A stretch of 64,000 bases of DNA from Candidatus Avoscillospira stercorigallinarum (GTDB taxonomy: Bacteria; Bacillota; Clostridia; Oscillospirales; Oscillospiraceae): assembly GCA_018713205.1 (NCBI GenBank), contig DVFN01000015.1, forward strand, positions 23,553-87,552. Reading direction: 5' to 3'. The position numbers and the translations under genes are program-made. Of this stretch, positions 1 to 64,000 are shown in pieces. Under the pieces are notes generated by a model, which saw only the letters and a program-made list of their open reading frames with translations, was not told where the DNA came from and searched no databases. Within the stretch, counting starts at the first letter, position 1. The number at the start of each line of letters is the position of its first letter.

Positions 1-132
1 CTGGCCGACGACCAGGGCGTGGAGCTGGTGCCCACCTTCCTGCTCTACCGGGGCGGCACCCTGCTGGATACCATGGTGGCCCCGGACTCCAAAGCCGCCA
101 TTGACGCGTTCCTCGCGCCCTATCTGACCTGA
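1..132 (+). CDS. thioredoxin, C-terminal fragment (5' end outside window)
   Basis: Frame 1 is open from base 1 to TGA 130-132: LADDQGVELVPTFLLYRGGTLLDTMVAPDSKAAIDAFLAPYLT. This is a thioredoxin-like VPTxxL(F/Y)xxG strand plus C-terminal helix. It lies directly upstream of trxB and is edge-truncated, so it is absent from the ORF track. Confidence 0.6.
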   Translation: MADDQGVELVPTFLLYRGGTLLDTMVAPDSKAAIDAFLAPYLT

Positions 133-145
133 GGAGGTTTCTTCC

Positions 146-1063
146 ATGGACAAGCTCTATGATGTATTGATTGTCGGCGGCGGCCCCGCCGGATACGCCG
201 CCGCCCTCTACTGCGCCCGGGCGGGTCTCTCCACCGTGGTGCTGGAGAAGCTCTCCGCCGGCGGCCAGATTGCGCTGACCGAGCAGGTGGACAACTACCC
301 CGGCTTCGACGAGGGCATCGACGGCTTCACCCTGGGCCAGAAGATGGAGGCCCAGGCCGAGCGCTTCGGCGCGGAGACCCAGCTCTGCGAGGTCCTGTCC
401 CTGGACCTGACCGGCAAGATTAAGGTAGCCCATACCACCGACGGCGACTTCCGGGGCCGGACGGTCCTCTTGGCCACCGGAGCCAACCCCCGCCCCCTGG
501 GCGTGGCGGACGAGGAGGCCTGGCTGGGCCGGGGCATCCACTACTGCGCGGCCTGTGACGGCATGTTCTACCGGGGCAAGACCGTGGCCGTGGTGGGCGG
601 CGGCAATACCGCTGCCGCCGACGCCCTGCTGCTGAGCCGCGTGGCCAAGGAGGTCCATCTGATCCACCGGCGGGACAGCCTTCGGGCGACGAAGGTCTAC
701 CACCAGCCCCTCCAGGAGGCCGAAAACGTGATCTTCCACTGGAACGCCACCGTGGCCGCCCTGAACCATGGCGAGACCTTCACCGGCCTGACCCTCCGGG
801 ACAAGAACACCGGGGCATTGACCGAGCTGCCCTGTGACGGCGTCTTCGTCAGCATCGGCCGTCAGCCCAATACGGAGCTGGTGGCGGGACAGGTGGCCCT
901 GGACCCGGCGGGGTACATTGCGGCCGACGAGACCACCCGGACCAATATCCCCGGCGTCTTCGCCGTGGGCGACGTCCGCACCAAGGAGCTGCGGCAGGTG
1001 GTCACCGCGGTGGCCGACGGCGCTGTGGCCTCCCACTACGCCGCCGAGTATCTGGCTGAGTGA
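146..1063 (+). CDS. trxB: thioredoxin-disulfide reductase
   Basis: 305 aa. FAD motif VLIVGGGPAGYAAA, redox-active CAACDG, NADPH motif VVGGGNTAAADA, C-terminal GVFAVGDV. AGGAGG-like RBS upstream. Confidence 0.95.
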   Translation: MDKLYDVLIVGGGPAGYAAALYCARAGLSTVVLEKLSAGGQIALTEQVDNYPGFDEGIDGFTLGQKMEAQAERFGAETQLCEVLSLDLTGKIKVAHTTDGDFRGRTVLLATGANPRPLGVADEEAWLGRGIHYCAACDGMFYRGKTVAVVGGGNTAAADALLLSRVAKEVHLIHRRDSLRATKVYHQPLQEAENVIFHWNATVAALNHGETFTGLTLRDKNTGALTELPCDGVFVSIGRQPNTELVAGQVALDPAGYIAADETTRTNIPGVFAVGDVRTKELRQVVTAVADGAVASHYAAEYLAE

Positions 1064-1101
1064 GCCGCCGCGGCGAATCAACACTCACGGAAAGGACTCC
1101 C

Positions 1102-1764
1102 ATGACCTATCTCATCTCCTTCCTGGAGGGGATCATCACCTTCCTCTCCCCGTGCCTGCTGCCGATGCTGCCCATTTACGTCTCTTATTTTGCCGGCGGC
1201 GGCGAACGGTCCACCCGCAAGACCCTGACCAACGCCCTGGGCTTTATCCTGGGCTTTACCGTGGTGTTTGTGGCCATGGGCGCGCTGGCCGGGACTCTGG
1301 GCAGCTTTTTGAAGTCCCACCAGACCGCCGTCAACATCGTCTCGGGCCTGCTGGTCATCTTCTTCGGCCTGAGCTTCCTGGGCGTGTTCCGCCTGTCCTT
1401 CTTAAAGGGCAGCCGCTTCCGGGTGGACGGCGAACATATGGGCTTTTTCTCCGCCCTGATCTTCGGCCTGATCTTCTCCCTGGGCTGGACCCCCTGTGTG
1501 GGTGCGTTTTTGGGCTCGGCGCTGGCGCTGGCCTCCCAGCAGGGCCATGTGGTCCAGGGCATGGGCATGCTGCTGGCCTATTCCCTGGGCCTGGGCGTGC
1601 CGTTCCTGCTCAGCGCCTTGCTGATCGACAAGCTCAAATCCACCTTTGACTGGGTGAAGCGCCACTACGCCGTCATCAACCGAATCAGCGGCGGCCTGCT
1701 TATCGCCATTGGCCTGCTGATGGCCACCGGAACCCTGGGCCGCCTGCTGGCCCTGCTGAGTTAG
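1102..1764 (+). CDS. ccdA: cytochrome c biogenesis / thiol-disulfide transporter CcdA (DsbD family)
   Basis: Start trimmed from track 1060 to ATG 1102 (MTYLISFLEG), preceded by GGAAAGGA. Polytopic hydrophobic protein with the FLSPCLLPMLP and WTPCVG cysteine motifs typical of CcdA/DsbD. Confidence 0.85.
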   Translation: MTYLISFLEGIITFLSPCLLPMLPIYVSYFAGGGERSTRKTLTNALGFILGFTVVFVAMGALAGTLGSFLKSHQTAVNIVSGLLVIFFGLSFLGVFRLSFLKGSRFRVDGEHMGFFSALIFGLIFSLGWTPCVGAFLGSALALASQQGHVVQGMGMLLAYSLGLGVPFLLSALLIDKLKSTFDWVKRHYAVINRISGGLLIAIGLLMATGTLGRLLALLS

Positions 1765-1772
1765 GAGGCCCT

Positions 1773-2411
1773 ATGAACCAGAAGAAAACGCTTTTGATTG
1801 TGGCCGTCGCCCTGGTTGTGTTGCTGGCCGGAGCCGGGGTCCTCTATCGAAGCCTCAGCGCCCAGGTGGAGGCCGACGTGCTGGTGTCCGAGCCCCAGGG
1901 GCCGGAGGAGGAACCGCCCGCGGCCGAGGAAGCCCCCGACGAGACGCCGGAGGAGGCGGAAGAGCCGGAGGAGACGGAAGAGCCGCAGCCCGTCCAAGCC
2001 CCGGACTTCACGGTGTTCGACGCCGAGGGCAACGCGGTCAGCCTCTCGGACTACTTCGGCAAGCCCATCGTCCTGAACTTCTGGGCCAGCTGGTGCGGCC
2101 CCTGCCAGAGCGAGATGCCCGACTTTGACGCCGCCTACCAGGCCCTGGGCGAGGACGTCCAGTTTCTGATGGTCAATATGACCGACGGCAGCCGGGAGAC
2201 CCTGGACGCGGCCCAGGCCTTTTTGGAGGAGGCGGGCTATACCTTCCCGGTGCTCTTCGATACCGAGAGCAATGCCGCCATCACCTACGGCGTCTACTCC
2301 CTGCCGACGACCTATTTCATTGACGCCGGCGGCCACGCCATCGCCTATGCCCGGAGCGCCATCGACGCCGAGACGCTCCAAAAGGGCATCGACATGATCT
2401 ATACACCGTAA
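1773..2411 (+). CDS. TlpA/ResA-family membrane-anchored thiol-disulfide oxidoreductase
   Basis: 212 aa. N-terminal TM anchor, acidic P/E-rich linker, thioredoxin fold with WASWCGPC active site and YSLPTTYFID cis-Pro region. Confidence 0.85.
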   Translation: MNQKKTLLIVAVALVVLLAGAGVLYRSLSAQVEADVLVSEPQGPEEEPPAAEEAPDETPEEAEEPEETEEPQPVQAPDFTVFDAEGNAVSLSDYFGKPIVLNFWASWCGPCQSEMPDFDAAYQALGEDVQFLMVNMTDGSRETLDAAQAFLEEAGYTFPVLFDTESNAAITYGVYSLPTTYFIDAGGHAIAYARSAIDAETLQKGIDMIYTP

Positions 2412-2416
2412 AATAA

Positions 2417-2441
2417 CCCCGCAGCCGTTTGGGCTGCGGGG
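2417..2441. terminator. bidirectional intrinsic terminator between convergent genes
   Basis: Perfect hairpin CCCCGCAGCC-gttt-GGGCTGCGGGG between the tlpA-like stop (2411) and the zinc-ribbon gene stop (2456). T-rich tracts follow on both strands. Confidence 0.6.
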
Positions 2442-2455
2442 CTTTGTGTGTACCC

Positions 2456-2650
2456 TCAGAATAAGATCCGGAGAATCACGGCGGCGGCGATCAGCAGCAG
2501 GGACAGGGCGGCCAGAAGCCGCATGGCCAGACGGCTGCGGCCGGTGGGTGCGGGGACCGGCGGCAGCTGGCGTTTGCCGCAGACGGGACAGGCTTCTGCC
2601 CCTTCTGGCAGCGATGCGCCGCAGTGGACGCAGAAGAACGTCTGCTTCAT
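2456..2650 (-). CDS. small zinc-ribbon membrane protein
   Basis: 64 aa. CxxC-x11-CxxC (CVHCGASLPEGAEACPVCG) followed by a C-terminal hydrophobic helix (LLAALSLLLIAAAVIL). Confidence 0.55.
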   Translation of the reverse strand: MKQTFFCVHCGASLPEGAEACPVCGKRQLPPVPAPTGRSRLAMRLLAALSLLLIAAAVILRILF

Positions 2651-2679
2651 TGGTTCGCTCCTTTCGGTAAGACAGGGCG

Positions 2680-3510
2680 TCAGCCCTCCATGGACGCGCT
2701 GTAGAGGGCGTTCTTGCTGAACCCGGTTTGGGCGGCGGCCTCCTTGGCGGCGTCCTTGCGGCTGCGCCCCTGTTCCATCAGGGCTGCCACCAGGGCTACG
2801 GCCTCCTCCAGGGTGGCCTGCTGGGCCGGGGGCGCTTCCGCGCCCTCCACCACCAGGACGAACTCGCCCCGGGGCGGCGTCTCCCGGTACAGGGCGATGG
2901 CCTCGCCCAGGGTGGTGCGGAGGATCTCCTCGTGGAGCTTGGTCAGCTCCCGGCAGAGGCTGATGCGCCGCGTTTCGCCGAAGACCGCGGCCATATCCTC
3001 CAGGGTGTGGAGGAGCTTGTGGGGGGCCTCATAGAAGACCATGGTCCGCTGTTCGGCCCGGAGGGAGTCCAGATGGTCGGTGCGGCTCTTGCGATTGGTG
3101 GAGAGAAAGCCCTCGAAGGTGAACCGGCCCGTGGGCAGGCCGGAGACGCTCAGGGCGGTAATCACGGCGCAGGGACCGGGAATGGCGCAGACCGGCACCC
3201 CGGCCTGGGCGCAGAGGGCCACCAGTCCCTCGCCGGGGTCGGAGATGGCGGGGGACCCGGCGTCGGAGACCAGCGCGCAGGTCTCCCCGGCCAGCAGCCG
3301 CTGGAGGATTTTCGGGCCGCTCTCGGCCTGATTGTGCTCGTAGTAGCTGACCAGGGGCTTTTTGAGCTCCAGATGGTTCAGCAGCTTGAGGCTCACGCGG
3401 GTGTCCTCGGCGGCGATAAAGTCCGCCTGGGCCAGCGTATCCCGGCAGCGCTGGGAGATGTCCCCCAGGTTGCCGATGGGGGTGGGGACCAGATAGAGCG
3501 TCCCGGCCAT
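2680..3510 (-). CDS. rsmI: 16S rRNA (cytidine1402-2'-O)-methyltransferase
   Basis: Start trimmed to ATG 3510 (MAGTLYLVPTPIGNLGDIS). Tetrapyrrole-methylase fold motifs (AEDTR, SDAGSPAISDPG). Adjacent to a yabB-like gene, as in the Bacillus yabB-yabC arrangement. Confidence 0.9.
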   Translation of the reverse strand: MAGTLYLVPTPIGNLGDISQRCRDTLAQADFIAAEDTRVSLKLLNHLELKKPLVSYYEHNQAESGPKILQRLLAGETCALVSDAGSPAISDPGEGLVALCAQAGVPVCAIPGPCAVITALSVSGLPTGRFTFEGFLSTNRKSRTDHLDSLRAEQRTMVFYEAPHKLLHTLEDMAAVFGETRRISLCRELTKLHEEILRTTLGEAIALYRETPPRGEFVLVVEGAEAPPAQQATLEEAVALVAALMEQGRSRKDAAKEAAAQTGFSKNALYSASMEG

Positions 3511-3511
3511 G

Positions 3512-4219
3512 TCAATCACATTCCTTTCCGTCGCGGTGGTAGAGGGCCCGGCAGGCGTCGGTCTCGCGGCCCTGCGCATCGTAGAGTATGCAGTCCGGCT
3601 CCCAGCGGAGGCCGGGCTTTGCGCCCTTTTTGGCCTCCAGCAGCAGGAGACTCACAGGTCCGCCGGATCGATGGCGGACCAGCTGGAGCCGTTTGGGCTC
3701 CAGCCGCTGGGCCTGGAGGCAGCAGATCAGCTCGGCCAGCCGCTCGGGCCGGTGGACCAGAGAGAAGGTCCCGCCCCAGCGCAGGAGCCATCCGGCGGCC
3801 CGGCAGAGCTCCGCCAGCGGCAGCCAGACTTCGCTCCGGGCCATGGACGCGCCGGGGCCGCTCCCGGCGGGGAAGTAGGGCGGGTTGGACACGGCGGCGT
3901 CCATCTGTCCGGCGGGCAGCAGCGTCTCGATCTGCCGCAGATCCCCCTCGACCACGGTGAAATTCACCCGGTTCTCCCGGGCGTTTTCCCGGGCGGCCTG
4001 GGCGGCCAGCGGGTCCAGCTCGATGCCCGTGACGGCGCAGCCGGGCTCCGAGGCCAGCAGCATCAGGGCCACGGCGCCGCTGCCGCAGCCCAGGTCTGCC
4101 ACGCGGCTCCCCCGGGCAATCCGGGCAAACCCCGCCAGCGCCACCGAATCCGTCCCCAGAGGGAAGCGCCCCGCCGGAGTCCGGAGCGTGACGCCGTTCC
4201 AGAGTGTTTCCAGGGCCAT
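3512..4219 (-). CDS. SAM-dependent N6-adenine methyltransferase, tRNA1(Val) m6A37 (YfiC/YabB-like) family
   Basis: 235 aa. SAM motif VADLGCGSGAV and catalytic NPPY(F) motif. Its stop lies 1 nt from the rsmI start (operon). Confidence 0.75.
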   Translation of the reverse strand: MALETLWNGVTLRTPAGRFPLGTDSVALAGFARIARGSRVADLGCGSGAVALMLLASEPGCAVTGIELDPLAAQAARENARENRVNFTVVEGDLRQIETLLPAGQMDAAVSNPPYFPAGSGPGASMARSEVWLPLAELCRAAGWLLRWGGTFSLVHRPERLAELICCLQAQRLEPKRLQLVRHRSGGPVSLLLLEAKKGAKPGLRWEPDCILYDAQGRETDACRALYHRDGKECD

Positions 4220-4239
4220 AGAGCGCCTCCTCTCTTATC

Positions 4240-4466
4240 GTAGGGGCCGATGCCCACATCGGCCCGCCAGCCCCGCGTGCAAGGAACCCCGCCGACCGCT
4301 GTGGCCTCGGGTGGTCCGTAGGGCGGCATGCCCACATGCCGCCAAAACCCGGTGCGTCGTGTTCCGGACCCCGGTGGTTCCGGGACCTGGGCACGGGAGG
4401 GCATAAAGCCCTCCCCTACAGACACACCTGCAAGGTTGTCGTAGGGGCGGGGTTCATCCCCGCCCG
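4240..4466. repeat. REP/BIME-like cluster A (4 GTAGGG-hairpin units)
   Basis: Units 4240-4266(+) GTAGGGGCCGATGcccaCATCGGCCCG, 4318-4343(+) GTAGGGCGGCATGcccaCATGCCGCC, 4393-4418(-), 4441-4466(+) GTAGGGGCGGGGttcatCCCCGCCCG. Confidence 0.9.
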
Positions 4467-4523
4467 GACCCCGGTGCGCTTTGTTCCGGGCTCCGGTGGG
4501 TCCGCTCGCCGCGGCAAGTAATC

Positions 4524-4553
4524 AAAAAGCCTGTGCATGGCGCACAGGCTTTT
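4524..4553 (-). terminator. intrinsic terminator downstream of ferredoxin gene
   Basis: AAAAGCCTGTGC-atggc-GCACAGGCTTTT, a 9-bp GC stem extended by A/T pairs, with a T-run on the minus strand 15 nt after the fdx stop. Confidence 0.7.
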
Positions 4554-4567
4554 GGCTGTGTACGAGA

Positions 4568-4738
4568 TTAGCCCTGGGAAATGGCGCTGTTGGGGCACTC
4601 GCCCTCACAGGTACCGCACTCAACGCAAGTGTCGGCGTCGATGACGTACTTGCCGTCGCCCTCGCTGATGGCGCCCACGGGGCAGGCCTCGGCGCAAGCA
4701 CCGCAGCTGACGCACTCGTCAGAGATGACATATGCCAT
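4568..4738 (-). CDS. 2x[4Fe-4S] ferredoxin (56 aa; below ORF-track size cutoff)
   Basis: Hand translation of the minus strand: MAYVISDECVSCGACAEACPVGAISEGDGKYVIDADTCVECGTCEGECPNSAISQG. Two CxxCxxCxxxCP cluster motifs. RBS GGAGGTG 7 nt upstream. Confidence 0.88.
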   Translation of the reverse strand: MAYVISDECVSCGACAEACPVGAISEGDGKYVIDADTCVECGTCEGECPNSAISQG

Positions 4739-4883
4739 GAAGTAACACCTCCAGAATAGATTGCGTCTTTATTCTATCATGTTTTCCCGAAAATGCAAAT
4801 GGAAATATGCGAGGAGGCCGGGGGGCTGGTATATTTTTCTCGGGCAGGGGAAGACTACCAGGAAGGGAGAGGACGGTGAAGTC

Positions 4884-7211
4884 ATGGATTTGAGCGCAGA
4901 GCTGACGAAGCTGCTGACGACGGCGCGTCGGGAGGCGGTGCTGCTGGGCCACAGCATGGTGGGCAGCGAGCATTTGCTGCTGGCGCTGATGCAGCGGCGG
5001 GGGACCGAGGCGGCCTGGGTGCTGGAGCAGAGCGGGTGGGACCCGGAGGCGCTGCGGCAAATTCTCCGGGCCCGGGGCCGGGGCACGCCGGGGCTGCCCA
5101 TGGTCCAGGGCTTTTCGGACCACGCCCTGGGCCTGCTGGCCGGGGCGGCGCTGGAGGCCCGGCGGCTGGCGGCGGCGGAGGTGTGCCCGGAGCACTTGCT
5201 GCTGGCCATCACGCGGCTGGAGGATTCCACGGCGGCCCAGCTGCTTTTGCGGCACGGCACCAGTCTGGACTGTGTGTTCACCGATCTCTATGAGGACCTC
5301 CAGGCCGGGGTACAGCACCGGCCCGAGGCGGAAAGGGGCGTCAATATGCGTCTGTTGGAACAATTCTGCGTGGATATGGTGGAGAAGGCGGCGGATGCCG
5401 ACCCGGTGGTGGGCCGGGACCGGGAGATTGACACGGTCATTGCCATTCTCTGCCGGAAGAATAAAAACAACCCGGCCCTGATCGGGGAGCCGGGGGTGGG
5501 GAAGACGGCCATCGCCGAGGGACTGGCCCAGCGGATGCTCCAGGGCCTGGTGCCGGAGCGGCTGAAGAACAAGCGGCTGTTTTCGCTGAACATGGCTTCC
5601 GTGCTGGCCGGGACCAAGTATCGCGGCGAGTTCGAGGAGCGGGTCCGGGATATCCTGTCGGAGATTCACCGCGCCGGCAATGTGATCTTGTTTGTGGACG
5701 AGATGCACACCCTGGTGGGCGCGGGCGCGGCCGAGGGAGCCATTGACGCGGCCAATCTGCTGAAGCCGGCCTTGGGCCGGGGCGAGGTGCAGATCCTCGG
5801 AGCCACGACCCTGGAGGAGTACCGCCAGCACATCGAAAAGGACGCGGCCCTGGAGCGGCGGTTCCGGCCGGTGAAGGTGGAGGAGCCGGACCGGGAGACG
5901 GCCCTCAGGATGCTGGAGGCCTTGCAGCCGGGGCTGGAGCGGCACCATCGCATCCGAATCAGCCGCGAGGCGTTGGAGGCGGCGGTGGATCTGAGCCGCC
6001 GGTATCTGCCGGCCCACTTTCTGCCGGACAAGGCCGTGGACGTGCTGGACGAGGCGGCGGCCCGGACCGGCGGCGAGCTCTTGGCGGATCGGACCGAGAC
6101 GGCCCGCCAGACCCTGAACCGGGAGCTGAGCCAAGCCGTGCGGGAGAACCGGTTCGAGCAGGCGGCGTCCATTCGCGATAAGCTCCAGCAGCTGCTGCGG
6201 CAGCAGCGGGGCATTCTGGCCCAGCGGGTGGTGGACCGGGAGGACGTGGCCAAGGCCGTCTCCCTGCGGACCGGCATACCGGTGGGAAAGGTGACCCAGT
6301 CGGACCGGGCGCGGCTCCTGGGACTCCGGGCGGCCCTTTCGGGGCAGGTCCTGGGGCAGGAGAAGGCCGTGGCGGCCGTGGCCGAGGCGGTATGCCGGGG
6401 CAGAATGGGGCTGGCCGACGAGAAGCGGCCCGTGGCGTCGCTGCTGTTTCTGGGCCCCACCGGCGTGGGCAAGACGGCCCTGTGCAAGGCCCTGGCCGAC
6501 TGCGTCTACGGCAGCCGGGACGCTCTGGTCCGGCTGGATATGTCGGAATATATGGAGCAGCACGCCGTATCCCGGCTGCTGGGCGCGCCGCCCGGCTACG
6601 TGGGCCACGGCGAGGGCGGTGAGCTCACCGAGCCGGTCCGGCGGCGGCCCTATGCGGTGGTGCTGCTGGACGAGCTGGAGAAGGCCCACCGGGATGTGAC
6701 CTCCATCCTCCTCCAGGTGCTGGAGGACGGCATTCTGACCGATTCCATGGGCCGACACGTGAACTTCCGCAATACCATTGTGGTCATGACCTCCAACCTG
6801 GGCAGCGGCCGGAACAATCTGGACCAGGTGGGCTTCCTGGGCGGAAAGCTGGGGGACCCGGCAGGGAAGGCCCTGCGGGAGTATTTCTCACCGGAGTTCT
6901 TGGGCCGTCTGGACGCGGTGGTGACCTTTTCCGCCCTGTCCCAGGAGACGCTGGCGCAGATTGCCGCCCTGGAGCTCCGGGAGACGGTACAGCGGGCGGC
7001 CCGGGCCGGGGCGGATCTCCAGCTGTCGCCGGAGACGGCGGCCTGCCTGGCGGCCCAGTGCGCCAAAGGCCCCGGCGGCGCCCGGGACATCCGCCGGGCC
7101 ATCCGCGCCGACATCGAGGCCCCCGTGGCCGACCGCCTGCTCCGGGCCGAGGAGCGGCTTTGTCTCCGCACCGCCGTAGAAGACGGCCGGGTGGTGGTAA
7201 AGGAAACGTGA
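4884..7211 (+). CDS. clpC: ATP-dependent Clp protease ATP-binding subunit ClpC-type (class I AAA+)
   Basis: Start trimmed to ATG 4884 ([11 protein letters not shown]) after the GGAAGGGAGAGGA RBS. Two Clp_N repeats, Walker A GEPGVGKT and GPTGVGKT, a UVR-like middle segment, and a ClpP-docking VGF loop. Confidence 0.9.
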
Positions 7212-7216
7212 AGGCA

Positions 7217-7522
7217 GCAGGGGCCGATGCCCACATCGGCCCGCCAGCCTCCGCGCGCAAGGCAGTCCGCCGGCCGCAGGGACCCCGTTTTTGCCGTAGG
7301 GCGGCATGCCCACATGCCGCCAGAACCGGGGAGGATGGGTTGCGGCCTGGGTGGCTGCTGCGGCTGGGCACGGGCGGGCATCAAGCCCGCCCCTACGGAC
7401 CCGCCTGGAAATCCGCCGTAGGGGCGGCCTGTATGGCCGCCCGAAACCAGGTACCGGTGTCCGAGGCAGTAGACCGCACCGACCACCGTCCCTGCCGTAG
7501 GGGCGGATTTTATATCCGCCCG
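7217..7522. repeat. REP/BIME-like cluster B (5 units)
   Basis: Units 7217-7243(+, head GCAGGGG), 7296-7321(+), 7371-7396(-), 7418-7443(+), 7497-7522(+) GTAGGGGCGGATtttatATCCGCCCG. Confidence 0.9.
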
Positions 7523-7538
7523 GAAGCAGGTGTGTCTT

Positions 7539-8954
7539 CTACGGCTGGTTCACCACGCCGACGAAGAGGGGCAGGCCCTGGGTGTCGGTCAGGGCGAAGA
7601 GGAAGGGGCGGTCCAGGGTGAAGTCGATCTCGTCCTCCGGCGGGGCTCCGGCTCCGGACATGGCCATTTCAGTATAGGCCGCGGCGGTGACGCCCTCTTC
7701 GTCGATGGCCACCCGGACGCCGTGCTTGGCCTCGGAGAGCCAGAGGTCCTCAGCACTGCCGGAGAGCATCGGAGAGAAGTCGGCCCGGTCGGGGTCAAAG
7801 ACGTCGGTGACGCCCAATGCCTGCAAGCCCTCGCCCAGGTCGATTTGGGACGAAATATCGAACTTCGGCAATGCCAGATTGACGATCAGATATTTCTCCT
7901 GGTCCCATCCCCCGCCGGAGAGCAGGAAGTCCATGGCCTCAGGATCGGCCAGCAGATCCTCGGGGCTGACGCCCTCGTCGGGCAGGAGGAACCACATGGT
8001 CCCGCCGCCGTTGGCGAGAGACAGACCGGCAACGCCGAACTGGTCACCCCAGTAGTAGTGGCCGTCGAAGCTCGTGTGCATAAAGTCCTTGGTCACGTCG
8101 CCAACCGGGCTGTGGAAGGTCTGGGGCGCGGTGTTTTCCTCGGAGAACCGGCTGCTCCACTTGGCCTGGTAGTAGACCGTGGTCACCAGGGCCAGAATGG
8201 CGTCGGGGGACAGCTTCAGGTTCTGGACCTGGTCGGCCAGCAAACCGCCGGTCTGATCGTTGATCCAGCTTTGCAGCGCCTCGGTCATGGCCGGGGAATC
8301 CAGATCTCCCCGGAAGCTGGAGGCGTAGTAGTTCTGCGCCAGGGTGTTCAGCGTATTCTGATTGAAAGGCACGCCGTCCTCCAGCCAGAGGGACCCGGCC
8401 AAAATGCTGTTGGTGGCGCCGTCGTTGGAGTAGTGGTCGTTCCAGAGATCATTGGCCTGGGCTCGCAGGGTCTCGATGGAGCCATGGCCCAGCAGGGTGA
8501 GAATCTGGTCCCGGCTCTCGCCGCCGGTGAGCTCGGCCAGCATGGCCAGAGCCATATAGACGTTCAGCGGCGAATAGGCCCGGTTTTCCGTACCGGCGCC
8601 GCGGAGAAAGGTGGGAATGCTGGCGCGGAAGTAGCCCTCCAGGCCGTCGGCATAGGCCGGGTCCCGGTCCTGGGCGCGCTTGTCCGTCCGCCAGGCGTCG
8701 TATTGGGCTTCAAAGTCGGCGTCCATTTCATTGGGATAGGGAGCCATTTCCGGGTAGCTGGCCTCGGCGACGGCGTAGGCGGTGGTGGAGGCCGGACCGC
8801 CGGGGAAGAAGGTGCCCACGGCAATGGCCGCGGCCAAGACCGCCGCGGCGGCAGCCGCCCACCAGGGCCGCGAGGACCGGCGCTTTTTGTCGCTGCGCAG
8901 CAGCACGTCGTCGTCCACCTGGCCGATACTTTCATAGAGATCCTGTTCATTCAT
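7539..8954 (-). CDS. membrane-anchored serpin (serine protease inhibitor family)
   Basis: 471 aa. Short N-terminal cytoplasmic segment plus TM (WWAAAAAAVLAAAIAVGTFF), then a serpin body. Hinge/RCL is EEGVTAAAYTEMAMSGAG (about 7638-7700) and the C-terminal signature is DRPFLFALTDTQGLPLFVGVVNQP. AAGGAGG RBS. The ATG overlaps the sigma gene stop. Confidence 0.85.
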   Translation of the reverse strand: MNEQDLYESIGQVDDDVLLRSDKKRRSSRPWWAAAAAAVLAAAIAVGTFFPGGPASTTAYAVAEASYPEMAPYPNEMDADFEAQYDAWRTDKRAQDRDPAYADGLEGYFRASIPTFLRGAGTENRAYSPLNVYMALAMLAELTGGESRDQILTLLGHGSIETLRAQANDLWNDHYSNDGATNSILAGSLWLEDGVPFNQNTLNTLAQNYYASSFRGDLDSPAMTEALQSWINDQTGGLLADQVQNLKLSPDAILALVTTVYYQAKWSSRFSEENTAPQTFHSPVGDVTKDFMHTSFDGHYYWGDQFGVAGLSLANGGGTMWFLLPDEGVSPEDLLADPEAMDFLLSGGGWDQEKYLIVNLALPKFDISSQIDLGEGLQALGVTDVFDPDRADFSPMLSGSAEDLWLSEAKHGVRVAIDEEGVTAAAYTEMAMSGAGAPPEDEIDFTLDRPFLFALTDTQGLPLFVGVVNQP

Positions 8955-9510
8955 GGAGAAATCCCTCCTTACATAAGTGTGCCCGGAGCCTCTGCCGGGT
9001 CCGGGACAGAATCACCCCGGCGTGATTTTCGGTGAGGCCGCAGTGCTTGGCCGCCGCGGCTACGGATTCGGTGTAGAAGTAGCGCCGGACGAAGAGGTCG
9101 CATTCCCGGGGCGGCAGCTGCCGGACAAATTGCCGGATGGTCTGCCCCAGCGCCGCGGCGATGGCCTCGCCCTCGGGGTCGCCGTCCCGGGCTACGCAGT
9201 CCTTGAGCTCGTCCAGTACCGCGTCGATTTCCCCGCCACCCCGCTTCTGGGCCGACTGACGCCGCCAGCGGTTGAAGGAGATCCGCCGGGTCAGCTTGGC
9301 CAGGAAGGGCTTGAGCACCACCGGTTTTTGGGGCGGGATGGCGTTCCAGGCCCCCAGCCATGTATCATTGACGCACTCCTCGGCGTCCTCGGGGCTGCCA
9401 AGGATGTTCCGGGCCACGGCGCGGCAGTAGGGCGCGTATTTTTCGTCGGTCCGGGCGATGGCGTCCGGATTGCGTGCCCAATAGAGAGCCACGATTTTCT
9501 CGTCTTCCAC
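8947..9510 (-). CDS. RNA polymerase sigma-70 family factor (group 4 / ECF-like)
   Basis: Start set at GTG 9510 (VEDEKIVALYWARN), 6 nt after a GAGAGGAGGA RBS. Region 2 (DAEECVNDTWLGAW) and region 4 HTH (ESVAAAAKHCGLTENHAGVILSRTRQRLR). 8-nt overlap with the serpin gene. Confidence 0.85.
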   Translation of the reverse strand: MEDEKIVALYWARNPDAIARTDEKYAPYCRAVARNILGSPEDAEECVNDTWLGAWNAIPPQKPVVLKPFLAKLTRRISFNRWRRQSAQKRGGGEIDAVLDELKDCVARDGDPEGEAIAAALGQTIRQFVRQLPPRECDLFVRRYFYTESVAAAAKHCGLTENHAGVILSRTRQRLRAHLCKEGFLHE

Positions 9511-9552
9511 GGTCCGTCCTCCTCTCTGAAAGGTCCTTTCACTTACTATATC

Positions 9553-9585
9553 AAAAAAACCCGGGGCTGTCTTACAGCCGCCGGG
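9553..9585 (-). terminator. intrinsic terminator-like hairpin upstream of sigma gene
   Basis: Minus strand reads CCCGGCGGCTGT-aag-ACAGCCCCGGG followed by TTTTTTT. It overlaps a possible AAGACA-17-TATAGT promoter (-10 at 9545-9550). Confidence 0.5.
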
Positions 9586-9630
9586 AAATTTTCTTGCAGA
9601 TATTTTCCACTGCTCGGTCGCATCAGGCCT

Positions 9631-9876
9631 CAGCGAGGGAAGTGAAAGTCTGGGGACGCGCCGTCTCATACGACGCGTCCCTGCAGACTGTCAAAAACCT
9701 CGCTGAAGATGCCTGTAACAGAGCAGCGGGGGAAGTGTGAAGGGGCCCAAGGGCCCCTTCGCGTTCAATCAACACGTATTTTCAAACTTTTTCAAAAGTT
9801 TGAAAATACGCACAGCGTGGCGAAAAGACTTTTTCGACACGCTGTGGAGACGCGCCGTATGATGTGGCGCGTCCCC
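9631..9876. repeat. palindrome-saturated intergenic element (5 consecutive hairpins, inverted 30-nt ends)
   Basis: Hairpins at 9631-9705 (nested CAGCGAGG/AGTCTG/GGGACGCG arms), 9739-9760, 9775-9810 (13-bp perfect stem), 9811-9846 and 9849-9873. 9652-9681 and the reverse complement of 9847-9876 match at 24/30 positions. Confidence 0.7.
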
Positions 9877-9893
9877 GTGCAAAAGAGAAAGTA

Positions 9894-12800
9894 TTATTCG
9901 GAAAGGGGAGAGCGGTAGAGGAAGGTGACGATTTCCGCTCGGGAGCAGGTCTTGTCAGGGCTGAAGGTGCTGCTGCCGGTGCCCTGGGTGACGTTCTCGG
10001 CCACGGCCCAGAGGACGGCGTCCTTGTAGTAGGCGTTGGCGGGGACATCGGTGAAGGGCACGGTCCCGGAGGAAGCCTTGCCGCTGGCGGCGCGGTAGAG
10101 GAAGGTCACGGCCTCAGCCCGGGAGCAGGTCTTGTCAGGGTTGAAGGTGGTGGCGCTGGTGCCCTGGGTGATCCCCGCTTCCACGGCCCAGAGCACGGCG
10201 TCATAGTAGTAGGCGCTGGAGCTCACGTCGGTGAAGGGGTTTGCCCTGGACTTGGCGGCGGGCTTTCCGGCAGCGCGCCAGAGGAAGGTGACGATCTCGG
10301 CACGGGTGCAGGCCTTGTCGGGGCTGAAGGTATTGCTGCCGGTGCCGTCGGTGACGCCGTTCTCCACGGCCCAGGTCACGGCGTCATAGTAGTAGCTGCG
10401 CTTGGAGACGTCGCGGAAAGTCTGGGTGGGTTGGCTGGGGGTGGTCGCGGACGTGCCGCCGGAGGGCTTGTGCGGCGTGTCGGGCTCGTCGGGATCAACG
10501 GTGGGGAGGTTCAGATTGAGTCCCACGCCCTCCTGGATGGGCAGCACATGGAGCCACTCGCTCTTGGCGGTGTAGGTTTTGCCGTCCTGCTCGTAGGTGG
10601 CCACGATTTGCCACCAGCCTTCCGGCACGTTCCAGGCGTAATTGCCCAGGGCGTCGGAAACCTGGGGGTTGACCTGGCCGTAGTTGGTCATATCAAAGAC
10701 ATAGGCGTTGGCCGCGTCAGCGGTCTCCCCGTTGCCGCCGTAGTACAGCGTGACGGTCGCGCCGGGAACGGGGTTATCCAGCGTGCCGGAGTAGACTGTG
10801 CCGGAGGGGTCCATGATGGGGAGGAAGGTCTGGACGCCGGTGTACTGCGTCTCGCCCGGGAATTCGCCTCCGACGGGGCCAGCTGCCCAGCCGATCCGGT
10901 AGCTCACCGGGGGATTGGAGGTATCACGGTCGGCGAGGTCCAGTTCGCCCTTCCACTGGTTGCGGTCGCCGGGGCCAGGCTCCTCCAGCGGCACTTCTTT
11001 TGTCGTGCCGTCCAGCAGGGTAACATAGATCGTGGCCCACCGAATTTCCCAGCCGTCGGGGACGTCAAATTCCACGGCGTATTCGAACAAGGGCTCGTCG
11101 GGCCAGTAGGTGTAGTAGCTCTGAAGGACCTTGTTGTTGACGTAGTCCACGTCGATGGTCACCGGCACTTTGATGCCGTGGCTGCTGTGGACGATGTTGG
11201 TGATGGAGAGAATAGTCACGCTGACGGAATCGGGATCATAGGTGACGGTCAGCGTCGCGGCGGGCTCGCTGCTGCGGCCCTTGGTGAAATACACCTTGAT
11301 GGTAAAGGTTTCTTTTTGCAGCAGGCTGGCGACCGGCAGGTTCACGGGGATCTTAAAGGTACCCTGAGAACTGACCACGCCCTCATAGATCTTGGAAATC
11401 GTGTTGGCGCTGCTGACATCCAGAGTGGTCTTGTCGCCGGGGGTGCCGTAGCCGCTGACATAGATCAGAGGCACTTTGGTGACGGAAGGCGCGGTGGCCT
11501 GGAAGCCGGAGGCGTTGACCGGCAGAGAGGTCTGATAGGTGCCGGTGCTGGAGGCAGCGGTGGCGGTAATGGTATAATCGCCTTCCTCCAGCGGCTTGAC
11601 GCTGAACCGAATCACCGCCGCGCCGCGCACAGGGATGTCATTCCGCTGAGAGACGCTCACGCCATTGACGGAGAGACTGCCCTCAATCAGCTCCAATCCA
11701 GCGGGAAGCTCGATGGATACGGTGCCGTCGATCACAACGGTATACTTGATGACCACCGGCGCGCCCACGGTCGCCTGGCCGCTGGTGATCTCCATGGCGC
11801 CGGTATAGCCGCTGGGCTCCTGCCCCTCCTCGGAGCTGATGGTGACATCGGTGCAGAGCTTGCCGTCCTCGGTGCTGTCCTCGGTATAGTAGTACCAGTG
11901 ATAGGTGTATTCTGTATCGTTGACAGTCTCCCGCTCTACGACATAAACAAATTGAAGCTCATTGCCAGTGACGTTCGACACGGCGTGGAGCCCTTCGGCA
12001 AGGGTCATCCGATTGACGCCGTCTGTCGTGTTAAAACCGTCCGTACCTTGCCACAATACGGCATTTTGGCCCGTGATATGGATGACGCCGCCCCTGAAGT
12101 CCACACTCGCACCGTCGGAGACGAGACCATAGGTGTTGAAATTCGAGGAACCCAGGAAACTGTGGGTACCGCCGGTAATGGTGAGAGAACCGGTCTCACC
12201 GTCATTGGACGCGGCTAATACTGCAACAGATGGATAGTCAGCACCGTCTCCATTGGTTGTGGCATTCAGGCTGCCGCCGCGGAGCACCGCGCTGCCGTCC
12301 ACGACCATCATGCCGCGAGCGTCGCCATAGGTGTTGATCGTTCCGTCCAGCATGGAAAAGCTGCCGCTGCAATACATACCGACATAATCGGAGGTGACAT
12401 CCAGCGTACCGCCGCTGACGGACATGGAACCCTGACTGCTTTCAAAGATGCCCATGGCCTCGATATAATTACCGGGTTCGAGGACCGAACCGCTGGCATC
12501 CAGCTTCACAGTGCCGCCGGTCTGGTTCATGGAGCCTTGATCCGCAATTTCCAGAGCAATGGCCTTGTGAGCTTCGACTGTCAGACTGCCGCCATAGATA
12601 TTCAGAACGCCGGAAATGGAGTTGAGGCTCCACCAATTGTACGGGGATGCAACATTTTTCACCTGTATTTTGGCGTTGTTACTGATCGTGGCTTCACTAT
12701 TCATATTGACGCTAAGACCCTTAACAGCTTGGAGCACGGTGGTGCCGCCGGTGAAGGTGGCAGTATTGGGCGTGTTGGAGGACATCGCGTCATTGACAGA

Positions 12801-14906
12801 GATTGCGTAGCTGTCAACAGAGTTGTCGTTGGCAGTAATCGTCAGCGTGCCGCCGGACTGAGTCAGGGCGGATGTGCCGAGCACGACGCCGGTTTCGTCC
12901 ATTTCGGTGGCAAGACCGATGCCGTTGCCGTTGGGGAAGTCGATGGTCACATTGCCGCCGGACATGGTCAGCGAACTGCCGCCGCAGATGATGCCGTCGG
13001 TCCAGGCATAGTCGCTGTAATAGGGATTCCCGTCGTCATCATAGCTTGTGCTGTAGTCCACAGGGGCGGTCACGTCAATTTCCAGATCGCCGCCGGAAAT
13101 GGCCATGCTGCTCTGATTCAGATTGATGCCCTGCCAGTAGCTTTCCAGGCTGACATCGGCTGTACCGGCGATCTCCAGGCGGCAGTCCTTTCGGACCGCC
13201 ATACCGGTCATGGCCTTCATCGTGGCGGAACCGCCGCGGAAGACGGCGGAGACAGCGGAGCCGTCTTCCGAATATGTCTCGAGGCCGACGTTTTCAATCT
13301 CGCCGGTGGTGGTGACGGTCAGCGTACCGCCGGACTGGGTGAAGGAGCAGGCACCGGAGGTATTGTCTGTCCAGTTGTTCATGCTGATGCCTGCGCCGTC
13401 TTCATAGTCCAGCGTGACCGTGCCGCCCTGGAGCGAGAACGTGCTTCGGTCCAGGGCAACGGTCCGGACCCGGGCGTAAGTATCCTCTGTCTCGCCGTTC
13501 TCGTCCCAGATCGGACTGCGGTCCGTGGTTTCGTCGGCGTCCATGTCAAGATCCAGCGTACCGCCGGTCATGGTCAGGCTGGAGTCGTTCAAATATACGG
13601 CATGATTATGGGCGGTGATATGGACATCGGCGTTGGAGGCAATGGACACCTGGGAGCCCTGATTGGCCAAGATGCCCGTCTGTCCGGTGAGGCGGGTGGT
13701 ACCGCCGCGGAAGGTCAAGGTGTTCTGGGCATTACGGCCATCTGTGATGATGGCGTTTGTAATTTTGGCGCCTTCGCGGGGCGTTACCTTGAGGCTGCCG
13801 CCGGATTGCGTAAAGGACGCAGTGACCGGCTCGTCGCTGTTGCCGAGCTCAATGCCGTTTCCGTTGCCATAGTGAATGTTAACATTGCCGTCTGTCAGGT
13901 TTACGACGCCGTCGTGGAGATAAATGCCATGGGTCCAGACATCGGCTTCGTCATACGAATTGCCTGCCTCGTCTACTTTCTCTGTGGTGGTAGTAGGCGC
14001 GGTCAAGTCAATATCCAGGCTGCCGCCGGAGATATTGAGTGTGGCGTCCATCAGGACAAGGCCCTCGGAATAGGCGGTGATGTTGACATCTGCGTTGTCT
14101 TGGATGGTCATGGAGTTGCGTGAAACGGATTCTTCGCTGTGCCAAAACTCAATGCTTCCATCGCCGGTAAAAGCAGCATCACCGGAAATGACAACAGTGC
14201 CGGAACAGATGCTCAGAGATTTTTCGCCAGCGGCAAATAATTGGGCGTTGCCGGTGACCGTGAGGCCCACACCGCTTCCGTCCGAGCCGATGGCGCTGGT
14301 CATAGTTTGAATGGGATTGCCGTTTTCATCCTCCCAGCCCATGTAGGTACCGTTGATTTGCGCCGTGACGACGGCCTGGTCCTGGATGGTCAGCGAACTG
14401 CCTTCGCACAGCAGGATGGCGTTGCCGTCGTTGGAGGCTTGGGTCGTAGCGGTCAGAGAACCGCTGCCGGTCATGGTGACGTTGACACCGCCGCCGAAGC
14501 TGATGCAGTGGTAGGTGCCGTTGGGATCAATTTCTGCATCTTGATATGCTGTAAAGATGTTTTGCCCCTCCAGTACGATCTTCAGATCCGAGGTGGGCAG
14601 CCAGTAGTCGTCAGGCCCCAACTGAAACAGTGTATGAAAGGTTTCCAAATTCGCGCCGTTGAAGGTCAGCGTATTGGAGTCCAAGTCATAGCTGACGCCG
14701 TCGGGAAGTGCAGTCTTTGATTCATCCTCACAGAAAATGACTTGCTCTCCCTGCTCGTTCAGTTCGACAGAGTACATCAAATCATCGAACAAAAAACTTG
14801 CTTGTTGCGGGGGCTGGACCTCGTCCGCAGTTCCCGCCGCCAGCGCCAGGGGCGCCAGAACCAGCAGCAGGACCAGGGTCAGGACCAGCAGAATGCTTCG
14901 TTTCAT
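9894..14906 (-). CDS. giant cell-surface protein with C-terminal triple SLH anchor
   Basis: Start trimmed to ATG 14906 (MKRSILLVLTLVLLLVLAPLALAAG signal peptide) after AGGAGG. About 156-aa tandem repeats (motif FTQSGG(S/T)L.VT) in about 12620-14510. Cna-B/carboxypeptidase-regulatory-like domain. Three SLH repeats at 9912-10418. Confidence 0.85.
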   Translation of the reverse strand: MKRSILLVLTLVLLLVLAPLALAAGTADEVQPPQQASFLFDDLMYSVELNEQGEQVIFCEDESKTALPDGVSYDLDSNTLTFNGANLETFHTLFQLGPDDYWLPTSDLKIVLEGQNIFTAYQDAEIDPNGTYHCISFGGGVNVTMTGSGSLTATTQASNDGNAILLCEGSSLTIQDQAVVTAQINGTYMGWEDENGNPIQTMTSAIGSDGSGVGLTVTGNAQLFAAGEKSLSICSGTVVISGDAAFTGDGSIEFWHSEESVSRNSMTIQDNADVNITAYSEGLVLMDATLNISGGSLDIDLTAPTTTTEKVDEAGNSYDEADVWTHGIYLHDGVVNLTDGNVNIHYGNGNGIELGNSDEPVTASFTQSGGSLKVTPREGAKITNAIITDGRNAQNTLTFRGGTTRLTGQTGILANQGSQVSIASNADVHITAHNHAVYLNDSSLTMTGGTLDLDMDADETTDRSPIWDENGETEDTYARVRTVALDRSTFSLQGGTVTLDYEDGAGISMNNWTDNTSGACSFTQSGGTLTVTTTGEIENVGLETYSEDGSAVSAVFRGGSATMKAMTGMAVRKDCRLEIAGTADVSLESYWQGINLNQSSMAISGGDLEIDVTAPVDYSTSYDDDGNPYYSDYAWTDGIICGGSSLTMSGGNVTIDFPNGNGIGLATEMDETGVVLGTSALTQSGGTLTITANDNSVDSYAISVNDAMSSNTPNTATFTGGTTVLQAVKGLSVNMNSEATISNNAKIQVKNVASPYNWWSLNSISGVLNIYGGSLTVEAHKAIALEIADQGSMNQTGGTVKLDASGSVLEPGNYIEAMGIFESSQGSMSVSGGTLDVTSDYVGMYCSGSFSMLDGTINTYGDARGMMVVDGSAVLRGGSLNATTNGDGADYPSVAVLAASNDGETGSLTITGGTHSFLGSSNFNTYGLVSDGASVDFRGGVIHITGQNAVLWQGTDGFNTTDGVNRMTLAEGLHAVSNVTGNELQFVYVVERETVNDTEYTYHWYYYTEDSTEDGKLCTDVTISSEEGQEPSGYTGAMEITSGQATVGAPVVIKYTVVIDGTVSIELPAGLELIEGSLSVNGVSVSQRNDIPVRGAAVIRFSVKPLEEGDYTITATAASSTGTYQTSLPVNASGFQATAPSVTKVPLIYVSGYGTPGDKTTLDVSSANTISKIYEGVVSSQGTFKIPVNLPVASLLQKETFTIKVYFTKGRSSEPAATLTVTYDPDSVSVTILSITNIVHSSHGIKVPVTIDVDYVNNKVLQSYYTYWPDEPLFEYAVEFDVPDGWEIRWATIYVTLLDGTTKEVPLEEPGPGDRNQWKGELDLADRDTSNPPVSYRIGWAAGPVGGEFPGETQYTGVQTFLPIMDPSGTVYSGTLDNPVPGATVTLYYGGNGETADAANAYVFDMTNYGQVNPQVSDALGNYAWNVPEGWWQIVATYEQDGKTYTAKSEWLHVLPIQEGVGLNLNLPTVDPDEPDTPHKPSGGTSATTPSQPTQTFRDVSKRSYYYDAVTWAVENGVTDGTGSNTFSPDKACTRAEIVTFLWRAAGKPAAKSRANPFTDVSSSAYYYDAVLWAVEAGITQGTSATTFNPDKTCSRAEAVTFLYRAASGKASSGTVPFTDVPANAYYKDAVLWAVAENVTQGTGSSTFSPDKTCSRAEIVTFLYRSPLSE

Positions 14907-15094
14907 ATGCTTCCTCCTCATTCGTATTGGAATGGGCGAAACCGTGCCGCCCAATTCCGCGCATAAAAATACCCTATGCACCATTATAGCGGCACAGAGG
15001 GTATAATTGGTATGCAGGCTGCATACTTTTGCAAAAAAACATATTTGTGCCAGCCCTACGGCCAATCGCGGACCGGCGCGACGTGGCCGGATGC

Positions 15095-15202
15095 CTGAGA
15101 GGGAAGGCTCCCCTTGAGGGGAGCTGTCAGCCGCAGGCTGACTGAGAGGTGTTGCCGCACCGAAAGTTTGCCGCAGGGCATCGGCGAGCGCAGAGGGCGC
15201 TC
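15095..15202. repeat. double-hairpin element flanked by CTGAGAGG direct repeats
   Basis: GCTCCCC-ttga-GGGGAGC (15107-15124) and GTCAGCC-gca-GGCTGAC (15126-15142), bracketed by CTGAGAGG at 15095-15102 and 15142-15149. A third hairpin GAGCGC-agagg-GCGCTC lies at 15186-15202. Confidence 0.6.
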
Positions 15203-15236
15203 CACGAGGCGACACACTGTTTTGCACACGGGATCT

Positions 15237-15566
15237 GGCGGACGCGCCATGCGCGCCCCTACGGCAGGAGGACCCAACGGGCCGTGGTGGGAACCGGCAC
15301 CCGGTTTCGGGCGGATATGCAATCCGCCCCTACGGCAAGATGGCTGACGCGGCGTAGGGGCGCATTGTATATGCGCCCTTGCCCAGCTGCCGGAACCAAT
15401 AGGGCTGCGACAACAGCGCACCAGGTTCCGACGGCATGTGGGCATGCCGCCCTACAAGATTCGACAAAGGCGCGGTGGGAATCGGGGGCCTGCACGGGCG
15501 GCCATAAAGGCCGCCCCTACAGGAAAACCGGAGGCATGGCGTAGGGGCGGATTATCTATCCGCCCG
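15237..15566. repeat. REP/BIME-like cluster C (6 units)
   Basis: Units 15237-15262(-), 15308-15333(-), 15354-15378(+), 15433-15455(-), 15495-15520(-), 15541-15566(+). Confidence 0.9.
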
Positions 15567-15598
15567 AGCCGCGGCCCCGGTTCACGGGAATGGAACTG

Positions 15599-17494
15599 CT
15601 ACACGACCAGCTGGAATGGGGGCTCGCCCAGAGCCTGTCGGATGGCGTCAGCCTGGTCGGCGGTGCACTGGACCTGGACCAGCTGGCCGCAGTCGTCCAG
15701 AGGCGTCCAGTCCGAGACGGTCAGACCGGCGGCCAGCAGAGTGGAGAGCTTCGGCATCTCAGTCAGGGGCGACAGATCCAAGGGTGGGGCGCACAGAATT
15801 TGCAGGGTCTGCACCTGGGCGAGATCGCCGGCCCCATCCAGAGATGCCAAGGTATCCTGGTGCAGGAAGAGGTACGTCAGGTGCGGCAGCTGCGCCAGAG
15901 GGGTCAGATCGGCCATGCCCCGGACGTGCCACAGGAAGAGCTCCCGGATTTCCGACAGGGACAGAATGGTCTCCAGCTGCGGGGCGGTCACAGGCCGCAG
16001 GAACAGCGTCCGCAGCTTGGGAAGCGCAGAGAGCGTAGAAATATCCTCCAGCTTCTCTATGTCGTGAAGCTGCAGCAGCGTCAGATTGTCCAGGCCGGAT
16101 AAGGACTGCAGATCGGTCAGGGCCGTGGCCCCGGCATTGAGACCGGAGAGCTTGGCGCACTGGGCCAGCGGGGAGAAATCGGAAACGGGGTTGCCGGACA
16201 CCGTCAGCTCCTGGAGTTCTCCGCAGGCGGCCAGAGGGGACAGGTCGGTGATGGCATTGTTGGCCAGGCACAGCTGCACCAGGCCGGTACACTGGGCCAG
16301 GGGCGTGAGATCCGATATGTTCTGAGAGGCCAGAGCCAGCACCCGCAGATTGGGCATCTGGGCCAGATCCTCCAGCGTGTCCACGGCGCCTGCTTCGATA
16401 ACCTGGACGCCGTCCAGCGCCACATAGGAGCCGGTGGCGGTGAGCCGCTCCCAGCGGTCGAAGGACTGACCGCCGCAGAGCAGCAGCGTTTCAACCTGCG
16501 CCAGGTCGCCCCGGGTCACCTGGTCGGGCTCCTGGCCCAGCTGCCGGCAGACCTCGGCCTCGATGGTGGAGGAGGCGAAGACATAGGGCTCGGCGTCGCG
16601 GATTGCGGCGGCAGCGGCTTCCTGCCGGACCTGATGCGCCGTCACGGCGTCGGCGATGACAGGCGGGAGGAAGATGGCGGCCAGTACCGCCGCCGTCAAT
16701 ACGGCGGTCAGAGGGCCGAAGCGATGGGCCCAGTAGGCCAGCGGCGCTTGCCGCAGCGCCAGCCCCACGGCGGCGGCGTCCGGATAGCGGTCCTCGGGCG
16801 CGAAGCGGGTGCAGCGCTGAATCACCGGCTGGAGCACCGGCGGCACCGTGCCCTGGTCCAGGAAGGGCGTCCCGGCGGCCAGCTCGTGGAGCAGCACGCC
16901 CAGGGCGTAGACGTCGGACCGGGCGTCGGTCTGCCGGAAGCCGAACTGCTCCGGCGGGGCCGAGGCCGGCGTCCCCAGCACCTGGGTATCCCGGCAGGCC
17001 CCGGCCTCAAACCGGCGGGAGATGCCGAAGTCGATCAGGTACAGCTGCCCCTCGGGGGTGCGGATGATGTTTTCCAGCTTGATGTCCCGGTGGATGACCG
17101 GCGGGTCCTGCCGGTGGAGCCGCCGGAGAATGGCGCAGATTTCCAGACCGATGTCCCGAACCTCGCGGGCCGGCAGCGGTCCGCGCTTCTGCGCATAGTC
17201 CAGCAGCGTCTCGCCGGGCACATAGACCCGCAGCAAATAGGTCCAGCCATTTTCCTGAAAGACCTGGAGGCTTTCGGGAATGCCGGGTCCGGCCAGCTGC
17301 CGGAGCAGCTGGTGCTCATCCTGCAGTTGACTTTGCTTGTCGGAAGCACGCTTGCAGATGATCTGAAGCCCCGTTCTCCGGTGACGCAGCAGCAGCGTCT
17401 GCCGCCAGCCCCTGTCCTGCAGCAGCGCCAGAGGCTGATATTCGTCGAGAAGCCGGGGCGGAAGATAGCTTGCCAGTTCCATGGCGCGCCTCAC
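15599..17494 (-). CDS. Ser/Thr protein kinase with extracellular leucine-rich-repeat domain
   Basis: Hanks kinase motifs (HRDIKLENII, DFGISR, GTPASAPPEQ), one TM (LTAVLTAAVLAAIFLPPVI), and internalin-like 22-aa LRRs (L..L..L.L..N.I.DLSPL). Start is either GTG 17494 (GTGA overlap with the upstream gene) or ATG 17482. Confidence 0.85.
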   Translation of the reverse strand: MRRAMELASYLPPRLLDEYQPLALLQDRGWRQTLLLRHRRTGLQIICKRASDKQSQLQDEHQLLRQLAGPGIPESLQVFQENGWTYLLRVYVPGETLLDYAQKRGPLPAREVRDIGLEICAILRRLHRQDPPVIHRDIKLENIIRTPEGQLYLIDFGISRRFEAGACRDTQVLGTPASAPPEQFGFRQTDARSDVYALGVLLHELAAGTPFLDQGTVPPVLQPVIQRCTRFAPEDRYPDAAAVGLALRQAPLAYWAHRFGPLTAVLTAAVLAAIFLPPVIADAVTAHQVRQEAAAAAIRDAEPYVFASSTIEAEVCRQLGQEPDQVTRGDLAQVETLLLCGGQSFDRWERLTATGSYVALDGVQVIEAGAVDTLEDLAQMPNLRVLALASQNISDLTPLAQCTGLVQLCLANNAITDLSPLAACGELQELTVSGNPVSDFSPLAQCAKLSGLNAGATALTDLQSLSGLDNLTLLQLHDIEKLEDISTLSALPKLRTLFLRPVTAPQLETILSLSEIRELFLWHVRGMADLTPLAQLPHLTYLFLHQDTLASLDGAGDLAQVQTLQILCAPPLDLSPLTEMPKLSTLLAAGLTVSDWTPLDDCGQLVQVQCTADQADAIRQALGEPPFQLVV

Positions 17495-17943
17495 AGCAGG
17501 GCCAGCTCGCCGCAGCTGGTCAGCAGTTCATCGGTATCGTAGAGGTGCAATCGGTGGCTGAGACAGTAAATCATCACGGCGTCCCGTCGGATTCGGGGAT
17601 AGAGCGCGCCCCGCTGCGCCGCACGCAGCAGCCGCTGCGTTTCCTCCAGCGTCAGCTCCAGCACCACGGACAGCCGCAGGATGATATCGCGGCTGGGGGC
17701 GCGGAGTCCGCTGCAAAGCTGGTAGGTAAAGGAACGGCTGAGCATGGCCAGCGAGCTGAGCTGATGGGGCGTCAGACCCCGCGCCTCCAGCATCTGAGCC
17801 AGCAGGTCGGAAAAGCCGGGGGCATTCAAATTATCCTGGATCATATTCAGCGTGGGCTGCAGTGTCTCGGCCTGCTGCAGAATGGTCTCCAGCTCTTGGG
17901 TCAGCAGTCGGGACGCCGGACCGCTTTGAACCGTTTCGTTCAC
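17491..17943 (-). CDS. XRE-like helix-turn-helix protein co-transcribed with kinase
   Basis: Start set at GTG 17943 after a GAGGAGG RBS. HTH segment GLTPHQLSSLAMLSRSFTYQLCSGLRAPSRDIILRLS. Its stop overlaps the kinase start. Confidence 0.6.
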   Translation of the reverse strand: MNETVQSGPASRLLTQELETILQQAETLQPTLNMIQDNLNAPGFSDLLAQMLEARGLTPHQLSSLAMLSRSFTYQLCSGLRAPSRDIILRLSVVLELTLEETQRLLRAAQRGALYPRIRRDAVMIYCLSHRLHLYDTDELLTSCGELALL

Positions 17944-18064
17944 AGGGATTACCTCCTCGGAGCGCCGCCTCCCTGGGGGAAGGCAAAACGAATTGGATTG
18001 CATTGGGAATAGTATAACAGCCGCGTTCAGGCATTGCAAGAAGGCGCGTATCATTCCGGCCATC

Positions 18065-18090
18065 AAAAAACCACCCCGAAGGGTGGTTTT
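18065..18090 (-). terminator. intrinsic terminator after ACT-domain gene
   Basis: AAAACCACCC-cgaa-GGGTGGTTTT. On the minus strand it is followed by TTTTTT, 12 nt after the stop at 18102. Confidence 0.75.
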
Positions 18091-18101
18091 AGGAGAGAGG
18101 C

Positions 18102-18536
18102 TCAGCCCTGAATGCCCAGGTCCTCGGTGCCGACGGGGTTGATGCCGTGGCTCTTGAGGGTTGCGGTGAAGCTCTCATCGTCGCTGACGCGGAAGACCAT
18201 GTAGGCCTGGCCGTCGGTGTGGGTGAAGAGGGAGTACATATACTCGATGTCGATGTTGGCCTCGGCCAGGAGCTGCAGCACCGGCGCCAACCCGCCGGGA
18301 TGATCCGGCACGGCCACCACGGTGACGGGCGTCATGGAGAGGATAAAGCCGTGCTCTAAGAGCAGGGTCGTGGCCTGCTGGGGCCGGTCCACGATCAGCC
18401 GCAGGACGCCGTAGTCGGCGGTCTCGGCGATGGAGATGGCCCGCATATCGATGCCGTTCTGGGCCAGCACCTGGGTGATTTCGGACAGCTGTCCGGCGCG
18501 GTTTTCCAGGAATACGGAGATCTGATGTACCGTCAT
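18102..18536 (-). CDS. ACT domain-containing protein (PaaK-associated)
   Basis: Start trimmed to ATG 18536 (MTVHQISVFLENRAGQLSEIT). Two ACT-like halves. The track ORF to 18920 is an out-of-context extension overlapping paaK. Confidence 0.85.
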   Translation of the reverse strand: MTVHQISVFLENRAGQLSEITQVLAQNGIDMRAISIAETADYGVLRLIVDRPQQATTLLLEHGFILSMTPVTVVAVPDHPGGLAPVLQLLAEANIDIEYMYSLFTHTDGQAYMVFRVSDDESFTATLKSHGINPVGTEDLGIQG

Positions 18537-18550
18537 GTTGTCGTCTCCTT

Positions 18551-19849
18551 TCAAATCTTGCGCTTGTCGATGACGCGGACGGCCTTGCCCTCGCTGCGGG
18601 CGATGGACTTGGGGGCCACCAGCTTGACCTTGGCGTAGATGCCCAGCATGGCCTTGAGGGCGGCCACCAGGCTCTTCTCCATCTCGGTGATCTTGCCCAG
18701 GTTGTCGGAGAAGTTCTCGGCGGTCATCTCGACCATGACCTCCAGCGTGTCGGAGTTGTTGACGCGGTCCACGATGATCTGATAGTTGGCGGGATAGCCC
18801 TGCTCCAGCAGCACGGTCTCGATCTGGGACGGGAAGACGTTGACGCCCTTGACGATCAGCATATCGTCGCTGCGGCCCATGGGCTTGCTCATCTTCACAT
18901 GGGTCCGGCCGCAGGAGCACTTCTCCCGGGTGAGAACACAGATGTCGCGGGTCCGATACCGGAGCAGCGGGAAGGCCTCCTTGGTGATGGAGGTGAACAC
19001 CAGCTCGCCCTTGGAGCCCTCGGGCAGCACCTCGCCGGTGTTGGGGTCGATGATCTCGGCGATAAAGTGGTCCTCATTGATATGCATACCGGTCTGCTCG
19101 CTGCACTCGAAGGCCACGCCGGGGCCGGAGGTCTCGGTGAGACCGTAGATGTCATAGGCCTTGATGCCCAGCTTGTTCTGGATGTCCTGGCGCATTTCCT
19201 CGCTCCAGGCCTCGGCGCCGAAGATGCCGGCCTTGAGCTTGATTTTGTCCCGCAGACCCCGCTCGTGGATGGACTCGGCCAGGTAGGCGGCGTAGGAGGG
19301 GGTGCAGCAGAGGATGGTGGACTCCAGATCGACCATGAACTGCAGCTGCCGGTCGGTGTTGCCGGAGGACATGGGCAGGGTCAGGCAGCCGACCTTGTGG
19401 CTGCCGCCGTTGAGGCCGGGGCCGCCGGTGAAGAGGCCGTAGCCATAGCAGACGTGGCAGACATCCTCATTGGTGCCGCCGGCGGCGACGATGGCCCGGG
19501 CGCAGCAGTCCTCCCAGAGGTCGATGTCGTGCTGGGTATAGAAGGCGACGACCCGGCGGCCGGTGGTGCCGGAGGTGGACTGGATGCGGACGCAGTCCTT
19601 CAGGGGCTTGCCCATCAGGCCGTAGGGGTAGGCTTCCCGCAGGTCGTCCTTGGTGAGGAAGGGCAGCTTGTGGAGGTCGGCGACGCTCTGGATGTCATCG
19701 GGGGTGACGCCCTTCTCCTCCATCTTCTTGCGGTAGTAGGGCACGGAGTCCCACACGTGGCGCACCTGCTTGACCAGGCGCTCGTTCTGCCAGGCCAGAA
19801 TCTGCTCCCGGCTGGCGCATTCGATCTCGGGTTGGTAGTAACGTTCCAT
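18551..19849 (-). CDS. paaK: phenylacetate--CoA ligase family protein
   Basis: 432 aa. N-terminus MERYYQPEIE...RLVKQVRHVWDSVPYYRKKM, AMP-binding core STSGTTGRRV, YGLTE, C-terminal KAVRVIDKR. Classic PaaK-family layout next to iorAB. Confidence 0.9.
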   Translation of the reverse strand: MERYYQPEIECASREQILAWQNERLVKQVRHVWDSVPYYRKKMEEKGVTPDDIQSVADLHKLPFLTKDDLREAYPYGLMGKPLKDCVRIQSTSGTTGRRVVAFYTQHDIDLWEDCCARAIVAAGGTNEDVCHVCYGYGLFTGGPGLNGGSHKVGCLTLPMSSGNTDRQLQFMVDLESTILCCTPSYAAYLAESIHERGLRDKIKLKAGIFGAEAWSEEMRQDIQNKLGIKAYDIYGLTETSGPGVAFECSEQTGMHINEDHFIAEIIDPNTGEVLPEGSKGELVFTSITKEAFPLLRYRTRDICVLTREKCSCGRTHVKMSKPMGRSDDMLIVKGVNVFPSQIETVLLEQGYPANYQIIVDRVNNSDTLEVMVEMTAENFSDNLGKITEMEKSLVAALKAMLGIYAKVKLVAPKSIARSEGKAVRVIDKRKI

Positions 19850-19935
19850 TCGCTTCTTGTTTTCCTTTCAAGCCCCAATCGGGCAGGTTGATACAGAAAG
19901 ATTGCTGGAGGCGGCGTGCTATTTTTGCACGCGCC

Positions 19936-19962
19936 GTAGGGGCCGATGCCTACATCGGCCCG
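19936..19962 (+). repeat. single REP-like unit (cluster D) between iorB and paaK
   Basis: GTAGGGGCCGATGcctaCATCGGCCCG, followed by a second hairpin ACCCGCC-ggag-GCGGGT (19964-19980) that abuts the iorB stop. Confidence 0.85.
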
Positions 19963-19979
19963 AACCCGCCGGAGGCGGG

Positions 19980-20552
19980 TCAGGCGTTGCGGCCCAGGGT
20001 GAAGGCCTTCTGGTTCAGCTCCAGGAATTTGGACGGGACGCTCTTCTCGATGGCGTCCATCCACTCCTGCTCGGTAAAATCGAAGTGGCGGGACAGGTGG
20101 CCCATCAGGACGATGTTGACGGCCTTGGAGGAACCGGCCTCCTCGGCCAGCTTCAATGCGTCGATGGCATCCACGCGGATGCCCGCGCCGGTCATGGCCT
20201 CCACCAGGTGCTCGGGGTATTCCGCCGCGCCGGTGATGACTGGCATGGGGTTGATCTGCTGGGTGTTGGTGACGATGACACCGTCGGGCTTCAGGTACTC
20301 GGTCCACCGGGCGGCCTCCAGCAGCTCGAAGGAGACGATGACGTCGGCCTCGCCCTTGTCGATGATGGGGGAGTAGACCTTGTCGCCGAAGCGGACGTAG
20401 GTCACGACGCTGCCGCCGCGCTGGCTCATGCCGTGGACCTCGGAGACCTTGGTGTCATAGCCCCGGGTCAGCAGCAGCCGTCCCAGGAGCTTGGAGGCCA
20501 GCAGGCTGCCCTGGCCGCCGACGCCGACGATCATAATATTCTTGGTTTCCAT
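19980..20552 (-). CDS. iorB: indolepyruvate:ferredoxin oxidoreductase subunit beta
   Basis: 190 aa. IVGVGGQGSLLAS motif of the 2-oxoacid:ferredoxin oxidoreductase gamma-type domain. Immediately downstream of iorA. Confidence 0.9.
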   Translation of the reverse strand: METKNIMIVGVGGQGSLLASKLLGRLLLTRGYDTKVSEVHGMSQRGGSVVTYVRFGDKVYSPIIDKGEADVIVSFELLEAARWTEYLKPDGVIVTNTQQINPMPVITGAAEYPEHLVEAMTGAGIRVDAIDALKLAEEAGSSKAVNIVLMGHLSRHFDFTEQEWMDAIEKSVPSKFLELNQKAFTLGRNA

Positions 20553-20555
20553 GGC

Positions 20556-22298
20556 TCAGACCTCCTTGGGGGCGCACAGCGCGTCGAATTTACACAGCTG
20601 CTCGCAGACGCCGCAGCCGGTGCAGAGGGTGGCGTCCACCTTGGCCACGCCGCCGGTGATGCTGATGGCGGGGCAGCCGATCTTCATGCACATCTTGCAG
20701 GACTTGCACTTCTCCGGGTCCACAGTCAGAGGCGCCTTGTGCTTGACGTATTTCAGCAGGGCGCAGGGACGGCGGGAGATGATGACGCTGGGCTCCTCGG
20801 CCTGGAGCTCCTCCTTGACGGCGGTCTCGCACTCGGCCAGGTTGTAGGGGTCCACCACCCGGACCCGGCGGATGCCCACGGCCCGGCAGAGGTTCTCCAG
20901 GTCGATCTTGGTGCAGGGATCGCCCTTGAGGTTGAAGCCGGTAGTGGGGTTCTGCTGGTGGCCGGTCATGCCGGTGATGGAGTTATCCAGGATAATCACC
21001 GTGGCGTTGGACTCGTTGTAGGCGATATTGATGAGGCCCGTGACGCCGGAGTGCATAAAGGTGGAGTCGCCGATGACGGCCACAGTCTTCTTGCTCTGGG
21101 CCGGGTCGCTGGCCTTGAGGAAGCCGTGGATGCCGGACACGGAAGCGCCCATGCAGATGGTGGTGTCGATGGCGGCCAGAGGCGGCACCGCGCCCAGGGT
21201 GTAGCAGCCGATGTCGCCCAGGACCGTGAGCTTCAGCTTGTTGAGGGTGTAGAAGAGGCCCCGGTGGGGACAGCCGGCGCACATGACCGGCGGCCGGGCG
21301 GGGATGTTGACGTCCAGCTTGGGGCCGGTGTGGACCGGGCAGCCCAGCTTGGCGGCCACGATGTTCTGGCTCAGCTCGTCGATGCAGGAGAAGGTGTCCT
21401 TGCCCACGGGGTTGAGGCCCAGGTTCCGGCAGTGGTCCTCGATAAAGCCGTCCAGCTCCTCGACCACCACCAGCTTGTCCACGCTGGCGGCGAAGTCGCG
21501 GATGGCCTGCTCCGGCATGGGCCAGGCCAGGCCCAGCTTGAACACCGGGTAGCGGTCGCCCACCACTTCCTTGACGTACTGGTAGCTGGTGGAGGCGGTG
21601 AGAATGCCGAGGCTGTGGTCGGAGCCGGGCTCCACGCGGTTGAAGGGCGCGGTCTCGGCGTATTCGGTCAGGGCCTTGGTGCGGTCTTCCACCACAGGAT
21701 GGCGGCGCTTGGCGTTGCCGGGCATCATGATGTACTTGGCGCCGTTCTTCTCATAGGGCTTGGCCGGAGCCTGAACGCGCTCACCGGGCTCCACCACGCT
21801 CTGGGAGTGGGAGACGCGGGTGCACATTTTCAGCAGCACCGGGGTATCGAACCGCTCGGAGAGTTCGTAGGCCATCTGCGCGAAGGCCAGACCCTCGGCG
21901 GAGTCGGCGGGCTCCACCATGGGGATCTTGGACGACTTGGCGTAGTGGCGGGAATCCTGCTCGTTCTGGGAGCTGTGCATGCCGGCGTCGTCGGCCACGC
22001 CGATAATCATGCCGGCGTTGACGCCGGTATAGCCGATGGTAAAGAGCGGGTCGGCGGCCACATTGAGGCCCACGTGCTTCATGCCGCAGAAGCTCCGGGT
22101 ACCGGCCAGAGCCGCGCCGAAGGCGGCCTCCATGGCAACCTTCTCATTGGGCGCCCACTCGGCATAAATCTCCGGGTATTTGGCGGCGGCCTCGGTGATC
22201 TCGGTGCTGGGGGTACCGGGGTAGCTGGAGACGAAGCCGCATCCGGCCTCGTAGAGGCCCCGGGCCACAGCTTCGTTGCCGAGCATCAGTTGTTTCAT
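20556..22298 (-). CDS. iorA: indolepyruvate:ferredoxin oxidoreductase subunit alpha
   Basis: 580 aa. Pyrimidine- and TPP-binding domains (GDSTFMHSG) and a C-terminal 2x[4Fe-4S] region (CKSCKMCMKIGCP ... CTGCGVCEQLC). Confidence 0.92.
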   Translation of the reverse strand: MKQLMLGNEAVARGLYEAGCGFVSSYPGTPSTEITEAAAKYPEIYAEWAPNEKVAMEAAFGAALAGTRSFCGMKHVGLNVAADPLFTIGYTGVNAGMIIGVADDAGMHSSQNEQDSRHYAKSSKIPMVEPADSAEGLAFAQMAYELSERFDTPVLLKMCTRVSHSQSVVEPGERVQAPAKPYEKNGAKYIMMPGNAKRRHPVVEDRTKALTEYAETAPFNRVEPGSDHSLGILTASTSYQYVKEVVGDRYPVFKLGLAWPMPEQAIRDFAASVDKLVVVEELDGFIEDHCRNLGLNPVGKDTFSCIDELSQNIVAAKLGCPVHTGPKLDVNIPARPPVMCAGCPHRGLFYTLNKLKLTVLGDIGCYTLGAVPPLAAIDTTICMGASVSGIHGFLKASDPAQSKKTVAVIGDSTFMHSGVTGLINIAYNESNATVIILDNSITGMTGHQQNPTTGFNLKGDPCTKIDLENLCRAVGIRRVRVVDPYNLAECETAVKEELQAEEPSVIISRRPCALLKYVKHKAPLTVDPEKCKSCKMCMKIGCPAISITGGVAKVDATLCTGCGVCEQLCKFDALCAPKEV

Positions 22299-23866
22299 GG
22301 CGTTTCCTCCTTTGTATTGTTCTGGTCGCCGATGGAGTCCTTCACCGAGACCAGAACCTTCCGGTCATAACAGGCGAAGACGCGGTCGATCTGCGCCTGG
22401 GGCAGGGCGGGGGTCAAGAGGCTGACCAGGGGGACGATGACGAGTCCGGCGAGCATGCAGAAAGCGCCGGCATTGATGGGAGACTGGAGCACCGCCGGGA
22501 AATATTTCCCGACGAAGATGTTGGCCAGCATGACCACCGTTGAGAACAGGAAGTTCACCCAGCAGGCGGCCTTGGTGGTGCGCTTCCAGTAGAGCCCGTA
22601 GAGGAACGGGGCCAGGAAAGCGCCGGCCAGCGCGCCCCAGGATACGCCCATCAGCTGGGCGATAAAGGTGACGTTGGAGCGATACTGAATGATGGCCAAT
22701 ACCACCGAGATGGCGATGAAAACCACAATCAGGAGGCGCATGGTGAGGATTTGCTGTTTCTCGTCCATATCCTTCTTTATTGTAGCTTTCAGGAAGTCCA
22801 ACGTCAAGGTGGAACTGGAGGCCAGGACCAGGGAGGACAGGGTGGACATGGAGGCCGAGAGGACCAGAATCACCACCACGGCGATGAGCACTGTGGATAA
22901 ACCCTCCAGCATGGTGGGGACGATGGCGTCATAGCCCTGGGCAGCCACGTCCACCTGATCGGAGAAGAGCCGGCCGAAGCCGCCGAGGAAGTAGCAGCCG
23001 CCGGCCACGATAAAGGCGAAGGCCGTGGAGATGATGGTGCCCTTGTCGATGGACTTCTCGCTGCGGATGGCGTAGAACTTCTGCACCATCTGGGGCAGAC
23101 CCCAGGTGCCGAGGGAGGTCAGCAGCACCACGCCCAGCAGGCCCAGGGGGTCGGGGCCGAAGAAGGAGGCGAAGACGCCGGGGGCGTCGGAGACCGTGGG
23201 GTCCGACACCTGGGCCAGACCGTCCAGCGCCGCCATAAAGCCGCCCTGATTTTTCAGCACCGCGCCGATGACGGCAATGATGCCGATAATCATGATAATA
23301 CCCTGGATAAAGTCGTTGATGGCCGTGGCCATATAGCCGCCGGCGATGACGTAGACGCCGGTGAGCACGGCCATGGCGATGACGCAGACGGCGTAATCGA
23401 TGTGGAAGGCCATGCCGAAGAGGCGGCTGAGACCGTTGTAGAGGGAGGCGGTGTAGGGGATCAGGAAGATAAAGATGATGGCCGAGGAGGCCAGCTTGAG
23501 GCTGCGGCTTCCGAACCGCCGCTCAAAGAACTGGGGCATGGTGGCGGCGTCCAGGTGCTGGGTCATAACCCGGGTCCGGCGGCCCAGCACGACCCAGGCC
23601 AGCAGCGAGCCCAGCAATGCGTTGCCGATGCCCGCCCAGGTGGCGGCGATGCCGTACTTCCAGCCGAACTGTCCGGCGTAGCCCACGAAGACCACGGCGG
23701 AGAAGTAGCTGGTGCCGTAGGCGAAGGCCGTCAGCCACGGCCCCACAGACCGCCCGCCCAGCACAAAGCCGTTGACGTCGGTGGTGTGCTTCCGGCAGTA
23801 GAGGCCGATAAAGACCATCACGCCGAAAAAGACGACCAAAAATGCCAGTTTGATAAACATGTCCAT
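22295..23866 (-). CDS. sodium:solute symporter (SSS) family transporter
   Basis: Start trimmed to ATG 23866 (MDMFIKLAFLVVFF). Polytopic, about 13 hydrophobic helices. 4-nt overlap with the iorA start. Confidence 0.8.
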   Translation of the reverse strand: MDMFIKLAFLVVFFGVMVFIGLYCRKHTTDVNGFVLGGRSVGPWLTAFAYGTSYFSAVVFVGYAGQFGWKYGIAATWAGIGNALLGSLLAWVVLGRRTRVMTQHLDAATMPQFFERRFGSRSLKLASSAIIFIFLIPYTASLYNGLSRLFGMAFHIDYAVCVIAMAVLTGVYVIAGGYMATAINDFIQGIIMIIGIIAVIGAVLKNQGGFMAALDGLAQVSDPTVSDAPGVFASFFGPDPLGLLGVVLLTSLGTWGLPQMVQKFYAIRSEKSIDKGTIISTAFAFIVAGGCYFLGGFGRLFSDQVDVAAQGYDAIVPTMLEGLSTVLIAVVVILVLSASMSTLSSLVLASSSTLTLDFLKATIKKDMDEKQQILTMRLLIVVFIAISVVLAIIQYRSNVTFIAQLMGVSWGALAGAFLAPFLYGLYWKRTTKAACWVNFLFSTVVMLANIFVGKYFPAVLQSPINAGAFCMLAGLVIVPLVSLLTPALPQAQIDRVFACYDRKVLVSVKDSIGDQNNTKEETP

Positions 23867-23907
23867 GGTTGAAGACTCCTGACTTGAGAATAATACGGAC
23901 CTGGTCA

Positions 23908-23979
23908 CGGGCGGGCATGAAGCCCGCCCCTACGGCCATGTCGAATGCGTGTCGTAGGGGCGGCCTTTATGGCCGCCCG
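23908..23979. repeat. REP/BIME-like cluster E (2 head-to-head units)
   Basis: Units 23908-23933(-) and 23954-23979(+) GTAGGGGCGGCCtttatGGCCGCCCG. The CCCTAC and GTAGGG heads are 20 nt apart. Confidence 0.9.
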
Positions 23980-24019
23980 TGCCGCGCCTGGCTGCGGCGC
24001 GGAGGTGATTGTATGGCGC

Positions 24020-25657
24020 TTACCGCGTTGTCTGCTCCTCGACCAATCTTCCGCCGCAGTATTTTTCGCGGAGGACGGGCTTTTCGATTTTGCCGGTGGG
24101 GTTCCGGGGGATCTGGTCGAAGATGACCTTCCGGGGCCGCTTGTACCGGGGCAGCTCCTTGCAGAACTCGTCCACCTCGGCCTCGGTGAGGGTCTGGCCC
24201 TCCTTGACCTCGATGATGGCCGCGGCGATCTCGCCCAGGCGCTCGTCGGGCATGCCGATGACGGCCACGTCCTTGATCTTGTCGCAGCGGCGGAGGAAGT
24301 CCTCGATCTGCACGGGGTAGAGGTTTTCACCGCCGGAGATGACCACGTCCTTTTTCCGGTCTACCAGATAGTAGAAGCCGTCCTCGTCCTGACGGGCCAT
24401 GTCGCCGGTGTAGAGCCAGCCGTCCTTGAGGACCTCGGCGGTGGCCTCGGGGTTCTTGTAGTAGCAGAGCATGACGCCCCGGCCCTTGACGATCAGCTCG
24501 CCCACCTCGCCCTGGGGCACGTCGCGGCCCTGCTCGTCCACGATCCGGGCCTCCCAGCGGTAGCCGGGCTTGCCGATGGCGCCGACCTTGGAGATGTTGT
24601 CCACGCCCAGATGGACGCAGCCGGGGCCGATGGATTCGGAGAGACCGTAGTTGGTGTCGTACTTGTGGTGGGGGAAGTGCTGCATCCAGCGGTCAATCAG
24701 GCTGGGCGGCACCGGCTGCGCGCCGATGTGCATCAGTCGCCACTGGTCCAGGTAGTAGTGGTTCAGGTCCACCCGGCCGGAGTCAATGGCGTCCAGCAGG
24801 TCCTGGCACCACGGCACCAGCAGCCAGACGATGGTGCATTTCTCCTCGGTGACCGCCCGGAGAATCCACTCGGGCTTGACGCCCCGGAGCAGCACCGCCT
24901 TGCTGGCGGAGTAGAGGCTGCCGAACCAGTGCATTTTCGCGCCGGTGTGGTAGAGGGGCGGGATGCAGAGGAACACGTCGTCCCGGGTCTGGCCGTGGTG
25001 GTTCTGCTCGGTCTCGCAGGCGCTGAGGAGCGCCCGGTGGTTGTGCAGAATGGCCTTGGGGAAGCCGGTGGTGCCGGAGGAGAAATAGATGGCCGCATAG
25101 TCGTCCTCAGTCAGGGCCACCGGCGGCGCGCTGGAGGAGCAGTAGGTCACCAGCTCGCAGCAGTCCTCGGCGTAGGCGGGGACGTTCCGGCCCACAAAGA
25201 AGAACATCTTGATAAAGGTGAGGTGCGGCACAATGGGCTCCATTCGGGAGATAAACTCCGGCCCGAAGACCAGGACCTCCACGTCGGCCAGGCCGAGGCA
25301 GTACTCGATCTCGTCGCTGGAGTAGCGGAAGTTCATCGGCACGGCGATGCAGCCGGCCTTGAGAATGCCGAAGTAGAGGGGCAGCCATTCCAGGCAGTTC
25401 ATCAGCAGAATGCCGACCTTGGTGCCCTTTTTGAGGCCCCGGCTCAGCAGCAGATTGGCGAAGCGGTTGGCCTTGCGGTCAAAGTCCCGCCAGGTCATCT
25501 CCCGCCGGTAGGGGGCGTCGGGCCGGGCGCTCTGAATCAGGCTGAAATCCCGCCAGGTGACGGCCTTGTCCCGTTCTTCCGAGGGGTTGATCTCCACCAG
25601 ACTTATCTCGGAGCCGTAAAGCCGTGCGTTTCGTTCCAGAAATTCCGTAATGACCAT
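24020..25657 (-). CDS. AMP-dependent acyl-CoA synthetase/ligase
   Basis: Start trimmed to ATG 25657 (MVITEFLERNARLYG). AMP-binding motifs YFSSGTTGFPKA, YGLSE, GWLYTGD and PRNPTGKI. Confidence 0.85.
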   Translation of the reverse strand: MVITEFLERNARLYGSEISLVEINPSEERDKAVTWRDFSLIQSARPDAPYRREMTWRDFDRKANRFANLLLSRGLKKGTKVGILLMNCLEWLPLYFGILKAGCIAVPMNFRYSSDEIEYCLGLADVEVLVFGPEFISRMEPIVPHLTFIKMFFFVGRNVPAYAEDCCELVTYCSSSAPPVALTEDDYAAIYFSSGTTGFPKAILHNHRALLSACETEQNHHGQTRDDVFLCIPPLYHTGAKMHWFGSLYSASKAVLLRGVKPEWILRAVTEEKCTIVWLLVPWCQDLLDAIDSGRVDLNHYYLDQWRLMHIGAQPVPPSLIDRWMQHFPHHKYDTNYGLSESIGPGCVHLGVDNISKVGAIGKPGYRWEARIVDEQGRDVPQGEVGELIVKGRGVMLCYYKNPEATAEVLKDGWLYTGDMARQDEDGFYYLVDRKKDVVISGGENLYPVQIEDFLRRCDKIKDVAVIGMPDERLGEIAAAIIEVKEGQTLTEAEVDEFCKELPRYKRPRKVIFDQIPRNPTGKIEKPVLREKYCGGRLVEEQTTR

Positions 25658-25715
25658 CGATAGATCCCCTTTTGTATGTAATATAATTTCCGTAACCGGA
25701 TATGCCATAAAAAAT

Positions 25716-25741
25716 GCCCACTGCCAAGGAAGGCAGTGGGC
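25716..25741 (-). terminator. intrinsic terminator after thioesterase gene
   Basis: GCCCACTGCC-aaggaa-GGCAGTGGGC. On the minus strand it is followed by ATTTTTTAT. Confidence 0.7.
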
Positions 25742-25806
25742 GCATAAAGCAACATCCGGCTGTGACAATTGGCGTGCTGTTACTTTATCACTTTTAACCA
25801 TTAAAG

Positions 25807-26238
25807 TCAAGAAGTTTTTTCATATTTTACCGGGTGACTGGTTACATAGCCGTTGACGGTCATAAAAGCCACTTGGGTTCCCAGATCATCGGTGATGTCC
25901 ACCTTGTAAAAGCAGGTGTTGTGGCCACATCGGATGCACTGGGACTCGGCGAAGAGGGTCCGGCCCCGGGCGGGGGAGAGGTAGGTGATGTCGTGCTGCA
26001 TGGAGACGCTGATCCGGTCGGAGTAGGCGTTGGCAGACACGGCGAAGGTGAAATCGGCCAGGGTGAAGATCGCCCCGCCCTGGGGGATACCGGCGGCGTT
26101 CATATGGTCGCCCCGGAGCTTGAGGCTGCAAAGGGCGTGGCCCGGCTGGGCGGAGACGATCTCCACGCCGACCACCTCCGTGGCAAAGCGGTCCTGGGAG
26201 AAGAGACCGCGAATTTCATCCATTGTAGGCAAAGTCAT
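25807..26238 (-). CDS. PaaI-family (hotdog-fold) thioesterase
   Basis: 143 aa. The N(A/P)xGxxQGGAIFTLADF motif and size are typical of PaaI/YdiI 4HBT-type thioesterases. Confidence 0.8.
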   Translation of the reverse strand: MTLPTMDEIRGLFSQDRFATEVVGVEIVSAQPGHALCSLKLRGDHMNAAGIPQGGAIFTLADFTFAVSANAYSDRISVSMQHDITYLSPARGRTLFAESQCIRCGHNTCFYKVDITDDLGTQVAFMTVNGYVTSHPVKYEKTS

Positions 26239-26324
26239 TCCTTCTTTCGGGGGAGTTTTCAGTAGTATACCCGATCACGGCCCATTTTGCAACCGGTTGG
26301 GGTGGCGGGATCTGGGCGGACGGA

Positions 26325-27071
26325 CTAGAGGCCGTACCGCCGGTAGCCTTCCATGGCCTCCAGCCGGACGGGCGGACGGCTGGTCCTTTCCTCTGCCCAG
26401 TCGCCCAGGCGGCGGAGGGCGGCGGCGAATGCCGGATCATCTGCGTCTGCAAAACAGAGGGTCTCGTGGGTGACGGTCTCCAGGAACAGGACCCCGTTGT
26501 CGAAGAAGCAGGGGTCCTCCATGTTGGCGTAGTAGTCTCGTTCGGAGAAGACCTGTTGGCGGAGCGTCTCGGCCTCCCGGTAGGCCTCCCGGAGAAAGGC
26601 GTTGAAGGCTGCGTCGGATAAATCGCGCGGCGCATGGTCGAGAAATTCGCCCACCCGTTCCGAAGCTGCCTCGGCGGCCTTGTCATAGGCGGCGTATTTC
26701 TCCCGCAGATAGGCGTCATGACCCGCGGGGGCGCGGCTTATCTCCCGGTCGAAGAGATGGGTCCAGTGCTGGAGAAAGATGGCCTTGGCCTTCCGGCTGG
26801 CGCGATAGACGTAGCATTTCTCCCGGAATTCTCCGTCATAGCGCTGAATCCGCGCATAGGACAGATATTCCCCCAGGCAGAAGGGCCGCAGAGCCTGTTC
26901 CAGCGCCCCGTCCCAGGCCTTTTCCCAGCCGCAGCGGTGGAGGGAAAAGCAGTCGGCCCGGTCAAAGCACAGGTCCATCAGCGCCTGAAAGGCTTCGCCC
27001 GCGATGGTCAGCTCCTGCTTGCGCCGTGTGGGATAGTAGGAGCTATTTTTGAAGGTCAACAGATTCCGCAT
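26325..27071 (-). CDS. hypothetical protein (no recognisable motif)
   Basis: 248 aa. GGGAGGG RBS 6 nt before ATG 27071, and codon usage like its neighbours. Lies 50 nt downstream of addA on the same strand. Confidence 0.6.
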   Translation of the reverse strand: MRNLLTFKNSSYYPTRRKQELTIAGEAFQALMDLCFDRADCFSLHRCGWEKAWDGALEQALRPFCLGEYLSYARIQRYDGEFREKCYVYRASRKAKAIFLQHWTHLFDREISRAPAGHDAYLREKYAAYDKAAEAASERVGEFLDHAPRDLSDAAFNAFLREAYREAETLRQQVFSERDYYANMEDPCFFDNGVLFLETVTHETLCFADADDPAFAAALRRLGDWAEERTSRPPVRLEAMEGYRRYGL

Positions 27072-27121
27072 GGGTATTCCCTCCCGAATGGTCTAAATTT
27101 CAAGGCGTTGATGGCGCGCCG

Positions 27122-30100
27122 TCACAATTCCACGGCCTGGCTGATAGCGAAGAAGTAGAGAATCTTTCGTTTTACCGGCAGCCGGTAGATTCGTCCCAGG
27201 GCCTCGGCGTAGGCGTTCAGCTGGGGGGCGTAATGGGCGGCGCGGGCGGCGACGGAAGCGGCGTCCACCCGGTCGGTTTTGAAGTCCAGAATGGTCAGGC
27301 CGTCGGGCTCCACGGCAAAGCAGTCCACCACGCCCTGGAGCATCACCTGTTCCCCGGGCACGTCCCAGCCCAGCCGGGCGGCGTCGGTGAGGAGGGAGAA
27401 CTTGAACTCCCGGCGGACCTCATTTTGCCCCAGCAGCCATTGGCCCAGGGCCGAGGTGAAGAAGGCCAGCACCTGGTCGGCGCGGACGGCGGCGGTCTGG
27501 CCGGCGGTGAGAAATTCCTCCCGCAGCAGCCGGTTCCGCTCCGCTTCGATTGCCTCGGCCGTGGTGCAGGCTTCGTACCGGGCGAACTGCATAAAGAGAT
27601 GGGTTGCCACGCCCCGCTCGGCGGCGGTCATGGCCCGGGGCAGAAAGCTGGGGCGGCGGAAGGCGCTGGGCGGCAGAGGCTGGACGGCCCCGGCGGCGGC
27701 CTCCTCGTCGGGAACCCGGCCCTTGAGCTGGGTGGCCGTGAGCTTGGCGGGGATGGCGGCGGCAGCCGCGTGGGGATAGACGTAGTCCAGCAGCGCCAGA
27801 GACGCCGGGTCCGGCTGGGGCGGCGTCAGGTCCCGGAGACTGCCCGTCCCGGTTGCTTCATCGGAATCGGCCAGATCCACGGCCTCGATGCGCCAGGTGT
27901 CCGGCCAGACCCGGGAGACGGGGCTGGGCCCCGACCGGGCGAAGAGGGCCCCGGCTTCAGTGCGAGTCAGGGCGGCCAGCAGAACCCAGTAGCCCGGGGA
28001 AGAGGCGGCGGCGCAGAGCTCGTCGGACAGGGGCAGCGTCAGCTGGGAGCAGAGGTTTTTCAGCTCCCGGTCCAGATAGCGGCTGTAATAGGTCATCACC
28101 AGCCGGTCCTGGGCCCGGGTCATGGCCACATAGAGGACCCGCAGCTCCTCGGAAACGGCCTCCTTGTTTTTCTTGCGGGCGATGGCGGTTTTCGCCAAGG
28201 TGGGGTAGCGGATCATGCGCTCGTTGTCCACCCGGTTGCAGCCCAGGGCCAAATCGCTGTCGGCCAGAATGGCCTCCCGCAGATCCTGGAGGTTGAACTT
28301 CCGCGAGAGGTCGCAGAGGAACACCACCGGGAACTCCAGCCCCTTGGAGGCGTGGACCGTCATAAGGGTGACGGCGTCACCGGCGGCGTCCTTGGGCCGG
28401 GGCAGCTGGCCGCCGCTGGCCTGGAGGTCCCGCAGATGCCACAGCAGCTGGGGCAGCGCCTTGGCGCCGGAGGTTTCAAAGGAGGCGGCGAAGCGGGCGA
28501 AGGCCCGGAGATTCCGGGTGCGGCTCAGACCGTCGGCCATGGCGGCGAAGACGTGGAGCATCCCGGTCCGGCGGAAGACGCTCTCCAGCAGCGCCCGGAG
28601 GTTCATCCACTTGGCGTCCTCCCGCAGGGCGGAGAGGGTTTCCAGGAAGGGGGCAAAGGCTTCGGGCTCCCGGCAGATGGCGTCGTAGAGGTCCGAGGTC
28701 CGGTCCCGGGTCCGGGGCTGGGCCAGCTGATCGGGGCTGACGCCGAAGAGGGGACTCAGGAGCACCGCGGCCAGAGGCACGTCCTGGTGGGGATCGTCCA
28801 GCACCTGGAGCAGCGATACCAGCAGCTGCACCTCCGGCGTGTCCAGCAGGCTGCCGCCCCGGTCACAGACCGCCGGGATGCCCTGGCGGCTCAGCTCCTC
28901 CAGATAGATCTGGGCCGTGCCCGAGAGGGACCGCATCAGAATGGCCGCGTCGCCGGGCTTCATGGGCCGGAGGCCGTCTCCGTCGGAAACGGGCTCGCCC
29001 TGGTCCAGCATCTCCCGCAGACGGCGGGCCGCGTAGCGGGCCTCGGCCCGGACCTTGTCGGGGGCCTCCTCGCCGGAGTCGGTCAGACAGTGGAGCTCCA
29101 CCGGCTGCTCCAGGGCGGGGAAGGACCGGCCGGGCCGCAGGGCCTCCCGGTCGGTGTAGTCCAGGTCGCCCACGGCCTTGCGCATGACCAGGGAGAAAAC
29201 CTGGTTGCAGGCGGCCAAAATCTCGGGCCGGGACCGGAAGTTCTCCGAGAGCAGAATCTTCCGGGGCTCGCCCCCTTCAGCCTGGGCTGCGTCGGGATAC
29301 GTTTCGTATTTCGCCAGAAACAGCGTCGGATCGGCCAGCCGGAAACGGTAGATGGACTGCTTCACGTCGCCCACCATAAAGCGGTTGCGGCCCGCCCGGG
29401 AGATGGCCTCGAAAATGGCCTCCTGGACGGCGTTGGAATCCTGGTACTCGTCCACCAGAATTTCGTCGAACCGGGCGCTGACCTCCCGGGCCACGGCGGT
29501 GGGCTGATGGGTATAGCGGTCGGTCAGCAGGCGGATGGCCTGGTGCTCCAGGTCGGAGAAGTCCAGCACCCGGCGGCGGCGCTTTTCGGCGGCGTAGGCC
29601 TGTTCCACCTGGACGGTGAAGGCCAGCAGGGTCTGGAGCGCCGGGGTTGTCTCGGTAAGGTCGGCCAGCATCTCCCGGGACGGGGCGAAGAACCGGTCCT
29701 GCCAGGCCTTCAGCTCCGACCAGGCCGTCGTGCGGACCTTGGCCAGCCGGTCCTTGACCGCCGGGTCCTCGGGCTGGCGGATGGTCCCGGCCCGGCCAAA
29801 GCTGGTGATTTTCTTCTCGATCAGCTGGTCCCAGGTCTCGAATGCAGCCAGCTTTGCCAGCTGCCGGAGATTTTCCTCAAAGACCGGCCCCAGACCCTTC
29901 CGGATCTTGGGATAGGCCTCCATCTCCCGGAGGGCGTCGGCCAGCTTCTCCTGCTGCCGCCGGAGAAAGGCCCGGAACTCGTCTAAGAGGTAGGCCCCCC
30001 AGGGCGTCTCGGCGGCGTCGGCATAGCGGGAGAGGTCCAGGATCTCCGCCATCTCCGCCTGCCAGGCCGCCGGGTCCGGACGGCAGCGCAGCTCGCCCAG

Positions 30101-30637
30101 GACCATGGTCACGGCCTCGGGCAGCCGCCGGTCGTCCCGGCCATAGCCGAAGACGTCGGCCATGGCGAGGAAGTCCGGATCGGCGGCGGTATAGGCATCC
30201 TCCAGCGCCTGGTCCAGTACCCGGGCGAGGATGGCCCGGCTTTCGGCCTCCTCGGCCACGCGGAAGTCGGCGGGCAGATCCAGCCGGTGGGCGTAGGTCC
30301 GCAGCAGATTGCCGCAGAAGGCGTGGACCGTGGAAATCTCCGCCAGATAGATCCGGTGGAGCTGCCGCTGCAGGTGGCGGTTCTCCGGCTCCAGGGCCAG
30401 CCGCTGGCTCAGCGCCTGGGCGATTTTCAGCCGCAGCTCGGCGGCGGCGGCCTTGGTGTAGGTGATGACCAGGAAGTCGTCGATGTTCCGGGGACGGACC
30501 GGGTCCAGGACCTTCCGCAGCAGCCGGTCCACCAGGACCTTGGTCTTGCCGGACCCCGCCGCCGCCGAGACCAGCAGCGCGCCGCCCTCGTTGTCCACCA
30601 CCGCCTGCTGGGCGGCGGTCAGTTTGATCTCAGCCAT
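27122..30637 (-). CDS. addA: ATP-dependent helicase/nuclease subunit A
   Basis: 1171 aa. UvrD-type motifs (AAAGSGKT, DEYQDSN, TVHASKGLEF) plus a C-terminal PD-(D/E)xK nuclease (GVVDCF ... ILDFKTD). Confidence 0.92.
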   Translation of the reverse strand: MAEIKLTAAQQAVVDNEGGALLVSAAAGSGKTKVLVDRLLRKVLDPVRPRNIDDFLVITYTKAAAAELRLKIAQALSQRLALEPENRHLQRQLHRIYLAEISTVHAFCGNLLRTYAHRLDLPADFRVAEEAESRAILARVLDQALEDAYTAADPDFLAMADVFGYGRDDRRLPEAVTMVLGELRCRPDPAAWQAEMAEILDLSRYADAAETPWGAYLLDEFRAFLRRQQEKLADALREMEAYPKIRKGLGPVFEENLRQLAKLAAFETWDQLIEKKITSFGRAGTIRQPEDPAVKDRLAKVRTTAWSELKAWQDRFFAPSREMLADLTETTPALQTLLAFTVQVEQAYAAEKRRRRVLDFSDLEHQAIRLLTDRYTHQPTAVAREVSARFDEILVDEYQDSNAVQEAIFEAISRAGRNRFMVGDVKQSIYRFRLADPTLFLAKYETYPDAAQAEGGEPRKILLSENFRSRPEILAACNQVFSLVMRKAVGDLDYTDREALRPGRSFPALEQPVELHCLTDSGEEAPDKVRAEARYAARRLREMLDQGEPVSDGDGLRPMKPGDAAILMRSLSGTAQIYLEELSRQGIPAVCDRGGSLLDTPEVQLLVSLLQVLDDPHQDVPLAAVLLSPLFGVSPDQLAQPRTRDRTSDLYDAICREPEAFAPFLETLSALREDAKWMNLRALLESVFRRTGMLHVFAAMADGLSRTRNLRAFARFAASFETSGAKALPQLLWHLRDLQASGGQLPRPKDAAGDAVTLMTVHASKGLEFPVVFLCDLSRKFNLQDLREAILADSDLALGCNRVDNERMIRYPTLAKTAIARKKNKEAVSEELRVLYVAMTRAQDRLVMTYYSRYLDRELKNLCSQLTLPLSDELCAAASSPGYWVLLAALTRTEAGALFARSGPSPVSRVWPDTWRIEAVDLADSDEATGTGSLRDLTPPQPDPASLALLDYVYPHAAAAAIPAKLTATQLKGRVPDEEAAAGAVQPLPPSAFRRPSFLPRAMTAAERGVATHLFMQFARYEACTTAEAIEAERNRLLREEFLTAGQTAAVRADQVLAFFTSALGQWLLGQNEVRREFKFSLLTDAARLGWDVPGEQVMLQGVVDCFAVEPDGLTILDFKTDRVDAASVAARAAHYAPQLNAYAEALGRIYRLPVKRKILYFFAISQAVEL

Positions 30638-33600
30638 GGCGGTCCTCCTCCTCTAAGATCTGCCAGAATGTGGCCGCGTCGGTGGCGGCGAAGTTTCGGG
30701 TCTCCCGGGGACAGAGGTCCCCGTGGCAGACGGTTTGATAGTCGCAGAATTTACAGGCCCCGTCGCTGCCCCGCTGGACCGGGTTGGGCCCCACGGCCCC
30801 GGCGGCAATCTGGTCGGCCATCTGGGCCAGGGTCCTGGTCACGTGGCGCTCCAGCAGGGCCAGCTGGTCGGCCGTGGCCAGATTGCCCACGGCCTCGCCC
30901 TTTTTTATCTGATAGGGCATAAACCGGGGATGGGCCGGGTCGGCCTCCATGGCTGCGAGAATCTGGTCCCAGCCCAGGATCAGACCCCGGCGGCGGCGTT
31001 CTTCCCGGTGGGCGTCCCGCACCTCCTCCTCCGAGGGCTGGGGCTGGGTCAGAGTGTAGGTCTGCCGGGCCGGCAGATAGAGCACCCCGGCGGGAATCAA
31101 GGCGTCCCGGCCGAAATAGGCCCCGCCCGCCGCCTGGAGGGCGAAGAGGTAGATGAGCATTTGGAGCCCCGCGCCGTAGAGAATATCGGTGTAGTCAAAG
31201 TCCTTCTGGCCGGTCTTGTAGTCCACCACCCGGACGTAGGTCTTGCCGTCCATCTCGCAGAGGTCCACCCGGTCCACAAAGCCGGAGACGCGGCAGACGG
31301 CGGTTTGCCCCGCGATTTCCACCGGCGGCAGCGCGCCCTGGGCCGAGAACTCCAGCTCGCAGCCGGCGGGCTGAAACCGGCTGTCGTGGAGCTCCTCGCC
31401 CAGATCCAGCACCACGTCCAGCACCTCCCGCCGGGCCCGGCGGAACAGGTGGGCCGCCCGCTGGGCCTGCTGGGGAAAGCGCTGGGCGGCGTAGCGGTCC
31501 ATCTCCTCCACGGCGATGGCGGTGAGCCGCTGGGCGGTGACGGCGGGGAAGCCGCCCTCGTCGTTGACCCGGCCCACCGTGGCCTCCAGCACGGCGTGGA
31601 CGAAGGTGCCGAAGGCCGAGGGGTCCATCTTGGCCTGCTTCCGGGGCTGGGCCTTGAGGCCGTAGGCCAGGAAATAGGAGAGACGGCATCCGGCGTATTT
31701 GTCGATTCGGGAGGCCGAGAGGTAGAGGGTCTTGCCGTAGAGCCCGGCCACAGTCTCGGGGGCGAGGGGCGTGAAGTCGTAGTCCCGCCGGGCTTTCAGC
31801 CGCGCCCGTACCTGGGAGAGGCCCGGCAGGTCGCGCCCGGAGCCGTGGCGCAGGTCGAAGGCCGCCAGCCCCTCCGGACTGAGAAAGACCTCGGCGGGTC
31901 CTTCGTGCACGGACGCCGGGAAGGCCCGGGCCGCCCGGCGGAAGAGCCACGCCGGCTGTTCCCCGGTATAGGACAGGGCGATGGTTTCCTCGGCGGCGGC
32001 GAGAGCCGCGGCGATGCGGCCCATCTCCTGATCCAGCTGGTCGGCCCGGCTGGGGGCCAGGGAGATGCCCTGGGCCAGCAGCCGCCGCCGTTCCTCCTCG
32101 GTCAGTAAGCCCTCGGCCCCGCGATAGGCCGGGAAGGCCCCGTCGGCGGTTCCCAGCACCAGCAGGTGCTTCGTCCGCCGCTGCCGCAGATCCGGCAGGG
32201 GACCGGCCAGAACCTGGTCCAGCCCGGCGGGGATGGTGCCGACGGCGTATTGACTCAGCAGCGTCCGCACCAGACGGACAAAGCCGTCGGGGGTCCGGGG
32301 CGTGGGCCCCAGGGCCAGCCACAGCTGCTCCAGGCAGTCCCGGAGGATGTCGTAGAGCTGCCGGAGCTCCTGGGCCATCTGATTTTCTCCGGCGGCCAGA
32401 CGGGCCTCGGCCTCCCGGGCCAGCCGCTCCCGGAGCTGCACGGCGTCGAGGAAGTCGGCCAGGGCCAGGGTCATCTCGCCGGTGGTACCGGCGGCGCGGA
32501 TGGCGCGGCGCAGAGTGAGGAGCTCCGCCAGGGCCGTTTGCCGGTGGGTGTTGAGGGCGGCCAAGGCGGCGCGGTCGCCGTCGGTCCAGTCCTCGCCGTA
32601 GCCCCGGGGATGGAAGGTCCAGTCCTGCTCCCAGAGACTGCCGTGGAGATTCCAGCGGAAGGCGTAGCCGTCCAGCCGGTCGCACCAGTCCCGGTCCTCC
32701 AGAGGCAGGCCCGATTTGAGATAGAGCGCCGCGTCCTCGTAGTCCAGAGGCCCGGCCGCCGCGGCCAGCGCCGAGAGTACCGCCCCGTAGACCGGCTTGC
32801 TCAGCAGATCCGTCTCCCCGGCCAGGTACAGAGGGAGCCCGGCCTCGGCAAAGGCGGCCCGGAGCGGGCCCTCGTAGAGCCCCGGGTCGCAGAGGCCCAG
32901 GGAGATATCCCGGCACCGGCTGCCCCGGGCCAGCAGCTCCTTGACCCGCAGGGCCGCGCCCCGGCATTCGTCCTCTACGGCCTCATAGGCGGTCAGGGCC
33001 ACGGAATCGGCCTGGAAGGGACCGGCGGCTCCGGCGAAGAGGCAGTCCAGCAGGGCCTGGACGCCGGGGTCCCGGGGCTGCCGGGCCGTCACCCGGTCCA
33101 CGGTCACCGGAATGCTCCACTGCGCCGCCAGCAGGCGCAGGCTCCGGGCGGTCTCCCGCACCGGACGGGTGATGGCCGTCTCGGCATCGCCGGTGGTCAG
33201 GGCCACGGTCAGGCCCCGGCTCCGGCGCAGCAGCGCCTCCAGCACCCGGAGCTCGGCCCCGGTGAAGTCGGAGAAGCCGTCCACCCAGATCCGGTGGGAG
33301 GCGGCCCAGTCCGTTTCCACCAGCCGGTCGGCCAGAACCGCCAGCTTTTCGGCCGGGTCCGCCGCCCCCTGGGCCGTCACCGCCAGATAGCCCTCGTACA
33401 GCAGGGCCAGCTCCGTCAGCTTCTGGGCAAACTGCCCCTCCGACCGGCCCGCCGCCTCCAGCAAAGCCGCGGGAGTCAGACAGTAGCTTTGAAATTCCTC
33501 GGTCATTTTCACCAGATCCGCGAGGAACTCCGGCCGCCGCAGCACCGACGCGTAGAGATGGATGTTGGAGGCCGTCTGCTCCGCGGCCAAAGCCATGGCC

Positions 33601-33869
33601 AGCAGCCGTCCGCCCTGGTCGAGATAGGCCCGAGCCGCGCCGCCGTAGGCGGCGGCCACCCGGTTCCACAGCCGCGAGAAGCTCAGCACCTCGGCATAGC
33701 GGCTGATGCCGTCGCCGCCCACCTGACAGAGGGTCCGCTCGGCCTCGTGGGAGAACTGCTCCGGCACCAGAAGGATCTGCCCCGGCTCCGCGGCCGCCTG
33801 CCGCACCAGCTTGTCCGCCAAATGCCGCGACAGCGCCGTCCGATCCGCGCCCGTACACAATGTCAGCAT
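30630..33869 (-). CDS. addB: ATP-dependent helicase/deoxyribonuclease subunit B
   Basis: 1079 aa, overlapping the addA start by 8 nt. C-terminal RecB-like nuclease (VVDYKTG) with Fe-S cysteines (C...CKFCDYQTVC). Confidence 0.9.
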   Translation of the reverse strand: MLTLCTGADRTALSRHLADKLVRQAAAEPGQILLVPEQFSHEAERTLCQVGGDGISRYAEVLSFSRLWNRVAAAYGGAARAYLDQGGRLLAMALAAEQTASNIHLYASVLRRPEFLADLVKMTEEFQSYCLTPAALLEAAGRSEGQFAQKLTELALLYEGYLAVTAQGAADPAEKLAVLADRLVETDWAASHRIWVDGFSDFTGAELRVLEALLRRSRGLTVALTTGDAETAITRPVRETARSLRLLAAQWSIPVTVDRVTARQPRDPGVQALLDCLFAGAAGPFQADSVALTAYEAVEDECRGAALRVKELLARGSRCRDISLGLCDPGLYEGPLRAAFAEAGLPLYLAGETDLLSKPVYGAVLSALAAAAGPLDYEDAALYLKSGLPLEDRDWCDRLDGYAFRWNLHGSLWEQDWTFHPRGYGEDWTDGDRAALAALNTHRQTALAELLTLRRAIRAAGTTGEMTLALADFLDAVQLRERLAREAEARLAAGENQMAQELRQLYDILRDCLEQLWLALGPTPRTPDGFVRLVRTLLSQYAVGTIPAGLDQVLAGPLPDLRQRRTKHLLVLGTADGAFPAYRGAEGLLTEEERRRLLAQGISLAPSRADQLDQEMGRIAAALAAAEETIALSYTGEQPAWLFRRAARAFPASVHEGPAEVFLSPEGLAAFDLRHGSGRDLPGLSQVRARLKARRDYDFTPLAPETVAGLYGKTLYLSASRIDKYAGCRLSYFLAYGLKAQPRKQAKMDPSAFGTFVHAVLEATVGRVNDEGGFPAVTAQRLTAIAVEEMDRYAAQRFPQQAQRAAHLFRRARREVLDVVLDLGEELHDSRFQPAGCELEFSAQGALPPVEIAGQTAVCRVSGFVDRVDLCEMDGKTYVRVVDYKTGQKDFDYTDILYGAGLQMLIYLFALQAAGGAYFGRDALIPAGVLYLPARQTYTLTQPQPSEEEVRDAHREERRRRGLILGWDQILAAMEADPAHPRFMPYQIKKGEAVGNLATADQLALLERHVTRTLAQMADQIAAGAVGPNPVQRGSDGACKFCDYQTVCHGDLCPRETRNFAATDAATFWQILEEEDRHG

Positions 33870-33901
33870 ATCCGTCCCCGCTTTCGTTGGTAGATGGCCC
33901 T

Positions 33902-33930
33902 ATTATACGGAGTTTTCCCCGATCGCGCAA
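33902..33930 (-). promoter_or_regulatory. candidate sigma-A promoter for addBA
   Basis: Minus strand TTGCGC-17 nt-TATAAT, with the -10 about 33 nt upstream of ATG 33869. Confidence 0.5.
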
Positions 33931-33955
33931 CCCCGGTGGTCCCAGCGGTGCGGTC

Positions 33956-34484
33956 CGGGCGGCCTGTATGGCCGCCCGAGCAGGCCCCCGATTCCCGCCG
34001 TACCCCCGCCGAATCTCGTAGGGCGGCATGCCCACATGCCGCCATGACCGGGTTTCGACGATTGCGAGCCAGGCGATTCCGGCAGCCTGGTTAGGCGGGG
34101 TGTGGGCACCCCGCCCTACGGACCAGGTCAATGGTACGTCGTAGGGGCGGCCTTTATGGCCGCCCGAGGAGACAGGCGATTTTTACCGCACTCCCGCCGA
34201 ATCTCGTAGGGCGGCATGCCCACATGCCGCCATGACCGGGTTTCGACGATTGCAAGCCTGGCAATTCCGGCAGCCTGGTTAGGCGGGGTGTGGGCACCCC
34301 GCCCTACGGACCAGGTCGAAAGCGCGGCGTAGGGGCGGCCTTTATGGCCGCCCGAGGAGACTGGCGATTTTTACCGCACTCCCGCCGAATCTCGTAGGGC
34401 GGCATGCCCACATGCCGCCATGACCGGGCTTCGACGACCGCAAGTCTGTCCGAAGGCGCCGTAGGGGCGGCTATCAGCCGCCCG
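33956..34484. repeat. REP/BIME-like cluster F (9 units; contains 188-bp tandem duplication)
   Basis: Units 33956-33978 (degenerate head), 34018-34043(+), 34094-34119(-), 34141-34166(+), 34206-34231(+), 34282-34307(-), 34329-34354(+), 34394-34419(+), 34461-34484(+). Confidence 0.92.
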
Positions 34485-34548
34485 AGCAGGCCCCCGATCC
34501 CCGCCGCACCCTCGCCAGACGCAATAGCCGCAGGCATGGGCGGAGGCG

Positions 34549-34576
34549 CAAAAAACGCCCCGCACAGGCGGGGCGC
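34549..34576 (-). terminator. intrinsic terminator after ftsZ
   Basis: CGCCCCGC-acag-GCGGGGCG. On the minus strand it is followed by TTTTTT, 14 nt after the ftsZ stop. Confidence 0.75.
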
Positions 34577-34589
34577 TGGAGATACGGAA

Positions 34590-35663
34590 TCAGTTCTTGT
34601 TGAAGATTTTGAAAATGGCGTCGATGTCGTTGTCGTCCTCCACGGGGGCGGCGGGACGGCTGCTGCCGCGCTCCATGCCGGAGGAGAAAGCGCCCAGACG
34701 GGTGGTGGGCTTCTTCTCGTCGAAGCCCGTGGCGATGACGGTGACGCGCATTTCGTCCTCCAGGGAGTCGTCGAAGGCCGAGCCGAAGATGATATTGGCC
34801 TCGGGATTGGCGGCCTCCTGGACGATGCTGGCAGCGGTCTCCACGTCGTCCAGACCCAGGTCGGAGGAGCCGGTGATGTTGATGAGCACGCCCATGGCGC
34901 CGTTGATCGAGGTCTCCAGCAGGGGGCTGGCCACGGCGGCCTGGGCGGCCTGCTCGGCCTTGTCGCGGCCGGTGGCGGAGCCGACGCCCATATGGGCCCG
35001 GCCGGCGTCCTTCATAATGGCGGACACGTCGGCGAAGTCCAGGTTGATATTGACGTGCTCCGAATAGCCCACCAGCTCGGAGATGGACTGGACGGCCTGC
35101 TTGAGCACGTCGTCGGCGATGCCGAAGGCGTTGGCAAAGGTGATCTTCTGATCGGTGACGTACTTGAGGCGGTCGTTGGGAATGATAATCAGGCTATCGA
35201 CCTTGTCGGACAGGTTGGCGATACCGGCCTCTGCCTGCTTCATACGGTTGGCGCCCTCGAACTTGAAGGGCTTGGTGACGACGCCCACGGTGAGGATACC
35301 GGACTCGTGGGCCAGATCCGCGATGATGGGGGCCGCGCCGGTGCCGGTACCGCCGCCCATACCGGCGGTGATAAAGACCATATCGGTGCCCTCGAGGACC
35401 TTGGAGATGGCGGCCTTGGATTCCTCCGCGGACTTCTGACCAATGTCGGGCTTGGAGCCAGCGCCCATGCCGCCGGTAAGCTTTTCGCCGATCTGGATCT
35501 TGTTGCGGCAGTTGGACTTGTTGAGGTCCTGCTTATCGGTGTTGACCACCACAAATTCCACGCCGCCCACACCGGCCGCGATCATTCGATTGACGACGTT
35601 GTTGCCGGCGCCGCCGACACCGATCACTTTTATGGAAACGACTTTTTCTTCAAAATCAGGCAT
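34590..35663 (-). CDS. ftsZ: cell division GTPase FtsZ
   Basis: 357 aa. Tubulin signature GGGTGTGAAP, IKVIGVGGAGNN, and a C-terminal DIDAIFKIF peptide. Confidence 0.97.
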   Translation of the reverse strand: MPDFEEKVVSIKVIGVGGAGNNVVNRMIAAGVGGVEFVVVNTDKQDLNKSNCRNKIQIGEKLTGGMGAGSKPDIGQKSAEESKAAISKVLEGTDMVFITAGMGGGTGTGAAPIIADLAHESGILTVGVVTKPFKFEGANRMKQAEAGIANLSDKVDSLIIIPNDRLKYVTDQKITFANAFGIADDVLKQAVQSISELVGYSEHVNINLDFADVSAIMKDAGRAHMGVGSATGRDKAEQAAQAAVASPLLETSINGAMGVLINITGSSDLGLDDVETAASIVQEAANPEANIIFGSAFDDSLEDEMRVTVIATGFDEKKPTTRLGAFSSGMERGSSRPAAPVEDDNDIDAIFKIFNKN

Positions 35664-35726
35664 GGGTTGTTCCTCCTATGTAGAAATGCTGCAAAGCGTT
35701 TTCAGTTCACATAATTATACTTCATT

Positions 35727-35755
35727 ATAATATCGCGTATCCCGCCTCAGGTCAA
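35727..35755 (-). promoter_or_regulatory. candidate sigma-A promoter for ftsZ
   Basis: Minus strand TTGACC (35750-35755) - 17 nt - TATTAT (35727-35732) in the AT-rich ftsQ-ftsZ spacer. Confidence 0.5.
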
Positions 35756-35783
35756 TAGACAATTCGAGAAATTATGGTAAAAA

Positions 35784-36584
35784 TCACTCGGTCTGCTCCC
35801 ACTCATGGAAGACGGCGACCCGTTTTTCGGCGAAGGTCAGGTCGATACTGCCCGACAGAGCCGGGTCCAGGCCCTCCAGCACCGCCTGGAGGTACTGGAT
35901 TTTATAGGAGAGCTCATCGGTACCGCCCAGGAGGATCTGGTACTGATCCGAGGCCAAGAGCTCGATGTCGTAGGTTTTCTCCACATTGATGGTGGTGATT
36001 TTCTCCATCAGGCCGGTACCCTCCATGGCGCTGACGATTTCCAGCGCCGCGGCCATGGCGTCCTCCTGACCCTCGGTAGCGCGGGCAGTCTCACCGGCCT
36101 GGGGGTTCACCAGCGTGAAGCCGGTCATTTCCACCACCTGGCCGGTGAAATTGTCCAGGGAGCTGCCGAGGATACGGCCCTCGGTGTTGATGTACCAGCT
36201 GCCGCCCACGTCGGCCTCGACGAGGCCCGCAATCTGGCTCTCCTCCACCTGAATCACCACGGTGTCGGGGAGAATGCGGCCCACGCTGACGCGCTGGACA
36301 TAGGGAAGCCGCGCTTGGATACTGCCGCCGACGGCTTCACGGTTGAGCATAAAGAGATTGTCGCCCGGGGAGATGCCCGAGGCGTTGGCCACCTGGTCCC
36401 AGGAGTAGATGCTGTTGCCCTGGACCTCGATGGTACGGACGCGGAAAAAGAGGGCGACACCCAGTACAATGGCCGCCACCACAGCCACCATAATCAGCAG
36501 CCGTCCGATGATGCCCGTATGAAGTTCCCGGCGGCGGCCGGACCGTTTGGCCCGACGGCGCGCCCGATTGCGCGAATTAGCCAT
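35784..36584 (-). CDS. ftsQ: cell division protein FtsQ/DivIB
   Basis: 266 aa. Basic N-terminus, single TM, POTRA-like segment (IRTIEVQGN...) and position between murA and ftsZ. Confidence 0.8.
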   Translation of the reverse strand: MANSRNRARRRAKRSGRRRELHTGIIGRLLIMVAVVAAIVLGVALFFRVRTIEVQGNSIYSWDQVANASGISPGDNLFMLNREAVGGSIQARLPYVQRVSVGRILPDTVVIQVEESQIAGLVEADVGGSWYINTEGRILGSSLDNFTGQVVEMTGFTLVNPQAGETARATEGQEDAMAAALEIVSAMEGTGLMEKITTINVEKTYDIELLASDQYQILLGGTDELSYKIQYLQAVLEGLDPALSGSIDLTFAEKRVAVFHEWEQTE

Positions 36585-36627
36585 GATGACCTCCCGAAAT
36601 CAGAGCTTCGCTCCGACTTAGAGAGTA

Positions 36628-37914
36628 TTATACACGATCGGAAGGAAAATTTCCAGTCGGATTCTTTCCTGTGCAGATAGAAGCGCCCAAAGCCCGGAGT
36701 TTTTCCTCCAGTTTATCATACCCCCGGCGCAGATGTTTTATCCCTGTGACGGCGCTTTCCCCGGGGGCCTGGAGGGCGGCCAGCACCAGGGACGCCGCGC
36801 CCCGGAGGTCGGTGCCCTCCACCAGGGCCGGACGCAGGGCCTCCACGCCCCGGACTGTGGCTCCTGCACCGACCACCTCGATTTCCGCGCCGAACTTCCG
36901 CAGCTGGGCCACATGGGCGAAGCGGCGCTCGAAGATGGTCTCGGCGAAGCGGCTCTCGCCCCGGGCGCGCAGAAGGGCCGCCATCATCGGCGCCTGGACG
37001 TCGGTGGGAAAGCCGGGGTAGGGGGCTGTGGCGATTTCGGAGACGGCCCGGAGCCGCCCCTCGGACCGGAGTGTTACCGTGTCCCGGCCCCTGCAAATTT
37101 CGCACCCGGCATCGGTCAGCGCGTCCAGCACCGGGCCTATGTACTTGCCGTCGGTGCCGGTCAGGGCCACGTCGCCGCCGCAGCCGGCACAGGCGCAGAG
37201 AAAGGTCGCCGTCTCGATCCGGTCAGCCATGACGGTATAGGACGCCCCGTGGAGGGGCGCGCCGCCGCGGATGGTGATGGTATCGGTGCCCAGGCCCGCG
37301 ATGTCGGCGCCCATGGCCTGGAGGAACCGGCCCAGATCCTCGATTTCCGGCTCCCGGGCGGCGTTCTGGAGGACCACGGTGCCGCCGCAGCCCACGGCGG
37401 TCAGAAGTACGTTTTCCGTCGCGCCGACGCTGGGAAACAGCAGCTCAATGGCTGCGCCATGGAGCGCCGGGGCCTCGCAGAGGATGGAACCCTCCCGGAG
37501 CACCACCGAGGTCCCCATCCGGGCCACGGCGTCCAGATGCAGGTCGATGGGCCGCCGTCCCAGCGGACAGCCGCCGGGCATGGTCAGGGCTGCCGCGCCG
37601 AAGCGGGTCAGCAGCGCCCCGAGAAACAGCACCGAGGCCCGCATCCGACCCATCAGGGAGCCGGGAATGGCGTGACGGCGGACGTTTCGAGTGTCCACCC
37701 GCAGCGTGTCGCCCCGGCGGCTCACGCTGCCGCCCAGGGCTTCGATGATCTCCCCGGCCAGGGCTACGTCGGTAATGGCCGGGCAGCGGCTGATGGTATA
37801 CTGCGCCCCGTGGGCCACGGTGGCTGCCAGAATAGGCAGCGCGGCATTCTTGGACCCGCTGATGGCAATGCAGCCCTTCAGGGGCCTTCCTCCGTCGATC
37901 AACAAAGCCTCCAT
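36628..37914 (-). CDS. murA: UDP-N-acetylglucosamine 1-carboxyvinyltransferase
   Basis: 428 aa. ISGSKNAALPILAA N-terminus, catalytic-Cys loop PGGCPLGRRPIDLH, and EPSP-synthase-type fold repeats. Confidence 0.92.
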   Translation of the reverse strand: MEALLIDGGRPLKGCIAISGSKNAALPILAATVAHGAQYTISRCPAITDVALAGEIIEALGGSVSRRGDTLRVDTRNVRRHAIPGSLMGRMRASVLFLGALLTRFGAAALTMPGGCPLGRRPIDLHLDAVARMGTSVVLREGSILCEAPALHGAAIELLFPSVGATENVLLTAVGCGGTVVLQNAAREPEIEDLGRFLQAMGADIAGLGTDTITIRGGAPLHGASYTVMADRIETATFLCACAGCGGDVALTGTDGKYIGPVLDALTDAGCEICRGRDTVTLRSEGRLRAVSEIATAPYPGFPTDVQAPMMAALLRARGESRFAETIFERRFAHVAQLRKFGAEIEVVGAGATVRGVEALRPALVEGTDLRGAASLVLAALQAPGESAVTGIKHLRRGYDKLEEKLRALGASICTGKNPTGNFPSDRV

Positions 37915-38005
37915 AGGCGCCTCCCCAAGGTTTTTGCCATCCTATGCGGGAGCCGGTCGAGACGTGCGGGAGGCAAAACGGGGGAAAGCGGCGTGAGAAA
38001 GGCCT

Positions 38006-39214
38006 CTAGGCTCTGCTCAGCTCTACAAAAAAGCGGTTGACGCCGTTTTCACTCTCGGCCCAGAGTCTGCCCCGGTGGGCGGTGACGATGGCCTGGGCGA
38101 TGGAGAGTCCCAAGCCGTAGCTGCCGTCGCGGCGGCGGGACGGGTCGCCCCGGTAGAAGCGCTTGAAGATTTCGGTCCGCTGGGCCTCAGTCAGGGGCTC
38201 ACCCCCGTTGGCCACGGTCAAGCGGCAGCGAGTCCGGCCGTAGGCCCGGAGCGTTACCGTCACCGTGCCGCCGGGGCGGCTGTATTTCCGGGCGTTGTCC
38301 AGGAATATGGACACCAGCTCCTGCAGCCGCGCCGGATCGCCCTGGACCGAGATGCCCGGTTCCACATCCAGCTCCAGCGTCAGCCCCGCTTCAAAGAGCA
38401 CCGCCTCCAGAGGCAAAGCCGCCTGGGTTACGGCGTTGCTCCAGTCTACCGGCGCCAGGGCCGACGGGTCCGGCGCCTGCTCTGCCCGGGCCAGGGATAA
38501 AAGCTGCTCCACCAGGGAGCGCATCTGCCGGGCCATGGTCAGAATATTGTCGGCGCTGCTCTGGCGGGCGTCGGGGGCAGTGGCGGGACTCTGGAGCAGC
38601 TCGGCGCTGGTGGTGATGACCGCCAGCGGCGTTTTCAGCTCATGGGAGGCGGCGGTCACAAAATCCCGCTGCTGCGCCATGGCGTTCTCCAGCGGCCGGA
38701 CCGCCCACTTGGAGAGCAGGACGCTGCCCCAGAGAAAGGCAAAAAAGCTGATTAGCCCGAGAATCACACAGGTTTGCGTCAGACTTCGGAGGGTGGACAG
38801 CTCGCTGGAGATATCTGCGAAGACCAGGCACTGGCGGTAGGGCGTCTCCACCCGGAGAAATCGAAGATGGTATGCTTCGATGACGCCCAGAGGACGGTCG
38901 CTCTCCTCCACGGCGTCCAGCAGGTCCCGCAGGAAGTCCTCGTCAGACAGATCATAATATCCGCCGCCTACGGCGACGATCACGCCGCCCGGAGCCACCT
39001 GGATGGTGAAGAAGGGCAGCCGTACGTCTTCGCCCGGCTCGTCGGGCAGCCCCACCTGGAAGGGGTGGGCGGCGATATTCTCCATCATGGCGATGCTCTT
39101 CTGCTCCAGGTCGGAGCGGGTAAAGTGAAACACCAGCCCGAAGATGACCGCCAGCAGCAGCGTAGCCACGGTCATATTGATGAGGATGAATTTCAGACGC
39201 AGCTTTCGGATCAT
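38006..39214 (-). CDS. sensor histidine kinase
   Basis: 402 aa. Two TM segments, H-box ASHELKTPLAVI, N/G boxes (FLDNARKY, GLGLSIAQAIV). Overlaps the response regulator stop by 4 nt. Confidence 0.88.
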   Translation of the reverse strand: MIRKLRLKFILINMTVATLLLAVIFGLVFHFTRSDLEQKSIAMMENIAAHPFQVGLPDEPGEDVRLPFFTIQVAPGGVIVAVGGGYYDLSDEDFLRDLLDAVEESDRPLGVIEAYHLRFLRVETPYRQCLVFADISSELSTLRSLTQTCVILGLISFFAFLWGSVLLSKWAVRPLENAMAQQRDFVTAASHELKTPLAVITTSAELLQSPATAPDARQSSADNILTMARQMRSLVEQLLSLARAEQAPDPSALAPVDWSNAVTQAALPLEAVLFEAGLTLELDVEPGISVQGDPARLQELVSIFLDNARKYSRPGGTVTVTLRAYGRTRCRLTVANGGEPLTEAQRTEIFKRFYRGDPSRRRDGSYGLGLSIAQAIVTAHRGRLWAESENGVNRFFVELSRA

Positions 39215-39882
39215 GGCGTGGCCTCCAGATGATAGCCCAGACGGCGGATGGACTCGATGCGGACATTGGAGCCGATGCTCAGGAGCTTTTTGCGGAGAAA
39301 GCCGATGTAGACCTCCACATGGTTTTCCACGGCCTCGGAGTCGAAGCCCCAGACGGCGGTGAGAATGGCCTCCTTGGAGAGATTTTTGGCGCCGGCTTTG
39401 AGCAGCAGCCGCATGACCTCGAACTCCTTGGCCGAGAGCCGTACGGACCTGTCGCCGCAGAGAAGCGTGGCGGACTGAAGGTCCAGCACCGTGTTGCCAA
39501 AGGTCAGTTCATCCACCTGCGCGCCCTGCCGCCGCAGAAGGGCGTTGATGCAGGCCAGCAGCTCCCGGGAATCGAAGGGCTTGGGCAGATAGTAGTCCGC
39601 CCCGGCGTTGAGCCCGGTAATCCGGTCCTCCAGCCCCGACCGGGCGGTCAGCATCAGAATGGGCGTCCCCAGATGCTGGGCCCGCAGCGACCGGGCCAGG
39701 GTAAAACCGTCGATTTTGGGCAGCATCACGTCCAGAATCAGAAGATCGTAGACGCCGGACAGCGCATAGTCCGCCCCAGCCTCGCCGTCGTATACCGCCT
39801 CGGCCTCGAACCCCTTCTGCCGGAGCAGCGCCGCCATGGAATCGGCCAGCCTCACCTCGTCCTCGATAATGAGAATTTTCAA
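39211..39882 (-). CDS. OmpR-family response regulator
   Basis: 223 aa with a TTG start. Receiver domain (ILIIEDE, LLILDVMLP, MLTAR) plus a winged-helix output domain (LSAKEFEVMRLL ... RRLGY). Confidence 0.9.
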   Translation of the reverse strand: MKILIIEDEVRLADSMAALLRQKGFEAEAVYDGEAGADYALSGVYDLLILDVMLPKIDGFTLARSLRAQHLGTPILMLTARSGLEDRITGLNAGADYYLPKPFDSRELLACINALLRRQGAQVDELTFGNTVLDLQSATLLCGDRSVRLSAKEFEVMRLLLKAGAKNLSKEAILTAVWGFDSEAVENHVEVYIGFLRKKLLSIGSNVRIESIRRLGYHLEATP

Positions 39883-39920
39883 GCTACCACCGCCTTGCGG
39901 AAAAATAGAGAATGGAAAAC

Positions 39921-40287
39921 AGGCGGCAAATCCGCCCCTACATGCACACGCTGGCGTTTCCCACTGTAGGGGCGCATTTTATATGCGCCCGGACCGCACC
40001 GCCGGAACCACCGGGCAAGCAGTCAACGCGGCCCTGACCGGGCGGCTGATAGCCGCCCCTACGGCGCATGTTCGACCTGGTCCGTAGGGCGGGGTGCCCA
40101 CACCCCGCCAAACCAGGCCGCCGGAACTACCAGGCTAGCGGTCAACGAGACCCGGTCGTGGCGGCATGTGGGCATGCCGCCCTACAGTGTTCGGCGGGAA
40201 TCAGGGGCGCATTCGGGCGGATATATAATCCGCCCCTACATGTGCCCGCTGCCGTTTCCCGTCGTAGGGGCGGCTATCAGCCGCCCG
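39921..40287. repeat. REP/BIME-like cluster G (7 units)
   Basis: Units 39921-39941(-), 39966-39991(+), 40039-40062(-), 40084-40109(+), 40160-40185(-), 40214-40239(-), 40264-40287(+). Confidence 0.9.
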
Positions 40288-40456
40288 CGAGGTCCGGCGG
40301 TCTGTTATTGTATTTATTTGTATTATATCAGATTTTCTTTTCCCCGGCAACCAACGTCCCGGGGCGGGGATCATCCGGAATGACCGCGGGTATCTGGAGC
40401 TGATGCCGGCGTATCGGTAAAATGGGCCGATTTATTCCAGAAAACGGGGGAAGCGA

Positions 40457-40485
40457 TTGACAACCTCTTCCGGCTGTGGTACGCT
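40457..40485 (+). promoter_or_regulatory. candidate sigma-A promoter of aminotransferase operon
   Basis: TTGACA (40457-40462) - 17 nt - TGgTACGCT (extended -10, 40480-40485), about 55 nt upstream of ATG 40539. Confidence 0.55.
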
Positions 40486-40497
40486 CTTTTTATACAA

Positions 40498-40515
40498 TGT
40501 GAACGAGCATTCACA
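40498..40515. promoter_or_regulatory. candidate TetR operator palindrome
   Basis: TGTGAA-cgagca-TTCACA inverted repeat between the promoter and the AGGAGG RBS (40525-40530). The operon encodes a TetR-family regulator. Confidence 0.5.
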
Positions 40516-40538
40516 CCAATTTCCAGGAGGTTAGAGCC

Positions 40539-42029
40539 ATGGCTTACAACGGATTTGCAATCGACGAATATCTGGACGCGGCGGCTGTGACGGCGCAGCT
40601 GGACGCGCTGATTCAAAAGCCGGTTTACTCCATCCGGCGGGACCGGCTCAAGGGGTATGTGGAGGACTATTTCGAGGCCAAATGCCCCCAGTCCAAGGCC
40701 ATGATTGCCCAGGCCAAGAGGGTCATTCCCGGCGGCGTGCAGCACAATCTGGCCTTCAACTATCCCTTCCCCATTGTCATCACCAAGGCCGAGGGGGCCA
40801 AGCTCTACGACCTGGACGGCAACTGGTACTATGACCTGCTCCAGGCCGGCGGGCCCACGATTCTGGGCAGCAATATGCCCGCCGTGCGGGAGCCGGTCAT
40901 CGAGCTGCTCAACACCTGCGGCCCCTCCACGGGCCTGTTCCACGAGTACGAGTACAAGCTGGCCAAGAAGATTTCCGAGCTGGTGCCCTCGGTGGAGATG
41001 TTCCGGATGCTGGGCTCCGGCACCGAGGCGTGTATGTGCGCCGTCCGCATTGCCCGGCTGAAGACCGGCCATAAGAACATTCTCAAGATGGGCGGCGCAT
41101 ACCACGGCTGGTCGGACCAGCTGGCCTACGGCATCCGGGTGCCGGGCACCAAGGGGCTTCTGTCCAAGGGCGTGCCGGGCTTCGTATTCAAGCACACCGA
41201 CGAGTTCTTCCCGGGGGACCTGGAGGATCTGGAGCGGAAGCTCAAGGCCAACCGCCTGACCGGCGGCACGGCGGCGGTGTTCCTGGAGCCTGTGGGCCCC
41301 GAGAGCGGCACCCGGCCCGTCAGCAAGGAATTCGTTCGCGGCGCGGCCAAGCTGGCCCGGGATTACGGCGCGCTGCTGATCTTTGACGAGGTGGTCACCG
41401 GCTTCCGCATCGGCCTCAGCGGCGCCCAGGGCTACTTCGGCGTGGACCCGGACCTGACCATCTTCGGCAAGATCATCGCCGGCGGCTACCCCGGCGCGGG
41501 CGGCATCGGCGGCCACGCCGACTGCATGGCCCACTTGGGGGCGGGCCTGGATTCCTCGGGCAAGAAGGTGGCCAAGGCCATGTGCGGCGGCACCATGGCG
41601 GCCACGCCCATCTCCTGCGTGGCGGGCTACCACGCCCTCTGCGAGATTGAGCGGACCAACGCCTGCGAGGCGGCGGGGCGCATGGGCGACCGGCTGACCA
41701 AGGGCCTCCAGGCGCTGATTGCCAAGTACAAGCTGCCCTTTGTGGCCTTCAACCAGGGCTCCATCTGCCATCTGGACAGCGTGGGCACCATGCACTTCGC
41801 CATCGACTGGAAGAAGCCCTGGACCATCCCCCAGATTCTCAAGGAGACCGGCATCCGTCAGAAGGAGATGGAGCACATGGGCGCGGCCTATATGGCCGAG
41901 GGCATCGTGACGCTGGCGGGGTCCCGGCTCTACACCAGCGCCGCCTATACCGAGGAGATGATCGACGACGTGCTGGCCCGGTTTGAGCGGGTCTTCTCCC
42001 ACTGCGGGCGGCTGGAGGTCCGGCGATGA
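40539..42029 (+). CDS. class-III PLP aminotransferase / glutamate-1-semialdehyde aminomutase-like protein
   Basis: 496 aa. HemL-like motifs (GSGTEA, LLIFDEVVTGFR, PLP-Lys in IFGKIIAGGYP) with an N-terminal extension of about 60 aa. Confidence 0.85.
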   Translation: MAYNGFAIDEYLDAAAVTAQLDALIQKPVYSIRRDRLKGYVEDYFEAKCPQSKAMIAQAKRVIPGGVQHNLAFNYPFPIVITKAEGAKLYDLDGNWYYDLLQAGGPTILGSNMPAVREPVIELLNTCGPSTGLFHEYEYKLAKKISELVPSVEMFRMLGSGTEACMCAVRIARLKTGHKNILKMGGAYHGWSDQLAYGIRVPGTKGLLSKGVPGFVFKHTDEFFPGDLEDLERKLKANRLTGGTAAVFLEPVGPESGTRPVSKEFVRGAAKLARDYGALLIFDEVVTGFRIGLSGAQGYFGVDPDLTIFGKIIAGGYPGAGGIGGHADCMAHLGAGLDSSGKKVAKAMCGGTMAATPISCVAGYHALCEIERTNACEAAGRMGDRLTKGLQALIAKYKLPFVAFNQGSICHLDSVGTMHFAIDWKKPWTIPQILKETGIRQKEMEHMGAAYMAEGIVTLAGSRLYTSAAYTEEMIDDVLARFERVFSHCGRLEVRR

Positions 42030-43141
42030 CCGCCGCCGAGGCCCAGGCCCGGGCGGCCGTGGTGGAGGCGGGAAAGCGCCTCCTCAGCCGGGGCCTGGTG
42101 GAGCGCACCTGGGGCAACGTCAGCGCCCGGGTGTCGGAGACGCACTTTGTCATCACCCCCAGCGGCATGGCCTATGAGACCCTCCGGCCCGAGGATCTGG
42201 TGCTGGTGGATCTGCGGGATCGGAGCTGGCAGGGCAGCCGCAAGCCCTCCAGTGAAACCGGCATCCATGCCGACGCCTACCGGCTCCGGCCGGAGGTGGG
42301 CTTCGTGATCCACACCCACCAGCCCCAGGCCAGCCTGTGCAGCACCGCCGGACGGGGCTTTTCTGTGGAGCATCCGAGCCTGGGCGGCTTTGTCCCCTGC
42401 ACAGCCTACGGTTTGCCCTCCACCCAGACTTTGCGCCGGGCTGTCAAGGCCCAGGTGCTGGCCCATCCCGACAGCCCGGGGTTCCTGCTGAAGAGCCACG
42501 GGGCCCTCTGTCTGGGACGGGATGCCGCCGAGGCCTTTGCCGTGTCCGAGGCCCTGGAGCAGGTCTGCGAGGCCCGGGTGTCCGCCGCCCTGCCGCCCCT
42601 GGCCACGCCGCCGCTGCCGGACCTGGGGATCAGCCGCCGGAGCGGCCGCATGTTCACCCTGACCCGCCATGGTCAGGACCGGATTTACCGCGTGAGCGAC
42701 CTGGGGCTCCGGGGCCCGGCGGCCATCCATGCCGCCATCTACCGCATGACCTCGGCCCAGGCCGTGTTTCACAGCGCCGCGCCGGAGACGGCGGCGGCCA
42801 GCTGGCGGCGTGGTCCGTTCCGGCCCATGCTGGACGATCTGGCCCAGATTGCCGGGGCGGAAATCGTCACAGCGGAGCCCAAGCCGACCCCCATCGCCTG
42901 CGGCCTGGTGGCCTGCGACGCGGTGATGGTCCGGGGCCTGGGAGCCCTGTGTACCGGCGCGACTCTGGAGGAGGCCCGGGTCGTGGCTTCGTTGTTGGAG
43001 AAGGGGGCCCGAGCCTGGCGCTACGGCACCGTGACGCCGGGCTGCGGCCCGCTGGACCGGCGGGACGCCTGGCTGATGCGGCTGATCTACGTCACGCAGT
43101 ACGCCAAGCGCCGGGGGAAGCCCGATGAAAAAGCTCACTGA
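42026..43141 (+). CDS. class II aldolase/adducin-family protein (tandem two-domain)
   Basis: 371 aa. The N-terminal half carries FucA/MtnB-type motifs (TWGNVSAR, ITPSG, SSETGIHA, VIHTHQP). The C-terminal half is a degenerate second copy. ATGA overlap with the upstream gene. Confidence 0.8.
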   Translation: MTAAEAQARAAVVEAGKRLLSRGLVERTWGNVSARVSETHFVITPSGMAYETLRPEDLVLVDLRDRSWQGSRKPSSETGIHADAYRLRPEVGFVIHTHQPQASLCSTAGRGFSVEHPSLGGFVPCTAYGLPSTQTLRRAVKAQVLAHPDSPGFLLKSHGALCLGRDAAEAFAVSEALEQVCEARVSAALPPLATPPLPDLGISRRSGRMFTLTRHGQDRIYRVSDLGLRGPAAIHAAIYRMTSAQAVFHSAAPETAAASWRRGPFRPMLDDLAQIAGAEIVTAEPKPTPIACGLVACDAVMVRGLGALCTGATLEEARVVASLLEKGARAWRYGTVTPGCGPLDRRDAWLMRLIYVTQYAKRRGKPDEKAH

Positions 43142-43778
43142 CGAAAAGCAGGCGGCGCTGCTGGAGGCGGGGATCGCGGCCTTTGCTCGGGCGGGCTTCC
43201 GCGGCGCGTCCATCGGGGCCATTGCCGGGGCGGCGGGAACCAGCGTCGGCGTTCTCTATAAATACTATGAGAACAAGGAGGCCTTCTTCGACGCCTGTCT
43301 GCGCCACAGTCTCCGGTCCCTGGAGGCGCTGCTGGACCAGGTGACGGCGGAGGAGGGAAAGCTCCTGGACAGCGCCCGGCAGCTGATCCGGGGCCTCCAG
43401 GCCTTTTCCCGGACCCATCCGGACCATGTCCGGCTCTACCACCGGATCACGGCCTCCCAGGGGGCGGCGGCGGTCCGGCTGGCCGGGGCCATCGAGTCCG
43501 TCACCGCCCGGCTCTACACCGATTGGATCGCCAGAGCCCAGGCCGAGGGCGCGGTCCGGAGCGACATGGACCCCCGGCTCTTCGCGCTGTTCTTTGACAA
43601 TCTGCTGATGATGACTCAGTTCACCGGCTGCTGCGACTACTACCGGGCGCGGCTGGCCTTTTACCGCGACCCGCCGCCGTCGGACGAGACGGTGGAGGAG
43701 GAGCTCTTAAAGTTTCTGGAATCGGCCTTTACCCTGGAGCAGGCGGCCATTTCCCACAGGGAAGAGGAGAGAAAATGA
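43125..43778 (+). CDS. TetR/AcrR-family transcriptional regulator
   Basis: 217 aa. N-terminal HTH (FARAGFRGASIGAIAGAAGTSVGVLYKYYENKEAFF). Overlaps the aldolase gene by 17 nt. Confidence 0.88.
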   Translation: MKKLTDEKQAALLEAGIAAFARAGFRGASIGAIAGAAGTSVGVLYKYYENKEAFFDACLRHSLRSLEALLDQVTAEEGKLLDSARQLIRGLQAFSRTHPDHVRLYHRITASQGAAAVRLAGAIESVTARLYTDWIARAQAEGAVRSDMDPRLFALFFDNLLMMTQFTGCCDYYRARLAFYRDPPPSDETVEEELLKFLESAFTLEQAAISHREEERK

Positions 43779-45379
43779 CCTACGTACTTGCCTACGATAT
43801 CGGCACCACCGGCGTAAAGACCTGCCTGTTTGCCCTGGGGCAGGCCGTGTCCCTGGTGGAGAGCGCCAGCCAGGGCTACGGCCTGACCATCCTGCCCGAC
43901 GGCGGGGCCGAGCAGGACCCGGAAGATTGGTGGAGCACCATGGCGGCCACGACCCGGGCCATCTTTGAGAAGACCGACGTGCCGCCGGCGCAGGTGGCGG
44001 GCCTCTCCTTTTGCAGCCAGATGCAGGGTCTGGTCCTGGTGGATCAGACCGGTGCGCCGGTGCGGCCCGCCATGAGCTATATGGACCAGCGGGCCAAGGC
44101 GGAGCTGAAGGCCGGGATTGCCCACGGCGTTCAGATCGCCGGGGCCAATGTGGGCAAGCTGCTGACCAGCCTCCGGCTGACCGGGGCCGTGTCCAGCAGC
44201 GTCAAGGACCCCCTTTGGAAGTACAAGTGGGTGGAGGCCCATGAACCCGAGGTATTCCGCCGGGTGTGGAAGTGGCTGGACGTGAAGGAGTATCTGATTC
44301 TCCGCTGCACGGGCAGAGCTGTGATGACGCCGGACAGCGCCTATGCGACCTTCCTCTACGACACCCGGAAGGGCCATGAGGGCTGGAGCCCCAAGCTCTG
44401 CCGGATGTTCGGCGTCAATCCGGCCCATCTGCCGGAGATCTGCCCGGCCACCGAGGCCGTGGGCGGGCTGACGGCGCAGGCGGCGGCGGACCTGGGGCTG
44501 GCGCCGGGCATCCCGGTTTTCGGCGGCGGCGGAGACGCCGCGCTGATCGGCGTGGGAGCCGGCGCCACCCGGGTGGGGGACACCCATATCTACTGCGGCA
44601 CCTCCGGCTGGGTCACCACGGTCACCGACCGGCAGATGGTGGACGTCACGGCCATGATCGCCGCCATTGTCGGCGCGCAGCCGGGCCGGTACAACTATTT
44701 TGCCGAGATGGAGACGGCGGGGAAATGCCTGGAGTGGGTCAAGGACCATCTGGCCCTGGACGAAATCGGCATCTATCTCCAGAAGCAAAATGTGGCCGAG
44801 AGCCAGGAGGCAATTTACACCAGCCTGTATGATTATCTCAGCGACGCCATTCGGGACGTGCCGCCCGGCTCCGGCGGCGTGATCTTCACGCCCTGGCTCC
44901 ACGGCAACCGCTGCCCCTTCGAGGACCCCCATGCCGCGGGCATGTTTTTCAACATCCGGCTGGAGACCGGCAAGACCGAGCTGATCCACGCGGTGATCGA
45001 GGGAACCTGCTATCACCTGCGGTGGATGCTGGAGTGTCAGGACCGGAAGCTCCATACCTCCGATCCCATTCGCTTTGTGGGCGGCGGGGCCTTGTCGCCG
45101 GTGACCTGCCAGCGGCTGGCCGATATCACGGGCCGGAAGATCGAGGTGGTGGCCCATCCCCAGAACGTGGGCGCGGTGGGCGCGGCGGCGGTCATCGCCG
45201 TGGGCCTGGGGCTGATCCCCAGCCTGGACACCGTGCGGGATTTTATCCCCGTGGCCGCGGCATATAAGCCGGACCCGGCCAAAACCAAGGCCTATGCGCC
45301 GTATTTTACCGTATTCAAGCGCCTGTACCGGGACAACCGGAAGAGCTTCCGGCTGCTGGGCGGCGCGGAGGAGAATTGA
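43775..45379 (+). CDS. FGGY-family carbohydrate kinase (xylulokinase-like)
   Basis: 534 aa. YVLAYDIGTTGVKT phosphate-1 motif, GGGDAA, and a GGGALS C-terminal motif. ATGA overlap upstream. Confidence 0.88.
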   Translation: MTYVLAYDIGTTGVKTCLFALGQAVSLVESASQGYGLTILPDGGAEQDPEDWWSTMAATTRAIFEKTDVPPAQVAGLSFCSQMQGLVLVDQTGAPVRPAMSYMDQRAKAELKAGIAHGVQIAGANVGKLLTSLRLTGAVSSSVKDPLWKYKWVEAHEPEVFRRVWKWLDVKEYLILRCTGRAVMTPDSAYATFLYDTRKGHEGWSPKLCRMFGVNPAHLPEICPATEAVGGLTAQAAADLGLAPGIPVFGGGGDAALIGVGAGATRVGDTHIYCGTSGWVTTVTDRQMVDVTAMIAAIVGAQPGRYNYFAEMETAGKCLEWVKDHLALDEIGIYLQKQNVAESQEAIYTSLYDYLSDAIRDVPPGSGGVIFTPWLHGNRCPFEDPHAAGMFFNIRLETGKTELIHAVIEGTCYHLRWMLECQDRKLHTSDPIRFVGGGALSPVTCQRLADITGRKIEVVAHPQNVGAVGAAAVIAVGLGLIPSLDTVRDFIPVAAAYKPDPAKTKAYAPYFTVFKRLYRDNRKSFRLLGGAEEN

Positions 45380-45798
45380 TGAGAAAGAAAGAACTGATCC
45401 GCTCGCTGAAATTTCTGTGCTTTTCCCTGTCGGCGGGGGTCATCCAGATTGTGACCTTCACCCTGCTCAATGAGCTGGTGCGGTGGCCCTACTGGCCCTG
45501 CTATCTGATTGCCCTGGTGCTGTCGGTGGTGTGGAACTTCACCCTGAACCGCCGCTATACCTTCCAGTCGGCCAATAACGTCCCCAAGGCCATGGCCCAG
45601 GTCTTCGGCTTCTACTGCGTCTTCACCCCGGCCTCCACGGTGCTGGGCAGCTATTTGGCCGACACCCTCCTGTGGAACGAGTACCTGGTGACCATCCTCA
45701 ATATGGTGTCCAATTTTGTCCTGGAGTACCTTTTCGACCGCCTGGTGGTCTTCCGCAAATCCATCGATACCAACGACCGGGCAGGGAAGCAGGTGTAA
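45376..45798 (+). CDS. GtrA-family membrane protein
   Basis: 140 aa. Four hydrophobic helices and the GtrA signature (F.LNRR(Y/F)TF). ATGA overlap with the kinase stop. Confidence 0.8.
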   Translation: MMRKKELIRSLKFLCFSLSAGVIQIVTFTLLNELVRWPYWPCYLIALVLSVVWNFTLNRRYTFQSANNVPKAMAQVFGFYCVFTPASTVLGSYLADTLLWNEYLVTILNMVSNFVLEYLFDRLVVFRKSIDTNDRAGKQV

Positions 45799-45833
45799 AG
45801 CCCGCGATTCCCGCCGCGCCCGCGCCGAACGCC

Positions 45834-46136
45834 GTAGGGCGGCATGCCCACATGCCGCCATGGCTGAGCTGCGATGATTGCAAGTCTGGTGGTCCCGTTG
45901 GCTCGGTTTGGCGGGGTGTGGGCACCCCGCCCTACGGACCAGGTTGATGGCACGCCGTAGGGGCGGCTATTAGCCGCCCGCCCAGGCCCGCGATTCCCGC
46001 TGCGCCCGCGCCGAACGCCGTAGGGCCCCGCAGACCGTAGGCCTGGTGATCCCGGTGGTGCGGCACGGGCGGCTGCTAGCCGCCCCTACGACGGAAACCG
46101 GCATACACCTGTAGGGGCGGATTGTATATCCGCCCG
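45834..46136. repeat. REP/BIME-like cluster H (5 clear + 2 degenerate units)
   Basis: Units 45834-45859(+), 45910-45935(-), 45957-45980(+), 46066-46089(-), 46111-46136(+). Degenerate heads occur near 46019 and 46165. The linker CCCGCGATTCCCGCC..CGCCGAACGCC is repeated at 45800 and 45987. Confidence 0.9.
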
Positions 46137-46266
46137 AAAACGCCCGCGATTCCCGCCAAACCCCGTAGGGCGGCGGGGTTCTGGAATCGGAGAAGCACAA
46201 ACAAGCCCCGAGGGAAAATTCCCCCGGGGTTTTGATACAAATTCGATACAGCCGAACCGTAGAATA

Positions 46267-47244
46267 TTATAAGCCAGTCATAGCGGCCAGGGCGTCGCAC
46301 TGCTCCTGGTTGAGGCCCTTCTTCATGGAGAGGCCCTCTTCGATGTCCACATCGACCATGGAGCCGTGATTGGAGCAGATGACCCGGTTGGTCCGGCCGG
46401 CCAGCAGGACCTCCACGGCGGCGTAGCCCATACGGGTGGCCATGACCCGGTCCCGGGCGGTGGGCGTGCCGCCGCGCTGGACGTGGCCCAGGATGGTCAC
46501 GCGGGGATCGAGGCCCAGCTCCTCATGGATGCGGTTGCTGATCTCCATGGCCTTGCCGGCGCCCTCGGCGACGACGATCATGTAGTGGGTCTTGCCGGAG
46601 AGGCGGGCCCGGCGGATCTTTTCCACCACGTCCCGGTCGAAGTCCATGGGCAGCTCGGGCATCAGCACGGCGGTCGCGCCCACGGCCAGGCCCACGTAGA
46701 GAGCCAGATGGCCGGCGTTGCGGCCCATGACCTCCACGACGGAGCAGCGCTCGTGGGACTGCATGGTGTCCCGCAGACGGTCGATGGCGTCCACGGCGGT
46801 ATTGGAGGCGGTGTCGAAGCCGATGGTGTAGTCGGTGCAGACGATGTCGTTGTCGATGGTGGCGGGGATGCCGACCACGGACACGCCGGTCTTGGCCAGC
46901 GCCTGTGCGCCCCGGAAGGTGCCGTCGCCGCCGATGGCCACAATACCGTCCAGACCCAGAAGCTTGCAGGTGGCGGCAGCCCGCTGCTGGCCGGACTCGG
47001 TGCGGAACTCATCGCTGCGGGCGGTGTAGAGGATGGTGCCGCCTCGATTGATGATATGGGTGACGGTGCCGGCGTCCATACGGACGATATCGCCGTTGAT
47101 AAGGCCGTTGTAGCCGCGGCGGATGCCGATGCACTCGATGCCGCGGTACAGGCAGTCGCGGACTACGGCGCGGATGGCGGCGTTCATACCCGGGGCGTCA
47201 CCGCCGCTGGTGAGGACGCCAATGCGTTTCACAGGATGGTTCAT
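46267..47244 (-). CDS. pfkA: ATP-dependent 6-phosphofructokinase
   Basis: Start trimmed to ATG 47244 (MNHPVKRIGVLTSGGDAPGMNAAIRAV). Motifs IGGDGT, PATIDND and LGHVQRGG. Confidence 0.93.
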   Translation of the reverse strand: MNHPVKRIGVLTSGGDAPGMNAAIRAVVRDCLYRGIECIGIRRGYNGLINGDIVRMDAGTVTHIINRGGTILYTARSDEFRTESGQQRAAATCKLLGLDGIVAIGGDGTFRGAQALAKTGVSVVGIPATIDNDIVCTDYTIGFDTASNTAVDAIDRLRDTMQSHERCSVVEVMGRNAGHLALYVGLAVGATAVLMPELPMDFDRDVVEKIRRARLSGKTHYMIVVAEGAGKAMEISNRIHEELGLDPRVTILGHVQRGGTPTARDRVMATRMGYAAVEVLLAGRTNRVICSNHGSMVDVDIEEGLSMKKGLNQEQCDALAAMTGL

Positions 47245-47302
47245 GGTCAAACACCTCGTTATCAATTGATATAGGCCGAACTCAGACGGCGCGTTTGATA
47301 GT

Positions 47303-47331
47303 ATTTTATACGATTTTCGGTTCATTGTAAA
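47303..47331 (-). promoter_or_regulatory. candidate sigma-A promoter for pfkA
   Basis: Minus strand TTTACA (47326-47331) - 17 nt - TAAAAT (47303-47308). Confidence 0.45.
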
Positions 47332-47433
47332 GGCATGGAGCCGGCGGCAGAAATATTTTTCCGTCAGTGGAAACCTAAACCGTCCATTCTTCGTCCAATG
47401 TATTAGGATTTCATAAATATCTGCGTTTTCTCA

Positions 47434-47461
47434 TTGACACAACTGTATGAGCAGCTATAAT
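47434..47461 (+). promoter_or_regulatory. near-consensus sigma-A promoter for ABC transporter operon
   Basis: TTGACA (47434-47439) - 16 nt - TATAAT (47456-47461). AGGAGG RBS at 47484-47489 and ATG at 47496. Confidence 0.65.
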
Positions 47462-47495
47462 ACACTTGTGAGTATAGTACATCAGGAGGTTCCTT

Positions 47496-49898
47496 ATGAA
47501 GTATCGAATTCTTGCCCTATTTTTGGCGTGCCTGACCATGGCCGGGCTTTTGGCCGGGTGCAGCAAACCGGCCGAGACGGACTCCGACAGCGAGACCGAG
47601 GGTCCGCAGTACGCCTATCAGACTACCTTCACGCCCCTGGATCTGACGGAGCAGAAGGTCCAGTACATCAACAGCATGTGCCTCAGCGGCGACGCCATGT
47701 ATCTGGCGGCCAACTGCGTTGTGGGCCAGGAGGAGTCCATCGACCCCGAGACCAATGAGCCCTATCTGGATGATAACCAGGAGCCTGTGATGTACGACGT
47801 CTATGAAACGCGGATTCTGGCCATGAATCTGGACACCCAGGAAGTCCGGCAGCTGGACGGCTACACGCCTTCGGAAATTCCGGAGGGTATGGAGGGCAGC
47901 GTCAATATCTCCGGCATCACCCCCGGCGCCGACGGCACCATCTGGATCTGCGAGGATATGTACACCTATTACTACGATCTGCCCGAGGACTACAACGAAG
48001 AGACCGACGACATGTGGAATTACTACGTCGAGGGCGGCAATTCCACCAAGTACATCCAGCTGGACGCCGAAGGCCAGGTGCTCCAGACCAAGCCCTTCCA
48101 GGTGGAAAACGTCAGCCTGTCCGGCATGGCCATCGACGGCGAGGGCAACTTCTACGGCTCCGACTGGCAGAACCTCTATCTCTTCAATGACGATGGCACC
48201 GTGGCCGCCACCATTCCGGTGGAGAACGGCATCAACAGCCTGATTCGTCTGGGCGACGGCAAGGTCTATGTCAATATGTATCTCCAGAAGGAAGAGGAGT
48301 ACTACAACGCGCTGGTGCCTGTGGATACGGCGGCCAAGGCCCTGGGCGAGGAGGAGATCCGTATCCCCAACAACGCCTACCAGGTCTACCCCGGCGACGA
48401 GAACTACTTCTTCTACTATAACTACAACGGTACCATCTACGGCTACAAGAAGGATGTGGAGAATGGCGAGCGGCTCTTTGCCTGGATCGACTGCGACCTC
48501 AATGAGAATGACATCCAGCAGTTCTCCATCCGCGCCGACGGCAGCGTCCTGGCCATGGAGGGCCGCTACAACGAGACTACCAGCGAGCAGGAATATAACC
48601 TGGTCACCATCCGGCAGGTGGACGCCTCCACCTTGCCCGAGCAGGTGGAGCTGACGCTGGCCTGCATGTATCTGGACTGGGATCTGCGCAATGAGATCGT
48701 GGAGTTCAACCGCCAGAAGAACGGCATCCGCGTCAACGTGGCGGACTATTCCCAGTATAACACCGAGGACGACTACACCGCCGGCATCCAGAAGCTCAAC
48801 ACCGAGATTCTCTCCGGCAAGGTGCCGGATATTCTGGTGACCGACAGCCTGCCCATCAAGCAGTTTACCGCCAAGGGCCTGCTGCTGGATCTCTATCCGC
48901 TGATCGACGCCGACGAGGAGCTCAGCCGCGAGGATCTGATGACCCACTTCTTTGACACCATTGCCGAGGACGGCAAGCTCTATCAGATCGTGGACACCTT
49001 TGCCATCGACTCCGTGGCCGGCCGGGCCAGCGTGGTGGGCGACCGCACCAGCTGGACTCTCCAGGATCTGATGGACGCCAAGGCCTCCATGGGCGACAAT
49101 GTCTCCATTTTCGGCGAGTACGATACCAAATCCGGCGTCCTCTACTCCTGCCTGAGCCACGCCATTGACAGCTTTATCGACTGGGAAGCCAGAACCTGCT
49201 CCTTCGACAGCCAGGAGTTTATCGATATGCTGAACTTTGCCAACCAGTTCCCCAAGGAGTTCAACTACGAGGACTACGACTGGGAGACCAGTGAGAGCGA
49301 GTTTGCGCGCATTCACAACGGCAAGCAGATGCTGACCCGCGCCTACATCTATTCTCTCAGCGACATCCAGTATCAGAGCCTCTACTTTGACGGCGACGTG
49401 GCCTTTGTAGGCTATCCCACCACCGGCAGCACCGGCAGCACCTTCACCTTCAGTACCGGTCTGGCTATTTCCGCCGCCTGCCAGCACCCCGACGAGGCGT
49501 GGAAGTTCGTCCGGACCTTCCTCACCGAGGACTACCAGACGAAGGAATATATGTACGAGCTGCCCACCAATAAGCACTCCTTCGACGCCTATGCCGAGCA
49601 GGCCATGAAGCAGGAATACTATACCGATCCCGAGAACGGCGAGGCGAAGCCCGTCTCCACCGGCGGCATCGGCTTCGGTGACGGCGAGATGATCGAGCTC
49701 TATGCCATCACCCAGGAGGAGCTGGACCTGTTTATGAAGCTCTATGAGAGCTGCGGCGGCGTTACATCTTACAACGAGAATATCAGCAACATCGTCAACG
49801 AGGAGACCGCCGCTTTCTTCGACGGCCAGAAGACCGCCGAGGAGACCGCCTCCCTGATCCAGAACCGCGTCTCCCTGTACATCCAGGAGCAGAAATAA
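47496..49898 (+). CDS. extracellular solute-binding lipoprotein (family-1 SBP) with ~360-aa N-terminal extra domain
   Basis: 800 aa. Lipobox LLAGC. Residues from about 384 to the end look like a sugar-type SBP (ILSGKVPDILVTDS...). Residues 22-383 form an extra Y/W/G/D-rich repeat domain. Confidence 0.8.
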   Translation: MKYRILALFLACLTMAGLLAGCSKPAETDSDSETEGPQYAYQTTFTPLDLTEQKVQYINSMCLSGDAMYLAANCVVGQEESIDPETNEPYLDDNQEPVMYDVYETRILAMNLDTQEVRQLDGYTPSEIPEGMEGSVNISGITPGADGTIWICEDMYTYYYDLPEDYNEETDDMWNYYVEGGNSTKYIQLDAEGQVLQTKPFQVENVSLSGMAIDGEGNFYGSDWQNLYLFNDDGTVAATIPVENGINSLIRLGDGKVYVNMYLQKEEEYYNALVPVDTAAKALGEEEIRIPNNAYQVYPGDENYFFYYNYNGTIYGYKKDVENGERLFAWIDCDLNENDIQQFSIRADGSVLAMEGRYNETTSEQEYNLVTIRQVDASTLPEQVELTLACMYLDWDLRNEIVEFNRQKNGIRVNVADYSQYNTEDDYTAGIQKLNTEILSGKVPDILVTDSLPIKQFTAKGLLLDLYPLIDADEELSREDLMTHFFDTIAEDGKLYQIVDTFAIDSVAGRASVVGDRTSWTLQDLMDAKASMGDNVSIFGEYDTKSGVLYSCLSHAIDSFIDWEARTCSFDSQEFIDMLNFANQFPKEFNYEDYDWETSESEFARIHNGKQMLTRAYIYSLSDIQYQSLYFDGDVAFVGYPTTGSTGSTFTFSTGLAISAACQHPDEAWKFVRTFLTEDYQTKEYMYELPTNKHSFDAYAEQAMKQEYYTDPENGEAKPVSTGGIGFGDGEMIELYAITQEELDLFMKLYESCGGVTSYNENISNIVNEETAAFFDGQKTAEETASLIQNRVSLYIQEQK

Positions 49899-49907
49899 TC
49901 GCGTGCC

Positions 49908-49936
49908 GCGGGGACGGCCATGGTGGCCGCCCCCGC
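49908..49936 (+). promoter_or_regulatory. intercistronic stem-loop between SBP and permease genes
   Basis: GCGGGGACGGCCA-tgg-TGGCCGCCCCCGC (13 bp, one mismatch), 10 nt after the SBP stop. Typical position for an mRNA-stabilising or attenuating hairpin in ABC operons. Confidence 0.5.
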
Positions 49937-50006
49937 CCGGCCGTGCCGCCCGACGGGCTGAACGTTTCTCTCCGCCGCCCACCCCGCATAGAATCGAGCT
50001 GAACCT

Positions 50007-50939
50007 ATGGAAAAAACCAAATCCAAACCTGCCCGCCGGATCCGGCCGCTGCGCCGGGCCTTTGACCGGAGCAACGATGCCATCCGCAATGTGATGCACG
50101 CCTCCTGCTTCCTGGGCCCCAGCTTTCTCGGCGTGCTGGTGTTCTTTATTGTGCCCTTCGGCGTGGTGGTGTACTATTCCTTTATCAAGGGCCCCATGGA
50201 CGCCAGCTTTGCCGGCCTCGCCAACTATGAAAGCGTCCTCACCAACGGCGCCTTTCACACTGCGGTGAAAAACACCCTGGTGTTCACCGGAATCGCGGTG
50301 CCCCTGGCCGTGGTGCTGTCTCTGGTGCTGGCGCTGATGCTGGAGTGCCGGATTCCGCTGAAATCCCAGTTCCGCACCTTCTTTTTGAGCCCCATGGTGG
50401 TGCCGATTGCCTCCATCATCCTGGTCTGGCAGGTGCTGTTCCACTCCAACGGCGTGGTCAATGAATTCCTCGCCAATTTCGGGGTGGAGAAGATCGACTG
50501 GCTCAAATCGGACTTCTGTAAGGTGGTCATCGTAGTCCTCTTCGAGTGGAAAAACCTGGGCTATTTTATGATCCTCTTTATGGCGGCCCTGAACAATATC
50601 CCCCGGACGCTCCTGGAGGTGGCCGACGTGGAGGGCGCTTCGGCGCTCCACAAGTTCTTCAAGATCAAGCTGCGGTACCTGTCGCCGACGGTGCTGTTTG
50701 TGACCATTCTGGCCATTATCAACTCCTTCAAGGTATTCCGGGAGATCTACCTGCTCACCGGCGATTACCCCTATACGGGGCTGTATATGATGCAGCATTT
50801 TATGAACAACATGTTCAATAAAAACCTGGATTACCAGCGGCTTTCCGCCGCGGCGGTGATTCTGGCCCTGGGCATGGTGGTGCTGATCGCCATTCTCTTC
50901 GCGGTGGAGAACTGGTTCGGAAAGGATGTGGAAGGATGA
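50007..50939 (+). CDS. carbohydrate ABC transporter permease (MalF/UgpA-like)
   Basis: 310 aa. Polytopic, with an EAA-type loop (EVADVEGASALHKFFKIKLRYL). Confidence 0.88.
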   Translation: MEKTKSKPARRIRPLRRAFDRSNDAIRNVMHASCFLGPSFLGVLVFFIVPFGVVVYYSFIKGPMDASFAGLANYESVLTNGAFHTAVKNTLVFTGIAVPLAVVLSLVLALMLECRIPLKSQFRTFFLSPMVVPIASIILVWQVLFHSNGVVNEFLANFGVEKIDWLKSDFCKVVIVVLFEWKNLGYFMILFMAALNNIPRTLLEVADVEGASALHKFFKIKLRYLSPTVLFVTILAIINSFKVFREIYLLTGDYPYTGLYMMQHFMNNMFNKNLDYQRLSAAAVILALGMVVLIAILFAVENWFGKDVEG

Positions 50940-51817
50940 AAAAGCCCCGGCTCTTTGGCCGCACGGCCCTGACCATCCTGGCGGCGGTGTTCGCCCTGCT
51001 GTTCCTGCTGCCCACGGTCCTGACCATTACCAACTCCTTTATGACCCAGAGCGAAATCACGGCCAACTACGGCCAGGTCTTCGCCACGGTCAAGCAGGGG
51101 ACCAGCTATATCGCCGATACCATCAACCTGAAATTTATCCCCGACAAGGTGAGCTTTTCCCAGTATATTACCGTCCTGTTCCGGAGCCCGGACTATCTCT
51201 TGAAGTTCTGGAATTCGGTGATCCTGGTGGTGCCCATCGTGATTTTGCAGCTGATTATTGCCTCGGTGGCGGCCTACGGCTTCACCCGCTGGCGCGGCAA
51301 GGTCAGCGACGTGATTTTCTTTTCCTACGTCATTCTGATGCTGATGCCCTACCAGGTGACCCTGGTGCCCAATTACCTGGTCAGCGATTGGCTGGGCATC
51401 CTCAATACCCGTTGGGCCATCATCCTGCCCGGCGCCTTTGCGCCCTTCTCGGTGTTTTTGCTCACCAAGTTTATGCGGCGCATCCCCAATTCCCTGATCG
51501 AGGCCGCTAAGCTGGACGGCTCCAGCGAGTTCCAGATTTTTAAGAATATCTGCCTGCCCCAGTGCCGCAGCGCCCTCTATTCCATCGCCATTCTGGTCTT
51601 CATCGACTACTGGAACATGGTCGAGCAGCCGCTGATCCTGCTGCCCGACGCCTCCCAGCAGCCCCTGTCGGTGTACCTGTCCACGATCAACTCCGGCGAG
51701 ATCGGCATTGCCTTTGCCATCGCCGTGATCTATATGATCCCCGGCCTGCTGCTGTTCCTCCACGGCGAGGAGTACCTGGTCGAGGGCATCGCCCACTCCG
51801 GCTCGGTCAAGGGATAA
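50936..51817 (+). CDS. carbohydrate ABC transporter permease (MalG/UgpE-like)
   Basis: 293 aa. EAA loop (IEAAKLDGSSEFQIFKNICLPQ). ATGA overlap with the upstream permease. Confidence 0.88.
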   Translation: MKKPRLFGRTALTILAAVFALLFLLPTVLTITNSFMTQSEITANYGQVFATVKQGTSYIADTINLKFIPDKVSFSQYITVLFRSPDYLLKFWNSVILVVPIVILQLIIASVAAYGFTRWRGKVSDVIFFSYVILMLMPYQVTLVPNYLVSDWLGILNTRWAIILPGAFAPFSVFLLTKFMRRIPNSLIEAAKLDGSSEFQIFKNICLPQCRSALYSIAILVFIDYWNMVEQPLILLPDASQQPLSVYLSTINSGEIGIAFAIAVIYMIPGLLLFLHGEEYLVEGIAHSGSVKG

Positions 51818-51835
51818 GCGCCCGCGCCCATGCGA

Positions 51836-51910
51836 GTGAAATCGCCGGTGGCGGTGAAATATGGCTGCGCCAAGTGAAATGTCCCTGCGGGACGTGAAAT
51901 GCCTCCGGCG
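51836..51910 (+). repeat. tandem GTGAAAT + mini-hairpin array (4 units, ~20-bp period)
   Basis: GTGAAAT at 51836, 51854, 51874 and 51894. The first three copies are each followed by a different 4-5 bp mini-palindrome (CGCC-ggt-GGCG, TGGC-tgc-GCCA, GTCCC-tgc-GGGAC). The fourth is followed only by a weak 3-bp one (GCC-tcc-GGC). Confidence 0.75.
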
Positions 51911-51963
51911 TGTTGCCCGGGACCCGGTCGCGATTCCCGCCAGGCCCCATTGGTTCCACCCTC

Positions 51964-52172
51964 GTAGGGGCGGCTATCAGCCGCCCGGACCGCGTTGCCG
52001 AAACCGCCAAGCCTGCGATTTGCGCACCACGGCAGCGGCGGCATGTGGGCATGCCGCCCTACGGTGTTCGGCGAACGTGCGGTGGAACTCACAGCCTTAC
52101 TCGGGCGGCTGCTAGCCGCCCCTACGACCAGCCGTTGATCCGTACCGTAGGGCGGGGTGCCCACACCCCGCC
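51964..52172. repeat. REP/BIME-like cluster I (4 units)
   Basis: Units 51964-51987(+), 52037-52062(-), 52102-52125(-), 52147-52172(+). Confidence 0.9.
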
Positions 52173-52284
52173 GGGGCAGCTTCCATTGCCCGGACAAACC
52201 ATTTACCCCGCGTCCCCCCGATGGGGCCGCACCAATCACCCTGCGCCCCAGGGCGCCAATCCACAGAGAGAGGTATGATACCCT

Positions 52285-54252
52285 ATGCAAAAGACAAAAC
52301 GGCGGGAATGGGTCAAGACCTTCGCCATTATCTTTCTGGTCATTCTGCTGATCCTGACCTTTTTCTCCCAGACGATTATGAACCGCTCTCTGCCGGAGGT
52401 GGCGGCCCAGTACGTGGAGTCCGGCACCATCAACGCCAAGATCCGCGGTAGCGGCGCGGTGTCCGCCGACGAGACCTATGACGTGACCATCAGCCAGACC
52501 CGGAAGATCCGCAGCGTCCTGGTGAAGGTGGGCGACACGGTCAACGCCGGCGACGTCCTCTTTATGCTGGAGCCCGCCGACAGCGAGGAGCTCAAGACGG
52601 CCCAGAAGACCCTCAGCGACCTGGAGCTGGCCTACCAGAAGAGCCTCATCGAGGCCGGCAACGCCAGCTCCACCGAAAACCGGGAGGTCCAAAAGCTCCG
52701 CGACGCCTATAACGAGGCGCTGGCAACTTTGCGGCTCTATAGCAGCGCTGACCCCAGCCAGATCACTGCCGCATTGGAACAGGCGAAGGTTGAATTGACT
52801 TCGTTGCAGCGCGCTTCGGCAGATGCTGAATCCGCATTGGCGGAGGTCAACACGGAACTGACGGAGGCACAGCAGGCGGCCACAGACGCAAGCTCTGCCG
52901 TGACAACGTTGCAGACGGAAATCAGCGCGCTGGATACGCAGCTGGAAACATTGATTGTTGCCAGTCGGGATAAAACACGTGCAATTGAAGATGCACAGAA
53001 GAAACTGAATGAAGCATATGAAACTAAAAATCGCGATTGGGCGATTCACCAGCTGCGATATGAGGAATTGCAGGGCTATGCCACGGAAAATGGAGTGGTG
53101 AATTATACGCTTATGGCCGCCTATGCAGCGGATACGTCTTTCCTGCAAAGATCGAAGCCCGATATTGAATTTACGGAAGATGATTTGAAAGCACTTGCAG
53201 ACGCCTACGATACCATTTCCAAGGACGACGCGACCATTGCCGAACTGGAAACGACTCTGCGTCAACTCCAGCAAGACGCCAATGACCCGGTCACTGGTGC
53301 GACAATGGCACAGCAAATTCAGGACCTGGAAAACGAAAAGACATCAAAAGAGAGAGAGCTGCGTACAAAACAGTATGAAGCCGATGCTGCCGCTGTTCAG
53401 GTCGAGCAGGTCAAGAGCCGTGTGGAGCGCTATCAGGAGGACGCTACCGCCGCAAAACGCACTGCCGAAGACAAGCAGGCCGAGGTCGATAAGCTGACCG
53501 CCGCCTCCACCGCCGCTGAAACCCTCAAAACGGCCCAGACGGCGCTGGAGGACAAGGTCTTCGAGACCAGCCTGGGGGACTCCGCCAGCCTGGATCTGCA
53601 GAACTCCAAGAAGGCCATTGAGGAGCAGCAGAAGGTGGTGGACGAGCTGATGGCCCAGGCCGACGGCCAGGAGGTCACGGCCAATGTCTCCGGCAAGGTC
53701 ACGGCCATCAACGTCACCGCGGGCAACTCCGCCGGAGCCGATACCGCGCTGGCCACGCTGACCGTGGTGGACCGGGGCTATACCGTCAAGATTGCCGTCA
53801 CCGCCGACCAGGCCAAGCAGGTCACCATCGGCGACACCGCCACCATCACCAACTATTATAACGGCGACATCACCGCCACCCTGGAGAACATCGCCAACGA
53901 TCCCCAGAACCCCGGCAAGGGCAAGCTGCTGGTGTTCCGCCTCTCCGGCGAGGGCGTGGAGGCCGGGTCCAATATCACCCTCTCCATCGGCCAGCGCAGC
54001 GCTACCTATGACACGCTGGTGCCCAACAGCGCCCTTCGCAATGACGCCAACGGCGACTTCGTCCTGGTGGTCACCGCCAAGAATACGCCTCTGGGCAACC
54101 GCTACACCGCCACCCGCGTCGGCGTGACGGTCCTGGCCAAGGACGACACCAAGAGCGCCGTCACCGGCCTGAGCAGCGGCGACTTTGTTATCACCACCTC
54201 CACCGCGCCCATTGAGGCCGGTACCCAGGTCAGGCTGGTGGACAACGGATGA
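52285..54252 (+). CDS. HlyD/membrane-fusion-family adaptor with unusually long coiled coil
   Basis: 655 aa. N-terminal TM, lipoyl-like half (VKVGDTVNAGDVLFMLEP), about 330 aa of heptad-rich A/E/Q/L sequence, the second lipoyl half (VTANVSGKVTAINV), and a beta-barrel C-terminus. Confidence 0.8.
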   Translation: MQKTKRREWVKTFAIIFLVILLILTFFSQTIMNRSLPEVAAQYVESGTINAKIRGSGAVSADETYDVTISQTRKIRSVLVKVGDTVNAGDVLFMLEPADSEELKTAQKTLSDLELAYQKSLIEAGNASSTENREVQKLRDAYNEALATLRLYSSADPSQITAALEQAKVELTSLQRASADAESALAEVNTELTEAQQAATDASSAVTTLQTEISALDTQLETLIVASRDKTRAIEDAQKKLNEAYETKNRDWAIHQLRYEELQGYATENGVVNYTLMAAYAADTSFLQRSKPDIEFTEDDLKALADAYDTISKDDATIAELETTLRQLQQDANDPVTGATMAQQIQDLENEKTSKERELRTKQYEADAAAVQVEQVKSRVERYQEDATAAKRTAEDKQAEVDKLTAASTAAETLKTAQTALEDKVFETSLGDSASLDLQNSKKAIEEQQKVVDELMAQADGQEVTANVSGKVTAINVTAGNSAGADTALATLTVVDRGYTVKIAVTADQAKQVTIGDTATITNYYNGDITATLENIANDPQNPGKGKLLVFRLSGEGVEAGSNITLSIGQRSATYDTLVPNSALRNDANGDFVLVVTAKNTPLGNRYTATRVGVTVLAKDDTKSAVTGLSSGDFVITTSTAPIEAGTQVRLVDNG

Positions 54253-55307
54253 AGATACACGTTGACCGCCGCCGCTGGAATCTGGCCATTGTCAACCTGG
54301 TACTGGTGATTCTGGTGCTGATCTGCCTGGGAATCTTTGCCGCCGTGGCCGGGACCCTGGACTCCATTCACGCGGCCGACCGGTTCCGGGGGGAGAGCGA
54401 TATGCGCTTTGCCCAAATTGCCTGCTTCCTGCCCGAGGACATCGGAAAGACCGAGTCGGATATCCAGATGTTCCGCGAAACGCTGTCGCAGAAATTCGTG
54501 GACGCCTCCATCGAAGCGCCCGAGGGCGGCAAGCTCTACATAGACGCCTACAGCGGCTCCGCCCGCTTCTCAGTCACCGGCGACCATGGCGCCGCCGAGG
54601 TCAAGGCCATCGGCGTAGGGGGGAACTTCTTCCACTTCCATCCCCTGCGCCTCCGGTCCGGCAGTTATATCGCCGAGGATGACTTCATGCTGGACCGGGT
54701 GGTCCTGGACGAGACCCTGGCCTGGCAGCTCTTCGGCGGCTTCGACGTGGCCGGGCTCACCATCCAGATCAACGGCCAGCCCTTCCAGGTGGCCGGCGTC
54801 GTCCGCCGGGAGAGCGACTTTGCCTCCAAAGAGGCGTATCTCGACGGCGCCAGCCTCTTCCTCTCCTACAGCGCCATGGCGGCGCTGGACGAGAACAGTA
54901 AAATCACCTGCTATGAAATTGTCCTGCCGGACCCCATCACCGGCTTCGGCCTGAGCACCGTCTCCGAGAACTTCGATACCAAGCTGGGCGACGTGGTGGA
55001 AAACAGCCGCCGCTATTCCCTGGAGAATCTGTTCAGCGTCATCGGCGACTTCGGCAAGCGCTCCATGCGCAACAACGGCGTGATATATCCCTATTGGGAG
55101 AATGCCGTCCGTCTCACCGAGGACTATCTGGCGCTGCTGCTGGTGCTGATGCTGCTCTTCGGCCTGTGCCCGGCGGTGACGCTGGCGGTGCTGGCCATCC
55201 GGGCCGTCATCAAGACCTGGCGGACGCTGAAAAAGCAGGTCCCGGCCCGGCTGGACCAGGCGCGGGAGCGCCACCGCGAAAAAATCTATCAGAAGGGCGG
55301 GAAATAG
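54249..55307 (+). CDS. MacB-periplasmic-core-domain (MacB_PCD) membrane protein lacking FtsX bundle
   Basis: 352 aa. N-terminal TM, a MacB_PCD-like ectodomain (GGNFFHFHPLRLRSGSYI...VVLDETLAWQLFG...ING.PF.VAGVV), and one C-terminal TM. ATGA overlap with the adaptor gene. Confidence 0.7.
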   Translation: MKIHVDRRRWNLAIVNLVLVILVLICLGIFAAVAGTLDSIHAADRFRGESDMRFAQIACFLPEDIGKTESDIQMFRETLSQKFVDASIEAPEGGKLYIDAYSGSARFSVTGDHGAAEVKAIGVGGNFFHFHPLRLRSGSYIAEDDFMLDRVVLDETLAWQLFGGFDVAGLTIQINGQPFQVAGVVRRESDFASKEAYLDGASLFLSYSAMAALDENSKITCYEIVLPDPITGFGLSTVSENFDTKLGDVVENSRRYSLENLFSVIGDFGKRSMRNNGVIYPYWENAVRLTEDYLALLLVLMLLFGLCPAVTLAVLAIRAVIKTWRTLKKQVPARLDQARERHREKIYQKGGK

Positions 55308-55310
55308 CCC

Positions 55311-56498
55311 GTGGCAGAGATCACGCTCACCCATGTGAAAAAAATATATGATAAATCCGTGGTGGCAGTCCAGGACTTCTGCATGGAGATTCAGGACAAG
55401 GAGTTCATCGTCCTGGTTGGCCCCTCGGGCTGCGGCAAGTCCACCACCCTGCGGATGATCGCCGGCCTGGAGGAAATCTCCGCCGGAGAAATCGCCATCG
55501 GCGGCAAGGTGGTCAACCGGGTTCCGCCAAAGGACCGGGATATCGCCATGGTCTTCCAGGACTACGCCCTCTATCCCCATATGACGGTTTACGACAATAT
55601 TGCCTATGGCCTGAAGCTGCGCAAATTCCCCCGGCGGGTCATCGACCAGAAGGTCCGCGAGGCCGCCGAGATTTTGGATATCACGGATCTTTTGAAGCGC
55701 AAGCCCAAGGCCCTCTCCGGCGGCCAGCGCCAGCGCGTCGCCATCGGCCGGGCCATTGTCCGCAGCCCCAAGGCGTTCCTGATGGACGAGCCCCTCTCCA
55801 ACCTGGACGCCAAGCTCCGCAACCAGATGCGGACGGAGATCATCAAGCTCCGCCAGCGGATTCAGACCACCTTTGTCTACGTGACCCACGACCAGACCGA
55901 GGCCATGACCCTGGGCGACCGCATTGTGATTATGAAGGAGGGCTATGTCCAGCAGATCGGCACGCCGCGGCAGGTCTTCCACGATCCCAATAATCTGTTT
56001 GTGGCGGGCTTTATCGGTACGCCGCAGATGAACTTCTTCCACGGGGAGCTCCACCGGGAGGGCGAGACGTACTTCCTGGAGCTGGGCGGCACGCGGCTGG
56101 AGATTGCCGAGGAGAAGCAGCAGCACCTGCGGCAGTACGATGTCCCGGCCCAGCCGGTGGTAGCGGGAATCCGCCCCGAGCATGTCCTCCTGACCGAGGG
56201 CGAGGGCTTTTCTGGTCAAGTGGACGTCATTGAGATGATGGGCTCCAATACCCATCTCCACGTCCGCTTCGGCGACGAGGAGTGCGTCATCGTGGTCCCC
56301 GACGGCGATGAGCCGGTCCGGGAATTCCAGCATGGCGAGACCGTCCAATTTATGTTCCACGCCGACCGAATCCACCTGTTCAGCCGCGAAACCGAGCAGA
56401 ACCTGGAGCACGCCCCGGCGGCCCCCGCCGCAGAGGAACCGGCCCCAGCTACAGAAGAACCGGCTCCGGCAGCCGCCGAAGCCCCCAGCGAACCCTGA
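55311..56498 (+). CDS. sugar-type ABC transporter ATP-binding protein (MalK/UgpC/MsmX-like)
   Basis: 395 aa with a GTG start. Walker A GPSGCGKST, signature LSGGQRQRVAIGRA, Walker B FLMDEPLS, a TOBE-like C-domain, and a P/A/E-rich 34-aa tail. Confidence 0.9.
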   Translation: MAEITLTHVKKIYDKSVVAVQDFCMEIQDKEFIVLVGPSGCGKSTTLRMIAGLEEISAGEIAIGGKVVNRVPPKDRDIAMVFQDYALYPHMTVYDNIAYGLKLRKFPRRVIDQKVREAAEILDITDLLKRKPKALSGGQRQRVAIGRAIVRSPKAFLMDEPLSNLDAKLRNQMRTEIIKLRQRIQTTFVYVTHDQTEAMTLGDRIVIMKEGYVQQIGTPRQVFHDPNNLFVAGFIGTPQMNFFHGELHREGETYFLELGGTRLEIAEEKQQHLRQYDVPAQPVVAGIRPEHVLLTEGEGFSGQVDVIEMMGSNTHLHVRFGDEECVIVVPDGDEPVREFQHGETVQFMFHADRIHLFSRETEQNLEHAPAAPAAEEPAPATEEPAPAAAEAPSEP

Positions 56499-56502
56499 GA
56501 CC

Positions 56503-56536
56503 CCGCCCCCGGCCCAGCCGCGGGGCGGATTTTCTA
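56503..56536 (+). terminator. possible terminator after ATPase gene
   Basis: CCGCCCC-12 nt-GGGGCGG followed by ATTTTCT. Overlaps a degenerate REP-like unit. Confidence 0.4.
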
Positions 56537-56692
56537 TGCCCACCAGCAAACCCGCCCCTACGCCGCGTTTTCGACCTGGCTCGTAGGGCGGGGTGCCCAC
56601 ACCCCGCCAAACCGCATCGCCGGGACCACCAGGCCCGCAATTCACGCACCCCGGCCATCAACCCCTTCGTAGGGGCGGCTATCAGCCGCCCG
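56519..56692. repeat. REP/BIME-like cluster J (2 clear units + 1 chimeric)
   Basis: Chimeric/degenerate unit 56519-56560(-), then 56583-56608(+) GTAGGGCGGGGTGcccaCACCCCGCC and 56669-56692(+) GTAGGGGCGGCTatcAGCCGCCCG. Confidence 0.85.
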
Positions 56693-56821
56693 AACCGCAC
56701 CGCCGGACCCACCGGGCCTGCGGGTGGTACGGCGGCTGATTTTGTGGTATCATAAAAAACAGCCGCTGACACAGAGAATCCACACGGCGGCGGTAGGATG
56801 GCGGGGAAGGGAGAGAAAACC

Positions 56822-57245
56822 ATGGACTGGAATATTCTGATCGTGGAGGACGAGGCCAAGCTCCGGGAGGTGCTGTGCGATTTCCTCCGCAGCAAGGGGG
56901 AAATTCCGGCGGAGGCCGCCGACGGAGTCCAGGCCCTGGGCCTGCTGGAAGAGCGCGACTTTGACGCGGTCCTGCTGGATATTATGATGCCCAATCTGGA
57001 CGGCCTGTCGGTGTGCCGGGCCGTGCGGAAGACCAACGACGTGCCGATTATTCTGCTCACCGCCCCTGTCCGACGAAGCGCTGGCCCACGTGTGGGACGC
57101 CTTCTACCGGGCCGACGAGGCCCGCAGCGGTCCCGGCACCGGCCTGGGTCTGGCCATCGCCCATCAAATCATCGCCCTCCACGGTGGCGCCTGCACCGCC
57201 CGCAACACCGCCACCGGCGTGGCCTTCGGATTTTCCCTGTCCTAG
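56822..57245 (+). pseudogene. deletion scar: response-regulator receiver N-terminus fused out of frame to histidine-kinase C-terminus
   Basis: ATG 56822 MDWNILIVEDE...LLDIMMPNLDG...PIILLTA is about 80 aa of a receiver domain. From about 57063 a different frame reads PLSDEALAHVWDAFYRADEARSGPGTGLGLAIAHQIIALHGGACTARNTATGVAFGFSLS* (HATPase_c G2 box to stop at 57243-57245). Confidence 0.8.
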
Positions 57246-57290
57246 GGACGGAAGCATGAGATGATAGAAAAATCCCGACCGCCCTGGAAT

Positions 57291-57471
57291 TCAGGGGTCT
57301 GGCCGGGATTTGGTTTCTGCATCATCCGGAATAAGCAGAGAGAACGGAAGCGGCTCGTTTGTCTCCGCCAAATACAGCTCTTCGCATTGCTGTTGGGCTG
57401 CGATCAACAGGGAAATGGCCTGCTCACAGGCGTGGAACATGGAAAAATACAGGGCTTGATAGTCTGGCATA
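57291..57471 (-). pseudogene. small helical-protein gene, apparently +1 frameshifted (intact frame gives only 49 aa, 57322-57471)
   Basis: AAGGAGG RBS 7 nt before ATG 57471. Frame A reads MPDYQALYFSMFHACEQ and then becomes non-protein-like. The adjacent frame reads AISLLIAAQQQCEELYLAETNEPLPFSLLIPDDAETKSRPDP* to 57291. The switch is at the CCC run 57419-57421. Confidence 0.4.
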
Positions 57472-57493
57472 TTGATCCCTCCTTAACTATAAT

Positions 57494-57508
57494 AGGACAA
57501 ATTGTCCT
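57494..57508. promoter_or_regulatory. candidate XRE operator in divergent promoter region
   Basis: Perfect palindrome AGGACAA-a-TTGTCCT in the 87-bp AT-rich spacer between the small ORF and the XRE gene. A TGcTATAGT extended -10 lies at 57535-57543. Confidence 0.5.
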
Positions 57509-57558
57509 AAATGTCAAGGTTAGTCCAGCGACTTTGCTATAGTTGATGCGGTGATGAT

Positions 57559-57762
57559 ATGAATCTTCGTATTCGGGACCTGCGGGAGGATGCCGACCTG
57601 ACCCAGAAGGACGTGGCGGACTACCTGCTCTGTGACCAGTCTCTCTATTCCAAATACGAACGCGGGGAACGCCCGCTGCCGCTGGAGCTGGCAGTCCGTC
57701 TGGCCGACTATTACCATGTCACGCTGGACTACCTGGTGGGCCGCTCCGCCTCCAAAATCTGA
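57559..57762 (+). CDS. XRE-family helix-turn-helix transcriptional regulator
   Basis: 67 aa: MNLRIRDLREDADLTQKDVADYLLCDQSLYSKYERGERPLPLELAVRLADYYHVTLDYLVG, a canonical Cro/C1-type HTH. Confidence 0.9.
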   Translation: MNLRIRDLREDADLTQKDVADYLLCDQSLYSKYERGERPLPLELAVRLADYYHVTLDYLVGRSASKI

Positions 57763-57790
57763 CACCCCCGGCAGGGGGTGTTTTGTTTTT
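57763..57790 (+). terminator. intrinsic terminator after XRE gene
   Basis: CACCCCC-ggca-GGGGGTG followed by TTTTGTTTTT, starting at the stop codon. Confidence 0.8.
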
Positions 57791-57839
57791 CGTACGCTAC
57801 ACCGTTCGGCGAAGGTGCGGTGGGGATTGCGGGCCTGCC

Positions 57840-57925
57840 CGGGCGGCCATAAAGGCCGCCCCTACGCCGTGCTTTCGACCTGGTCCGAAGGGCGGGGTGC
57901 CGGAACTGCCAGGCCCGCAATCCAC
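57840..57925. repeat. REP/BIME-like cluster K (1 intact + 1 internally deleted unit)
   Basis: Unit 57840-57865(-). At 57886 GAAGGGCGGGGTGC joins directly to linker sequence CGGAACTGCCAGGCCCGCAAT, a truncated version of the 40084-40135 arrangement. Confidence 0.8.
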
Positions 57926-57956
57926 GCACCCCAGCCATGGCGGCATTTGATGCAAC

Positions 57957-57998
57957 GGAAAACGCACACCCCAATCGCATGATGGGGTGTGCGTTTTG
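57957..57998 (-). terminator. bidirectional intrinsic terminator after ppk1
   Basis: ACGCACACCCCA-atcgcatga-TGGGGTGTGCGT (12-bp stem) with T-runs on both strands. It ends 2 nt before the ppk1 stop codon. Confidence 0.75.
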
Positions 57999-57999
57999 C

Positions 58000-60105
58000 T
58001 TATTTCTTCTTATGCAGGCTGTCCTTGACCTTTTCCCAGAGGGTGCGTTTGCGCTCCACGGGGACGCTGGCGCGGACGGCGTCGATCATTTGCTGCTTCT
58101 GGCAGTCGATGGCGGCGTTGCCGCCGGAGACGTGGCTGTAGGACCCGTCGGGCTGGAGGTCCCGGGCACGGACGTTGTCCTGGAGGCACAGCTCCAGAAT
58201 ATGGTGGATTCTGGCCTTGATCCGTTGATCGTAAATCGGACAGGCGACCTCCACCCGGCGCTCGGTATTCCGGGTCATAAAGTCCGCCGAGGCGATGTAC
58301 ATTTTCTGATTGGGGCCTTCGCCGAAGCAGTAGACCCGGGAGTGCTCCAGATACCGGCCGACAATGCTGCGGATGTGCAGGTTTTCGGTCTCGCCGGGGA
58401 TGTTGGGCAGAATGCAGCAGATGCCTCGGACGATCATGGTGATCTGCACCCCGGCTTGGGAGGCTTCGCGGAGCTTGGCCATCAGATCCATATCGGTGAC
58501 GGAGTTGAGCTTGAACAGCATCCGACCCTTGGGGCCCTTGGCGATTTCGCCGTCCATCAGCTGCAGCAGCGTGGATTTGAGGCCCACCGGGGCCACCAGC
58601 AGGTGCTGATATTCGCCCTGGAGGTTGCCGATCATCATGTTCTTAAAGAATTCGTTGGCATCCTCGCCGATGGACTGGTCGGCGGTCATCAGCGAGAGGT
58701 CCGTGTACATGGCGGCGGTCTTCTCGTTGTAGTTGCCGGTGCCGATCTGGGTGATATAGCGAATGGCGCCGTGCTCCCGCCGGGTGATGAGGCAGATCTT
58801 CGAGTGGACCTTATAGCCCTCGAAGCCGTAAATAATGGTACAGCCCGCCTCTTCCAGCCGCTCGGACCAGTCGATGTTGTTCTGCTCATCGAACCGGGCG
58901 CGGAGCTCGATGAGCACGGTGACGTCCTTGCCGTTTTCGGCGGCGGTACAGAGGTAGTCCACCAGCTTGGCCTTGCTGGCCAGCCGGTAGATGGTGATTT
59001 TGATGGCCACCACGGAAGGATCGTTGGCCGCCTCCTTGAGAAGCTGCAGGAAGGGGTTCATGGACTCATAGGGATAGGAGAGCAAAACGTCCTCCCGCTG
59101 GACCAGCCGGAGCATTTTCTCCTGCGCCGGAATAAAGCCGGGGGTCTGGGGCGTGAAGGCCGGATAGGAGAGGAGGCTCCGCCGGGCCTCGGGCAGCTTG
59201 CCGGGGATGTCATAGGCAAAGCTCAGCCGGAAGGGGGCCTTGGAAATATAGATCTGATGGTGCTCCAGGGACATCTTCGTCGAGAGATAGGCCTCCAGCT
59301 CGCCGGAGATGGTGCTGCTCAGCTCCAGCCGCACCGGGGCCAGACGGCGGCGCTTGCCCAGGACCTTCTGCATCTTCTCGCGGAAGTCGCCGAAGTAGTC
59401 TACGCTCTCCTCGTCGGTGGTGATATCGGCGTTGCGGGTCAGGCACAGCTGCACCCGCTCGACGCAGTTGTAGCCGGGGAACAGGTGCTCCAGATACTCC
59501 TGGACGATGTCGGCCACGGTAAGGAAGCGGATGGTGTTGCCGGGCAGGTAGAGCACGTCGGGCAGCACGGCCGGGATGGGCACGCAGCCGAAGGTCTCGT
59601 TGCCCTTATATTTGAGCCGGGCCACCACATGGGGGACTTTGTTCTGCAAATGGGGGAAGGGATGATGGGTGTCCACAATCTGAGGCGAGAGCACCGGCGC
59701 GATGGACTGCTTGAAGTACTGCTTGACGTACTTGGTCTCGTCGGGGGTCAGATCCTTGAACCGGAGATAGTGGATGCCGTGGACCTGGAGCTGGGAGGTG
59801 ATATCGAAGAAGCACCGCTCTCGCTTGGCGTAGAGGGGGCGGACGGCCCGGTAGATGGCGTCCAGCTGCTGCTGCGGTGTCATGGCAGACCGGCTGTCCA
59901 GGTTCTCGGGATTGACCAGGGACAGGTCGTAGAGACTGCCGACGCGGATCATAAAGAATTCATCGAGATTGCTGGTAAAGATGGCGACGAACTTCAGCCG
60001 CTCCAGCAGCGGCACGGTGGCGTCCATGGCCTCCTCCAGCACCCGGTCATTGAAGCGGAGCCAGCTGAGCTCCCGGTTTTGCAGATAGGGAAGTTTGTCT
60101 GACAT
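58000..60105 (-). CDS. ppk1: polyphosphate kinase 1
   Basis: Start trimmed to ATG 60105 (MSDKLPYLQNRELSWLRFNDRVLEEA). Two PLD-like HKD-type domains (YKVHSK; YLEHSRV) and a PPK1 middle domain. Confidence 0.93.
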   Translation of the reverse strand: MSDKLPYLQNRELSWLRFNDRVLEEAMDATVPLLERLKFVAIFTSNLDEFFMIRVGSLYDLSLVNPENLDSRSAMTPQQQLDAIYRAVRPLYAKRERCFFDITSQLQVHGIHYLRFKDLTPDETKYVKQYFKQSIAPVLSPQIVDTHHPFPHLQNKVPHVVARLKYKGNETFGCVPIPAVLPDVLYLPGNTIRFLTVADIVQEYLEHLFPGYNCVERVQLCLTRNADITTDEESVDYFGDFREKMQKVLGKRRRLAPVRLELSSTISGELEAYLSTKMSLEHHQIYISKAPFRLSFAYDIPGKLPEARRSLLSYPAFTPQTPGFIPAQEKMLRLVQREDVLLSYPYESMNPFLQLLKEAANDPSVVAIKITIYRLASKAKLVDYLCTAAENGKDVTVLIELRARFDEQNNIDWSERLEEAGCTIIYGFEGYKVHSKICLITRREHGAIRYITQIGTGNYNEKTAAMYTDLSLMTADQSIGEDANEFFKNMMIGNLQGEYQHLLVAPVGLKSTLLQLMDGEIAKGPKGRMLFKLNSVTDMDLMAKLREASQAGVQITMIVRGICCILPNIPGETENLHIRSIVGRYLEHSRVYCFGEGPNQKMYIASADFMTRNTERRVEVACPIYDQRIKARIHHILELCLQDNVRARDLQPDGSYSHVSGGNAAIDCQKQQMIDAVRASVPVERKRTLWEKVKDSLHKKK

Positions 60106-60217
60106 GGTGAACCCTCGTTTCAGCGCCCGCGGGCGCAATATAGTATTATCATACGGTGCATTCCGGGATTTTGCAAGTAAATTCTGCAAAGGCATGGATT
60201 CGGCCCCCTGATACGCC

Positions 60218-60397
60218 GTAGGGGCCGATGCCCACATCGGCCCGCTGGGTTCCGGGTCTGAGGCAGTACGCCGGCCGCACCGGCTATCAATCCAATTGTA
60301 GGGGCGGATTATATATCCGCCCGGACCCGGGTGCGTTCTGTTCCGGGCCCGGTGGTTGCGGTGGATGGGCAGGGCGCATATTACAATGCGCCCCTAC
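60218..60397. repeat. REP/BIME-like cluster L (3 units)
   Basis: Units 60218-60244(+), 60298-60323(+) GTAGGGGCGGATtatatATCCGCCCG, 60372-60397(-). Confidence 0.9.
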
Positions 60398-60453
60398 GGC
60401 GGGATTGGCGGTTGGTGCGGTCGGCGGTGGTGCATCCGACAGGGCGGGGGAGT

Positions 60454-60482
60454 GAATAGTGAAGAAGTAGTCCAGGCATACA
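60454..60482 (+). promoter_or_regulatory. weak candidate sigma-E-type promoter for spoIIIA operon
   Basis: GAATA..-N16-CATACAAC resembles the Bacillus sigma-E pattern (ATA-containing -35, CATACA-T -10), but the spacing and final base are off-consensus. Confidence 0.25.
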
Positions 60483-60513
60483 ACGCCCCGAGGTGGAATA
60501 GGATGTATGGGAA

Positions 60514-61386
60514 GTGAAAGCCATGAACGAACGAATGGAATGGGCGCAGCTGCTGCCGGACGGCTGCCGGGCGGCGGTGGTGGACGGGGCGGAAGAGATC
60601 CGTCTGGCGGTGGGGCAGCCGGTGACGGTCCGAGCGGCCGGGACCGAGCAGAGCTTCTGGCCTGCGCTGACCCAGCGGGATCTGGAGGACATGCTCCAGC
60701 GGGCCTGCCGTCACTCTGCCTATGCCTATACCGACACCCTGCGGCAGGGGTATGTGACCATCGCCGGGGGCCACCGCATCGGAGTCTGCGGCTTCGGCGT
60801 CGTCCGGGACGGAGCGGTTCAGACGCTGCGGCAGCCCACCTCCTTGGTGATCCGGATTGCGCGGGCCGTGCCGGGGTGCGCGGAGCCGCTGCTGCCGGAG
60901 CTGACCGATTCCACGCTGATTCTCGGCCCGCCCGGGGCGGGAAAGACCACGCTGCTGCGGGACGCCGTGCGGCTGCTCGCGGACCGGCGGCGCTGCCGGG
61001 TGGGACTGGCCGACGAGCGGGGTGAGCTGTCGGCGGCCACGGGGGAGGGGCCGGGACTGCCGGTGGGCAGCCGGACCGACGTGCTGGTAGCGGTTCCCAA
61101 GGCCGAGGCGGTGATGATGCTGCTCCGCACCATGGGCCCCCAGTGGATCGCATTGGACGAGATCACCGCCCCCGCCGACCTGGAGGCCCTGGAGCGGGCG
61201 GCCTACTGCGGCGTAAAGCTTCTGGCCACGGCCCACGGCGACGGCATCGCGGACCTGCACCGCCGCCCGCTTTACCGCCGCCTGCTGGACACCGGCGTGT
61301 TCACCCGGGCGGCGGTGCTGCGCCCGGACAAGACCTACGCCGTCCATCTGCTGGACGCGTCATACACCAAGGAGGGAACCCTATGA
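60514..61386 (+). CDS. spoIIIAA: stage III sporulation protein AA (AAA+ ATPase)
   Basis: 290 aa. Walker A GPPGAGKTTLLRD, Walker B IALDEI, first gene of the conserved spoIIIA order. Start uncertain (GTG 60514 or ATG 60523). Confidence 0.88.
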   Translation: MKAMNERMEWAQLLPDGCRAAVVDGAEEIRLAVGQPVTVRAAGTEQSFWPALTQRDLEDMLQRACRHSAYAYTDTLRQGYVTIAGGHRIGVCGFGVVRDGAVQTLRQPTSLVIRIARAVPGCAEPLLPELTDSTLILGPPGAGKTTLLRDAVRLLADRRRCRVGLADERGELSAATGEGPGLPVGSRTDVLVAVPKAEAVMMLLRTMGPQWIALDEITAPADLEALERAAYCGVKLLATAHGDGIADLHRRPLYRRLLDTGVFTRAAVLRPDKTYAVHLLDASYTKEGTL

Positions 61387-61895
61387 GATTTGCCGGAATC
61401 ATCCTGATCGTCGCCTCCGCCGGTACCGTGGGCTTTCGGTACGCCCGGGGGCTCCGTCGGCGGTGCCGCTTTTTAAGGCAGCTGATGGATGCGCTGCAGC
61501 TTTTGAAAAACGAAATCGCGGTCTGCGCCACGCCGCTGCCCCAGGCCTTCGCGCTGATGGCCGTGGCCGCGGACGGACCTCTGGAGCAGCTCTTTACCGC
61601 CGCGGCCCGGGCCATGGACCGGAGCCATTGGACCACGCCGCTGATGGCGGTCCGGGAGGCCTTGGCCCAGACGCCGGAGCTGTCGGAGTCCGACCCGGCA
61701 GCCCAGACCCTGGTGGATTTGGCGGCCCGGCTGGGACGGTACGACACCGACAGTCAGCTCCAGGGAATCGATATGGCTGTGCTGCGGCTCACGGAGCTGC
61801 TCCGTCAGGCCGAGATAGAGCGGAGCACCCGCAGCAAGACGTATCAGACGCTGGGCATCTGCGCGGGACTGGCTCTGGCCATTCTGCTGCTGTAG
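61383..61895 (+). CDS. spoIIIAB: stage III sporulation protein AB
   Basis: Start trimmed to ATG 61383 (MRFAGIILIVASAGTVGF), an ATGA overlap with spoIIIAA. N- and C-terminal TM helices flank a helical domain. Position in the operon supports the call. Confidence 0.8.
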   Translation: MRFAGIILIVASAGTVGFRYARGLRRRCRFLRQLMDALQLLKNEIAVCATPLPQAFALMAVAADGPLEQLFTAAARAMDRSHWTTPLMAVREALAQTPELSESDPAAQTLVDLAARLGRYDTDSQLQGIDMAVLRLTELLRQAEIERSTRSKTYQTLGICAGLALAILLL

Positions 61896-61903
61896 GTGGG
61901 CCT

Positions 61904-62098
61904 ATGGAAATCGATCTGATCTTTAAAATTGCGGCGGTGGGGATCATCGTCTCCATCCTCAACCAGGTGCTGGTCCGCTCCGGCCGGGAGGAGCAGGCCA
62001 CCATGACCACCTTGGCGGCCCTGGTGGTGGTGCTGATGATCGTAGTCCAGCGGATTGCCGAGCTCTTCACCCTGGTGGAGACGCTCTTTCAGTTCTGA
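61904..62098 (+). CDS. spoIIIAC: stage III sporulation protein AC
   Basis: 64 aa: MEIDLIFKIAAVGIIVSILNQVLVRSGREEQATMTTLAALVVVLMIVVQRIAELF. Two-TM protein of typical SpoIIIAC size and sequence. Confidence 0.85.
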   Translation: MEIDLIFKIAAVGIIVSILNQVLVRSGREEQATMTTLAALVVVLMIVVQRIAELFTLVETLFQF

Positions 62099-62490
62099 TG
62101 GAGACCATGGCGCGGGTGGCCGCCCTGGCGGCTCTGGCGGCCTTTCTCTGTGTTCTGCTCCGGGAGCGGGAGCGGACGCTGGCGCTGCTGCTGTCGGCGG
62201 CGGCCTGCGTCCTGGGCCTTTTCTTGACGGTGCGGATGGTGGAGCCCATTCTCTCCGTGGCCCGGGAGATCCAGGCGCTCTCGGGGCTGGGGACGGCGGT
62301 GACGGCGCCTCTGTTCAAGGTGACGGCCATCGGGATGCTCTGCCGGATTGCCGCCGGGGTCTGCGGCGATGCCGGGGAACAGGGACTCCAAAAGGCCGTG
62401 GAGCTCTCGGGCTCCATCCTGGCGCTGTATGCGGCGCTGCCCCTGGTGTCGGCGGTGCTGGCGCTGCTGGAGGACATGCTGGGAGGGTAA
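62098..62490 (+). CDS. spoIIIAD: stage III sporulation protein AD
   Basis: 130 aa. Four hydrophobic helices. The start overlaps the spoIIIAC stop. Conserved operon position. Confidence 0.8.
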   Translation: METMARVAALAALAAFLCVLLRERERTLALLLSAAACVLGLFLTVRMVEPILSVAREIQALSGLGTAVTAPLFKVTAIGMLCRIAAGVCGDAGEQGLQKAVELSGSILALYAALPLVSAVLALLEDMLGG

Positions 62491-62491
62491 G

Positions 62492-63583
62492 GTGCGACGG
62501 ATCATAGTATGTTTTCTGGTGGCCGTCCTGCTGGCCTTGCCGGCGGGGGCCCTGGACGTGGCCCAGGCCCAGGCCGACCAGTTCGGCCTGGACGGCCTGG
62601 AGGACGCCGTGCCCGAGGGGGCGCGGCAGTGGATGGACGAGCTGGACCCGGCGGTGCAGACGGACTTCGGCGCGGCGGTGGGCGAGATCTTCCAGGACGC
62701 CGTAGCCCAGAGCGGCCCCATCTGGCGTTCGGCCTTCGGGCTGATGCTGCGGGTGCTGCTGATTGTGGTGCTGTGCCAGATGGTGGAAGCCCTGGGCGAG
62801 GTCCAGGGGAGTCAGGCCGTGGCCCTGGCCGGAGCCCTGGCCGTTACGGCCTGCTGTGCCGCCGACGTCAGCGCCCTGGTGGGCCTGGGGCGGGAGACGC
62901 TGGAGGAAATCTCCTCCTTCTCCACGCTGCTGATGCCGGTGATGGCGGCAGCCGCCGCGGCCTCCGGCGGGACCGTCAGCGCCGGGGGCCTCTACGCCGT
63001 GACGGTGGTCTTTTCCAACCTGCTGATTCGCCTCTCCACAACGCTGTTTCTGCCGATGATCTACGCGGATCTGGCCTTGGCCATGGTGGACGCGGCCCTC
63101 CAGCAGGAGCGGCTGCAGGGACTGCGGCAGTGCCTGGCCTGGGTCATCCGCAACGGCCTCAAGGGCGTGATGTACGCCTACACCGGCTTTATGGCGGTGA
63201 CGGGGGTCCTCTCCGGCAGCGCCGACGCCGCGGCCCTGAAGGCGGCCCAGATGACCATTTCCACGGTGGTGCCGGTGGTGGGCGGCATTATTTCCAGCGC
63301 GGCGGAGACGGTGCTCTCCAGCGCGGGCCTGCTGCGCAGCGCCGCCGGGACCTTCGGCATGCTGGCGGTGCTGGGGGCCTTTGTGATGCCCTTTCTGCAA
63401 ATTGGCATCTCCTATCTGGCCTTCAAGGTGACGGCTGCCTTGAGCGCCGTGCTGGGCAGCGGCCAGGGGCGGCTGCTGGAGGCCCTGACCGGCGCGGCGG
63501 GCAATCTCTTGGCCATGGTAGGCAGCGCCACGGTGATGAGCCTGTTGGCCTGCTGCTGCTTTATGAAGGTGGTGACGCCGTGA
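62492..63583 (+). CDS. spoIIIAE: stage III sporulation protein AE
   Basis: Start set at GTG 62492 (VRRIIVCFLVAVLLALPAGA signal) after a GGGAGGG RBS. Polytopic, 363 aa. Conserved operon position. Confidence 0.82.
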   Translation: MRRIIVCFLVAVLLALPAGALDVAQAQADQFGLDGLEDAVPEGARQWMDELDPAVQTDFGAAVGEIFQDAVAQSGPIWRSAFGLMLRVLLIVVLCQMVEALGEVQGSQAVALAGALAVTACCAADVSALVGLGRETLEEISSFSTLLMPVMAAAAAASGGTVSAGGLYAVTVVFSNLLIRLSTTLFLPMIYADLALAMVDAALQQERLQGLRQCLAWVIRNGLKGVMYAYTGFMAVTGVLSGSADAAALKAAQMTISTVVPVVGGIISSAAETVLSSAGLLRSAAGTFGMLAVLGAFVMPFLQIGISYLAFKVTAALSAVLGSGQGRLLEALTGAAGNLLAMVGSATVMSLLACCCFMKVVTP

Positions 63584-64000
63584 CGGCGGCTGTGACGCGG
63601 TATCTCCTGGCGGTGGCGGCGGCGGGGATGCTGGTGAGCTTGATGCTGCCGCTGCTGCCCGAGGGCTCGCCCCGCCGGGTGGGGAACTTTGTGGGGAGCC
63701 TGCTGGTGATTCTGGCGGTGCTCTCGCCCTTGCGGTCCCTGGACCCGTCGGATATGGCGGAAGCCATCGCCCGAATCCGCACCGAGGGCCGGGAGGCCGT
63801 CACCGGCGTGGAGGTGGGCAGCCGGGAGCTCTTGGCGGCCATCATAAAGGAGGACTGCGAGGCATATATATGGGACAAAGCCCAGGAAATGGGCCTGGAG
63901 CTGGAGGTGGTGGTGACAGTAGACGAGGGCACGGGTTATCCCTATCCCACCGGCGCTGTCCTCACCGGCGCTGTGACGGCGGCCCAGCGGGAGATGCTGA
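63580..64000 (+). CDS. spoIIIAF: stage III sporulation protein AF (3' end outside window)
   Basis: GTG 63580 overlaps the spoIIIAE stop (GTGA). VTAAVTRYLLAVAAAGMLVSLML... then a soluble part ...LLAAIIKEDCEAYIWDKAQEMGLELEVVV. Open to the window edge. Confidence 0.7.
   Translation, partial: MTAAVTRYLLAVAAAGMLVSLMLPLLPEGSPRRVGNFVGSLLVILAVLSPLRSLDPSDMAEAIARIRTEGREAVTGVEVGSRELLAAIIKEDCEAYIWDKAQEMGLELEVVVTVDEGTGYPYPTGAVLTGAVTAAQREML

What the first reader, a model, noticed from the sequence alone, without database searches (positions are those of the whole stretch)
34018..34307. BIME/REPIN-like higher-order architecture: ~100-bp inverted doublets and fixed ~21-nt head-to-head spacers
The hairpin units are not randomly placed. 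Ten pairs consist of a forward unit followed by a reverse unit, with an almost constant outer length of 97-102 bp: 4318-4418, 7296-7396, 15354-15455, 34018-34119, 34206-34307, 39966-40062, 40084-40185, 45834-45935, 51964-52062 and 60298-60397. The internal linker of about 50 nt is itself conserved in either orientation (for example AAACCAGGC.GCCGGAA...CCAGGC). Where a reverse unit meets the next forward unit, the CCCTAC and GTAGGG heads are separated by 20-22 nt in at least 11 cases. Examples are 34119/34141, 45935/45957, 40062/84, 52125/47, 7396/7418, 15333/54, 15520/41 and 23933/54, often with the sequence GGACCAGGTYRA. Alternating REP orientation with alternating long and short linkers is how E. 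coli BIMEs are built. Inverted REP doublets of fixed length are the proposed mobile unit (REPIN) of RAYT systems. Here the two arms of a doublet often carry different stem variants.
Basis: partly seen in the sequence, partly recalled or inferred. Interest (0 to 1): 0.7.

Follow-up and report, generated by a model that had tools for sequence, protein, structure and literature searches.

The report
REP/BIME-type repeat arrays in Oscillospiraceae
The region is a genuine, highly ordered array of small GTAG-tagged DNA hairpins (REP elements) of the kind long known from E. coli and Pseudomonas. Here it sits in a Gram-positive gut bacterium, and following it up uncovered a matching transposase-like gene that unusually carries the same hairpins inside its own coding sequence.

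Summary
The window comes from a chromosome like that of Candidatus Avoscillospira stercorigallinarum (Oscillospiraceae). It holds about 47 GTAGGG-headed hairpins in 12 intergenic clusters.

- **Doublets:** ten GTAG-outward doublets measure 97-102 bp, against 0.02 expected by chance.
- **Inward junctions:** twelve GTAG-inward junctions have 20-21-nt spacers, against 0 expected.
- **Linker:** the 49-51-nt doublet linker is homologous and directional in all ten doublets.
- **Direct junctions:** two further fixed junctions join same-orientation units, of 40 nt and 52-54 nt.

This is a REP/BIME-type system.

The genus encodes a RAYT/TnpA_REP-like HUH-Y1 protein (P0124). The closest solved structure is 4ER8. 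Its ORF contains a type A' REP, and its stop codon is the GTAG head of a 102-bp doublet.

The REPIN claim is only partly supported. Between strains, arrays differ by whole modules of 123, 156, 188, 205 or 273 bp (2-4 REPs). Only the 123-bp module equals a doublet plus spacer.

The kind is known, but I found no description of it in Bacillota.

Unexpected side result: in 51 of 80 relatives of this RAYT, two near-identical inverted REPs lie inside the ORF, on either side of the HUH motif. They co-vary between genes.

The parts
33957..34483 (.). Focal BIME-like array between addB (start 33869, - strand) and ftsZ (stop 34590, - strand). Layout: headless B > 40 > A(34018-34043) 50 < A'(34094-34119) 21 > B(34141-34165) 40 > A(34206-34231) 50 < A'(34282-34307) 21 > B(34329-34353) 40 > A(34394-34419) 41 > C(34461-34483). 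This is a 188-bp three-REP module repeated 2.6 times.
   Evidence: Other strains carry 1.5-9 units at this locus.
34018..34119 (+). GTAG-outward doublet A > 50-nt linker < A' (102 bp). It can fold as one long hairpin.
   Evidence: (-35.8 kcal/mol, z = -6.2)
34206..34307 (+). Second copy of the same doublet (102 bp)
4240..4465 (.). Array > A''(4240) 52 > A(4318) 51 < B(4419) 21 > B(4441). Contains doublet 4318-4419. Lies between divergent genes.
7217..7521 (.). Array > A''(head GCAGGG) 53 > A 50 < B 21 > B 54 > B'. Contains doublet 7296-7396. Lies between the convergent clpB-like and serpin genes.
15240..15565 (.). Array < (23-nt unit) 46 < B' 20 > B'' 51 < A 40 < B 20 > B'. Contains doublet 15354-15455.
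   Evidence: Identical in close strains.
19936..19961 (+). Isolated single A''-type unit, GTAGGGGCCGATGCCTACATCGGCCC
23909..23978 (.). Isolated GTAG-inward pair < B 20 > B
39921..40286 (.). Array (degenerate unit) 24 > B'' 49 < C 21 > A' 50 < A 29 < B' 24 > C. Contains doublets 39966-40062 and 40084-40185. In other strains a 205-bp module [> B 49 < B 59 < A' 21] is present 1 or 4 times.
45834..46135 (.). Array > A 50 < A' 21 > C 87 < C 21 > B'. Contains doublet 45834-45935. Strains differ by a 156-bp module [87 < C 21 > B'].
51964..52172 (.). Array > C 50 < A 40 < C 21 > A'. Contains doublet 51964-52062. An alternative allele has > B' 50 < B'' 21 > A' and lacks the adjacent Gut-1 RNA.
56556..56691 (.). 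(Degenerate unit <) 21 > A' 60 > C. Other strains have 1-2 extra copies of a 273-bp four-REP module [> B 50 < A 40 < B 21 > A' 60].
57841..57865 (-). Isolated single B unit
60218..60397 (.). Array > A'' 54 > B' 49 < B''. Contains doublet 60298-60397. Same module order as arrays 4240 and 7217.

Best explanation
These are repetitive extragenic palindromes (REPs) of the GTAG-tagged class, assembled into BIME-like mosaic arrays in an Oscillospiraceae (Bacillota) chromosome.

**Anatomy (shown).** Each unit is a GTAGGG head plus a GC-rich 8-9-bp stem and a 3-5-nt loop. Units are joined by a small set of junction modules:
- a GTAG-outward heterodimer with a conserved, directional 49-51-nt linker (97-102 bp overall)
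- a GTAG-inward junction of 20-21 nt
- two direct junctions, of 40 nt and 52-54 nt

**Mechanism (inferred).** This follows the E. coli TnpA_REP and IS200/IS605 paradigm. A RAYT-type HUH-Y1 nuclease encoded elsewhere in the genome (P0124 in this genus) would bind the GTAG+hairpin on single-stranded DNA. It would cleave at C|T sites, including CC|TAC, and join strands, seeding REPs or doublets at new intergenic sites. Arrays would then expand, contract and homogenise. That could happen by RAYT-mediated strand exchange, or by ordinary unequal recombination or slippage between same-orientation REPs.

What is shown: the anatomy, the strain-to-strain module copy-number changes, and the existence, fold and REP association of the RAYT. 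Binding, cleavage and transposition are inferred.
For: - **REP anatomy and excess over chance:**
- **Fixed junction lengths:**
- **Homologous directional linker:**
- **All units extragenic:**
- **Stem variants keep pairing through double changes:**, with an ascertainment caveat.
- **Copy-number variation by whole modules at five loci,** including long-read contigs.
- **Same architecture in sister species:** L078 (Ca. A. avicola) shows 49/40/21. L014 shows doublets with a 43-44-nt linker and 21-nt spacer.
- **RAYT P0124:**
  - HUH and Tyr are invariant.
  - Best PDB sequence hit is 4ER8, E = 3e-10.
  - AF2 model has pLDDT 83, and its top Foldseek hit is 4ER8, TM 0.55/0.61.
  - Pfam Y1_Tnp scores above cut-off.
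  - The gene lies between whiA and dnaE in Avoscillospira contigs.
  - An exact type A' REP lies inside the ORF, a 102-bp A'/A doublet starts at its stop codon, and a type B unit lies 3.7 kb away.
- **E. coli parallels** (heterodimers, L/S linkers, variable tandem number per locus, C|T cleavage and strand exchange by TnpA_REP): PMC3333891.
- **General GTAG REP dimer and cluster organisation:** PMC3733652.
Against: - No RAYT gene lies in the window itself.
- The RAYT locus is assigned to the genus. A response regulator on L139 is identical to the MAG protein HIQ70345.1. I have not shown that the locus lies on the same chromosome as the window.
- P0124 scores below NCBIfam's curated RAYT cut-off (59 versus 80 bits). 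Its second in-gene hairpin is degenerate, so it may be inactive.
- Module copy-number changes are equally explained by host recombination without any RAYT.
- No clean empty-versus-filled site for a REP or doublet was found. Transposition is therefore not demonstrated.
- Most strain comparisons use metagenome assemblies, which can collapse repeats.
Confidence: 0.8

Rival explanations
1. REPIN model. The roughly 100-bp GTAG-outward doublet is itself the replicating mobile unit, and single hairpins and arrays are decay or aggregation products of doublets.
For: - All ten doublets share a homologous linker, so they descend from a common about 100-bp ancestor.
- A/A' doublets fold as one long hairpin.
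- A doublet abuts the RAYT stop codon, and one strain has two copies with a period of 123 bp = doublet + 21 nt.
- L014 shows pure tandem doublets.
Against: - No doublet in the window is isolated. Homology runs about 30 nt left and about 12 nt right of the doublet.
- Six of ten doublets have arms of different classes and fold as two separate hairpins.
- Four of five polymorphic loci change by 156-, 188-, 205- or 273-bp modules, not by doublets.
- The isolated elements present are singletons (19936, 57841) and a GTAG-inward pair (23909-23978).
Confidence: 0.3
2. Host-recombination only. The hairpins are relics of an old invasion, and the RAYT is domesticated or inactive. The present architecture and variation arise purely from unequal crossing-over, slippage and gene conversion between repeats.
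For: - All observed polymorphisms are tandem gains or losses of modules bounded by same-orientation repeats. There are also unit conversions (C to B) and a loop flip.
- Small clusters are invariant among close strains.
- P0124 has lost its second in-gene hairpin.
Against: - Units are near-identical at distant loci and across several families of Oscillospirales, which argues for recent spread or strong constraint.
- The RAYT ORF is intact in dozens of contigs, and REPs sit tightly around it.
Confidence: 0.3
3. Host-selected functional elements. The hairpin arrays are kept mainly because they act as transcript-end stabilisers or terminators, or as protein-binding or supercoiling sites. Regular spacing would then reflect protein or RNA-structure constraints.
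For: - Location is strictly intergenic, often just downstream of genes.
- Stems are preserved by compensatory changes.
- The roughly 21-nt inward spacer recurs in other species.
- Such roles are documented for E. coli REPs (PMC3333891, PMC3733652).
Against: - Arrays also lie between divergent promoters (4240, 39921, 60218).
- Copy number at a locus varies from 1.5 to more than 15 units between strains with identical flanking proteins. This is hard to reconcile with a tuned function.
- No Rfam family matches.
Confidence: 0.15

Closest known systems
E. coli REP/BIME elements with TnpA_REP (RayT, PDB 4ER8)
   Same: - A GTAG head at the foot of a GC-rich hairpin.
- Dimers made of two different REP variants.
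- Distinct linkers for the two junction types.
- Tandem arrays whose copy number differs between strains.
- A cognate HUH-Y1 protein with REPs next to its gene.
   Different: - Host is a spore-forming Bacillota anaerobe.
- Hairpins are shorter (23-26 nt) with perfect stems.
- At least three length classes are mixed within a single array.
- Arrays have three- or four-unit periods with direct junctions, not strict Y/Z alternation.
- The RAYT gene carries a REP inside its ORF, whereas E. coli rayT has REPs only outside.
- The protein scores below the NCBIfam RAYT equivalog cut-off.
Pseudomonas fluorescens REPIN-RAYT systems (Bertels & Rainey 2011, PMC3116915)
   Same: - Inverted REP doublets of fixed length that can form a long hairpin.
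- Single-copy, syntenic RAYT with flanking doublet(s).
   Different: - Here the doublets are heterodimers embedded in larger conserved modules.
- Copy-number changes mostly involve modules other than the doublet.
- No isolated doublets occur in 64 kb.
GTAG REP families with HH/TT/HT dimers and clusters, e.g. Stenotrophomonas maltophilia (Di Nocera 2013, PMC3733652)
   Same: - GTAG-outward dimers have conserved spacers, while GTAG-inward spacers are more variable.
- Trimers arise as a singleton plus a dimer.
- Clusters are made of reiterated dimers or singletons with flanking DNA.
- Hybrid dimers occur between families.
   Different: That survey found GTAG repeats in Proteobacteria, Cyanobacteria, Chloroflexi and the PVC group, not in Firmicutes. 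RAYT genes there are described as flanked by REPs or TIRs, not as containing them.
IS200/IS605 insertion sequences (TnpA Y1; IS608, ISDra2)
   Same: The same HUH-Y1 fold (Foldseek hits 2-30) and subterminal hairpins recognised on ssDNA.
   Different: - Here the gene is single-copy and sits in a housekeeping slot (whiA-dnaE).
- The hairpins are on opposite strands and lie inside the ORF.
- There is no tnpB.
- The short hairpins, not the gene, are the multi-copy entity.

Membership tests
REP (GTAG-tagged repetitive extragenic palindrome) | A conserved 5' GTAG tetranucleotide at the foot of a 20-40-nt GC-rich stem-loop | tested here: met
   About 47 units read GTAGGG + 8-9-bp stem + 3-5-nt loop. 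GTAGGG occurs 63 times against 25.6 expected.
REP (GTAG-tagged repetitive extragenic palindrome) | High copy number, confined to extragenic DNA | tested here: met
   46 of 46 strict units lie in the 12.4% non-coding DNA of the window. Only 64 kb plus related loci were seen, not the whole genome.
REP (GTAG-tagged repetitive extragenic palindrome) | Stem variants preserve pairing (compensatory changes) | tested here: met
   For 61 distinct 23-nt units, 5 of 8 pairs change on both sides; covariation score 0.61 against 0.14 shuffled. Caveat: the units were selected by a hairpin finder.
BIME (bacterial interspersed mosaic element) | Clusters of REPs with regular, orientation-specific linkers carrying conserved motifs | tested here: met
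   49-51 nt outward, 20-21 nt inward, 40 and 52-54 nt direct; the linkers are homologous.
BIME (bacterial interspersed mosaic element) | Strict alternation of REP orientation within the array | tested here: not met
   The focal array reads + - + | + - +. Twelve direct (same-orientation) junctions occur in the window.
BIME (bacterial interspersed mosaic element) | [quoted passage not shown] | tested here: met
   Modules of 123-273 bp are present 0-4 times at five loci.
BIME (bacterial interspersed mosaic element) | Binding by IHF, DNA gyrase or Pol I | not testable with these tools
REPIN | Two inverted REPs plus spacer forming a single long hairpin | tested here: inconclusive
   All three A/A' doublets folded form one long hairpin. 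The two mixed- or B-class doublets folded form two separate hairpins. Four of the ten doublets are A/A'.
REPIN | The doublet is the unit that is gained or lost | tested here: inconclusive
   Only 1 of 5 polymorphic loci changes by doublet + spacer (123 bp). The others change by 156, 188, 205 or 273 bp. No empty or filled unique site was found.
RAYT / TnpA_REP | HUH motif and catalytic tyrosine in a Y1 fold closest to TnpA_REP | tested here: met
   H90, H92 and Y156 are invariant in A3. 4ER8 is the best hit by sequence profile (E = 2.9e-10) and by fold. Pfam Y1_Tnp scores 25.1, above the cut-off of 23.
RAYT / TnpA_REP | Score above the curated NCBIfam equivalog cut-off (NF047646) | tested here: not met
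   59-69 bits against a cut-off of 80. This is a distant subfamily.
RAYT / TnpA_REP | Gene associated with its cognate REPs (REPtron) | tested here: met
   In L139, an A' unit lies inside the ORF and an A'/A doublet lies at the stop codon. Family-wide there are 74 hairpins within 300-nt flanks and 115 inside genes, against 0.18 per kb elsewhere.
RAYT / TnpA_REP | Single-copy, syntenic (vertically inherited) gene | tested here: inconclusive
   The same murB-rapZ-cofD-whiA-[RAYT]-dnaE slot is occupied in two lineages, but the two proteins are only 37% identical. Copy number per genome was not measurable.
RAYT / TnpA_REP | Cleaves and rejoins REP ssDNA | not testable with these tools
   Needs biochemistry.

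The most novel reading that the evidence does not exclude
In the Oscillospirales/Clostridia RAYT family linked to these REPs, the cognate REP pair is a built-in, co-evolving part of the gene.

- **Arrangement:** two near-identical GTAGGG hairpins sit on opposite strands inside the ORF, with GTAG pointing outward and an outer span of about 197 bp. They bracket the HUH-coding segment.
- **What they encode:** they specify the otherwise odd peptides V-G-x6-P and G-x6-P-T.
- **Conservation:** the pair is kept at the DNA or RNA level. The evidence is concerted change of both copies between genes, and retention of the hairpin in a shifted reading frame.

The reading not excluded is that this in-gene 'REPIN' is functional. 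It could be a protected master copy that seeds the dispersed REP/BIME arrays, or an autoregulatory or self-recognition site. That would differ from the classical REPtron, where REPs only flank the gene.
Probability: 0.45. Interest if true: 0.75.

Novelty: new member of a known kind. Interest (0 to 1): 0.55.

Why it matters
REP/BIME/REPIN-RAYT systems have been characterised almost entirely in Proteobacteria. The surveys I could read list no GTAG REPs in Firmicutes, and they report no REPs near the RAYT group that includes Clostridia.

This window shows a dense, highly ordered REP system in a common gut Oscillospiraceae. Identical 26-nt units are shared across many uncultured Oscillospirales.

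**Practical consequences**
- These arrays break or mis-join short-read metagenome assemblies. One contig here switches locus exactly at a REP.
- They are hypervariable strain markers.

**Conceptual consequence.** The associated RAYT family carries its REPs inside its own ORF. This offers a new handle on two old questions: where REPs come from, and how a RAYT stays matched to its REP.

Tried and rejected
1. **RAYT in the window.** None found. Pfam was run on 44 ORFs. phmmer with E. coli RayT and the L055 RAYT against all ORFs of 70 aa or more found nothing.
2. **'The 102-bp doublet is an internally deleted RAYT gene core.'** A doublet HMM run with nhmmer against 20 RAYT genes aligns only the 26-30-nt hairpins. 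The linker is not detectably gene-derived, so I rejected this.
3. **CRISPR, tRNA or a known RNA family.** The 'spacers' are conserved and the units alternate strand. There are no tRNAs and no Rfam hit in the arrays.
4. **Universality of the 50-nt linker.** In 95 loci from other Oscillospirales, outward gaps peak at 0-3 nt. Only the 20-23-nt inward spacer recurs.
5. **Empty sites.** Close strains have identical small clusters, and the look-up with the GtrA protein found nothing. Insertion boundaries and target preference could therefore not be defined.
6. **Exact in-gene counterparts for type B** (VGAAFMAA...). None among about 410 retrieved RAYT proteins.
7. **Naming the species of the RAYT locus from the RAYT itself.** The cluster carries no names. 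It was resolved only through neighbouring genes.
8. One search failed because of bad coordinates and was repeated.

Full report
**Observation**

The focal region and the whole window contain GTAGGG-headed hairpins far above chance: the hexamer occurs 63 times against 25.6 expected. A hairpin scan gives about 47 bona fide units in three length classes:
- A, 26 nt, e.g. GTAGGGCGGCATGCCCACATGCCGCC. Compensatory variants are A' (GGGGTG..CACCCC) and A'' (GCCGATG..CATCGGC).
- B, 25 nt, e.g. GTAGGGGCGGCCTTTATGGCCGCCC, with variants B' and B''.
- C, 23 nt, GTAGGGGCGGCTATCAGCCGCCC.

Twelve CCCTAC-N19-22-GTAGGG junctions exist against 0 expected.

Sorted by orientation:
- GTAG-outward gaps are 49-51 nt in 10 of 11 cases.
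- GTAG-inward gaps are 20-21 nt in 11 of 12 cases.
One is 40-41 nt (B or C tail to A head, consensus ..GCAGGCCCCCGATTCCC.CCGC.CC...CGAATCT). The other is 52-54 nt (A'' to the next unit).

Aligning the ten doublets (A1) shows that the linker is homologous and directional in all of them. The 'left' arm is type A in 7 of 10 and the 'right' arm varies. Homology continues about 30 nt left of the doublet and about 12 nt right of it (GGACCAGGTCGA). All ten doublets are heterodimers.

TRF reports 33957-34448 as a 188-bp repeat, 2.6 copies, 91% identical. Its period holds three REPs (A > 50 < A' 21 > B 40), so orientation does not strictly alternate. None of the 46 strict units lies in a gene, although 87.6% of the window is coding.

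**Organism and context**

The window is about 65% G+C. It encodes AddAB, FtsZ/FtsQ, an S-layer-homology (SLH-domain) protein and SpoIIIA proteins. Its FtsZ is identical to HIQ68921.1 of the MAG 'Candidatus Avoscillospira stercorigallinarum' (Oscillospiraceae).

Nearly all were in gut MAGs labelled Oscillospiraceae, Acutalibacteraceae, 'Monoglobus' or Clostridia. The unit is therefore widespread in Oscillospirales.

**Folding**

As ssDNA, A/A' doublets fold into one long REPIN-like hairpin (-33 to -37 kcal/mol, z about -5 to -6). Doublets with arms of different classes fold as two separate hairpins.

**Strain comparisons**

I used exact-protein look-ups of flanking genes, which return orthologous loci from other strains. 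These included three long-read contigs, which show the same spacings. Differences are whole modules that differ from locus to locus:
- **Response regulator/aminotransferase locus:** 205 bp [> B 49 < B 59 < A' 21], present 0 (window), 1 or 4 times.
- **GtrA/PFK locus:** 156 bp [87 < C 21 > B'].
- **Downstream of 55311-56498:** 273 bp [> B 50 < A 40 < B 21 > A' 60], 0-2 extra copies.
- **ftsZ/addB locus:** the 188-bp module. Arrays range from 1.5 to 9 units.
- **Downstream of the RAYT gene:** 123 bp (doublet + 21 nt), one or two copies.

The same array position can hold a C unit in one strain and a B unit in another. One hairpin has its loop flipped between strains. One intergenic region exists as two alleles with different doublets. 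Small clusters are invariant among very close strains.

So the doublet is the unit of copy-number change at only one of five loci. I found no clean empty or filled site. This behaviour matches what is described for E. coli BIME-2 arrays: tandem copies are conserved within a locus, and their number varies between strains (PMC3333891).

Caveat: most contigs are short-read metagenome assemblies, which can collapse repeats. One contig (L005) leaves the locus exactly at a REP.

**The transposase**

No Y1 gene lies in the window. Among the loci fetched with the REP pattern, one (L055) holds a 165-aa HUH-Y1 protein related to E. coli RayT. Its relatives include P0124. This protein lies between whiA and dnaE on 63% G+C chicken-gut contigs (L139-L144).

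These contigs belong to Avoscillospira:
- The response regulator on L139 is identical to HIQ70345.1.
- The MurB cluster contains HIQ70339.1 of Ca. A. stercorigallinarum.
- The longest contig carrying these proteins (1,177,600 bp) has the same length as the longest contig carrying the window's FtsZ.

P0124 carries an exact type A' REP inside its ORF. Its TAG stop codon is the GTAG head of a 102-bp A'/A doublet, which is followed by a 21-nt spacer. An exact type B unit lies 3.7 kb away. This is the same REP system as in the window.

Family membership:
- HUH and Tyr are invariant (A3).
- 4ER8 is the best PDB hit by sequence profile (E = 2.9e-10) and by fold (AF2 pLDDT 83; Foldseek TM 0.55/0.61).
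- Pfam Y1_Tnp scores just above its cut-off.
- NCBIfam's RAYT equivalog is matched at E about 1e-16 but below its cut-off.

I therefore call it RAYT-like and a distant subfamily, not a curated equivalog.

**Mechanism**

The anatomy, the RAYT and the module dynamics are shown. The following steps are inferred from the E. coli TnpA_REP work (PMC3333891): binding of GTAG+hairpin on ssDNA, cleavage at C|T including CC|TAC, and strand exchange producing dimers and amplification. Host unequal recombination explains the module copy-number changes equally well and probably contributes.

**Side result: REPs inside the RAYT gene**

In L055, two type A units lie inside the ORF on opposite strands, with GTAG pointing outward. 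They encode VGRDAHIPP and GGMRASRPT and bracket the HUH motif. Evidence from 80 RAYT-like genes fetched from metagenomes:
- 51 have a GTAGGG hairpin at both positions.
- The two copies in one gene are 92.5% identical on average, and 18 of 50 pairs are identical. Copies from different genes are 54% identical. The outer span is about 197 bp.
- The hairpin types differ widely between genes, always with paired changes.
- V-G (from GTAGGG) and P-T (from CCCTAC) are the invariant residues of these loops.
- The GTAGG head is in frame 0 in 54 of 57 genes. In three high-GC genes, including P0124, the same hairpin is kept in a shifted frame and encodes an unrelated peptide (compare L136 and L139).
- The two loops are low-confidence surface segments in the model.
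- Hairpin density is 2.9 per kb inside these genes against 0.18 per kb more than 300 nt away. A further 74 lie within the 300-nt flanks.
- E. coli rayT has REPs only outside its ORF.

The window's REP types have exact in-gene counterparts:
- A' in P0127 and P0124.
- A'' in L170.
- C in P0357 and P0371.

P0357 occupies the same whiA-dnaE slot in a 57.5% G+C relative, yet is only 37% identical to P0124. Some relatives carry 2-4 tandem 54-nt copies of the REP-containing segment inside the ORF. A test of whether the doublet linker derives from the gene interior was negative.

**Comparison with the literature**

GTAG REPs, HH/TT/HT dimers, trimers, clusters, hybrid dimers and conserved GTAG-outward spacers are all described (PMC3733652). 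So are BIME linkers and copy-number variability (PMC3333891) and REPINs (PMC3116915).

The 2013 survey lists Proteobacteria, Cyanobacteria, Chloroflexi and the PVC group as hosts, not Firmicutes. Bertels 2017 notes Group 1 RAYTs 'also found in the Clostridia'. Quentin 2018 found no REPs within ±1000 nt of subclass 2.1/2.3 genes. Searches for REPs in Oscillospiraceae or Clostridia, or for intragenic REPs in RAYT genes, returned nothing relevant. The held library is incomplete, so absence is not proof.

**Verdict**

The finding is real and correctly classed as REP/BIME-like. It is a new member of a known kind, in a phylum where I found no description of it. The specific REPIN claim (doublet = unit of change) is only weakly supported. 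The most interesting outcome is the RAYT family with embedded, concertedly evolving REP pairs, which lies outside the window.

Noticed in passing
L055:4398-4423(+) and 4575-4600(-); L136:5848-5873/6025-6050; L139:4181-4206; L226:4113-4309; L145-L224: RAYT-like (Y1/HUH) genes of Clostridia carry two near-identical GTAGGG hairpins inside the ORF, on opposite strands, bracketing the HUH motif. Outer span is about 197 bp. This holds for 51 of 80 genes. The two copies co-vary between genes, and three genes keep the hairpin in a shifted reading frame.
   Followed up: partly
window 9684-9844 (-); L008:~4200-4365; L125:4231-4258 (probe match only); L132:~300-470 and ~10875-11040: A second, AT-richer repeat of about 161-165 bp (CAGCGTGTCGAAAAAGTC...GGTTTTTCGACAGTCTG). 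The four copies examined sit inside a GC-rich hairpin, which is either a REP of type A' or C or an unrelated terminator-like hairpin. The whole 20-26-bp hairpin is duplicated on both sides. Strains L002-L004 and L007 show the uninterrupted REP, i.e. the empty site. In the two REP cases the left junction falls at CCC|TAC. It looks like a hairpin-targeting MITE.
   Followed up: partly
window 51834-51905 (+): Rfam Gut-1 RNA (RF01706, 59 bits), with four GTGAAAT repeats, lies directly upstream of a REP array. The alternative allele of this intergenic region in other strains (L126, L128-L130, L133, L135) lacks it entirely.
   Followed up: partly
L005:~4458 (same contig as L108/L131): A metagenome contig follows the window sequence through the first doublet of the ftsZ-addB array. 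It then jumps at CCCTAC to an unrelated yajC/tgt locus. This is either a rearrangement at a REP or an assembly chimera caused by the repeats.
   Followed up: no
proteins P0042, P0043, P0049, P0066: Some RAYT homologues contain 2-4 tandem 18-aa (54-nt) copies of PVGRGALTPPQDALTTT. The REP-bearing segment has therefore been amplified in frame inside the ORF.
   Followed up: no
L001:~4270-4295 versus window 33960-33980: The same B-type stem carries its loop in opposite orientation in two strains (CCTGTATGG versus CCATACAGG). In one of them the GTAG head is gained or lost. This suggests inversion or replacement of single hairpins.
   Followed up: no
window 9912-10395: A 180-bp tandem repeat, 2.7 copies at 77% identity, lies inside the 1777-aa SLH-domain surface protein gene (9894-15227, - strand).
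   Followed up: no
L029, L049: Exact type A REP units also occur on contigs of MAGs labelled Leptolinea (Chloroflexota) and Bacteroidaceae. This may be mis-binning of Oscillospirales contigs rather than true occurrence.
   Followed up: no
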